Shown here: positions 1-64,000 of the stretch, piece by piece
How the letters are laid out: each line of letters opens with the position of its first letter
Position numbering within the stretch: position 1 is the stretch's first letter
Assembly (NCBI GenBank): GCA_039096225.1
Contig: JBBPEB010000013.1
Span: forward strand, 1,240,001-1,304,000
Origin: Blastocystis sp. Blastoise
Taxonomy: Eukaryota; Protista; Bigyra: Opalinata
Direction of reading: 5' to 3'
Length of the DNA: 64,000 nucleotides
Position numbers and translations under genes: made by a program
Notes under the pieces: generated by a model
What the model was told of the DNA's origin: nothing
The model's database searches: none
What the model saw: only the letters and a program-made list of their open reading frames with translations

Positions 1-110
1 CCATGCAATAATAAATAGTGTATGGAGCCAAGTAACGACAAAATATACGATTTATTTTCGTATCGGTTACCGTTCATGGCGTGTAACCCGCTGGAGATTC
101 TTCTACATTT
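1..110 (+). ncRNA. 3' part of a structured RNA, probably H/ACA snoRNA
   Basis: GC-richer hairpins (ccatgca/tgtatgg; gcca..gtaac..tacga/tcgta..gttac..tggc), then ACA at 105-107 followed by TTT and an AT-rich intron tail. Confidence 0.4.
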
Positions 111-187
111 GCAAATGCAATTCTCTATTTTTATATTTCTTTAGAAAAATAACCCTTAGTGTAAGTGACAATTATCTATGTTTTAAT

Positions 188-262
188 GGGAATTGATGAT
201 TGGATTCGCCCCTATCATATTATTCTGATGAGAGCCAAGTCCTCTACTACTTATCTGATCCC
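188..262 (+). ncRNA. box C/D snoRNA, LSU guide (snR60/U80-type site)
   Basis: Terminal stem GGGA/TCCC; C box TGATGA 194-199; C' TGATGA; D box CTGA 255-258. Guide TTCGCCCCTAT 205-215 is antisense to conserved LSU AUAGGGGCGAA. Confidence 0.85.
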
Positions 263-350
263 AAAACTATCTTATTATGATAGAAGAGTTGAGAATTCAA
301 ATTCAAATAACAATAAGTATGCATATATTATTAATTTTTGTATTATAATT

Positions 351-425
351 TATCCGATGATGATTATCGCCGCCCCAGTCCTACATAAACTGCGGATAAA
401 ATGCGATTCCATTTCTGAATGAATA
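351..425 (+). ncRNA. box C/D snoRNA, U31/snR67-type (LSU P-loop Gm)
   Basis: C box ATGATGA 357-363; D box CTGA 415-418. Guide GCCGCCCCAGTC 369-380 is antisense to LSU GACUGGGGCGGC. Confidence 0.85.
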
Positions 426-983
426 TTTTATAATTATTAAAAGCATTTTTTTAAAATTATTCTATAGAAATATATTCTTATTGTTGTTTTATTATAGGTA
501 TGTATTTGTGAATGATATAATATGTTGTTTTAATTGTTTTGGATTCGACTGCTTTATACTGGCTTTGATTTCATTGATGTTGATTGTTTTAAAATGATAC
601 ATAAATTAATTGAAGCCTAGAGGAATATGTCTTCTTCGCAGTGAATCTTCATTCAATGAATTTATCATTAGTAGAAGTCTAATATTCTATATACAGGCTT
701 GAATGGAAAATCATTTTGATACTTCTTGTTTATTGCTTTTAGGTATGTAGATAAATATTTTATAACTTAAGCATATTTAACCACAATGTATATTATTATA
801 AATGATATGCTTTGCAAATGAATATGCAAGAGCGTTCTTTTATAATATCATGCTATTAATTCATTTTATATTCTATTAATTTATGATGTATACTAAGATA
901 TATTTTTTATAGATTATAATGGTTTGAAGATCTCTATGTGTATGTATTTATGCTTGAAATATGTTCTTATTATGAGAAGAATG

Positions 984-1067
984 AAGGGCGTTGATTATAT
1001 TGATAGTTCTTAGAGTCACCAAATCAGTGAGGACCATTTACTATCACCACCCATTGACTGAGCCCTT
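984..1067 (+). ncRNA. box C/D snoRNA, SSU guide
   Basis: Stem AAGGGC/GCCCTT; C box TGATTA 992-997; C'-like TGAGGA; D box CTGA 1058-1061. Guide CACCACCCAT is antisense to SSU AUGGGUGGUG. Confidence 0.8.
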
Positions 1068-1234
1068 TTATTTCTTTATTGGTTCCCTTGATATATTGAT
1101 CTGGAATTATTCTATACGACATTATGTTGTCAGTTCTTAATGAATTTTGTATGTATAGAATGTTACTTGCATATCAAGTAGATTCATTTTGAACGAATTT
1201 CATATGAGTATGTATCTAGATTTATATAATTATT

Positions 1235-1321
1235 GTATTCTTTGATGAGACTTCATGCACCACTCCTATGGATTTTATACTCTGTATAAACCATATGCGG
1301 ATTATGAATGTCTGAGAACAC
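1235..1321 (+). ncRNA. box C/D snoRNA, SSU guide
   Basis: C box TGATGA 1243-1248; D box CTGA 1312-1315; stem gtattc/gaacac. Guide CATGCACCAC 1254-1263 is antisense to SSU GUGGUGCAUG. Confidence 0.8.
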
Positions 1322-1594
1322 TTATAAACTTTGGATTCATTGTTAAGTTAATTATTTTATATGTACTGTAATTAACAGAAAAGATCCAAAGAGTGTTTGT
1401 TCCGAGGGATTGACTATATACTATATTATATTTTCTTTTTCAAAGGTTTCATATATTTATTTTACTTTTATTTAGATTTCATTACTGGATGATTGGATTT
1501 CAAATGCCTATTGGTTGAAGTGAGAGCTAATGTATGTATTTATCGTTATTATTATTATTTTTTTGCTTTTTTTTCTTTTTTATTTATTTTGTTT

Positions 1595-1674
1595 TCCTCT
1601 GATGAGTTAAGGATTTATGAGTATAAGATATTTCGTCTTATATATAATGACAACAATATTTAAGTCTCTGAGGA
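1595..1674 (+). ncRNA. box C/D snoRNA
   Basis: Stem TCC/GGA; C box TGATGA 1600-1605; D' ATGA 1617-1620; internal hairpin; D box CTGA 1668-1671. Guides GTTAAGGATTT and TATTTAAGTC have uncertain targets (SSU AAAUCCUUAAC-like, or LSU 3' domain AAAUCCUU..GACUUAAAUA). Confidence 0.75.
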
Positions 1675-2434
1675 TCCTTGAGGATGTCATAGTTGTGTAA
1701 GATACTTGCTTTTTTTAATTTAAAAAAAAAATTATTGGCAAAATATCTAAGGAACTATGCAAAATCCATCTGTCTTTTTGTTTGTCTTGTTTATTATAAG
1801 TTAATCTTATGCCGAATAGAAAAATAAAAGATATATTTATATAGTGTGGGTGATATATGTTGTTCTCGTTGTGTTTATGCTGCTATATAAAGTATGTGAA
1901 GATATTCATTTGTATTGAAATATACTTGTTGATGATGCAGTCTATTACATCTTCGAATATGGTTAATGTCCTATTCGAAGACCATGAGACATGCTAGACA
2001 ACTAGTCATACTCGAGTGGTCATCATCACGATTGATGAATACTTCTTAATGATTGCATATTTATAGAATCATTGGATGGAAGATACTTGATGCTTTTGTT
2101 TTGATGATTTGAAATATTATTGATTGTATGTGTATATATGCTTATATTACTCTTATTGTCGTTTTCAGTAAACACTTGATTATCAATATCAAGCGGAACT
2201 AACCGGCGACGAAAGAGATGATTAGATAAAAATAATCATGCTTTATATTATCTCTATTTATTATTTGTTTATTTAATAATATTCATGATAAGCTTTGCTA
2301 AATTTTATTTATATTTAGGTGAATAATCATATATGATATTAATGGATATTATGTGTTAACAATTGCCGATGGAGTGGAGTAATGAGTAAGTGAATATTTA
2401 TATTTATCTGTTTATTCTTTTTAATTTTAAAAAT

Positions 2435-2510
2435 TGCCAAGTGATGAGCAACAGATGACGAGTATGAAATCCATTCCCGTGATTCTAATCGAGGCATTTG
2501 TCTTATGGCA
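2435..2510 (+). ncRNA. U15: U15-type double-guide box C/D snoRNA (yeast Gm2288/Am2281-equivalent sites)
   Basis: Stem TGCCA/TGGCA; C box GTGATGA 2441-2447. Guide AGATGACGAG precedes D' ATGA, and guide CGAGGCATTTG precedes a variant D box CTTA. Both are antisense to LSU CAAAUGCCUCGUCAUCU, and the D+5 rule lands on the snR75 and snR13 sites. Confidence 0.85.
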
Positions 2511-2584
2511 TATTTATTTTTTATTCTATATACATTTTTTTAATTTTTTTTTGTATCGTTATGTTGTGCTTATCTAATTCATGA

Positions 2585-2693
2585 TGGCAACTTCATCTGA
2601 GAGGAGAGACTTGATCTCTTTATTCTCCGTTCCCGTTGCCCAAATCGATCTCATTCTGAGATGGACCGAACACCCATGGTTAGTGTCACACTT
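2585..2693 (+). ncRNA. candidate H/ACA snoRNA
   Basis: Hairpin GGCAAC/GTTGCC with an internal pocket; the 3' strand CGTTCCC is antisense to LSU GGGAACG. Further hairpins follow, ending ACA+3 nt. No clean H box was found. Confidence 0.45.
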
Positions 2694-2855
2694 GATATTC
2701 TTTATTATATTATATTGCTGTTACACTTTTCGACATTTATATATTTATAGGTGATGAATTGCTTTCTTGTTAACTTTGTGGAAAGGTTGCTGTTATTTTT
2801 TTAGAGAGAGATGTTAGGGTATGTCTATATATATTTATATATATTTATAAACTAA

Positions 2856-2971
2856 TGTGGTGTGATTATAATTCTTTCCCCGAATGATCGACGCTGATTC
2901 GATAAAGGAATACCTATGCTACGGTATTTTCTGCTTCTTTCTAAGCCAGGGAGAAGCGGGTACTGACCACA
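2856..2971 (+). ncRNA. snR190/SNORD12-like box C/D snoRNA, copy 1
   Basis: Stem TGTGG/CCACA; C box GTGATTA; guide TTCTTTCCCCG before D' ATGA (antisense to LSU CGGGGAAAGAA); second element AGCGGGTA before D CTGA 2963-2966 (antisense to LSU 5' UACCCGCU). Confidence 0.85.
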
Positions 2972-3022
2972 TATAGTTTTTTTTTTGAATTTATATGTTT
3001 TTATTATTTTTCTGTATAATTG

Positions 3023-3106
3023 TATTCAGTATTATATGAAGAAAATATTTTCTGCGTGATATTCTATGAATGCAATTTCTAAGAAGTTCTGATTTATTAT
3101 TGAATA
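3023..3106 (+). ncRNA. box C/D snoRNA, U61-type SSU guide
   Basis: Stem TATTCA/TGAATA; C box ATGAAGA 3036-3042; guide TCTAAGAAGTT 3078-3088 (antisense to SSU AACUUCUUAGA) directly before D box CTGA 3089-3092. Confidence 0.75.
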
Positions 3107-3169
3107 TTTTCTTATATGGTTTACTTGTTGATAACTTTGTGTTATGGGATATAAGTAAATACTATATTA

Positions 3170-3400
3170 TTAATGGACCGAGTATATGTCTGTATTTGTT
3201 CTTCGGAACATCAGGAGATGGATACTCCCCTGTAATGCCGCTGAGACTATTTCTAGTCATTAGTGAAGTACATGGTATGGGATAGTCCTAGATGGAGAGA
3301 TGGTTGTAGCTTTATTGCTCCTGTCTCGTCGTTATATTCCTAATCCGGAGGAGCTACTATGTAGCACTGATGTTTTGGAAAAACCATAACGAAAATATTT
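3170..3400 (+). ncRNA. snR30: U17/snR30 H/ACA snoRNA (18S processing)
   Basis: Diagnostic m1 ATATTCCTA 3334-3342 and m2 AAACCAT 3381-3387 face each other in the 3' hairpin (cgtt/aacg base). The ACA-box variant ATA lies 7 nt after m2, followed by 3 nt. The 5' end is approximate. Confidence 0.9.
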
Positions 3401-3546
3401 TTCTTTTTTATATATAAAATAAAATATATTTTATATCATTTTATCTTATATATATTTATATAGGTAAGAGAGGGTTTCGTGGTTATCGTGTTTCTATTTG
3501 AATTACTTAAACGGTAAGTGGAATTTTATTTTATATTGTTATAACT

Positions 3547-3639
3547 TATGTTAATGATGACGTATCATTTTCCCTTACGACGGTCTTAATATACAGGAAA
3601 AACCTGTACATGATTCCAGGAGAATGCACTGATAACATA
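3547..3639 (+). ncRNA. box C/D snoRNA, U35/snR73-type LSU guide
   Basis: Stem TATGTTA/TAACATA; C box ATGATGA 3554-3560; guide TTACGACGGTCT antisense to LSU AGACCGUCGUGA; D box CTGA 3629-3632. Confidence 0.85.
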
Positions 3640-3668
3640 TTGTTATATATTATTATATATTATTATAT

Positions 3669-3752
3669 ATTCTTTGATGATATTATTGTACCACCACTCT
3701 GAGGGTTCGTGTTCTATCGTCCCATGGAGGATTTACATTTTATATCTGAGTT
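3669..3752 (+). ncRNA. box C/D snoRNA
   Basis: C box TGATGA 3675-3680; guide TACCACCA before D' CTGA 3699-3702 (antisense to UGGUGGUA); D box CTGA 3746-3749. Confidence 0.65.
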
Positions 3753-3805
3753 ACGATCCAATTATTTTTTGCTTTGTATTTTTATTGTTTATTTTGTGAG
3801 TTATT

Positions 3806-3921
3806 TGTGGTGTGATTATAATTCTTTCCCCGAATGATCGACGCTGATTCGATAAAGGAATACCTATGCTACGGTATTTTCTGCTTCTTTCTAAGCCAGG
3901 GAGAAGCGGGTACTGACCACA
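3806..3921 (+). ncRNA. snR190/SNORD12-like box C/D snoRNA, copy 2
   Basis: 116-nt sequence identical by eye to 2856-2971 (offset 950), with unrelated flanks. Confidence 0.85.
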
Positions 3922-4228
3922 ATTTATTATTTGTTTAAAACACTAAGTTTTTATTGATTTGTTTAGTTTTGTATTTGAAATGTATTAAAATATAAAAAAA
4001 AGTTTGATATTATTATATGTATATAAGAATTTAAAAAGAATATATTTAAACAAAGTACTTTTAAAAAAATAATACATGTGGTTTCTAATAACTTTAACCA
4101 CTAATATTTTAAAAGAACACACATGTGATTCTAATAGATTTTAACCAAACTAATATTTAAAAATAACACATATAACAGACAATAATTATAAAAAGAAACA
4201 ATGTATAAATTATAAACAACAAATAGAT

Positions 4229-5997
4229 TTACTTTTTCATCTTCTTTTCGATATGTTTCATTTCTTTGAGAGTATGTTTACTCTTTTGTCCCATGAATGA
4301 TTTGGTAGGAATGGAACGAGAGATTTTCTTTTCTGTATTTTTCTTTTCTTTAGGAATTGGTTTTGTGGTAATATCTTTTTCAATATCTTCGATCTTCTTT
4401 CCATTATTGATTTGTTCCCAGACTTGAGAAAGTTCATTCTTTAATTCTTTATGAGCATCTTCTTCTTTCTTTTCTACTTTCTTTTCCTTCTTCTCTGCCT
4501 TTGCTTTCTTCTCTTTACGTTGATGAATAATTTCTTTATGATGTTTAGCATCAGTAATAAGAGTCTTTTTCGTATTATAACGAGTAATACGAAGGGGACG
4601 ATCGTTGAATACCTTATTGTTTAATAATAAGATTTGAGGCATATAAATATTATCCTATAGTATAAGTATCAAATGAATAAACATATAAAAAAAATGATTG
4701 TATACTCATTAAATTAGATAAAAAAAATAACAAAAATAATAGAGATAAAATAGAAAAATATTATTTTATATATATAAATCATACCTTTAAGACAACAAAA
4801 GCAATTCCTTTTTCTTTTTGTGTATTTTTATCTCTAACGATATGTATATTTTCAATAATTTCTTCGGAGTCTCCTTTACGAATAGCCTTATTAATATAAG
4901 CACGTAATTCTTCTTCATCTGTATGGAAGGGGAGATTACCTATAAATAGAGTATTCTTATTCGTTTTGAATTCAGCACGAGGAGACACTGTATTCACACC
5001 ATCGACACGAAGGTGACGATCTTCAAATAACTATATAGATATATAGAGTTTTATTATAAATTATATTTATGAAGGAGGATATATTATTGATATGATAATA
5101 ATGATAATAAAGATATAATCAAAATAATGAATATAAAGATATAGATATAATATAAATATATAATAATTAACAAAAAATATCCCTAGAAACAATACATTTA
5201 ATACATACATAATTATTCATTTCAAGAGCTTCTTGGACACTTCTCTTTTCTTTAAATACTATATATGCATTTACACACTTCTTTTCATCACTAAGATTCT
5301 TGGTAATAACACTAGCTTTACGTAATAACTTTTGATTATAAGTTTCAATTGGAGTACTATTTACAGCAACTGATCTGAATCTCATAGATTCAATTTCACC
5401 ATATTTTAAGAATAATTGTTTTAACTTTGAAGGAGTTGATAATACTTGATTAGGAATATTGCCAATAAATAAGGTTTTCTCATCGATTTCAGGATCTTTT
5501 TTATTTTGTTTCTTCACTTTCTTTTCTTTCTTAGGTTGTACAGACTTTATAACACTCTTTTCAGTCTTTGTAACTTTCTTTTCTTCTTTCTTTTCTGCAA
5601 TATCCACTTTCTTCTCATCATCTTCTACTATAATTGGCTTTGATTTCTTTATTTCCTTAGCCTTCTCAACTTCTTTAGGAGTATCAATAACTTCCTTAAC
5701 CTATAATTTATATAAATATACGTAACAAGTAATTAATATAGTATATATAAATATAAATGAGTAAAACATATAGATATTTTAATTTTAATTATTATAACAT
5801 ACATTCTCTTTCTTCTCAACTTCAACAGGTTTGGAAATAGGAGTTTCTTTACTTTCAGTTGGCTTTTCTATTTTCTTTACTTCAGCAACAACCTCTGTAG
5901 CCTTAGGGATTTCTTTAGTTTCGTTTTTAGGAGCTTTTTCAGTGTTAACACTCTTTTGATTAGCTTGATTCTTCTTCGATTTTCTTGAAACAGCCAT
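4229..5997 (-). CDS. RBM34: Nucleolar two-RRM protein RBM34/Nop12 (multi-exon)
   Basis: RRM1 TLFIGNIP..YGEIESMRFRSV..NAYIVF and RRM2 NTLFIGNLPF..KGIAFV. Lys/Glu-rich termini with a C-terminal SFMG motif. GT-AG introns join the ORF fragments. Confidence 0.85.
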
Positions 5998-6455
5998 AAT
6001 TTGTTATTCTAAAAAATAGATAGGAATACTTTTATGAATAAAAGTTATATGGCTCTCAAACAATAATTCTATATATATTTCCGTGATTATCTAAATAACA
6101 TAACTTGACAATTTATGATTTCATAATCAAACATTGTATCATTTTTTTACTCTTTATTTTTATATATTTTTTTATTTGAAGTATAAAAGTGAAAAGTTTG
6201 ATCATCAATAAAGATAATTCAGCTGTATATGAAATAAAAAATAATATAATATTTACCAAATAAAGAGAAAATCGCCTCTAAAAGAATTTATTTTATAAGA
6301 TTCAACAAAAAAGAGTATTTATAATGATATTAAAATAGAAAAAATAGAAAAGAAAATGAAAACATAATAATAAAATAAGAAAAATGTAGATTCATTTAAA
6401 ACGACTAGGCATATTATTGAGAGAAGAATTATTTTGTATTTCATCATAACATAAT

Positions 6456-6885
6456 TTATGAAGCAAGTCGACGACCTTTGATTTTGAATGTTTTTCTTGT
6501 TCGAGCAGTAGGAATTGGATTTTTATTTTTTGGCTTTGAACAGGATATCCCTGAGGAATTGAGTCTTTGCATGATATCATTGACGATATTCTCTTGCTCT
6601 CTATCTTTCGTAACAGCTTGACAGATAATTTCAAACATCTTTTGTCTCTAAAGATTATAAATAAATAAATGAATAAATTCTTACAAAGCATTCATTCACA
6701 AGATCATTTATACATGAACTAATCGCTTCTTTCTTTGAGAAATCAGGTTGAACTTTGATTTTTGAACTTGTTTGGATTCGAAGGTATGTATGTCTTCCTG
6801 GATCATCTGTAAAATGAAATAGGACATCATTTTCATTAAAAAGAATATGCAATTTTCCTGTAAGGACGTGTTGGATACTACTCAT
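6456..6885 (-). CDS. small hypothetical protein (2 exons)
   Basis: ORF 6885-6685 joins ORF 6646-6456 through a short GTAAG..TTAG intron; coding-like composition; no recognised domain. Confidence 0.5.
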
Positions 6886-7147
6886 GGTAACGAAGAGTAG
6901 AAATAAATAGTATAGATTGTGATTTTAATGCTGGTACTAATAAAGCAACAAATGTAGACTATATAAAACAGATTCCTTTGACGTTTTATGAAGAAGAAAA
7001 AATGAAAAAACAAAAAACAAAACAAAACAAATACTATGGTTTTTATTAATAGAGAAATGAAATAAACATATGAAAAACATCAAATAAAATAAACAGAAGA
7101 ATGTTAACATAATAATTTGTTACAAGGACACAATAAGGACATGGTGA

Positions 7148-9369
7148 TTATCGCTCATATTTATATCCAAATGTAGTTTTAGGTCTAATGAGTCTTTTGA
7201 TTTCAACATCATCAGTAAGTTCAAATGCTGTGGATCCATTATTGTTTTTTGCTAATACATCGACATCCTATGTATATTTTGATAAAAGTAAAGAATAATA
7301 TATGCTTTATTACTTTTAAGAAACATAAATATATAATATGATAAGACGAGAAATAACTATATGGTCTAAATTCATACAAATTTATATTTTTTGATAACAT
7401 CCATTAGTTGTTTAATAAATTGTTTCTTTGTATTTTGAACTGCTATATGCAATATAGTTTCTCCATCTTTTGTTGGCGGTGCTTGACAACCAATACTTAT
7501 TAAATATTCAACACCTAATATATATTATATAGAATGATATATAAAAGTATATAAAAAAGATATAAAAAATATATATATAAAAAAAATATATAAAATATTA
7601 AAAATGATATGTAAAATATTTAAAAAATATATAAAATATTAAAAATGATATATAAATATATGCCTTGAATCCATGAGAGACTAACAGCGAAAGCTAGAAC
7701 GGTCCAATTTTTTTGTGTAGTATGTTTAAGATCTACGCCCTTCTCAATAAAATACTGTACGATATCCATGTTTTGATTGTGAATAGCAATATATAAGAAT
7801 GTCTCTTGGTTCTATATCAATATAAATAATAACATATAGTTGATTAATAATAAGTATATAAGAACAAATTATTATTCATATAGATTTATATGATCAATAT
7901 ATCGATTTATTATTAGAAAAAAATGAATGCTTTAAAATAAAAAAATAAAATAAAAAGGAGAATATATAATAAATATATATAATATAAATATATAATAATA
8001 TATAAAATAATATATAAAATATATAATAAATATAAAATATAAAAAATAATAATATTTAATAAATAAAAACTAATAAAGATAAAAAAATTATATATTAAAC
8101 ATAACTATATATATATACTCCATTAATAATGCTATTGACATCAAATCCTTCTTCTACAAGTGTTTTGATCATGGTCATATCGTTCTTCTTTATAGCTTCG
8201 TTCATTTGACTATATTTTAGAAAGAAATCATATATATATATAAAGATAAATAAGATAAATATAATGAATTGTTGATTTAATAATAATATAAATATATATA
8301 CTTAATTTTGAGTTGTCTTAACTTGATTTCTTTTTCTTTTGTTTCAAACGCTTTCTTTTCCATTTCTACTTCATATGTAGTTACCGTTGAATATATTAAA
8401 TCTTTATCTTCTTTCGATAACGAACAATTACTATATATATATTTATTTTAAAATTTTTTAATTATTTTTATTCATTTATAATAGGATTAACATTAGTATA
8501 GTATAATATAGTTATAATATAATAATTGTATATATATAAAATATATAATTATAAATATATACGTAATCGTGTTTTTAAAATCTGCTTTTGAATAAACAAC
8601 AAATACTAATTTTGAAGAGGATATCACTAGAATATAAAGAATGAATTATATATATATAAAACTATATTGTACACAATTTATTTAATAATTCTGAAAACCA
8701 TATATATATGATTATTATAACTATAGATACATTCTACGTCATTACTATTGATTGGTTGATCATCATAATAAAGTGTATCGGACTGACATTTCATTATATC
8801 AATCACTTCATGTGCGTTCATCGACGATTCTTTATTCGCAAATTTCAATGTACACTAGAATTCATATAAATAATAGAACGTAATTATTATTAAAAAAATA
8901 AAATTGAAAATAACATATATATATTATATCATACAGTTCCATCACGAATATAAATAAATCCCATCCAAGAACGACTTTTATCATAAAGAGAATTGAAAAT
9001 GGGTACTCCACTATCCACAGTACGACTTGTTAATGACATCAAAACAGAAGTTTCAAACGAATCGTATGCTGTTCTATTTAAAGCATTCTTTAATAATTGC
9101 ATTGTATGAGATTCGATGATTCCTTCATATAACTTTAAAAGCAACTTCTTCTTAATATCATCTGGAAGACTTTGTAGCAACAGTGTCTCAATAGCTAATG
9201 GAAACTTTTCTATATTCCTTTTTAAGTCTTGCAATACTTCAGCCTCTCTTACAACTATTGATTTCAATGTGTAATCTGTTATTTGACGAGCTAATTGTTT
9301 TGGAATGCCCTGAGATGTATAGTATGTATTCAACATAGCTTTAATCTCATCTTTAGGTCTTAAACCCAT
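7148..9369 (-). CDS. ankyrin-repeat protein (multi-exon)
   Basis: Spliced exons give ETFLYIAIHNQNMDIVQYFIEKGVD, WTVLAFAV, DGETILHIAV and NNNGSTAFEL; stop TAA at 7148-7150. Linkage of the 5' exon (9369-8935) is inferred. Confidence 0.75.
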
Positions 9370-10360
9370 GGTAATCAAAAAACGAAGAACTGTTTTATTA
9401 TTGTCAAGATATTCTTTTCATTTCTTCTTTTCTTTTTCTTATTTGCTTTTTCTAAAATCATCTCATTATTCTCTATACCATCATAAGCTAAATTCTTTAT
9501 TATTTTATTCTTTCCATTAATACCCAGTTTCTTGAATGACTATAAATTCTATTATTTCTACATAATTTTAGAATAAATATGAAATTATTAATATTAACCA
9601 GCTTTTAACACTCATTCTCGACTTATCGAATAATTCAAGATTTCAAAATTCTGTATTTACAAGTATATTCAAGTGTTAAGAAGAAAGAGTCAATGCTCTA
9701 AAAGTGATGCACAAACTTTTTTTATTTATTTTATTCCACCATTTGGAGATTTGGTTGAAAAATGTGAAATGGCGGGAAGACTCAACTTTGTATCAAACTT
9801 TATAAATAGCCTTATTTAAATAAAACTTCACTTTTCTGACATTTACATACTTTAATAGTCATCAAATTCCTAATGTGTTTTCTACGTACAGTTTACTTGA
9901 AAACACTTGAAATACTAGAAAATGAATAGAATAGAAGAATTCATAAAAAACTGGAAATCTTTATAGAAACACTCTATACAGAATGCTTCCAGGTTCTATC
10001 TCAGTTTTTCTAGAACACAAAAATAATCCTTATAAAAAAAAGAGAATCTGATAAAAAAAACTATGTTTCAATATATTGGGTAATCTTTATATTTTCCCCA
10101 ATCATCTCGGTCTCTTCGCAAGAACTGTTTTTCCAGGTTTGTCATGAAGTCAGTTAACGACAACTGATCAAATACTACAATCAGTGCCAAAACCTGACAA
10201 CCTCGGTTTTTTTTTTAAACTGGCGAGTTTTTCTTTGTTTTTTTTTTATTAAGTCATTTGTCATCAAAGGTTGTATTGACTATTAAAACAGGGAAACAAA
10301 ACAAATAAGCGTCATGGAAAAAAATTTAAAAAACCATTTTTTTGAATTGAAACACAAATA

Positions 10361-11374
10361 TTAATATCTTGTAAATCCACCATTATTGGCTATTACTGCC
10401 TCAATTCTTTTCGGCATTGATAAAACAAGCCTTTCACATACATTTACAGGTATTGACCTCCATATCTTGTCAACTTCGACCTTTAGTTGACTCAAAGTAT
10501 ATCCGCAATGGGAATTTCTTTGTAATCTTCTTTTAATATAGACCCAAAGATGTTCAATGGGATTAAGGTCTGGGGACTGTGGAGGCCAATCAATCACTGT
10601 AAGTTGAGCAGTTTTAAAGAAACTATTCATCTTTTTTGACTTGTGAATAGGAGCATTATCCTGTTGGAATACCATAGTTTTGGGGTCAATTTGCAATTTT
10701 TCCACGGTTGACGGAAGAGTTCGACCAAGAGTTTCTCCATACTTTAATGATGTCACATGACCATCAAGGACCTCCATTTGACCAGCACCATGTTGCGTCA
10801 TACATCCCCAAATCATAATCGATTTTCCATCGTTTTTCATGGTTGGAATGATTTCTGACGGCTTATTTGGAGAACCAGGTTTCTTCCAATAGTATTCTTG
10901 AAAGGTTGATTGATGTGTTCTAATAGAACACTCGTCAGACCAGAGGACGTTTTCCCAGAAACTTATTGGCATATTTCGGTATTTTAAACACCAATCCAAT
11001 CGGACTTTTCTATTTTTCTCCGATATGAGTGGTTTATGAAGCTTCTTTTTGGCGACGTAACCAACAGCATGGAGTCCTCTAATAAAGGACCTTTTTGAGA
11101 CATGAGTACCGGTTTTCTTTTGGAAGATATCCAATAAAACGCTAGAGTTCTCAGAGCTTTTTGGGACAATATTATTGATTTCTCGTAAATTAGAAGGAGT
11201 TAAAACTTGTGGTCTTCCACCTTTCTTAGTTGACTTGGACATATTGTATTGGGACCTTCTACGGGCAACAGTTCTAAGCGAACAATGAAAATGAATGGCA
11301 ATCTGTTCATCCGTGTACCCGTCTCTTATCATCTTTCTAAACTCTCTTTCAGTTATAACGACGTATTTACCCAT
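10361..11374 (-). CDS. Tc1 DD34E transposase (337 aa from ATG 11374)
   Basis: HTH region with GGRP; catalytic motifs WSDE, QQDNAPIH, WPPQSPDLNPIEHLW (34 residues between second D and E); ends GGFTRY. Confidence 0.95.
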   Translation of the reverse strand: MGKYVVITEREFRKMIRDGYTDEQIAIHFHCSLRTVARRRSQYNMSKSTKKGGRPQVLTPSNLREINNIVPKSSENSSVLLDIFQKKTGTHVSKRSFIRGLHAVGYVAKKKLHKPLISEKNRKVRLDWCLKYRNMPISFWENVLWSDECSIRTHQSTFQEYYWKKPGSPNKPSEIIPTMKNDGKSIMIWGCMTQHGAGQMEVLDGHVTSLKYGETLGRTLPSTVEKLQIDPKTMVFQQDNAPIHKSKKMNSFFKTAQLTVIDWPPQSPDLNPIEHLWVYIKRRLQRNSHCGYTLSQLKVEVDKIWRSIPVNVCERLVLSMPKRIEAVIANNGGFTRY

Positions 11375-11483
11375 ACACAACTTATTTTTAAAGAATAAAA
11401 CTATTTTTAAAGGGTTAAAAAAGGTCTCAGAGTAATTGTGTTCCAATTAAAATTTCTGTTTTTCCAAAACCACTAATTATATA

Positions 11484-11501
11484 TTCTAGAAATTTCTAGA
11501 A
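11484..11501. promoter_or_regulatory. perfect four-unit heat-shock element inside the Tc1 element
   Basis: TTCtaGAAatTTCtaGAA = four alternating nGAAn pentamers. Confidence 0.6.
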
Positions 11502-11688
11502 TATATTCTACATGTTATTACAATTCAAACAAAAAAAACCGCGTCAAAAAATTCCCCGTAACTATTGAAAACGATAAGGGTTGTCAGGTTTTGGCACTGA
11601 TTGTATCTTAAATCCTGATCCTTTTTATTTGATCGAGAAACTTAGCATATTTTATTTATTTTTTGTTTTACGTTCCTATAAATATATA

Positions 11689-12150
11689 ATGCAGATTTTC
11701 GTTAAGACATTAACTGGTAAGACTATTACACTTGATGTTGAAGCTACCGATTCTATTGATACCGTTAAGGGTAAGATTCAAGAAAAGGAAGGTATCCCCC
11801 CGGATCAACAAAGACTTATCTTCGCTGGTAAGCAATTAGAAGATAACCGTACTCTTGGTGATTACAATATTCAAAAGGAATCTACACTTCATCTTGTTCT
11901 TCGTTTAAGAGGTGGTATGCAAATCTTTGTTAAGACATTAACTGGTAAGACTATTACTCTTGATGTTGAAGCTACCGATTCTATTGATACCGTTAAGGGT
12001 AAGATTCAAGAAAAGGAAGGTATCCCCCCGGATCAACAAAGACTTATCTTCGCTGGTAAGCAATTAGAAGATAACCGTACTCTTGGTGATTATAATATTC
12101 AAAAGGAATCTACACTTCATCTTGTTCTTCGTTTGAGAGGTGGCTTATAA
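11689..12150 (+). CDS. polyubiquitin (2 tandem units + terminal Leu)
   Basis: [11 protein letters not shown]...LRLRGG twice, then L and TAA. Confidence 0.97.
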
Positions 12151-12522
12151 TTTAAATTATTTTATCTTGTGATTTTAATATAGCCCTTGTTTTAATTTAT
12201 CATGTTGTTTTGTTTTCTATTTCGATATTTCCAAGTAATTGACGTTTTTCTTCAGAAAATGATTCCTTGATTCAAACTCATTTTTTTATAAGAGACATTT
12301 CAATGGTTTTAATAATATATGAACATATTTGTGTTGATTTGCATATAGGAAACAAGATCTGGTTAACAAATTCTTTTATTGTGAAAATCATAGATATATT
12401 TATATGAATAACAGTATTTATATTGTATTGGAATGGATAATACTGAATCTCTAATAATTCTCAAAGCAAAATAAATATTTTTAAATTTCCTCCAAAGAAC
12501 AGACAATAACAAAAATTACACT

Positions 12523-13967
12523 ATGAGTGACGAAAATTTCATGAGAATTCGTTCATTTTTTAAATTGTTCCTTATTTTTTTTTATAAAGAAATATACCTT
12601 TATTAATTCTATTGTATAATTGATATTTAAAATCACTGTATGCTTATCATTATTCATGTTATTACATAAGTTGTTTTATAGTATCAATGGAAAGTTTGAA
12701 TACAACAAGTGATATTGATTCACAAGATAGTCTTTTAGACGATAGCATATTGAATTATAATTCTCTGAAAACAAAGTACATATGTATATCTTGCTAATTT
12801 ATCTTTCTAGAAAACAATCTTTGAATAAACAACTTTCTAATCAAGCAGTATTTATTTATTTGTATAAGAATCTATATATGATATAAATTAGGATAAATTT
12901 GATGATATGAAAGAAGTTAATTCTAGTGTAGAACATGATGAGAGTGAACTGTTAACAACTATTAAAGCTCCAGAAGAAGATGAACAAATTAAAACGATTG
13001 ATGTGCAACATAATGAAGACAATCAAGATTCTATTTTGTTAAATGAAAGTGATTTAAAGTCATCTCAACTACTTTCAGACACTATTCCATCAACAGAAAC
13101 AGAAGATAAAGATCAAAAGACGATTGATTTGAGTATTTTTGTTCAACAAATGAATAAAGAAAACTCTGTATTTATATATATATTATGTATTATTTATATG
13201 TTTTCATATAGAGTTTTCTTTTAATATATATATATAGTTTTAGTTTTTTCATTTATATATTTATATAGGCCACTACTACATCTGATCCTATAATGCCTTC
13301 TTCTGTTCCTTCAAATATAGATCCTAAACAATTACCTTTAAATGATACTTATAATCCAATATCTACTGCTCGTCGACTTAGCCTTAATAGTTCAATCGAC
13401 GCAGGAGTTGAGGATTTCCCTGCTACTTTGACAAGTACTGTCCTTGAAGAAATAGAAAATGAAGACATACCTCAAAAGATCTATTCTTCATTTAGTAAAC
13501 CACCCATTATAAATTCTATCCCTCTTAATAATCCAAAAGAAGGAAAACTATCATCTATTTCAGTAACTATAATGAATTCAATAATTGAAGACTCAAATAT
13601 ATCGTTATCAACATCTAATATCAGTTTATATAAACCGGAAACACAATTGACACCCTCTCCGGAACATAATTCTTCTGCTGTGAAATCAACCAATCAGAAT
13701 TTATCTCCTCAATTAAGTACAGATCTAGAAGATACGAAGAATGCACATGTTGTATCTCCTTCAACCAATAAGAGTTCAAGTGATTTGTTAGGAGACGAAA
13801 GTGATATTGATATATATATTCCTACTTCAATTGCTCCTCAAGATCTTCTTCAAACAACAGATGTCAAAGAACATTCGAAAGAGCCAAAGAATTCTCTGTC
13901 TGTTTTGGAAGAAGATTCCTATATTAATAGTTTAAGATATATACCTACAACAAATACTGGTGATGGT

Positions 13968-13998
<31 letters not shown>

Positions 13999-16163
13999 GT
14001 AATAATGATAATATTAATAGTAATAATAATAGTAATAATAATAATATTAATAGTAATCATCAGGAGATAAAGAATAGTCATCCTTTAGAAAAGAAAGAAA
14101 AAGAGGAAATTATAGAGGATATTCAATCTATAAGTAAATCTATTGAATCTCTTTCTTCTCTATATGATTCGACATTAGTTTCATCTAAGACACAATTAAC
14201 GGCAAAAGGAGAAACTAAAGAAATAGAGAAACACAATTCGAATCCCTCTTTTATTTCTTCTTCTACTGGAGGTCTTTTGTCATTACCTCCTTTAGAATCA
14301 ACTCTCTCTGTACATTCTATAAACAAAAAATTAATATCTAAAGAAAATATTATTAAAGAAAAAGAAACGAAGCAGAAATCACAAACACGACAGTCTATTG
14401 ATAGATTAAGTATGAAGAATTCGAAAAGAAGCTCAACACGTGCTTCATTGATGATTTCAGATCCAATGGAAATAGTTCAAGAAGAAGAAAAAGAAGAAGA
14501 AAAAGAAATATTAGATTTAACTGAAGAATTATCTCATTTCGAACAAGCTATTCCTTCTTCTTTAAAGTCACAAGATTCTACAGTGAACAGTTTGAAACAT
14601 GCTGAAGATGTAGTCAGCCGACTTTCTACACAGGGTATTGAAGATGAAAATGGGAAACGAATTACTTTGGATCAATTTGAAATCGTATTTTTTTTATATT
14701 GTTTTTTCTTATTAAATCTTATATTTTATATATGTTATGTTTATTATTATTATTATTATACTTATTATTATTATTATTATACTTATTATTATTATTTTTA
14801 TTACTATTATTATTATTATTTCTTTATATATATAGAAACCAGTTGTTCCTTCAAGTAGACGTTCTTCTCGACGAATTTCTCTAGTTGAGAATACTATTCC
14901 ATCTCTTGCCTACCCAACAAATTCTCGTAAATCTATTTCTGTGTTGGAATTACTATCTCCTCCTCCACTTGTGAAAATCACAAAAAAAGATTTGAATATA
15001 CCTATATCTTCAACAAAGAGACTCTCTGTATATATATAAATATATGTATAGTCCTATCTATGATCTATATAATAATATAAAATATCTTCTTCTTCTACAT
15101 ATATATAGATTTCTCAAAAGAAACATCGTCAATCTCTAGTTCCTTCTCTTCCTTCTCTTGATACTCTATCTGATACTAATAATATTAATGATAATAATAT
15201 TAATGATAAGAATATTAATGATAATAATATTAATGATAATAATACTAACACTAATAATATTAATGATAATAATACTAATACTAATATATCTGTGACATCA
15301 TCTTCAACTCCAATGAATACTGAATCCACTATTCAGACCAATTCAGAAGAATCTAAGGAAATATCTACAATTAAAAAGTCCGTTGATTCCGTTATGAGTG
15401 ACGCAGTATCTGTACCTATTACTGAGACAAAGAATATAAATAGTATTATTACAAATGAGAATCATTCAGATATTCCTCAATCAAATATTATTAACACACA
15501 AATATCTGATTCTAATATATCTACTGATACTAATCATATTATTCCTCAATTAGATTCTATAATTGCTATACATCAAGATACTAATAAGAATACATGTACT
15601 AACGACATAACTAATAGTAATAATAATAGTAAGAGTGATACTATCAATATGTCCCTATCTTCTTCTATTCCTACTGATTTAGAAAATTGTAATGTTATTC
15701 ATGATGATATTCATAATAATATTAATGATAATATAAAGAATGCTGATGATAATATAAAGAATACTAATGATATTCCTGATTCTACTGTTATTACTCCTGT
15801 TACTTCTAATCTTCCAGAGAATCAATCTCTTTATGATTCTATTCATGATATCGAAACGATTATTCCTGTTATTTCAGAACAACCCCAAAAGGAAATAGTT
15901 ACATCTATTAAAGAGGATACAATGCCCTCAACTGAAGACAAACAAACTATAAATAAACAGACAATAGAGTTACCCTCTCTAGAAGTATATCCTAAAAATA
16001 ATACTTCTTCTACGCTACTCTCTAAAGATACTAATACTACTATTAATATACCTAGTGACTCTGTATCTTCTAATAATAATACTAATACTAATACTAATAC
16101 TGATACTAATACTAATACTAATAATAATAATAATAATAATAACAATAATGATAATAATAATAC

Positions 16164-16203
<40 letters not shown>

Positions 16204-18673
16204 AATAACAATGCTACTAGTTCTATTATTGATATTCCTATTACATCAGTATCTCAGGATATTCAAGATTCTATTCCTCTTCCTCCTCTCTCTTCTATAG
16301 AGACTAACCTTTCATCTCCTACTCAAACACCTCAAAAACAATCATTATCTTCATTCAATTCCCGCGATTCTATTCGTCAAACTCCTCAAACAGATATTTT
16401 AGGATTATTACAGCAATCAAGTGCACAAGCTTATCGGCATATTCTGAAAACACCCTATTCAACTAAATTAGATAAAACTAAAAATAAAATTAAACCTAAA
16501 TTGATGCCTGAATCATCCAAGAAATCAAATCAAAAGAATAGTAATACTACTACTACCACTACTACCACTAGAAAATCTATCTTTGATATTCTTGCCAAAC
16601 ATTCTGTTAATTCAACAGAACAAAAAGATAAATCATCTGTATCTACTAGAAACCAATCAAATAGATTGTTAGCTACAAAGAGACGAATGGAAAATGATAA
16701 TAATATTCCTGCAAAACGTATTCCTACAAGTAAAGCATTACAATCTAAATTAAATATTATGAATAATAAACAAGAAATAAATAGAAAAACTATTGTTTCT
16801 AATAATAATATAATAAAGAGAAAACAATTAGAGAATACAAATAAGGCATCGAATATAAATATAAATACTAAGGGTAATACTAATACAACTTCAATGGGTA
16901 TATTAGAGACACAACCTGTACAAGACTCTTTATTATCAACAATATCTCTTTCCAGATCAAATAAGACACAATGTTCACAAGTCAATGTTCTTCAATCCCA
17001 TAAAACGAATTCTTCATCTCTAATAGAAACACGTTCATCTATTAATAAAACTACTCTATCTTCTTCTATTCCTCTTACAAAGGAAACAAGAAAAGTAGAA
17101 ATAGGTATAGGTTCATCTGGTCGTACTCTTAGCTCTCGAATTAAGAATATCTTATCAGATACAACTAATGTGACTATAAAGAGTAATAAAGATAATAATA
17201 GTGATAGTAATGCTAATAATAATAATAATTCTACTAATAATAATGATATTAATAATAATAATGCTAATAATAAGGGTACTATTAGTGATAATAATAGCAC
17301 TAAAAATAATACAGCTAATACTATTACTATTGCTAATTATAATGATAATAATTCAACTACTAATAATACTTTCACTAATTCTCATAATACTATAAAAGAG
17401 GGTATTACTCTTCCTCCTCTTGTATCTATATCATCAAATATAAATAAAGATTCTACATCTATAAAGTCATCTATTAAAAATACAAATAATTCACAAATAT
17501 CTTCTACAACCTGTGTTAATCAAAATAAAAGTAAAAACACAATATACAATCATATTCCTTCATTAGATGCTATAAATAGTAAAGAGAATACTATTCCATC
17601 CTCTGTCCAATCAAAAGATGGAATATCATCTCGACGTTGTATATCTTCTATTTTTCTATCTCCTCCTCGTTCTCCCCGACAAAGTTCAAATACCATCCCT
17701 TTACCACCTTTAGATATTAAACCATTTGTATATATATATATATTCATTCAAATCACTGTTTATTTTTAAGTTTTATATACTTATAATAATGTTGATTATT
17801 TATATAATAATATTTTTTATGTGAGTGTATATGTAATATAATATAATATAATATAATATAATATAATATAATATAATATAATATAATATAATATAATATA
17901 ATATAATATAATATAATATAATATAATATAATATAATATAATATAATATAATATAATATAATATAATATAATATAATATAATATAATATAATATAATATA
18001 ATATAATATAATATAATATAATATAATATAATATAATATAATATAATATAATATAATATAATAAATAATATCTTTAGAAAGTAGCTAATAAACCAACGGT
18101 AGCTTCATTAGCCAAAGATGTTAAATATGCAAATAACCGCGAATTTCTAAAACAGAAGGCTGGCGTTATAACACCTGTTTATACAAAGAAATCAAGTATT
18201 TTTTATTAATATATATATATATTAAATTGAATTCATTTTTATTTTAGTATAATTGATTTATATTGATTTAATTTATATTTTATGTATATTAATAGAAAAG
18301 ATGATAAGATCGAAACCTTCTTCACAATATAAGAAGAAAACCGTTAAGTCTATATCACTTCCACCTCTTGAGAAGAGAGTCATTAACCATAAATCAACAA
18401 AACAAACCAATAAACAAATTCCTGTAGATATTCACCAAATATTCAGACCCAATAGTATATATATATATATAATGATTATTATATTGTGTTATTGAATTAT
18501 AAACAAATAATTATATATAATAACATTATCATAAATATTATGTTTTTCTAGCTAAGAGAGAATTGAATCCTATTTTAGAGAAAGTATTACATGGTCCTGG
18601 ATACCAACCTCGAAGTTCGAAACGTCCGTTAACAGTTACTAAAGAATTCAATATAAAAAGCTCAAAGAAATAA
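12523..18673 (+). CDS. large low-complexity S/N/T-rich protein with C-terminal TPX2-like motif (multi-exon)
   Basis: Long ORFs 13293-14858 and 15292-17769 joined by GT-AG introns. The last exon encodes GYQPRSSKRPLTVTKEFNIK, resembling TPX2-type microtubule-binding repeats. The single-gene model is inferred. Confidence 0.55.
17834..18062. repeat. intronic (TAATA)n microsatellite
   Basis: About 230 bp of perfect pentamer repeat within an intron. Confidence 0.95.
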
Positions 18674-19218
18674 ACATTACTCTCGTTATTCTTTTATCTT
18701 TTATATTTGTCTTTTTGTAACCTTTTTCACTTTTTTTGTGTCTAATAAACATATTTATAGTTTTTCCTGTTTGTTAATTTCCATAGTTTTGTATTGTATT
18801 ATATATATATACTATTATAAAAACATAACAATTCAATTTATTTATAATACAAATTAATAATATCGAAAACAAAATAGATATTATGATACAAATGAGTTGA
18901 TAGTGCAAAAGAATAGAAGTACTATTATTATTATGGCATTTAATATAGAATAGCTATCAAATGATAAAATAAACAAAGAGAAGAAGAAGAAGAAACAGAA
19001 AAGAGTAACAATAATTATTATAAACAATATTAGAATTCAATTATGTAATTAGTCTATAAGCTAGATATAGATATATATATATATATCTTATATTTTAATA
19101 AAGAATATATCTTTATTCTTTACCCCTATAAATAAGAAAAACTAATATAAATAAGAAAAACTAATATAAATAATAAAAAATATATATATATTAATTGATA
19201 TAAAAAGAAATAAATACA

Positions 19219-19376
19219 CTAATCAACCCGCTCATTTTGAAATGTGGGGAGTTTCATGGGTGCGTCATCGATGGCTCTATAACGAAAATATATAAGTAAT
19301 TAAGAATAAAATATAATAATATCAAATATATATAGAGATTATTAATAGAGAATTACTATGATAAGAATTTATATCA

Positions 19377-19456
<80 letters not shown>

Positions 19457-21031
19457 CATAGACAATAAATATATATACGCTTTAATATAGAAATAAACGT
19501 ATTCAGTCATAAGGAAGAGTTGAAAGATTTGAGTAATTAATAAGAATTGTCCTGAGAAATGACTTGAAAACCAAGTATAGCCAATATTTAGTTCTTTATA
19601 AGAAGAGATCCAAAAGAAAAAGCTGAAAAGACGAGATATAAACAAACAAAAGATAAAATTTGATGTATATTCGTGAATTGTTTCATTCTATATATGAATT
19701 GTTTCATAGGAACATCAAGAATATAATAAAAATAGTATCTAATAGTTATATAAAAATGAATATATTTTTATATATAATATAATATAATATACTCTTGATT
19801 TTTTAATCATATAGAGTTCTGGGAGAATACTTAGTGTTTCTAACAGATGTGACGCATACCATAAGAAGTCATATATATATATATCGGAGAGATTTGAATG
19901 GAAAAACTATATCATTATAGTATTATATATATTATATTATATTATATTATATTATATTATATTATATTATATTATATTATATTATATTATATTATATTAT
20001 ATTATATTATATTATATTATATTATATTATATTATATTATATTATATTATATTATATTATATTATATTATATTATATTATATTATATTATATTATATTAT
20101 ATTATATTATATTATATTATATTATATTATATTATATTATATTATATATATATATATTATATTATATTATATTATATTATATTATATTATATTATATTAT
20201 ATTATATTATATTATATTATATTATATTATATTATATTATATTATATTATATTATATTATATTATATTATATATATTAATTATTAATATACTAATCCAAT
20301 AAGAATACAAGGACCAATAATAATATACGTAGAGAGAAGAGATGAAGAACAAATATTCAAGTAAGTATCCTATAAATTAAAATAGAATATTATATATTTT
20401 ATATAAACAACAGTATTTTAAAAATATAAATGATTTTTATATAAATACTTGATGTGAATTATGAGTATAAGAATATGTGTATTTGATTAGAATAAACACA
20501 TAGCATAAAGTAACTAATGTTAATATTTCTATAAACTGATAGAGCCAATCTCCAGATCTATAAAAATATATATATTATATAGTATATAATTGACTACTTT
20601 TTTTTATAGTGTTTAAAAACAATATAATCAGCTTTAAAAGATTGAAAATAACTTAATATACTTATCATAAGGTAAATAAGCTTGACATCCTGTAATAACT
20701 ATACACCTACATAAGTATACATGAATAAAACAGAAAATAGTTTTCATCGATATTCCTATACACAGACATGAATAAATATAATATTTAGTAATATATATAC
20801 CAGAAACTGACTTTGTAACTAGTATTTTATAAAGAACAAGAATAAAGCCGAAACAATTCATAATACTACTAAGTGTCTAGATGAATAGGATAAAATCAAT
20901 AGTATATAAACATTTACAAGGAAGAAGGAGAAGTCTCCATCAGAAAGGAAATGATAAGAAAAAAGTAAAAAGAAAGCAAAGAAACTCCAAATCAACACCA
21001 TCAGCTTATTTTTTCTTAGTATTTTGTTCAT
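19219..21031 (-). CDS. ERD2-related ER lumen protein-retaining receptor (multi-exon)
   Basis: Extra N-terminal TM then SDGDFSFFL, KSVSGIS, YLPYDKSGDWLYQ, LETLSILPEL and SRLFSFFFW; multi-pass hydrophobic pattern. Confidence 0.85.
19921..20275. repeat. intronic (TATTA)n microsatellite
   Basis: About 350 bp pentamer array inside an ERD2-like intron. Confidence 0.95.
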
Positions 21032-21574
21032 ATTTCTATGTTGGATATGTATATAATTAATTTCAGAGATATCATAAGTGAATACATGGAGTCTAAAGAT
21101 ATTGAAAGTGGAAAGAAAGAACTACCACTAATTGAAGTTTTCAGTGTTGTGTCAATCATTCTCAATGTAGCTATATATGGGAAAAAGAAAATATCTAGCA
21201 GATTGATCAAATTCACAGAAGAATATCAACGACATATCATCATGGGATCGGATATCGAAATAAGTTATAAAAGAGATCAAGGATATTGTTTTGTGTAACG
21301 GTACCGCATCAATACCGAGTTTCTTGGTTATCTATTCAAAACTGCGGAACTATATACTTTTGGATAAAATGAAAATAAACATGGTTATTTCGTTTTTTCA
21401 AAAAAAGAAAAACAATTTCCTTCTGCTTTTTTAAATAGTTTACAAGAGGTATATTCATGATAGACTAACTCTATTGATTTATATTATCAATAAATATATT
21501 TGAATCTACAGACATTTACTCGATATTTATATATAGAGATTCTATTCTTTGAAACATTACTCTTTCTAATCAAT

Positions 21575-22315
21575 ATGGAAAATCAAGTATGTTTATATTT
21601 TGAAAATTAGTTTTACTTTTTATTCTAATTATTCTAGGTAGAACAAAAACATTATTCAACTGGTATTTTTTAACTCTTATTTTGTTTAAATGTTATTATT
21701 TTATTAGAGAAAGGTCGTGGATTAGACACCAACTCACGTAATGGTGGCAGATCTGGTCGTTACGATGAACTTCCTTATTCTGGTCCTGGTCCTGCTAAAT
21801 GTATATATTTTTTAAAATTTTCTACTTTTTAATATCTATTTGCGTTTAATAAATATTAAGAATAGAATTATACTATTTGAACTTATATATATTCTATATT
21901 TTATTAGAATTGATATAAAACTATGTTATCTATATATAAATATTCTTTAGCTGTTGAGGGATGGTTATTATTTGTTACAGGTATTCATCCTGAAGCTCAA
22001 GAAGAAGATGTTTTGGATAAATTCGCTGATTTCGGTCAAGTTAAAAATATGCATTTAAATATTAATAGACGTACTGGTTTCGTTATGGTATATATCATTA
22101 ATATTATTATTGTTTTTTTTTATCAATTTATAACTTTATTTTTGTATGTATATCTTGTTTATAATCCATTATATATACATATAATGTATCTATAGGGATA
22201 TGCTCTTGTAGAATTTTCTCAATTTGAAGAAGCTAAGAGTGCTAAAGAAGCCTTAAATGGAGATTCTATTTTAGGACAACAAATCACAGTAGACTGGGCA
22301 TTCTATAATAACTAA
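21575..22315 (+). CDS. RBM8A: exon-junction complex subunit Y14
   Basis: [62 protein letters not shown] across 5 exons. Confidence 0.93.
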
Positions 22316-22494
22316 ATTATCACAAACTCTTTACTATATTCACTTATTTATATAATTAATGTACATGTCTTCATTGTTTTGTTATAAAAATACTTAAAAT
22401 CAAATATCAATTCTTTGATTAATTAAATAATCTTACAGTAATGAATTTTGAAACTCTTTTTATTAAAAATATAAAATATATAGAGAAAAAGATA

Positions 22495-22576
22495 TGCACG
22501 AAGCGGGACTCGAACCCGCGCATGCGAACATACTACGGCCTTAACGTAGCTCCTTAGACCACTCGGACATCCGTGC
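22495..22576 (-). tRNA. tRNA-Leu(AAG)
   Basis: Reverse strand GCACGGATGTCCGAGTGGTCTAAGGAG-CTACG TTAAGGC CGTAG-variable arm-GCGGGTTCGAGTCCCGC-TTCGTGCA. Confidence 0.95.
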
Positions 22577-23332
22577 TTCTGGAATTTGTTTCTTAACGAT
22601 ATATATCATATACTATAATTATTATTTATTATTTATTCATTTCTGGCTTATTTTCGTTGAGATTGGTATCATTTATTGAGATACAACTATTTTATAACTA
22701 ATATTTTTTAGATTTTTGAAAAATGGAAAAAAATGTTTTCAAAAACTGATCAGTATGTAAAATATAGTATGCTAAAGTAAATATACGTTATTTGCATGTT
22801 ATAATAATTGTTTGTATATGATAAATTTTGTATTGAAACAATAGTTTATTATATACAGAAAAAACAAATTTTCTTTGTTTTTTTGTGATATTACTTTCGT
22901 TAGGTCAAGTATAAATATTTTGAAAATATTTTTTGTTGCTTTGAGTGTCTTTTTATTTGTTATGTTATATAAATGTTTAATAAAACATGTAATCCATCAC
23001 GGTCACTGACAGACTAGCCAAAAAAAGAGACTTTTATTATATATAATAATTAAACTAAACTGAATAAGGAAATGCTTGAATAATAATTAGAATTAAAAAC
23101 AACAATGATTGATTTATGTAGTTTTATTCATTTATTTCTCCTGTCTTTTTTTACTTTCATATATGTATAATGGAAATCAATTGACAAGAATTTCAAAATG
23201 TATATTTTTTCACAATTTAAACAACATATGTATGTTTTTGTTTTTATTAAATTCAGACGGTTTCAACAGTGAACTTTTTCTGTTGAAAAATGATAGAAGA
23301 AAACAATATTTTTTTTTTCTGTTTGAATTGAA

Positions 23333-25105
23333 ATGGAGTCCTTTAAGCATTTAATAAAAGGAAGAAATGAATTTTCATCTTCAGCATTTCAAATATTTTT
23401 GTTGGCTACTGCAATAAAGTTATTACTTATTCCATCGTATCGTAGTACCGATTTTGAAGTACATAGAAATTGGTTAGCTATCACTCATAACCTTCCCCAT
23501 GAAAAATGGTACTTTGAAGTATATGATTTCGTGCTTAACAATCAATATTTATTGCTTTTTCTAGGATACATCTATTTGGACACTTGATTATCCTCCATTT
23601 TTTGCATGGTTTGAATATTTTATATCGTTATTTGCTCAGAAATTTGATCCTTCTATACTGACTGTAAGTTATTATTGAGAATTGTATCAATTCTTGTTTT
23701 TTTTATTTCTTTTAGATACAATCCACTCCACTTGAGACTCAAAATACTATATTATTTCAACGTCTTTCTGTGATTGTAGCAGATCTCGTTTTTTATTTAG
23801 GTGTTTATATGTATTGTTGTACTTGGCCGAAAACAACCACTGTCGAAATATCATCTTCGTATGTTATATATATATATTTGATAATATACATATTAATTAT
23901 TTATATATAGAACATATAAAAAAGAAATAGTGTTTTCATTTTGTATTTTATGTCCTGCATTATTTATGGTAGATCATATTCATTTTCAATATAATGGATT
24001 TCTCATGGGAATTTATCTTATCAGTATCTCTCTTATACGACAGGTATATATATATATTTATGAACATATTCTAATTATTATTTTATGGTTTATATGTGCT
24101 AAATTGTTTTTTATTATATATTTTATATACTATTTTTTTATAATAGTCTATATAATAATATAATATTTATAATATTCTATATAATACTATAATAGTCTAT
24201 ATAATACTATAATACTCTATATAATACTCTATATAATACTATAACACTCTATATAATACTATAATACTCTATATAATATTTATAATATTCTATATAATAC
24301 TATAATAGTCTATATAATACTATAATACTCTATATAATACTCTATATACTATTCTCTATAGAATCGTGATTTACTGAGTGCCGTTGTGTTTAGTTGTCTT
24401 TTGAATTTCAAGCATATATTTATGTACCAGGCTCCTGTCTATTTCTGTTACCTTCTTCTACATTACTGTTACGTATCTAAAGATATCGAAGACCCTCAAT
24501 TATTTGTATATATTCATATTCTATTTATTTATATACATTCATTCTATATAATACTTATATGTTTATTCTTTTCATTTTATTTATATTTTATGTTCCTTGT
24601 TCTCCACATTATTGTATATCTATTCAATTATTTCTCATGAATATTTCTCTATTTTCTCTATAATTCTTTATATTTCCAGGAGGATGAGATCCCTGACACG
24701 CGTCGTCCCTCGGAAATCGAACGTACTATGTACGTACAAGAATCTAAACGTATCTTTTCCGTTAAGCGATTCCTAGCTCTTGCAAGTGTTGTTATTATTA
24801 GTATATATATTATTATATTCTTATATATATATTATTATATATGCATATTTTTTTATATACATAATTATCGAATTGCCATTTATTATTTATTTATTCTATA
24901 ATATATATATATATCTTTAACTTTATATACATAGCCTTCTTTATTTCTTTCTATCCCTTTCTTATGCCTTCCTCTCAACCTCGGTCACTTCTCACTCTTA
25001 CTACTAACCTAAAGCAATTATATTCGCGGTTATTCCCCTTTAAAAGAGGCCTTATTCATACCTATTGGGCACCCAACATCTGGGCATTATATACATTCCT
25101 TGATA

Positions 25106-25158
<53 letters not shown>

Positions 25159-25449
25159 ATAGATTCTTACCTTTATATGCTCATTATTCTGTAAATATAC
25201 TGGTACATTCTGTTCAGTTCCTGTATATATATATATATAATATATATATAATATATATATATATATATTATATATATATATATAGCATACATTTGTAGGT
25301 ACGTCGGGTGTGACAGGAGATATAGTATATAATATACTACCCAACATTCCCTCTTGGCTCACCTTCCTTCTTACACTACTCTTCATATTCCCATGCCTTA
25401 TTCCTATATTTATGCATCCTCACCCACGTCTATTTGTCAATTGTATATA

Positions 25450-25490
<41 letters not shown>

Positions 25491-25801
25491 CTATATATCT
25501 ATATATCTATATATATATATATATATATAGCTTTAATTACTTGTTCTTTCGTTTCCTTCCTATTTGGTTGGCACGTACATGAAAAGGCGTTACTTACTAT
25601 TCTTATTCCTATTACAATCATATGTTGTGACACAGCCTCTGACGCGCGTCTTTTCATCGTTTTCTCTACTATAACAAACTTTGCATTATTCCCGTTATTA
25701 TTCAAACCTCAGGAACAGATCACTGCTCTTTTATTCACGGTTATTTACTATTATTCAGCCAGATTAACATTAGATGACTTTCATAAAAATGCTCAAAAAG
25801 C

Positions 25802-25875
<74 letters not shown>

Positions 25876-26069
25876 TATATATATATTACTATTAACATAA
25901 TTACTTAATTTCTATATATATATATTAGTATCACTATTCATTACTTATATATATATATATAGACGTATAGTACAAGAAGGAGTAAAATTATCTCTCTTTG
26001 ATTATATTATATTAAATTCGATCCTTGGTCTTTATCTATATAATACATTCATTCATCCTTTATTATTCG

Positions 26070-26132
<63 letters not shown>

Positions 26133-26340
26133 ATTCAATTATTATTAACTATATATATATATGTATAGTAATCGTTATCCTTTCATTCCGTTAATGTTAA
26201 CATCTGTACTGTGTTCTGTTGGCGTTATATACTGTTTCTTCTTATCCCTCATTTCTAGTTACAAAAAGCATGATGTTGTTCATTCCTATTTAGATACACC
26301 TGTGTCAACAGATACGTCAGAAATGGAAAGTGAGGGATAA
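23333..26340 (+). CDS. ALG8: dolichyl-P-Glc alpha-1,3-glucosyltransferase ALG8 (multi-exon)
   Basis: [69 protein letters not shown] and [11 protein letters not shown]. Confidence 0.95.
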
Positions 26341-29125
26341 AGAAATACTATTCCATCATATCATCAATTTAACTATGTATATATAATCAATATTCTATGT
26401 ATATACTTTTAATTATATATGTATTCATTGATATAATATTCATTCTTTTCATTTTTTCTTTTTCTTGGTTTTTTAATTATTTATCATATCTATACTCTAT
26501 TATATTCATATCTCATATATCTATTTTAATTTGCATAATTATGTTTATTATTATATATCTATATCTTTGTCATTTCTTCAAGTAATATGGCTATTTTATA
26601 TGTTTCGTTCTCTTGTATATGTCTTACTTAATAAATGATGAAAACATATATAGTTAACTAATTAATATCTATATATGCTATATAACTATTTAAAAGCATC
26701 TTTTAAGTATTATAATACATGCGTTCATCAACGTTCTATTAGTAATTTACGATTACTTTTATTTATATATTTATTATATATATACATTTTTTTTACATAT
26801 AAGATGACTTTTAAGTATAAGAGGTATTTTGGTGTGTCTAACACTTTTTGTCATATAGAATTCATTAAAATGAACAAGAGATCAGAATTATACCAATAGA
26901 TAAGGATACTTGTAGATAATAAAGTAATGATAATGATGAAACAGTCAAGTAGTCATTTGATGAAGTTCATGAATTCAGGCGAAACAAGTATTAACAAAAA
27001 AAGATGATTTAGAATGAGTGTATAATAACTAATAAATTCATATATATTAAAGATATAAAAATGGAAATGGAAAAGATAGTTTTTTTAATGTATATATGTA
27101 AGGAATGTATTTACTCATAATAGTTATATATCTTAGATTTAAAGAGTTCAATATTTAAAGGTATAATTATTGTAACAGTCATTCAAATGTAAATTATGTA
27201 ATAAAAACAAAATAAAAAAAATAAAATAAAAAATATGTATAACAATAACAGAAATAAATAGTTGAATTGAAGTCAAGAAAACAGAATAAAAATATGAAGA
27301 GAAATGATAACAACAAATAAATAATGAAAGAATCTTTATATAACAAAAGGAGAATATATATATATATATATAAATAATATACATATATATATATATATAA
27401 AGGAAATGAATAAAGATATGGTAAAAAAGTTCCCTAAAAACCAAATGATGAAAAGACAGAGAAATAAGATAAGGTATACATAAATATATATAAATAAATA
27501 AACAAATAAAAGGGTTAATATATAAAAAATGATTATATAAATACAAAATAATAATAAAAAAATGTAATATATATATATAGAATGTTGACTTATAAGAACC
27601 AGAATATAAAAAAAGAGAATGCCGTTTATATTTAAGAAAAGAGTATATTTTAATGAAATCTAAAACAAATTTGATAAAAATACTTTCTAAAGAAAATAAA
27701 TCAAAAAGTATATAAAAGAATTATATACTAATAAGCGATCAATAAAATGAAAAGAAAATAGATAAAAAAAAGCAACAACAAAAATTTAAAACGTATAAAT
27801 ATAAATATCAAATCTAAAATAGATTATTATATAAATTATAAAAGAATAAGTATTAATAAATACATAATGAAATGATTAAATACGAGAAAATAGCATTAAG
27901 ACAAAAAACAGAATTTAAAGAAAAAACAAGTTAAAATATAATAAATAATAACGAAAAACTATACTTTTTAAATATAAGCAGAAACGGTTTGAATAGATGT
28001 TTATTTGTAAATAATAATGAAAACATATATATATATATTATATATATACGACATGGTTCTTAAAAAAAAATATAATAATTAGTTTAAAAAGAAAAAAGTT
28101 ACACGTATATATATATATATAAGAATACGTTATAAATTATGAAAATAGATATATAAATATATATATTTAGATTAAATTAATAAGTACTAACTAAATAATC
28201 TTATAATAATATATATATTATATATATTATATATATTATATATGATAATTAGGAATTGTGAAATTATAAAAAACAATTTAGAATATTTAGAGATATATAT
28301 ATATTAATAAATACATATATATATATATATATATATACTATTAATTTATATATGAATAATCATATATTATAATAAAATAAGAATGAGAAAGAAAAGAAAT
28401 TAAAAAAGAAAACATTATAAATATAAATAAAAAACCATAAATAGATGATAAATACAATAATGTCTTAAATAGTTTTATTTATATAAAACATACCATTATA
28501 GATACACTTAAAGAATGTATATATAATAATGAAAACTTATGAATATATATATATATATAGATAATATATATATATATATAGATTTTAAAATTATTAAAAA
28601 AGGATATAAAAAATGAATATATATATATAAGTACATAAGGAATAAAGAGAAAGAGAAGGGAATAAACTATAGGTAATTAAAAAAATGAATAATACTATAT
28701 ATATAGATAAATAAAATATATTTGTATGTATATATATTATATATATATATACAAAAAATATTAATAAACAACATCTATATATATATATATAAATAGGATA
28801 AAAATAATACGTAAAAGGTTTTAAAAAAAAGGGAAATATAGATAATTAAATATATAGATATACAATTAAGCATAAAATTAATATAAAATAGAAAAAAATA
28901 TATAAAAGTATCTATATATATATAATCCTGTAACTGAGTGTTAAAGAATTATATAGATAATTAGAGTAAAATAAAAGTATATATATATATATATATCGAA
29001 TAGTAGTAAATTATGAAAATAATAAATTAAAAAACGAGTATTAAATCAATATATAAATAAATAAATAAAAATAAAATGAATATTGTCTTAAGATTATAAT
29101 AATATATATATAAGTAATAATAGTA

Positions 29126-34972
<5,847 letters not shown>

Positions 34973-37487
34973 GTAACTATCTAAAAAATTGAAAAAACAA
35001 TGTAGTTATTTTATATTTAAAACAACAAAAGAAGCTTTGAATGTTGGGTATTTTCAATCTCAAATATCAATTGTCTCGAACAAGTGATAAAAAATTTCCA
35101 TGATTATTTGTGGAAAAAGAGATACTAATCTTTCTTCTTTTTTATTATTATTTGTTATATTTAAATTAGATGATATAATTAGAAATACTAATTTTTAGAA
35201 TTTAAGTTATTTGATATGGCAAATAAAAATATAAAAATAAAAAGGTATTCTATGTGTTAAAAATGATAAATTAGTATTTTGGTGGGTTTTTGATATTCAT
35301 GATTATTTTAGAATTTTACCTTAGATAATTAGAGCTGGAAAAAGACATGGCACATATGTTTTTCATTCATAATAATTATCCAACCATTTGCTTGGATTCC
35401 ATCTGTTAAATGCCCAATATGGTTTTTGAAAAGAGGATAATTCTAACAAGTAAGATGGTTCCATTTGTTTTAAAACAATAATTATTGGATAGATCTGATT
35501 ATCTACCAATAGAATAATGAATCTATGATTGTCCAATAATTTCTGTTTCATAAAACAAATGAATGGTTCAACCGATGACTTATTCAATTCCTGATTTAAC
35601 GAAGAAATTGAAGAAGCCAATTATAAATACTGTTCTTTTCAATTGTACTTTAAGAAAAACATAATACATTACTATTATCAAAGCAATTTTTGTTTTTTTT
35701 AATAATTTCAATCAGTTTTTTATAGAGTGGTTTGATCTATAAATCAGTATTCAGCACTATTGATATATATAATGTATATAAGTGATATATTGTTTATTAT
35801 TGATTATCTAACAAATAATTAATAATTCTATCCTTATAAACTCTAATCCTTTTTGCTCTTTATGTATTTAATACTCCAAAACTTGTGTATAATGTTAAAT
35901 ATTTGTGTTGTCTTATCATAAGGTATTTTCACCTATTCTTTATTTATAGGTTTCAACACGTTAATCACTAATATAAAAGAGTAACTAGGATCTATACGAA
36001 AGATTAATTGAAATATAATATAAGATAGAGAAATTATTGAGCTTAAAAATATTCTTAAGACTAAATAAATGAATTTAACATATATTTAGGATTCCATAAT
36101 TCAAATATTATTATGAAGAACATATATAAATAAAGATCCAAAGCACTAAAAGTAATTTGATAATTGTATTGTTCCCTATTTCTTGAAATTTCATATTCGT
36201 AAAGACAATCGTCTTTAGATAGTAAATCAATTAAAAATCTATTAAATAAATAGAATGGCTCATAATATATGAAGATAAGTCTTCAAGAAAACGTAAAAAA
36301 CGAATCATCTGCTCTACTCAGGATTGGTTTGCGTTTTGTTTCCTGTTTCCGGAGTCTATAATTAGTTTTTACATTATTTATGTAAACAGATGCTGATTTT
36401 TAGACATTGTAAACTATATTTCAGTATGATGTGATCAGTATATGGACCCAATTCAGTAGTCATTTCTAAGATCCTTTAAAATATATTGCAATGTAAGGTT
36501 TTCTATTGTCATAGTCATTCTTGGGGTACTACAGTATATCAAAGTTAAATTAATTAGACTTCCAAATAGTGATTCTTTGTTGTTTATATGAATAATGCAG
36601 AATGACTAGTATATATGGATTGTTCATTTTCCATATTTTTCAATTAGTTTATTTTAGATTTTATTTATTTGTAGTTGCTACATTTGATTGCTCTTTTTAT
36701 ATTTTATGGTTTTATAGTATCTCTTTTTATAAAAAATCATTCTATCGTTACTAAATGATGTAGCTAATAAAAATTAATATATAACCTACAACAAGGAAAG
36801 TGAAATATAAGAGTTATTTAGTCCTAATTAGTCAAAATTCAATTTAGAGATGTTTTTTTTTTGCAAGAATGAAACATAGTCTTAAAAATAATTGAATCAA
36901 GTTGAGAAATCAACACAGATGTCTTCATAATCATATTGATGTTATTTTAAAAAAGATTGACATTGAAAGATCTTAATATCTTTATTTATTTGATTCATGT
37001 ATATATCGGTTTCTCCTACTAAACTCTTCACTTAATCTCAATAATTAGAAAAAATAATTATGAAAAATAGTTGAAAACAGTTAATATATTTCTTAAATGA
37101 GAGTTATACACCTAAAGCATAGTATTTCCACATGAGTGAACATTGAATAAAGAGTAATTATTGTTCAAAACCTATTTAATGAATAAGTATGTTGGTATTT
37201 ATTTTTCTTTAATATAAAATATAGTTTTAAAATATATTTAGCTCTATAAATAAATAAAAACTGAATTTAAAATAACCTAATAATACACAATTATGAGATC
37301 TGGTTTTTAATATATTATCAATAAGATATATAGCACTACATAATACTAGAATGAATAATTCTAATAATCATTCTGACATTCGTGAAATAGCTGTTGAATA
37401 TAAATCATTTTTATACAGAACATATAAACCTCTAATCAGAATGTTCTTAAGGTCAGTTAACCCTTTTTTCAACAACTTATTTGGGTC

Positions 37488-37522
37488 GTACCTTCTCAGC
37501 CTTATGGCTAAGATCAAGTGTA
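37488..37522 (+). ncRNA. U2: U2 snRNA, 5' fragment (stem I to branch-point recognition region)
   Basis: GTACCTTCTCAGCCTTATGGCTAAGATCAAGTGTA matches the conserved U2 5' end. Confidence 0.95.
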
Positions 37523-39190
37523 CTGGGTTTTTCATAAACAATAATGAAAATTTTACAAATTTTCGTGATTTTTCACAAACATTCGTTTTTTTTCATTTAG
37601 ATTCGCGAAAATTTCATTTGATTTAATAAAAATTTTACTTTATTTCACTTTATTTTTATAAATATTCGTAATTTTTCACTTTGATTAATTTTTTTTCATT
37701 TAAATTTAATAATTTTTTCATTTAAATTAGTTATTTTTATTTTGACTTTTGACCCTTTTTTTTAACATTTTAACAACTAAACAACACTTTTATAAAAAAA
37801 AAACTTAAAAAATAACTTAAAGAATGATTTCATCATTCTGACATCTTCTTAAGAAGTCCATTGAGTGTTGTTCCCACTTTTGGACGTTCTCAATAGTCAG
37901 ACTAGACGGGAAACTGTCAGTTACCATGAGCTCAAGAATGAAATATCGATAATCGAGTAATGTCATTTCATGAGCTCTGGCTTCTGACAGAATGTTTTCC
38001 TTAGACCAGTCAAAAGAAGCAATATTGCTTCTAGCTTTTGTTTTAATTGAAGAAAAGGACTCTTCAATTGGGTTCAAAAAAGGGGACCAAGGCGGAAGAA
38101 AATGAAAAGCAATACCAGAAGCGCCTAAAAAATCAAGGATTTCCTTGGTTTTATGAATGGAACAATTATCCATTATAATGCAAAACGGCTTAGCAGTTGA
38201 AATTCCACGAAGTGTCTCGCATAAACCAGTAAGAAATTCAAGAAATTGCTCGGAACCAACAGAATTGCGGAAAAATTGATGATGAACGTTTCCCCGAAGA
38301 CCACTAATAGCAAGAACCAATGAAATGTTACAACCACGTTGACCATCAACAACCATAATTGCGGGAGAACCTATCTTGCTTCGGCCAAAAATTCTTTTTT
38401 CCCATAAATTAAAGCCAGATTCGTCAACGTAGACGAAGTTAAAACTGTCTCTATTGCTAGCCAACCAGTCAGCGTATTCATGACGTTTCTCGATTGTGGT
38501 TGGAGAATTTCGATCAGCAGGAGAAATTTGAACCTTTTTCGTCGAATAGAAAAGACCATTTATGGTTCTAAAAATAGTGGAAACCGAAGGAATTTCTTGA
38601 CCAGGAAAAACCGCGATTAATTTTCCTCTAATTTGACCTAAAGTAATACAGCAGTTTTCATCAATTGAATTTATAATTTGATCTTTCATTTCTTGACTAA
38701 CAACTTTTGCTTTTCGACCCGAAGGAACTTGACGGACAACTTTTCCATTTTTAACATAACTTGAAATGATTGATCGGGCAGTACTTTCATTAACCTTCAT
38801 AGTTTGACAAAAACTTGAGAAATCGGTGGCACCGCTTGTATAAAAGTCAATAATTCGCTTTCTCGTCTCATCAGTAATGATGGAATAATGGCCTCGCTGG
38901 TTTCGGCTTAAATTGTTTTCGCTCATAGTCTATATGTTTATAAAAGTTAAAAAAAAGGGTCAAAAGTCAAAAATACTTACGTTAATTTAAATGAAAAAAT
39001 TATTAAATTTAAATGAAAAAAAATTAATCAAAGTGAAAAATTACGAATATTTATAAAAATAAAGTGAAATAAAGTAAAATTTTTATTAAATCAAATGAAA
39101 TTTTCGCGAATCTAAATGAAAAAAAAACGAATGTTTGTGAAAAATCACGAAAATTTGTAAAATTTTCATTATTGTTTATGAAAAACCCAG
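37523..39190 (-). mobile_element. IS630-Tc1-mariner DNA transposon with long TIRs, inserted in U2 snRNA (1668 bp)
   Basis: Ends CTGGGTTTTTCATAAAC../..GTTTATGAAAAACCCAG. TIRs are ~207 bp near-perfect, extending to ~245 bp (37523-37766 and 38946-39190). TA duplication at 37521-37522 and 39191-39192. Confidence 0.95.
37817..38926 (-). CDS. IS630/Tc1-like DD34E transposase (369 aa, intact)
   Basis: N-terminal HTHs; catalytic YVDESGF, IMDNCSIHK, FLPPWSPFLNPIEESFS; no introns or stops. Confidence 0.93.
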   Translation of the reverse strand: MSENNLSRNQRGHYSIITDETRKRIIDFYTSGATDFSSFCQTMKVNESTARSIISSYVKNGKVVRQVPSGRKAKVVSQEMKDQIINSIDENCCITLGQIRGKLIAVFPGQEIPSVSTIFRTINGLFYSTKKVQISPADRNSPTTIEKRHEYADWLASNRDSFNFVYVDESGFNLWEKRIFGRSKIGSPAIMVVDGQRGCNISLVLAISGLRGNVHHQFFRNSVGSEQFLEFLTGLCETLRGISTAKPFCIIMDNCSIHKTKEILDFLGASGIAFHFLPPWSPFLNPIEESFSSIKTKARSNIASFDWSKENILSEARAHEMTLLDYRYFILELMVTDSFPSSLTIENVQKWEQHSMDFLRRCQNDEIIL

Positions 39191-39345
39191 TAGTATCTGT
39201 TCTTTTCAGTGTGAAAACTGAAAATCAACCCATTGGGTTGATAATTTTCACCTCATATTTTGCCTTGGGCGGACTATGATGTAGCTTGCTATATCTTGTC
39301 AGCTGGGTGTCTTTGTCATTGCACTTTCGACTCATGACGCCCACC
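39191..39345 (+). ncRNA. U2: U2 snRNA, 3' portion (stems IIa/IIb, Sm site, III, IV)
   Basis: TAGTATCTGTTCTT; stem IIa ttcagt/actgaa; IIb atcaaccc/gggttgat; IIc complement gtgaaaa/ttttcac; Sm-like ATATTTTG; stem IV gggtgtc/gacgccc with loop ATTGCAC. Confidence 0.95.
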
Positions 39346-40479
39346 GCCTTGAACATATTAATTTAATTTATTTATTTTTTTTATATATATATATATTTTA
39401 AATCATTTTTAATTGAAGTTTTTACTCTATGTTATTCATTTGGAAGTGAAAATGAATCACTTTAATTTTTTTTTTGCATTAAAAATCGTTTCAGTGTTGT
39501 TCAATAAAAAGATTTGATAATTTGATTAAATCATTGTTATTTATTATATAATTTTTCATTATATTTAGGGATACTAGCTTGTGAGCATTAACATACTCAA
39601 TTTTTATTATAAAACCCTGTAGAAATGATTGATCAAATGATTAAACTGTTATTATTTTTATATTCTAACTTTATAATTTGGATTTAAATAGGTTAGTCAA
39701 AAGATAAATCATATTCATAAATAGTTAATATTTCTTTTACATTCATAATCATAACTTTGTCTTGTTTCTGTTGCTTAATAAATGGATTTTTATATTGTTT
39801 ATGAATTCAATAGGCTTATAGAGTATTACTGCATGTCTTATGTAATATATGGTACTTTATCAGTTAATAATGAAGTTAGGAATAAGTTATATTCATATGA
39901 AAGAGACAGTTATTATGGATTTTATATCTATTTCAATTTAATTTCATATATACTATTGCTCTCTTCTGTGAACTTTTTTTTAGAATATGGAAAATTATTA
40001 TAAATACATATAAAATATATATCTTCTATAATTATATATTCTTTTTTTCGCTTGCCATCTTTGAATAGTATATCTATTTAGTATTATTTCTTAAATAATA
40101 TATGCATATAATATAATAAAATAATTGTCGAATTATATTTGTAACAAAACAATAATATTTATGGATATATATATTAATAATAGTCACTATAACAAGAGAA
40201 AAAGTTCATAATATAAAAAAAAAGAAAAAATTATTATTAAATATCAAAATGAAAAATTGGAAAAGGGAATCATAATTAAATATAAAATATTAAAAAAAAA
40301 ATTATACATAAAAACAAAGAAATAAATGTGAAAAAGTATTATTCAAAGAATTATCATCAGATAAACTAGTTTAAGATCACTTCTGTGAATATATATATAT
40401 ATTCTCAATCATATAAAAAAAGATGGGAATTGAGATAATTTTGTTGTGAAACTCAAGAAGAAAATATCATATAAAAAGA

Positions 40480-41515
40480 CTAATTATTATCTTGGTGAAT
40501 TGATATAGTTACGTTTAAAATCATAATTTTCGCATTACTATAGTCTTCTTCTTTACTTGTATCATCATCTTCTTCACTTGTATTATCATCATCTTCTTCT
40601 AATAAATTTTCTTCTTCACTTGTATTATCATCATCATCTTCTTCACTTGTATAATTTTCTTCTTTTAGCAAATTTTCTTCTTTACTTGTATCATCATCAT
40701 CTTCTTTTAGCAAATTTTCTTCTTTACTTGTATTATTATCATCATCTTCTTCACTTGTATTATCATCATCTTCTAATAAATTTTCTTCTTTACTTGTATT
40801 ATTATCATCATCTTCTTCACTTGTATTATCATCATCTTCTAATAAATTATCTTCACTTGTATTATCATCATCATCACTGAATAAATAGTTTAATTGTCGA
40901 CTAAGTACTAATAAACGATTAAGCAGGTTACGTCTATAAAAACTCACCATATCCAAATAATCAAACAAAAAATCTTTTTTAATTCTTTCAGCGGGCTCAA
41001 AAAAACCACCAATTCTTTTTGTATTAAAACTACCACATTCACGATTTGAACACTATACATAAATAATGTAGATGACAATATATAATCATATATCTAATAT
41101 TATAATATATTTAATATAAAAAATATTTAATATTATAATATATATTCATTTTTAAGATAAATTCAATATAATATCAAAAGTTAATATTCTATATATTATA
41201 TATAGAATACCTTATAAATGTTGAAATGAAAAGGAACATAATCAGTTTCATCACAATCGTTACAACGGATTTCTGTTTTCCATTTTTGTAATTCACTACA
41301 CATAGGATTTTCAAGAATTGTATCAATTTTATTATAGAGTATTTTGGGACATAACATATATTTTTTACATATAGGACATTTTCCATCACTCTTCTATATA
41401 TATAATAATATTATGATTATATATATAATTATATATGTAATTATATTATGATTATATATAATTATATTATGATTATATATAATTATATTATGATAATATA
41501 TATAATTATATTATG

Positions 41516-41555
<40 letters not shown>

Positions 41556-43007
41556 AAAATAAAATGATCAAGGCATTCATCATGAAAACGATGACCACAA
41601 TTCATTGTAACACAAGAATTCATTGAGTAAAGCATTTCTTGTTGACAAATAGGACAATTCGCATGAGCTGCATTCTCAAGGCATTCATGTATTTCCTAAA
41701 TAGAATATAATATAAATGAAATATAAATTAAATATTATTGTATATAAAATTATTAATAACTTTAAAAAAACTTTTTTTGTATATATATATTTATTGGTAT
41801 AGTATTAAATAAATCACAATAATTATATATATTTATATATACTTCATATTCAATTGGTTGGCAGCTATCACACTTCATACAATGATAATGATCAATATTT
41901 AAACCTTCTCCAACTCTACACATTTTACAATGAGGACAATGCTATATATAATAAGAATACTAGAGTCTATAGTATATATATAGAAAATAAATAATTTAGT
42001 TATGATGAAAGAAAAGAATGAATATCTCTTTATATAATAATAATAATAATATACATATATAGATTTATTATTCACCCAAAAATGACATATATCACAATAA
42101 TAATCCCCCAATTTCTCTCCACATTTCTCACAATACTGAGAAGGTTCCTATATGTATATTATATATATATAATAAATAGAATAAATAATATATATAGAAA
42201 AACATAATATAATGAGTAAAGACTATTTACAGTAATATATAATAATATATATATACTTGAACATGAAGACAGTACATGCATGCCATATATTTAACATTAT
42301 ATATATCAAATATATGATCTTTAGCTATATCATGACATTCTGCACATGCAAACCATTCTTTACATTCAGAACAAAAGATAGAACAGCCTCTAGAACCATG
42401 TTTACAACCCAATCTATGTTCCTCTTTATCCTATAATACATAAAATAACATTAATTAATGAATCTATTTATAATTATATTTATATCTATAATCATAGAAT
42501 AATAAACTTACATTATATCGAACCATATCTTCAGTGAATTCCAGATACTCATCTGTAGAAGAGTCACTTAAATACTCATCATCATTATCTTCATCATTAT
42601 CTTCATCATCATATTCATATTCATCTTCATCATCATATTCATCACCTTCAGGAAATATTTCTTCATTTAATTCAGATTGATAAAAGAGTAAGTGCTAAAC
42701 AAAATTATTAATAAAAAAAAAATTAGATAAACAAAAAAATACTTGAATAATGGATATTTTTTCTGAATCTTCAATATCTGAAGAAGACATGATCAATTTG
42801 ATATGCTTCTTCATACAAGACTAAATAAATATATTTTTTTTAATATTTACATAAATAGTATACTGATAGAGATTCAAGTTTCTCGTCATCGCCTAATGTG
42901 TCGTCATTTTCAATTGACTTTAATTCAAGGATCGCATAAAGCTAAAACAATAATATATTGAATTATATGAATCATACATATTCTTCATGTTCGTTAATAT
43001 AACACAT
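40480..43007 (-). CDS. CHY zinc finger + RING-H2 E3 ligase (Pirh2/RCHY1-like) with acidic repeats
   Basis: GCKH..CSECKEWFACAECHD, YYCDICHFW, HCPHCKMCRVG, NCPICQQEM..CGHRFHDEC..KCPIC and IRCNDC..CGSFNT. The start is approximate. Confidence 0.88.
40540..40880 (-). repeat. coding tandem repeat (EDDDNTS[EK]EENLL-like)
   Basis: Repeated units such as ttcacttgtattatcatcatc in the last exon. Confidence 0.85.
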
Positions 43008-44109
43008 TGTACTATAATTCCTTTTATGATAATAAAATAAATATGTTTCTTTTTTAATTTCTTTTTATTATTATCTAGTATTTGAAGTTATGTTAATATG
43101 CTAGATATTTACTAGTTTCTAGACGTATAATAGCCAATCTATTATAATACACAAACTGGATTCTTTAAATATAGTAATTAAGCTCATTTACACATGAAGA
43201 TCAATTTCCAAAAGATAGTAAACTTAAATAACCCAGTAAATTTTTCTTACCTTTATCTCATAATATCAATTACAAATATTTCGTAAACCTATCTTAATCT
43301 TGATTTATTAGACAATTTTCATCTAAAGAAAGTATATAATGACAAATCATTGACAAATTAGCTAATTTCAGTTGAACTATATCTTATTTGTTTCGCTACA
43401 TTCTTCATTATTCTTCTTAGCATCATTCTATAATTACATATATCATATAAATCCTATAATGATATATTTGAAACATCAATCATTCAATCATCTCATTATT
43501 AGTCGAGAATATATAGGATAATCTTGGTATACACATCATTTTGTGATGATTCATATGAAATAAGGTCACGAATAAACTATTTATCAATTACACATGGTAT
43601 ATGATGTGTTTTAATTCTGAAGAGAATATGACAGTTTACGATTATTCATGATCAGAAATATACTACAGAATATTATTATTTGAAATGATCTTTAATGAAA
43701 ACATAGGGTTTCCTTTTAATTCATAATCACTTCTAAGCTGATTGATTTCTTATACTTCTCTTATTTTGAAGAAGAGGGAGACGAAATAAATAGGAAAATA
43801 AATTGAATAACAACCAAATCCAACTAAAAAAGTCAAGGCATCATTCTTTCTGTGTTTTAATTATGTCTTTGTATTCTTCAGCATCTTCTAATAAATAAAT
43901 CCACGGAATGTTCATTAAAAAGATCAACTACATAAGAACATCTATTTTAATTCTTTTTATACGTTTTAAATGAAAATCACGTTACTAAATAGATTATGAA
44001 TCCTATTAAAGTTAAGAACTATTTACAACATGAATTCTAAAAAATTATCTTAAATACACATCTATAACATAATATAAGAGGGTATATATAATCTTATTGA
44101 GTTCGATGT

Positions 44110-44441
44110 CAGGGTGTGCCAAAACTGCGCTTTTAGCGCAAAGTGCGCTTATTGATGCTTTTTTTGCGCTTAAACGATTATTTTACATTTTCTCTCTGAT
44201 TATTTATTTTTTTCACTTGAAAATAGTTCGGTTTTGTGTAGCACGTCAAGATAAGCTCAAAAACAATGTCTTTGAAAAAATACCGACGGTTTTTAAGAAA
44301 ATTATACTTGTTTTTTTATTTTTTTAGTGATTTTTTAATTATTTTTTGACTGATTCTTCAGTGTTTTTTTGTAAAAACTGGCTCTTTTTGCGCTTTTTTT
44401 CCCCATTTCCCGCTGAAAGAGGTCATGCCTGATGACCCCTG
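44110..44441. mobile_element. non-autonomous hAT-type element (MITE, 332 bp)
   Basis: Ends CAGGG.../...CCCTG; perfect 8-bp TSD TTCGATGT at 44102-44109 and 44442-44449; repeated subterminal TGCGCT motifs. Confidence 0.85.
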
Positions 44442-44826
44442 TTCGATGTCATTCTGGTTTTTATTTCTTCATTTGAAAATCATTCGTTTAAATGAACCAA
44501 TAATAATTATATATTTTTTTATTCATGGAAAATATCCAAACTAGCCCAATATCATAACAATAATCTTGAGAAATCGAAAAAACCCCGAGAAATGACTTTT
44601 TAAAAAAGAATCATGAAAACATCAAAAAAATAAACTCAATTCAATAGGAAAATCATGATTATTCACAATTGGGGAAAAAAGAAACGAAACATAAAGAAAA
44701 TAATGAAGTCATTACTCTAATAATGTATTTTTCACATTATTAAGCTACAGAAGTTTAAATCTATTAAATTATCGATATATATTCGATATATAGTCTAATC
44801 ATCTACATAACATATATATAAATAAC

Positions 44827-45724
44827 ATGAGAAGTTTCACAGATGATCTATCTAAGGTTGAAAAACCTGAACATTTAAATATTATGATGAATTTCAGAAC
44901 CAGGAGATGTGAAGAACAAGATAAACCATGTGGATGTCCTGATGGTTCAAAGGAAGGCAATAAATCTTTCGTATCACACTTTTTATTTTTTGTATATATT
45001 ATTTATTTATAGCACAATTGTTTCAACTATCACGAACTCTCGGAAAGACGTCGTTGCCCTATTCAATTAGAAACAAATACTGAATTGTATCGACCTGCGT
45101 TGTGTAAAGCTTTCTATCCTAAAGATGACAAGACTTGTAAATGTAAGAGAGGAGATAACTGCAGATATTCACATGGGTATGAAATTTATTATTCCTTTTT
45201 TTTTTATTTATTAATGTTCATTGTAATTATTATTAAATTTTATTATATAATATATTTAAAGAAATTATTGGATTTTGTGACAAATCATGTTTAATATAGG
45301 TATTCCGAATTACTTTTTCATCCCTGTAATTTTAAAACTCGATTATGTGAAGATTGGAAGAAAGGTATTGAATGTCGTTCTGGTAAATATTGCTGCTTTG
45401 CACATGGAGAAGATGATCTTCGAAAAGGTAGCGTCATAGAAATCACTGAAACTAATAATAAATCACCAAGTATATTATTATTTTATTAGATAATTTTTAT
45501 TTATATTATATTATTTATATTCTTTTTATTTATATTATATATATATATACATAGGTGAATTAGTATCTGAATCCTATTATTTATCTTCTAACTCTTCAAA
45601 TGGAACTCCAGGATCCTCTTCTAATAAGTATTTATATTATTTATTTTATTTATTTAATTATTTATTTATTATTTATTTAATTATTAGTTTTTATTTATTT
45701 ATTTATTTATTTAATTATTAGTTT

Positions 45725-45756
<32 letters not shown>

Positions 45757-45766
45757 TTATTAGTTT

Positions 45767-45809
<43 letters not shown>

Positions 45810-45815
45810 TTTGTT

Positions 45816-45846
<31 letters not shown>

Positions 45847-47074
45847 TTATTTATTTATTTATTTATTAATAAATTATTTATTTATTAATAAATTATTTAT
45901 TTAATTAATTTATATATTAATTAATAAATTATTTTATTTATTTAATATATTAATTAATAAATTAATTAATTAATTTATTTATTATAGAGATGGTAGCCCT
46001 CCATATGGTATTTCTTCTCCGACAGTTTCCCGCCACTATTCAAAGACATCTCTCTCTGCTTATGATGCGTACCCTGTACTTCGAAAGAATTCTTCAGTAA
46101 AATCTACAGGAAGTGGCAGTAGTACAAATACTAGTAATAATAGTAATACTACAAATACTACAAATAATACGAATAACTATGATGCTGCTTCTAAGAATTC
46201 GAATAATTCACAATCATATTATAATACTATGAGCTCGTCATCATTTGTGAATCCTTCAGCAGCCAATAAAAATACTATACTCCCTGGATCATCATCCTCT
46301 GGACAGAAATACTATTCCAATAATAATACTCAATCCCTCTCTTCTGTTCAATCTAATACACAAACATATTCTAATAATAATAACAATAATTATTCCTATT
46401 ATAACCGACCTACTAATGCTCATATTCCCCGTGGTTATTCTTCATCAAATTATTATAATCCCATTCCTCGTACTCCTTCTCAACCCTCAGGCTATCCTCC
46501 TTATATGTCGGATTCGTATCATTCTTCTTCATTCCATTATATATCTCCTCCTCCTAGTAACATGAATAATAATATGAATAATAATAATAATATGAATAAT
46601 AATATGAATAATAATAATATGATGAAACCAACATGTTCTACTTCTTCTGTTCGTTATAATTATAATTCATTTGATTATTATGATCATCCCTCTCTACCTG
46701 AATATACACATTCTATTGATTCTTTTCCTCAAACTTATATTAATCATTGTGACCCTTTTCAAAATAATATGAGATCTGTTTCAAGTGCATTTCAACCCGG
46801 GATTTATTCCCGCGCTTCACAAAGTAGCTTATCAGGATATGATTCTTATTCTACTTTAGATATGTTTGGATCTATTCAACCTTTTGAGAATAGTAATTCT
46901 ATATATAAAGATCATTCTACACAAAGAATAGAAGGAGAAAGAGAAAGACAAGAAGGAGGAGAAGAAGGAGGAGAAGAAGAAGAAGAAGATGTATTTGTAT
47001 TTAGTCCTCCTTCTAATAATATGAATGACAATAATATGAATAATATGAATAATAATATGAATAATAATAATATG

Positions 47075-47105
<31 letters not shown>

Positions 47106-47238
47106 CTTATTATTCAAATAGTTCTATAAATATCGGTAATACAAATATATCTCGTCATAATACCAATAGTCATACGAACATGATTCTTAATAGTAATAAT
47201 AGTATGCATACTATGTCTACTATGTCTACTACTACTAC

Positions 47239-47273
<35 letters not shown>

Positions 47274-47521
47274 TGATAGACTCTTTTAATGGAAATAGTA
47301 TTCCAAATGATCCCAATTATTATGCAAGAAGAAGAACTGTGTCTCAACCATTAGATCCATTTAAGAATTCGATTCGAAAACCATTCTATACACAATCTCA
47401 AGATCATTTGGTATATATATATTATTCTATTTTATTCTATTTATTTATATATTCTATTTATATATTATTATATATATATGTATAGGATTATAATTGGGGT
47501 ACGTTTCAATTTAATTGTTAA
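44827..47521 (+). CDS. Unkempt-like tandem CCCH zinc-finger protein with N/S-rich tail (multi-exon)
   Basis: FRTRRC..CFNYH..ERRRCP..YRPALC..CKRGDNCRYSHG..ELLFHP.NFKTRLC..CCFAHGEDDLR. Confidence 0.85.
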
Positions 47522-47835
47522 TGAGAATTCATTTTGAAATATATTTATTATAATAATATATATAGATATAGTTGTTACTAATGATTATATTAAATTTATT
47601 TCAGTCTATATCTGTGTATATCTGAATAGTTTTCTGTTTCTTAAATAGATATTATTTATATATATATATGAGTATATAAAATATATTACATAATATCTAT
47701 TCATCTATTTATATATATTATATATTCTATTTAATTTATATATAATAATTCTATTTTTATATTACATGTCATTTGATTTATATATATATATATATATTGT
47801 TTCTTTTTTAATCAAGATTGTATATATGCTATTTT

Positions 47836-47866
<31 letters not shown>

Positions 47867-49610
47867 TACTGCTTTCATCGAATTGTTTTCTACACTTTCT
47901 CAATTATATATATATATATCTTTTTCATTAATAATAGTATTTTTAATTTAAAAATTATTTCTATACTTATTTTGCTATATATTCGCGTTATCGAAATAGA
48001 ATTATATATTTTTATTTGTTTATTTTTTGTTTGTTTGTTTATTTATTTTTGTTTATTTTTTCAGTTATATATATATATATATATATTATTTGCTTTTCTA
48101 CTCCTAATACTCTTGAATATCCTTCTTTTTTGTCACCTTTTCTTTTCAACACCTTTTTTTCTATATCTTATTTATTACATTTATATATATATATATTCCT
48201 TCTTATTCTCTATTAATTTGTCTATTTTATATTCTTGATTCTATATATATAATCTATATATATATACATAGATTATATATATAGACATAAATGATATAAT
48301 TCTATCATTTAAAGAGATCTAGGCTAGTTTATTTATGATCTTTCTCTTCTTTTTTTAAATATTTATTTGAGTATATATTTTGTAATTAATTCACTTTTGC
48401 TTATTTAATTTATTTTTATCTGTTTCAGTTTGTTTGTATGAGTATCTCTTCGGAATTTGTTTTTTCTTTTTATTTTATATATCAGAAAAGTTGGTTTATT
48501 TCGTGAATGAATGTTTAATTATGTATTCTTCTTATTTGTTTTGCTATATTTTAGAATCTTTAAACTATCATAAATACTATCTTAATATCCTATAACAGTA
48601 GGTAACTATATATGTTGACTTTTAAATAACCAATAATTTGTTTAAATATATAAAAATATTATTATCGAATAATAGTTTTTCTTATGTCTTTAATATAATC
48701 ATCTTTAAAGAAAACAATATGAATTTAACAAATGATTTATATTGATTATTAAAACAGAAACAAAATATATATATACAAAAATGAATCAAAAAGAAAGCAA
48801 GAAATGGATATACACAAGTAATATATATATATATATATATAAATTGATAACAGAGTAGAACCTGAATTAACCCAATTTTAATTAGTATATACTCCAAATA
48901 TATTTATATAATTATCATGATCTATATGTTTAATTAGATTCACTGTTTCTCCTTTATTGTCACAATATTTATGGAATTCTCTAGAAGAATAATAATGTTC
49001 ATTTGCTTTATATAATATATAATAATAAAGAATGCAATATATACATATCTAAATAATAATTATATTTCTTTTTTTTTTCAAAATCAATTAAATAATGGAT
49101 TATTTATAAAAAATGAAACTATTATATATCATAAACATGAAAAAATACAAGAATTGATAAAACTATATGAATCTAATGTTCATTTTGACACTTATTGTGA
49201 AAATGATTAAAATAAAAAGAAGTTTTAATAATTAAACTTAAAAAAATAATAAATAGTATCAATTCTTTCAACATATTAAAAAAAAGTAGATCTCAAGGAA
49301 GTTTTTTCTATATTTTTTTATAAAAATTATATATTATAAAAATAATTATAGTTATCTATATTCAGGATATCATTGTCATAACAATAATTCTATAGAAATA
49401 TAATCTATTTATTTTTATATGAATAATTAATAAAAATAATATAATAATGAATTCATAATATTCACAAATAATACTAATAATATTCATATACTATAATTGT
49501 TATTATTATTATTTACACATTATTTAGTCACATCTATTTAAAAAATAATAATTCTATATATATATAAATAATAAAAGAATACTATACAAAAATAAATAAA
49601 GAATTTATAT

Positions 49611-51740
49611 TTAAGTATACAATATAAAGAATAAAAACCATTTATATAGAAGAATGTATTTTTTCTTTTATAAATTTATAATCGACATGATTTTCCTGAA
49701 TAAATGTTGAATCCTTTAATTGTTGTTCATATATATCACTCTTTATATAAATTTTTGAATCTATATAATATATTATTAATATAAATAACTAAATATATAC
49801 AGTGAAAAGAAATATTTTTCAATTTAGGAAATCTTCCAGTAGTAATAAAATTGATAAGTTTCGATAATTGTTCATCATCATATATATATAAATTTAGGCT
49901 CTTTATGTTTTGAGTTTTATTTTGGTTTATACATTCAAATAATGTTTCTATCTCATATTTATTCATTGTTTCATCTAATAAAAGTGTAATACTTTAATAT
50001 ATATATATATAAACATACTTTCTCTACCAATAATTGAATCTATAATTGAATTATTATCATATTTGTATCGAAAAATTGAAGTATTTGGATCATAAATATA
50101 ATCATCATAATAATCAAAATCACACTCTATAGAATAACGATTTTGATGAATAAAAATAGAATCATTTTATTGATGACATACCACCTAAATGGACAATACT
50201 TGAGGATGGAAAGTAATTATTATTCATATATGTACACAATGATTTAATAAAAGAAATCCACCATTTATTGTCATCTTTACTATCTATATTCACATTTTAC
50301 AAAATAAAAAGAATTATTATATAAAAATAAATATATATATATAAATATTCATAATTTATAATAATAATAAATATTATTATTATTATTAGCATATATATAT
50401 ACCAAGCTGAATTTTTTTTAATTGAGGGAAATTATCTGTAGTATATAGTTTTAAAAAATTATCATCCGTTATATCACTAATTCCTAAATGATTATTCATA
50501 AAAAAATATTAGGATGCAATATGCAATATATTTAAATTAGAATAATATATATATCATATATTTATACGTAGAAATAATTCAATTGTATTATAGAAAAAAC
50601 CTTTAGGAATTAATTGATTTATAAAAGACATAGTACAATCTAGTATAATAGTTAAAATTAATTAAATAAATTTTCATAACAAAATAATTATATTTAAAAA
50701 TAATTTACAAGTTATTTTTACACTAGAAGCCTTAGGAATTAATATCTCCATTATATTTTCATACCAAGTTAAATATTCAGATGATGAGTATTTTTTCATA
50801 GAATATACTATATATATTCATATATATCTAATAAAATATAACATACAATTAATTTTTAATTTATGAATAGTATTAAACTTATTGTCATTAAATAGAGTTG
50901 ATATCCATGTTAAATACTCTATACTAATATTCTTATGAACTATAGATATTATACAAAGATTAAAATAGATAAATATATATATATACAACTAACAGTTAAC
51001 TCATTCAAATATAGTAATACATCACTCTTTAAGAATCTTTCTAATGAATTTCTTTTATCAATTTCATCTTGATAAATATCTATAAATGAATAAACATTAG
51101 TATTATTATATTCATGAATATATATATTATATATATATATAAGTACTGTTGAATTCTATATCTAAACAATTAATATACTGCTTATTATTTTCAATATAAT
51201 CTAACTTTTTGATATCTTGTGATGAAGAAGAAACAACTTTATATAATAGTATATATATAATAAATAATATATATAAGAATAAAATAATAGAATAAAGAAA
51301 TATTTCATGCTATAAAGATTATCAACGGAAACTAGATTCTTCGCTAATAATTCATTTAAATGTGGGAAAAAACAAATACAATCATCTATATAATAAAAAT
51401 ATAAATAATTAAAAATAATTATATAGATAGTATCATAGTTTTTAGTATATATATAATACATATACTCATATCAATTGTATCAATATGAATTGAATAAGTA
51501 TAAGCTAAATCATCTAATAGAGAAGCCATTTCCTCTTCTTGATTTAAATTAATAGAATGTATATGAATAGTATCAATTATAGATATTATATTAACAGGAA
51601 ATACGGACTCAAAATTTTCAGTATCTAGATCAACAATAATAGTCTCTTTATTAATATATCAATATACCTATTATAATGTCGTAAGTGATAATATGTAATT
51701 TTTGGGAAGCATTCTTTCTTTATTAAAGATAATTTGAATA

Positions 51741-51790
<50 letters not shown>

Positions 51791-53399
51791 CCAACATAAT
51801 CGTCATAGATGAGTTCAGTAACATTAGGAAATACATGAGTTGTCATTATTTGGTTCAATAGATTTAAATCAATTTGATTCTTTAGTAACGAAACTATATG
51901 GAATGTAATTAATAATAATTAAAAACAATACTCCCATAAACACCTAACACAGTTGAAGAATCAAAAAATCCTTCATCAAGTAATTTCATAAAAAACATAG
52001 GATAAAATAGACAAGAATAATCTAAAACATATTATTTAATTTATAAAATATATTTATTTACATGGATTTAAAATGATTTTGGAAATACACAAATAGGAAG
52101 GAAGAAGTAATAATTGAGATATACCATATTCTGAAGATACTTCATGAATACTATGTAATATATATGTTTAAATGCACAATATAAAACAATATAATTATTT
52201 ACGAGAATGTTTTATCATTTGTTTTATCTATTTATAATAATAATAAATTAAATAATTTTATAATATATATACCATCATATTCAATTTGGACAATACCTTT
52301 TGATATATATTCATCTTCTGTGTTATTTATTTCTACTTGTGAATAATCATTTGTATATATAGCTTCATTAATGATATATTTATATAATTTAGGTAATTCA
52401 TTCTTTTGTCTTTTTTCATTATAGGCATTAATAATATACTCAGGATAATATATTTTATTAAGATCTAAAGAAGAAATCTTATTATATTTATTCATCTCTG
52501 ATTCAGTGTAATACTCATATTTTTTACGTTTATATACTCCATTATATATTCATCACTATTTGGATTTAATAATAGTTCAGTTTTCTTGATATTTGTATTT
52601 ACTATATATATAATATAATATATATAATAGTTATATATACCAGTTAAATATAATCTTTCTAAAGAAGGAAATATATCTTTAATACATGATGGACATATAT
52701 ATTCTATTGGAATACTTGTTGAATAATCATCTATAGTATTATTATTTATGTTATATATTATATATATTTACATGTAATTTCAACTCTAATTATATTCATC
52801 ATTTTAACAAGAAGAGAATAATAGTATAATTTATCTTTTCGTTGAGGTGTAAATAATCCTATATATATATATATATATATTATAAATATATATACATACC
52901 TTTAATATGTATTTCTTTTTTTTCTATTCGAATTAAATAATTCCATAGGTATATATGATTGAGAATCTTTAATATAATAACCATATATATCTAAACTACT
53001 TTTTTTCAAGTATTCAATAAATAACTCTTTAACATGAAATAATAAATCACTTTGAATAATGTTATTTATCGTAATTGAGTATTCAACAAGTGTTTCATAT
53101 ATATCATAACTATCTTTCAAATCTAATGATTCAATATCTACATTATCTTCCATTAAAAATTGAATAACTTTTTCCATATGAAAAGGAAGCATATCTATAT
53201 AATAACTACCATCATCATATTTCTCAGAGTGTTCGATGATGTCATAAAAGGGAAATTGTTGATATTTCTCAATAAACTCTTTTGAAATCCATAATTGCGT
53301 CTCATCTTGGAATGTAAACAAATCTATAAGAAAATAAATATTTCTGAATTATATTCAAATACATTTATCTTCGCTTAGACTAGTTTCGGTTGCTGACAT
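49611..53399 (-). CDS. BTB/POZ-like N-terminal domain + degenerate LRR-like repeats, lineage-expanded family; apparent frameshift near 52920
   Basis: FTFQDETQLWISKEFIEKY..YYIDM..VIQFL, followed by FP.L motifs (FPSLERL, FPNVTEL, FPQLKK, FPKLKNI) over many short exons. Confidence 0.65.
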
Positions 53400-54167
53400 G
53401 ACTCTAAATATACTATAGTTTCAATGAAATCACAAAATATTGATCGAAAAATATTTTTAAATAATCTTCAACACGTACTATATTTATACCTGATAAATTT
53501 GTAAAATAAACAACGAACTATTTATTAAGCTAAAAAAAATAAAACAAGAAAGTTTTTTTAAACTCCCTATTAAAAAAAATATTCTCTATAAAAAAAGAAA
53601 TAAACATGATTATACTGTTTTTGTCTTGTTTATTTATATATCCACGGTTATATAATTAAAGGAAATTTGAAGGGTAGAATAGCGAAAATCATTTATATAT
53701 TATAAAAACTAATGTTGTATGAAAAAATTAACAATTAAGTATTTCCAAAAGGCTTTGTCCCAGTTTTATATAGGGGCTTTAGAGGAGAAAAAGAAATTTA
53801 TAAGAATTGTGTTTATTTATAGAAACCAACAAAAATGTTGCTCAATTCCAGTAAAATAATATCTTTGTAAAAATGGGCAATTTGAAAAAATAGTCGCGAT
53901 TCTTCACGGTTCATTTTTTTTGTATATGTTTCTTGAAGAGAAACCAAAATAAAAAAATTAATAACCGTGGGAAAAATGATTTCCTGATATTTTCAGATAC
54001 TTTAAGTGATTCTTTTGTTAAATTTCAGAACAAACAAGAGTAAACTTTGTTTTACTTGTTTTACTGTTTTATTATCATTTATATTACTTGATACAAAGAT
54101 AATTGTTGATATTAGTATGCTATACATTGTATGTTAAATTAAATAAATAAAAGTACTAGATTAATTC

Positions 54168-54712
54168 ATGGATTCAGAAACTAAACAACAAAAGCGTAGT
54201 CTAGAACCTTCAGAATCAGTCTGCAAACATATAAGAGAAACTGTTGACTTCATTTTTAACGATGAAAGTAGAATTAGTGTTGAATTGTCTTTTTTGAAGA
54301 AATATCCAACGTCGTTGTTATCGAAAGCAGTTGAGAATTCTGCTAATTATTTACAAGATGAAGATGCTTACTATATAGATTCTTCAAGATTTTCTGTTGA
54401 ATCTTTAATTTTATTAATGGAAGGAAAAATTACACTTGATTCTTTACCCATGAATGAAATCTGTGAAATAAAAAAAGCTGCTAATTATTTCTTTGTAAAT
54501 TATATAGGTGATGTTAAAGTCAAAATAGAAGTTGTTCTTAAAGGTTTATTTCAAGATTTTATAAAACAGAATAATTATTCAATGTATTTATATATTTTAT
54601 TATTATGTCAAAAAATGGTTATAGAGAAGATGAACCTAATAAAGAAGGTGAATTTTCTAAAGAAGATCATATTACACCAAAATTATGCATTCAAGGTATG
54701 TATACCTAATTA

Positions 54713-54743
<31 letters not shown>

Positions 54744-55099
54744 TGTTTTTTTAGGTGTAATAACAAAGGAAAGAAATGAAGAGTTTGAGCAATATTCACG
54801 ATTATTTGATGTATTGAATATTAAAAGAGTACTAATAAAATGTATGTTTTATTTTATTATATATATATATATATATATAATATTATAATATAGTTTATTT
54901 TTCGGAAGATATTCCTTATGAATATATATATCCCTCCAATTTACATGAATTATTTCCACAATTAGAAAAATATAAACTTAAAAGTATATATATATATATT
55001 ATAAAAGTTGTAAAACATAAAAAAAATGTATAATTTTTATGTGTTAAACATGTATACTATATAGTACAATACTTTTTAAGCCTTGGAACGTATTATTGA
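54168..55099 (+). pseudogene. truncated paralogue of the BTB-like gene
   Basis: FIFNDESRISVELSFLKKYPTSLL..YYIDS and IPYEYIYPSNLHELFPQLEKY align with IPIEYICPSCIKDIFPSLERL of the neighbour. The frame ends at TGA 55097-55099, far short of the paralogue. Confidence 0.55.
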
Positions 55100-55771
55100 A
55101 TAATTGATATTTCTGTTTAATAAACTCCACTATAACTTCAAAACGGTTTTCAATGACTCTGTGAGTCATTTTAACGTTGTAGAAAATGATTAGAGTCAAA
55201 AGGATTAATAAACAATCATATGTTTCAAAAGGTTAAAAGTACTTCATAGTAGAAAATATGAAACACAGTTTTCAAAATAAAAGCTATAGTATTTTAATCT
55301 TTATAAAGACAAAAGAAGAAATAGCATATAAAAGAAGTATAGAAGAGTCATTTCTCCAAGTGAAAACCCACAAATGTGGTAGAAAAAGAGAAGATATATG
55401 GGTAAGTTAATTGATTTCTCAAAAACAAATAATCAATTTCTATTGGCTAAAAGTGAGAAAGTTAAATCACAGAAAGTTGATACAACTTACTATTATCTGA
55501 TAAGTACTTATTTTAACTTTCTTTCTGTCATTTTCTATAAATCCCCGTTAGAAATCATCATTTTTAACAAGACACAATAAAATATGAGATATAGACATAA
55601 AAATATTATTGGTTAATCATAAAATTTCTACTTTTGATTCGATAATCTCAAAAGATGACGTTTTTTGAGATATATATGACGCATATAGTCTTAACATCCC
55701 TCATAAAATTGTTACATTTCTTGTTTTGACATATTTATTTTGCTTTATATTTCAATAAATAATAAATAAAA

Positions 55772-58700
55772 ATGAATAATTTTATGAAAATTTTTATTTT
55801 TATAATAAGCGTCATCAGTATATCAATCAATAATTTACTTTTTCATTTTCAATCATCGCTGTCTTATTTCTTTCTATATAGTTGCTGGATCTTGTTCTAC
55901 TGGTGAATATGAAGTTATTCTTGAACGTCAATATGCTAGTAATTCTGGTGAAGTAGTTAAGATTGCTTCTGCTGAGTCATCATTCCTAAGAAATAATATT
56001 GTTTTCCGTGATGAATCTGTTGCTACTCAAGATTCTAAGGTTGAATATAAAGTTTGTTTAGATGGAAATACTGATTATTCTCTCGAATTGTCTTCAAAGT
56101 AATTCTTATTGTTGTTTTATTCAATCTATTTTTCTTATAGAGGTTCTATTGCTTGGGTTGAAGGTTCATTTGTTTCTTTGACTTGTAACCATGTTATCCT
56201 CGTTAATTCTCGTTTAAATGCTGATGATAATGGAAAGAAAATCATTAAATTTAATCGTATATACATATTTTTATGTTATATCTAAATATTATTTATAGTA
56301 TCTACTCTTCTTGCTTCAAATAATAACTGGAAATATGCTACTTCTGTTGATACTACTTCTTGGAAGGAAAGTAAGTTAGAAGAATTTGGTGAAGACTATA
56401 AGAATAAAGAAATAAAGAATGCTGGTTCTAGTGTTTATTTTAGAAAGGATATAACTGTAGATGATTCATTTGCGGTCATTCAAATTGCTGTTCAAAGTCA
56501 AAGTGGATTTATTGTTTATGTTAATGGGATTAAAGTGGATACTTATTTATTACCTGAGTATGTTTAGCTTATTATATCTATTTTTTATATATCTATTTTT
56601 TATATATCTATTTTTTATATATCTATTTTTTATATATCTATTTTTTATATATCTATTTTTTATATATCTATTTTATTTATATCTATTTTATTTATATCTA
56701 TTTTATTTATATCTATTTAATTTATAGATCTTCTAAAATCAATGAAAATACTCCTTCTCAATCTCTTGAAGATATTCCTGCCTATAAACAGTATATATAT
56801 CTTATAATATTACTCTAAAATATATATAGTATTATTGTTCCTAAAGAATTACTTGCTTCCTCTGTTTCTCTTACTACATTAAAAATAGCTATTGAATTAC
56901 ATACTACTGCTGATCATCCCGAAATTCTTTCTTCTTTTGATGCTCTCACCTATATTACAAATTTTAAAGGTATATATATATATAAATAGATTATAATATA
57001 TGCTTTATAGATTCTATGGATACCCTCTCTATGCTTGCCTCTAGAAGACTACAGGATATCCCCCAATATACTATGAACGCCTTTGAAGAAAATCAATCCA
57101 TTGATTTCTCTACTATATTATCTCTTTCATTATCGAATTGTGTTCTATCTACTGATTTACCTACTGGTTTAACTTTATCTTCTAATTGTATTCTTTCTGG
57201 TACTCCTAAAGAAGTTAAATCTGCTAAATATACTCTTTCTTATACTGATGATGAAGATGGTAGTTCTTCAAATACTTATATATTTAATCTACAAATATTA
57301 TGTAATCCTACTAGTTGTGCACATGTACGTGTTAATAGAATCACAACAAATTTTGGTTCTTCTGAACAAGTTATATTAAAATCAGAAGATGGAAATGAAA
57401 TAACTACTTTAATTCAAGGTAATTGGATAAATCAAAATTATGATTATTATGGTCCTGTGGGTAGTTGGTCATTTGAATTAATAAAAGAAACTAGTGGTGC
57501 TTGGAGTGATGACTCAATTATGACAGTATATGTTATAGATGATATTAGTAGTACATCTATTGCTGCTACTAAAATGAGAACTATATATAAGTCTCCTGAA
57601 ATATATTATGTTAATACTAATTATTCTATGTTAATGAAATCTCAATGGAAATATAATACGTATAATTCTTTACCTACAGCATGGTATGGATCTTCTATTG
57701 ATGATTCTTCTTGGTCTACTATTAATAGTGGTGCTGCTATTACTCCTACTGTTGCTAATCAGTATTTTGTATTCCATAAAACTATTAACACTCCTTCTAT
57801 TGTTAATCAAAAGTACTTTATATTAAGTTATAAGACCATATCAAATACAAAGATCTATATCAATAATCATGAACTCGCAACACATGGATTTATAGATGGC
57901 TATTTAGATTCAGCAGATGCATCTACTAGTATAGATCAAACAGCAACAGGTCCTCTCTCTCTATTTGACAATCAAGAAACTATTACTATTTCTGTATTAC
58001 TCTATGATAAACAACATACTATTGATATATCCTTTGATGCTTCTCTTCTAATGGTTGTCGATACTAATCTTCCAGTTTATGGTAATTATGAGGTAACAGC
58101 TACAAATGATTTATCGTCTTCTAATTATGATTATATTGTAGACTTAAACATCGATTCATATATGTCTATTACAGGCAATTCAGATAAATCAGATCCAATA
58201 ATTTCAATATCAATGAATGATGGATATAAATATATAAATAGATATTGTATAACTCGTTTAACTGGTAATAGTTTTCTTTCTGCTCCAAAATCATGGAAAG
58301 TGGAGTCTATAGATATAAATGGTGTTCGTCATGAACATTCAGTTGTATCGGACGCATTTAAATCAATTGATGATCCAAGAAGAAGATGCTTCTTCTTATC
58401 TGATGTTACTACAGGAACTAATAAATTGGAATTTACATTAACAAATAATATGATTAATAAAGTTGAGAATAAATATTCTATATCTGAAATTGAATTATTT
58501 GTTGATGATATTACTTCTGAAACATTACCATTATTATCTACGTCTTCTAATCCTTATTATGCTTATGATAACACGACTATATTAATATCACTTACTAATT
58601 CAGATTACTATCATCATTTTACTATTACTCCTTCTCTTCGTGCTGGAGCATCTTTTGATACTAATACTGGTTCTATATATGGTATTATTCACGGATATAA

Positions 58701-61700
58701 TGGCGATAATATATATACTATACATGCTACATCTGTAATTGGTACTCCATATGAATATACATTAACTATTCATATTCAATCATGTCAATTTCCTAATAAT
58801 TTTGTTAACATACAATTAGAATATGAACAAGGAGCTGTTTACGAGATTCCAATATTAGATAATATGGTGTCTCAAACAATTTTAAGTATTTATCATATAT
58901 ATGAAAAAAGTTCAGAAGACTATAATATATGTTTTTCTCCATCAACATATTTCTTATATGTGAATATGCTGTCTGGACAATCTAGTTCAGTATCCCATGT
59001 ATATCTCAATAATGTTTATTATGGTGAATTCAATCAGAATAATTATGTATCTTTTTCTTTCCTTCAATATGTTGATGCATCCAAGATGCCTATTGTTTAT
59101 TCTTATGATAATATAACTCCTCCTAAGCATTGGAATACTAATCTATTTAATGATGATTTATGGTCTACTGTTCCTTCTTCTTCTTCTCTTCCTAATGTTC
59201 CTAGTGATAGTATTACTCAATATTATAGAATACATTATACTGTAGAACAACTAATAGCTAAAGAATATCAATTAGATATAACTGTATCTACCTATGCTGG
59301 TATGATTATATATATGAATGGTTATGAAGTAAGAAGAGTAAATATGAATAATGGTGATAATGTCGAATATAATACATTAGCTAACTCCAAATATAATGAA
59401 TATAAATCATTTAGATCTGTTGTAACTACTTTTATTGATCCAAGAATACGTATCATAGGTGATAATATTATTGCTATTGAAATACACAAATTTAATACTG
59501 TTATTCAACCAAAGAATGGACTTTCAATAGTAATTAACATTGTTAATATAGAAGATTCACTTATAACAGGTTCATGGTCTGTTAATGGTGAAGTAGATCC
59601 TAAATATCCGTTAAGTAATATAGAAGATAGAAATTCTTATACATATACAGAAGTACTTGATACATGTTCAAGTACTATATTTACATATACATATAATGAT
59701 GAAATATGTATAGATGTAAATAACTTTTATTTATATTATCAGCACGCTATGAGTTTATCCTATAGTCCTGTAACTGCTGTAATAGAAGGAACTTATAATA
59801 ATGGCGCACAATGGGATGAACTTTCTACAATGGATGGAATCACTATAAACAAATCTAATTCTAAAAACTTTCATTTAAATAAATGTTATAATTCATATCG
59901 TATGAGAATTACAAAATGTGGAACAGATACGAATATATCTGAAAGTGATAAAGAAAGTATGACTATTGTAAATGAACTACGTTTCAATGTTTATACTGAT
60001 AGTGGCTGTGTAGATAATGAATGGTCTTCATCTGGAGATAATCAATATTCTTATAAGATTTGTCCTAAAGGATATACTAGTAATGCTAAACGTTTATGTA
60101 GTTACAACTTTTTTAAAGATACTGAAGGTGATGAAACATGTATAAAAATAAATCCTTCTGAATTATATTTTGAAGAAACAAATATTATTATTAAAATCAA
60201 TGATTTCTATGAACAATATTATACAATAGATGCTCTTAATACTGTTATTACAAGTTCTCCTTCTCTTCCTGAAGGTATTATGATAGATTCTGAAACTCAA
60301 AAACTATATGGTACTCCTACTATTCCATCTCCTCCTACTACTTATACTCTCTCTTATACAAATAATGAAGGTATTGTTGTAGGCTTACATCAAATTTCTA
60401 TTACCGTCACACGTTTATCGTGTTTAGCTGATAATAATTGGCTAGAAACTAATCTTGAATCTACTGCTTCTCTTCCTTGTCCTCAAGGATATACTGGTAA
60501 TCAATCTAGATATTGCAATAATATTGGTATGTGGGAAGACCCTGATTTGAGTGAATGTATATTTAGTTCTGCTCCTTGTACAGGTACTACTTATTATAAT
60601 GGCAATGAATGTGTAGAATGTGAAAATGGTATTACTAGTTCTCTTAATGGAAATAATTATTTATGTACTCCTTGTGAAGAAGGTACATATGCATATAATA
60701 ATAAATGTTTTGATCATTTATATTGTGAAGCTGATGGAAACTGGCCTCAAACGAATCCTAAAACTACTACTACTATTTCATGTCCATTCTTATATAAAGG
60801 AGATATGACTAGATATTGTAATGATAATATGATATGGGAAGAAGAAAATACTAGTAATTGTGTAGAACTTCCTCCTTGTACAGGTAGTACTTATCTTAGT
60901 GGTACTGAATGTGTAGAATGCGTAGGTGGTGGAATAATTACTGAAAATGGTAAGAATATAGCATGTACTCCTTGTGGAGATGATGAGTATCTATATAATT
61001 ATAAATGCTTATCAAATAATAATGTATGCTCTGCAAAAAGTTACGGCTTATTAGAATTTCCAAAAACTCAAGTTGGAAGAAAAGCAGCTTTAAGTTGTTC
61101 AAATGATAAGCAATTTGGCTATTATTATGTTTCATGTGATTATATATCTGGGGTACCTACTTGGTCAAATGATATTGATAAAAGAAATTGCTGTATATAA
61201 TTCTTTTTTATATTTTTATTTATATATTTATATAATATTCTATAGATCCTCGTCCTTCTGTTGAGTCTGGAAAAGGATTACAACTTTTAGATTATACATT
61301 TTACTTAAAGACTTGTATTGATGATATAACAGATATAATAGTTTCTTATTCAAGAACATTTATACATACATATCCTTATGAGTTAACAGATCTAAAAATG
61401 GCACCTAATTATGATGAAAATGTATATATTTCTATTTTATTATTTTTATATAATATAATACTATTATTATTTAGGCATGTAACACTCTCCCTCTTCAAGT
61501 ATATTATGGTACAAATACAGAGATATATGATTCTGCTACTTATAAACAGAAATTATTTATTAAACACGTATCTTCTTCTACATCAAACATTCAAGAATCA
61601 TTATCATCACTTGATAATAAGAAATGCTATTTATATGATTCTGAAAATGGTTGTCAACATCTTCAAGAAGGTTATCAAATGGTTCCTACTAATAGTTATC

Positions 61701-62104
61701 ATTCTGATACTTATTTCTGTAAACAACATCAATTAAAATATACTTCAATTCCTGTAAGATCTTTTGAAACTTCGAATACTAATATATTCATACTTGGAAT
61801 AACTATCGATAAGATTGAAAATCATTGGATTGATCCTGATACTATTGCTATTATATATAAATCTATTATTGCTTCTATTGATCTTCCTCTAAAACAATTG
61901 CAATTAGTAGATACTACTTCAAACACATTAAGTAAATTAATTAGTTTCTCCTTCTATGTTGCTTTCCCTGAACAAATTGAGATTAATTCTGATAGCTTAA
62001 AAACTCATATAAATACTTCATTATTAAAAGAACAAATCAAAACTATTCTTACATTTGAAAATTCTGAAATGATGACTCAACTGAATCACTTTGAAAGTAT
62101 ATAA
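55772..62104 (+). CDS. large secreted/surface Cys-rich modular protein (He_PIG-like Ig, galactose-binding-like, CxxDxxW.T Cys repeats)
   Basis: Signal peptide MNNFMKIFIFIISVIIAGSC; LP.GL..d..G.I.GTP modules x3; G..iY.NG modules x3; C..DGNWP.T..CP..Y.G..R.C..W repeats. The 3' end is uncertain. Confidence 0.8.
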
Positions 62105-64000
62105 TGAATTATTAATCCCTCTATTATTATTAGATATATTATACTTATTTAATAATAATATATAACTATTTATTTTTATATATCTTTGATAGTATTTTTT
62201 TTTTTGCATTATATATTTACTTAATATATCAATATATTTTTCTTAATTGTTTATATATTTATATTATTATTAATTTTTTTTCACTCTATTATATTATTTT
62301 TATTGTTATTGATATACATTTTATTATACAATAACTATGTTACTTTAATGGTTATAATTAATAATTATATTATAATTGAATCTGTTTTTAAATATCATTG
62401 TGAACTGTTTATAACAATTTCTTTATATATATAATTATTGACTATATGTGGCTATATTTATTATTATGCTTTTTCTCATGTATTTATTTTTTATTTCATA
62501 TTTTTTGTAAATTCTTATTCTTATTCCTCTTCTTGTTATTATTATTATTTACATGAATATACATAATACTATTATATATTTTTTGCTACTATTATTATTC
62601 TTAAATACCTATATCTCATTCATGAAATATATGATATTTATATAATTGATACATATAATGATTATCAAGTACCGAAATCATTCTTTCTTGTTATTTTTCT
62701 ATTACTATTACTATTAATATTAATATTAAATTATTCAAAATATTTGTTTTGTTAGTTATTATTCATTAACAAGAATTACTGTAATGATGGAATTTAACAA
62801 TAGATTTCGTTTATGTAAGGACAAATATTGTATTCGTTATCAGTGTCTTCCCTGTCACTGGACGGAATTGCCATGTGGCAATTGTCACAATATTTTCTGA
62901 CAAAAAAGTGACAATTGCTTATAACTTTTTTGTTTTTCATTTTGAAAATAGTAAAAAACGATTAAAAGAATCTTTCATGAAAAAAATTAGAAAATGACGA
63001 AGTTTAGCATTTTTTTTTCATGATTTGATTACTCAGTCCTTTTCAGATCAATTTCATCTAAGAATACAAAAAAATATTCAACTATGAAATACACACTCTA
63101 TGAAATTTATTGTGGATTATAATATCGATACTAGTTTATCTCCTATTCCTCGTCACATTTCAGACACAGTTATACAATATTATAGTGAGCATAATGGTGA
63201 TTCTCTCTTTCATGTTATCAAAATTAAGTGTTATAACTCCTTCATATATTTCCTATTATTCTGATAAGTCTATAGAAATAAAATAATTTCATATCCAGCT
63301 CAAATATTTCTTTTTGGTGTAATTCTCTTGAGATATCTTCATTAATCTATTTCTATATTCTCGGTGGTTGTTTCTTAATATAAATAGAATTCAATATTCA
63401 AAAATATTCATTATAAAAAGAAAAATATATAGAATGTGATAGAGAATCACCTTAAAAATATCTAGTTTCTCTTCTAACTATTAAAAAAGTTAAATAACTT
63501 GATAAATTAAGCTATTATTCAATTATTACCAAAATATATGTTGTATTAGGCATTAAGAACGAATAAATAAAAATATTTCTTTTAATAATATAGTTTAAAT
63601 ACATTTAGCATTGCCTATTAATTAAATAGTATCAAAATATCTATAATAAATTTTTGTGATTAATAAAAGTATTGATATTATTGTTGTTATTGCACTAGCA
63701 TTTATGTATGTATCAAATAAAAGTCACTGTCTTATTATAATTAAATTTTAATAATTTTTAACATTTATACTATAAATAGGTTAATTTATACGTATATTTT
63801 ATTTATATTAAAATATTTATATATTTATATCTTATTTATAGATTCATTATATAACGATATACAGTATAATTATATCAATAAATCATATTTATGTTAATAA
63901 TGTCTTTTTCGATATCTTTTTTCATTTATACAACATTTTTTCTAAACCTGATAATTTAAAAAGTTACATTAAAACAATGTCAACTTGGGTTTTAATATTA

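Follow-up and report, generated by a model that had tools for sequence, protein, structure and literature searches.

A predicted spliced non-coding gene whose introns carry box C/D and box H/ACA RNAs in Blastocystis

Introduction

The genus Blastocystis contains the eukaryote found most often in the human gut. The first ~4 kb of a 64,000-nt stretch of Blastocystis sp. Blastoise DNA (the window; positions are counted from its first base) raises the question of how a dense run of guide RNAs is expressed and released in this lineage. Protist snoRNA annotation is thin (PMC11028025), and our literature search, itself incomplete, returned no paper on Blastocystis snoRNAs or stramenopile snoRNA hosts. 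The locus looks like a single spliced gene that encodes no protein and has guide RNAs in its introns, often two or three each.

Results

Content of the locus

The ~4-kb locus carries ~17 RNAs on the + strand, 11 box C/D and six box H/ACA or H/ACA-like (Table 1). The original prediction of at least 11 snoRNAs on one strand was borne out by 11 C/D candidates, all + and each with both a C and a D box, and the six H/ACA-type RNAs make the cluster larger than first described. In the Rfam search that had been proposed as a check, SNOR75 exceeded the gathering score, with weaker C/D matches at eight further places, all +. The locus includes snR30/U17 and two snR190/SNORD12-like copies; U14 was not found within it, and a U14 reading of 612-702 was not supported, domain B being missing.

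Table 1. Predicted RNAs and exons of the locus (L numbers denote contigs used for comparison)
Feature	Position	Strand	Details
H/ACA RNA, starting ~15-35 nt before the window	1..110	+	5' pocket to LSU U3086; ACA at 105-107
Exon (predicted, 16 nt)	145..160	+	Acceptor score 7.5; GTAAGT donor at 161
CD1, C/D	189..262	+	D' guide 205-215 to LSU 954-964; homologous in L053, L077
CD2, U31/snR67-like C/D	354..420	+	Guide 369-380 to LSU 2811-2822 (P loop)
Exon (predicted, 30 nt; or zero-length AG/GTATGT at 497/498)	468..497	+	Acceptors 467 (4.1), 497 (5.1); donor 498 (6.7)
Predicted introns 498-696 and 743-912 around 46-nt exon 697-742	500..880	+	Uncertain
Exon (predicted, 27 nt)	913..939	+	Weak acceptor (0.2); donor 940
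CD4, Z43-like C/D	986..1066	+	D guide to SSU 1407-1419; Rfam Z43 E=0.027; beats all shuffles
Exon (predicted, 49 nt)	1159..1207	+	Donor 1208; overlaps hairpin 1087-1180
CD5, Me18S-Gm1358 (U32/snR40-like) C/D	1238..1320	+	Guide to SSU 1413-1424; D' box CCTA; Rfam E=0.012; p=0.05
H/ACA-like hairpin	1329..1420	+	Pocket to LSU U1847, scoring 19 against a null of 13-15.5; box of AGA type; second hairpin short
Exon (predicted, 56 nt)	1476..1531	+	All-frame stops; donor 1532
CD6, Z199-like C/D	1596..1676	+	Rfam E=1.4; best D-guide match near LSU 3540, weak, -12 kcal
H/ACA-like hairpin	1680..1772	+	Pocket to SSU near 1842; fold z=-2.3
Exon (predicted, 47 nt)	1845..1891	+	Donor 1892
H/ACA RNA, two hairpins	1936..2061	+	H box 1996, AUA 3' box 2057; z=-4.5; 3' pocket to LSU U826, 5' pocket to LSU U1769
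Exon (predicted, 59 nt; doubtful)	2067..2125	+	All-frame stops
Conserved structured RNA, class not assigned	2170..2245	+	z=-3.4; alone in predicted intron 2126-2318
Exon (predicted, 67 nt)	2319..2385	+	All-frame stops; acceptor 8.0; GTAAGT donor 2386, same place in L064
SNOR75, C/D	2436..2510	+	Rfam 52.6 bits; two guides to LSU 2428-2444; D box CTTA
H/ACA RNA	2578..2693	+	5' pocket to LSU U3150; ACA at 2688; shares predicted intron with SNOR75
Exon (predicted, 68 nt)	2751..2818	+	All-frame stops; acceptor 8.4; donor 2819; 33-nt exon at L064 equivalent
snR190/SNORD12-like copy a, C/D	2856..2971	+	D' guide to LSU 2542-2552 (H73); Rfam Z103; SNORD12 on orthologs
U61-like C/D	3031..3096	+	D guide to SSU 1555-1567
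snR30/U17	3170..3400	+	m1 at 3334, m2 at 3381; AUA in place of ACA as 3' box
Exon (predicted, 50 nt; or zero-length AG/GTAAGA at 3463/3464)	3464..3513	+	Acceptor 12.3; GTAAGT donor 3514
CD10, C/D	3548..3635	+	Guide to LSU 3162-3174; beats all shuffles; 16/16 nt identical in five orthologous contigs
CD11, C/D	3670..3752	+	D' guide to SSU 1409-1421, predicted Gm1414; guide conserved directly after U35 in orthologs
snR190/SNORD12-like copy b, C/D	3806..3921	+	Identical to copy a
Last exon (predicted; 3' end approximate)	3967..4200	+	Acceptor 3966 (2.3)

Guide RNAs and their targets

Besides boxes C and D, the C/D RNAs have 10-13 nt complementary to rRNA right before D or D'; their D' boxes are often non-canonical, and CD6 is weak. 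Most of the antisense guides first proposed match the organism's own 18S and 28S rRNA; the targets that were checked are present in each of the three rDNA copies, and methylation is predicted at the +5 base. When the energies of all guides except that of CD6 were compared with 40 shuffled rRNA sets, four beat every shuffle and two reached p=0.05, while by energy alone SNOR75, 190 and U61 gave only p=0.15-0.2. CD2, at -26.5 kcal, was better than all 40 shuffles; it has a weak Rfam SNORD31 match, and U31 is present in L028, L029 and L104. Neither a lenient guide scan for C/D RNAs nor a blind one for H/ACA RNAs outperformed controls with reversed rRNA, so candidates were accepted on box position, shuffle tests and conservation.

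For H/ACA RNAs, a pocket 14-16 nt from the H or ACA box was sought, with a two-part complement around a U. Two pockets lie above null and four are backed by conservation, with boxes partly degenerate. The RNA at 1-110, sole occupant of predicted intron 1 (donor -51, acceptor 144), has a fold z of -4.4 and a pocket of 7+3 bp, 14 nt from the H box, that is not above null alone; pocket and stems are conserved in L028 and L029. The search gave no ortholog of the 1329-1420 hairpin, and both pocket strands of the 1680-1772 hairpin are conserved in L028, L029, L053, L077 and L104. The 3' pocket of the 1936-2061 RNA scored 18 against a null of 12-14.5, its motif being conserved in orthologs, and the 2578-2693 RNA is conserved and adjoins SNOR75 in L064. 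The structured RNA at 2170-2245 has 18/20 nt in common with L064, where it lies just upstream of SNOR75. We take the targets of CD1 and CD10 to be U80/snR60-like and U35/snR73-like, those of the RNAs at 1-110, 1680-1772 and 2578-2693 to be U65/snR34-like, U70-like and snR37-like, and that of the 1936-2061 3' pocket to be snR80-like.

The snR30/U17 candidate resembles the known RNA in its m1 and m2 motifs, which lie in the 3' hairpin in agreement with PMC7601244 (Table 1 of that paper), and in their six-base rm1 and rm2 complements, each unique, at SSU 919 and 953 of its own rRNA. The known RNA has its ACA box 3 nt from the 3' end; the candidate has AUA as its 3' box, whereas four aligned orthologs have ACA, and the orthologs show a compensatory basal stem. 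A DNA search of the genome revealed no second copy. The two 190 copies share with snR190/SNORD12 a box A antisense element, placed upstream of D', that targets helix 73 of the LSU (PMC8536666), and a conserved accessory element (2938-2947 in copy a) that pairs to LSU 2526-2535, beside the box A target; unlike snR190, they were not found to carry box B, the 15-nt antisense to domain I known from yeast. They match LSU 22-29, at the start of the 28S, over 8 bp, but five orthologous copies lack this match and it was not accepted as a conserved guide.

Predicted splicing pattern

Splice sites were modelled by our own ab initio parse of 97 kb, scored outside the spacer 3637-3675. The locus holds 12 GTA[AT]GT donors on the + strand and none on the - strand, against 1.6 expected (Poisson p=1.6e-7). 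An acceptor lies 15-70 nt upstream in 11 of the 12, compared with a 16.5% background (p=2.5e-8), and none falls within a called RNA. The originally proposed mini-exons of 16-70 nt correspond well to 11 predicted internal exons of 16-68 nt, each following a good acceptor except for weak ones at 696 and 912; exon 2067-2125 is doubtful because its acceptor (2066) lies only 5 nt after the preceding H/ACA RNA. The contrast drawn earlier with coding introns also held, since 134 ab initio coding introns use GTATAT in 52% and GTATGT plus GTAAGT in 13% of cases. Donors nearer the U1 complement may compensate for exons without coding-type splicing information.

Hairpins in region 500-880 (fold z ~-2 or weaker) accompany a weak 18S guide-like stretch (561-572), with no target above null and no clear ortholog found. 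The proposed upstream continuation stands as a short extension: the first predicted donor, at -51, places the 5' part of the gene only ~50-200 nt beyond the window. A long continuation finds no backing, as the 10 kb upstream gave no snoRNA match. At the other end, the predicted last exon faces the 3' end of a - strand gene with two RRM domains (RRM matches); a search with this neighbour gave no syntenic loci.

Conservation in other Blastocystis

Orthologous clusters were found in six gut-metagenome contigs, with a YTAAY branch point, YAG, exons of 3-37 nt and GTAAGT or GTATGT at equivalent positions. RPS8 puts one of these contigs in Blastocystis (87-88% against named Blastocystis and no more than 61% against other named eukaryotes). 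Exon 145-160 has 17-nt equivalents in L028 and L104 and a 27-nt one in L029, where the CTAAC branch point and the GTAAGT donor keep their positions, and an exon follows snR30 in all six contigs (37, 32 or 3 nt, the last in L064). Exon lengths and sequences are not conserved. The final acceptor after the last 190 copy recurs in L028, L029 and L064, and in L029 and L064 it is followed by TGTTTGTT, the motif for polyadenylation in Blastocystis (PMC5608401). The orthologous clusters retain predicted introns several hundred bases long, although nearly every intron in their genomes measures 30 nt (PMC10690189). No cluster was present near RPS8 in named ST3 and ST7 contigs, and motif matches in L147 were attributed to chance. 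Together, splice signals and conservation strongly support placing the snoRNAs inside predicted spliceosomal introns.

Introns with several RNAs and their release

Half of the predicted introns hold two or three RNAs, with C/D and H/ACA mixed; given that the introns are real, at least two snoRNAs share each of 2386-2750, 2819-3463 and 3514-3966. The earlier figure of 2-4 snoRNAs per intron is revised to 1-3 per predicted intron here, with up to ~7 in one ortholog. No usable acceptor was found between the last three C/D RNAs or between several other neighbours, so endonucleolytic cuts would be needed to separate RNAs that share an intron. The nuclease would, at a guess, most likely belong to the RNase III family (Dicer-like or Rnt1-like). 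Pfam searches for RNase III were blank; TIGR02191 gave a weak match at C2:257880, on which the idea of a missing RNase III was dropped. The genome encodes a debranching enzyme. A poly(A) RNA run contains 34% of the region's words, and RNA runs 34-47%, against ~14% for exons alone; from this excess, unspliced precursor is probably present.

Discussion

The likely explanation is one ~4.2-kb Pol II transcript that yields no protein, its introns being the product, released by splicing and endonucleolytic cleavage. The dedicated host that had been proposed is supported by the splice statistics, the all-frame stops in five exons, the missing acceptors between neighbours and the Blastocystis conservation. 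Transcription would start shortly before -51 and span ~12 introns with spacer exons of 16-68 nt. Splicing would free introns bearing 1-3 snoRNAs each; after debranching, exonucleases would trim to protein-protected ends, and introns with several RNAs would also require an endonuclease. The gene would supply methylation and pseudouridylation guides, snR30/U17 for 18S and snR190-like RNAs for early 60S. A variant that we hold to be a long shot is that recursive splicing through exons of zero or 3 nt (candidates at 497/498, 742/743 and 3463/3464 and in L064) accounts for part of the release of snoRNA blocks, the RNAs within a block being cut apart without a Rnt1-type RNase III; if true, this release route is not described elsewhere.

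It is improbable that the locus is a plant- or yeast-type polycistron cut only by an endonuclease, its splice signals rarely used or irrelevant to release. Cuts between RNAs are needed in any case, orthologs hold up to ~7 RNAs per stretch without splice sites, and the RNA runs contain far more than exon sequence; against this, donors are in strand-specific excess and paired with acceptors, and branch point, acceptor and donor are kept between genomes of 23% and 41-52% GC where exon sequence is not.

Very improbable is a strict GAS5/UHG-type host with one snoRNA per intron, further cryptic or zero-length exons and no endonuclease. AG/GT junctions (497/498, 742/743, 3463/3464), what may be a weak exon at 284-316 between CD1 and CD2, the 3-nt exon in L064 and the lack of a clear RNase III fit such a host, which would nevertheless need acceptors where there is no AG whatever (SNOR75 to the 2578 RNA) or only very poor ones (U61 to snR30, CD11 to 190b), and orthologs pack their RNAs ~10-20 nt apart. 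We give equally little credence to snoRNAs with promoters of their own or to a split into several shorter units of transcription: RNA order differs among Blastocystis contigs, with shorter versions in L053, L077 and L064, but spacers are short, the acceptor-exon-donor chain runs unbroken from -51 to 3966, and L028 begins with a donor of the same form. That the mini-exons encode a small protein or are remnants of a decayed coding gene is scarcely credible despite exons G-richer than introns and ORFs of 50-85 codons, since these ORFs run through snoRNAs, five exons, judged singly rather than joined, are closed in all three frames, and exon length at one junction varies from 3 to 50 nt among orthologs.

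The single non-coding gene favoured here would yield ~17 guides, including what seems to be the only snR30/U17 gene, and a set of rRNA modification sites predicted from them. The long, snoRNP-loaded predicted introns of the orthologs, in genomes where almost all introns are 30 nt, make them a test case for a short-intron spliceosome and for the separating nuclease.

The precedents first cited, vertebrate hosts with one snoRNA per intron and multi-snoRNA introns mainly in plants and green algae, form an incomplete list: Drosophila too has intronic clusters, and Neurospora has UHG-like hosts (PMC2780460). Like vertebrate UHG/SNHG hosts (UHG, GAS5 and U17HG, which also hosts U17; PMC7601244) and the gas5-like Neurospora crassa clusters (PMC2780460), the locus has a non-coding host, spliced there and predicted to be so here, with short, poorly conserved exons and conserved intronic snoRNAs. 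Those hosts carry mainly one snoRNA per intron (PMC11028025, PMC2780460), whereas half of the predicted introns here hold 2-3, and the Neurospora clusters are C/D only, whereas C/D and H/ACA are mixed here. Several snoRNAs per intron, needing cuts between them, are shared with rice, Drosophila and Chlamydomonas, according to the background given in PMC2780460 and the title of Chen et al. 2008, cited in PMC8226300. The Chlamydomonas clusters are cited in PMC8226300 as residents of protein-coding introns, whereas the host here is non-coding and the lineage a stramenopile; plants or flies may also have non-coding hosts with several snoRNAs per intron. Yeast Rnt1/Pac1 polycistrons and mixed intron/exon clusters (snR190-U14; S. 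pombe snR107-U14) likewise release RNAs from a shared precursor, by RNase III-type cleavage that is in one case coupled to splicing (PMC10557570, PMC12508059); they differ in that here an RNase III signal was not identified, all RNAs appear intronic and U14 was not found. The locus joins the non-coding host of animals to the multi-snoRNA intron of plants in a lineage distant from both, and is not a new kind of system; other Blastocystis share its design, which brings together two arrangements already familiar from animals, fungi and plants.

Box C/D RNAs and their rRNA complements

The original prediction of at least 11 snoRNAs on one strand held: 11 C/D candidates carry boxes C and D, and the Rfam C/D matches are confined to the + strand, with SNOR75 at 2436–2510 (+) scoring above the gathering threshold and eight further sites giving weaker matches. 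Its claim of rRNA-antisense guides was likewise borne out. Using the organism's own rRNA from contig C27 as reference (the three rDNA copies are mutually 98–99% alike), complements were found directly 5′ of a D or D′ box (Table); for CD6 the candidate target is weak. When pairing was compared with 40 shuffled rRNA sets, four guides exceeded every set and two reached p = 0.05; the guides outside these six are supported by box position, Rfam and conservation. The labels U80, U35, U65, U70, snR80 and snR37 follow what we take to be the corresponding target sites and serve as leads only.

The CD11 guide, which is kept across Blastocystis contigs, addresses G1414 of the 18S; the U32-type site lies three bases further 3′. 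We know of no methylation at G1414 in yeast or human. Non-canonical D/D′ boxes recur (CATA, CCTA twice and CTTA, at 216, 380, 1265 and 2502); the SNOR75 box in orthologs is CTGA.

Two RNAs (2856–2971 and 3806–3921) are identical to each other. Both carry the H73 guide corresponding to box A of yeast snR190 (PMC8536666), and a conserved accessory element pairs immediately 5′ of the H73 target. Yeast box B is absent from them, and they are therefore named snR190/SNORD12-like (190 copies a and b).

Table. Predicted guides, hairpin RNAs and exons of the snoRNA locus
Feature	Position	Strand	Target or support
CD1 guide	205–215	+	LSU 954–964
CD2 guide	369–380	+	LSU 2811–2822
CD4 guide	1042–1054	+	SSU 1407–1419
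CD5 guide	1253–1264	+	SSU 1413–1424
SNOR75, two guides	within 2436–2510	+	LSU 2428–2444
190 copy a guide	2872–2882	+	LSU 2542–2552
190 copy b guide	3822–3832	+	LSU 2542–2552
U61-like guide	3076–3088	+	SSU 1555–1567
CD10 guide	3574–3586	+	LSU 3162–3174
CD11 guide	3687–3699	+	SSU 1409–1421
Hairpin RNA	1–110		conserved in other contigs
Hairpin RNA	1329–1420		pocket above null
Hairpin RNA	1680–1772		conserved in other contigs
Hairpin RNA	1936–2061		3′-half pocket above null; conserved in other contigs
Hairpin RNA	2578–2693		conserved in other contigs
Predicted exon	145–160	+	acceptor–donor chain
Predicted exon	468–497	+	acceptor–donor chain
Predicted exon	697–742	+	acceptor–donor chain
Predicted exon	913–939	+	acceptor–donor chain
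Predicted exon	1159–1207	+	acceptor–donor chain
Predicted exon	1476–1531	+	acceptor–donor chain
Predicted exon	1845–1891	+	acceptor–donor chain
Predicted exon	2067–2125	+	acceptor–donor chain
Predicted exon	2319–2385	+	acceptor–donor chain
Predicted exon	2751–2818	+	acceptor–donor chain
Predicted exon	3464–3513	+	acceptor–donor chain
Last predicted acceptor	3966	+	acceptor–donor chain

snR30/U17 and other H/ACA-type RNAs

Besides the C/D set, the locus holds H/ACA-type RNAs, none of which had been named originally. The RNA at 3170–3400 is snR30/U17: both motifs listed for this RNA (PMC7601244) are present, their six-base complements each have a single occurrence in the organism's own 18S (at 919 and 953), and the basal stem shows compensatory changes across orthologs. 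A DNA search of the genome, an AT-rich assembly of 33.3 Mb in 34 contigs, found no second copy. AUA replaces ACA at 2057 and near 3394; snR30 orthologs have ACA. Five further hairpin RNAs are supported by a pocket score above null and/or by conservation in other contigs (Table). A conserved RNA at 2170–2245 has no assigned class, and candidate RNAs in 500–880 and 1087–1180 are uncertain.

Splice signals and the predicted exon chain

An ab initio parse covering 97 kb of the genome yielded 134 introns, which served to train splice-site matrices; the donors of these introns are GTATAT in 52%, GTATGT in 10% and GTAAGT in 3%. Within the locus, by contrast, GTA[AT]GT occurs 12 times on the + strand and never on the − strand (1.6 expected; p = 1.6e-7), in agreement with the GTAAGT/GTATGT donors proposed for the host as against the mostly GTATAT donors of coding introns. 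A scoring acceptor lies 15–70 nt upstream of 11 of the 12, compared with a rate of 16.5% at random positions (p = 2.5e-8). All 12 lie outside the called RNAs. The U1 of this genome starts with the usual donor complement, and GTAAGT and GTATGT therefore pair with it better than GTATAT. Read singly, five predicted exons are closed by stops in every frame (1159–1207 from 1181 only), as expected of the proposed non-coding exons. Judged from sequence, the introns are probably spliced by the spliceosome.

The assigned RNAs per predicted intron number, in order, 1, 2, 0–1, 0–1, 1, 2, 2, 1, 1, 2, 3 and 3, that is, one to three rather than the two to four first suggested. SNOR75 and the RNA at 2578 have no AG between them; the AGs separating U61 from snR30, and CD11 from 190 copy b, are all very poor; a weak exon at 284–316 might separate CD1 from CD2. 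If the introns are real, the presence of multi-RNA introns is solid.

Conservation in other Blastocystis

When metagenomes were scanned with both SNOR75 guides, six contigs (41–52% GC) turned up that carry the same set of RNAs: snR30, U35-like, U31 or U80-like, SNOR75 and a 190 RNA in one or two copies. None of the six was classed as human. RPS8 on one of these, L064, shares 87–88% identity with the proteins of named Blastocystis, against 61% or less with those of other named eukaryotes, which places L064 in Blastocystis; similarity to L064 would place the other five there as well. RNA order is shuffled among the contigs relative to the window, and the U70-like and snR80-like hairpins, adjacent in the orthologs, lie in separate RNAs here.

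The splice-signal pattern is conserved. After the U65-like RNA come a YTAAY branch point and YAG, then a very short exon (17 or 27 nt in orthologs, 16 nt here), then GTAAGT/GTATGT; the same arrangement follows snR30 (37, 32 or 3 nt; 50 here). In L064, these signals flank the SNOR75 and snR37-like pair exactly as in the window. In three contigs the final 190 copy is followed by a last acceptor, and two of the three have the Blastocystis polyadenylation motif (PMC5608401) just past this acceptor. Retention of splice signals with loss of exon sequence is what a host with spacer exons predicts. The predicted last intron of another contig, L028, holds about seven RNAs together.

The contigs carry two cluster versions, both with snR30, which are possibly duplicated loci. 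One (L028, L029, L104) starts with U65-like and U31 RNAs and adjoins a tRNA in L028 and L104; the other (L053, L077, L064) starts with a U80-like RNA and, in L064 and L077, has a dynamin-like gene as its neighbour.

Gene extent and neighbours

Splice-site scoring put the first donor at −51, before the first base of the window. No snoRNA match was found in the 10 kb upstream of the window. About 800 nt separate the window from the end of a small ubiquitin-like gene (8700–9202, +, of the upstream stretch L017), whose last exon matches Pfam ubiquitin at E = 5e-13 and whose product terminates in LRGG followed by two residues. The locus therefore reaches just slightly upstream: of the predicted continuation beyond the window, a short extension stands and a long one does not. 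Tail to tail with the host lies a four-exon, two-RRM gene (4229–5997, −), RBM34/Nop12-like by resemblance only, for which GTATGT/GTATGA donors are predicted rather than GTATAT.

Elsewhere in the window, an intron-less transposase ORF with DDE_3 and Tc3 HTH domains (10361–11446, −) closely precedes a polyubiquitin gene of two units (11581–12150), a tRNA-Leu(AAG) gene occupies 22495–22576 (−), and a second intron-less transposase ORF (37817–38926, −) adjoins a U2 snRNA gene (39160–39349, +; Rfam 95.7 bits). Bacterial-like rRNA genes in an inverted repeat at G000:C9:20439–32820 of this assembly probably mark the organelle genome. The ST7 contig FN668640 (L147) has an integrase-like coding stretch at 16200–17250, inside a gap without a called gene.

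Proposed processing and comparison with known hosts

We propose that a single Pol II precursor would be spliced, and that the excised introns would be debranched and trimmed exonucleolytically to the RNA ends, as in the standard pathway for intronic snoRNAs (PMC11028025, PMC10557570). A DBR1 domain is encoded in the genome. Because several RNAs share one intron, an internal cut would be needed; the introns with several RNAs and no usable AG between neighbours thus appear to call for the endonucleolytic release originally envisaged. Our best guess, by analogy with Rnt1 and Pac1, is that an RNase III-family enzyme would make these cuts. Genome searches gave no clear match to such an enzyme, which may nevertheless be present. 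The RNase III signature region of TIGR02191 is weakly matched (E = 0.003) at G000:C2:257880–258038 (+), inside an open frame of 100 codons; the site is a candidate exon for a gene of this family. Of the words that make up the region, 47% occur in one RNA run, which may be DNA, and 34% in a second; this suggests expression of the region without locating it.

In the literature searched, whose coverage is incomplete, we found no report of a UHG/SNHG-type host or an intronic cluster in Blastocystis or other stramenopiles. The locus would work like the UHG/SNHG hosts but breaks their one-per-intron rule, and it falls within the definition of the intronic snoRNA clusters of rice, Drosophila and Chlamydomonas. 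Both parent designs are already known; the Blastocystis locus joins features of each.
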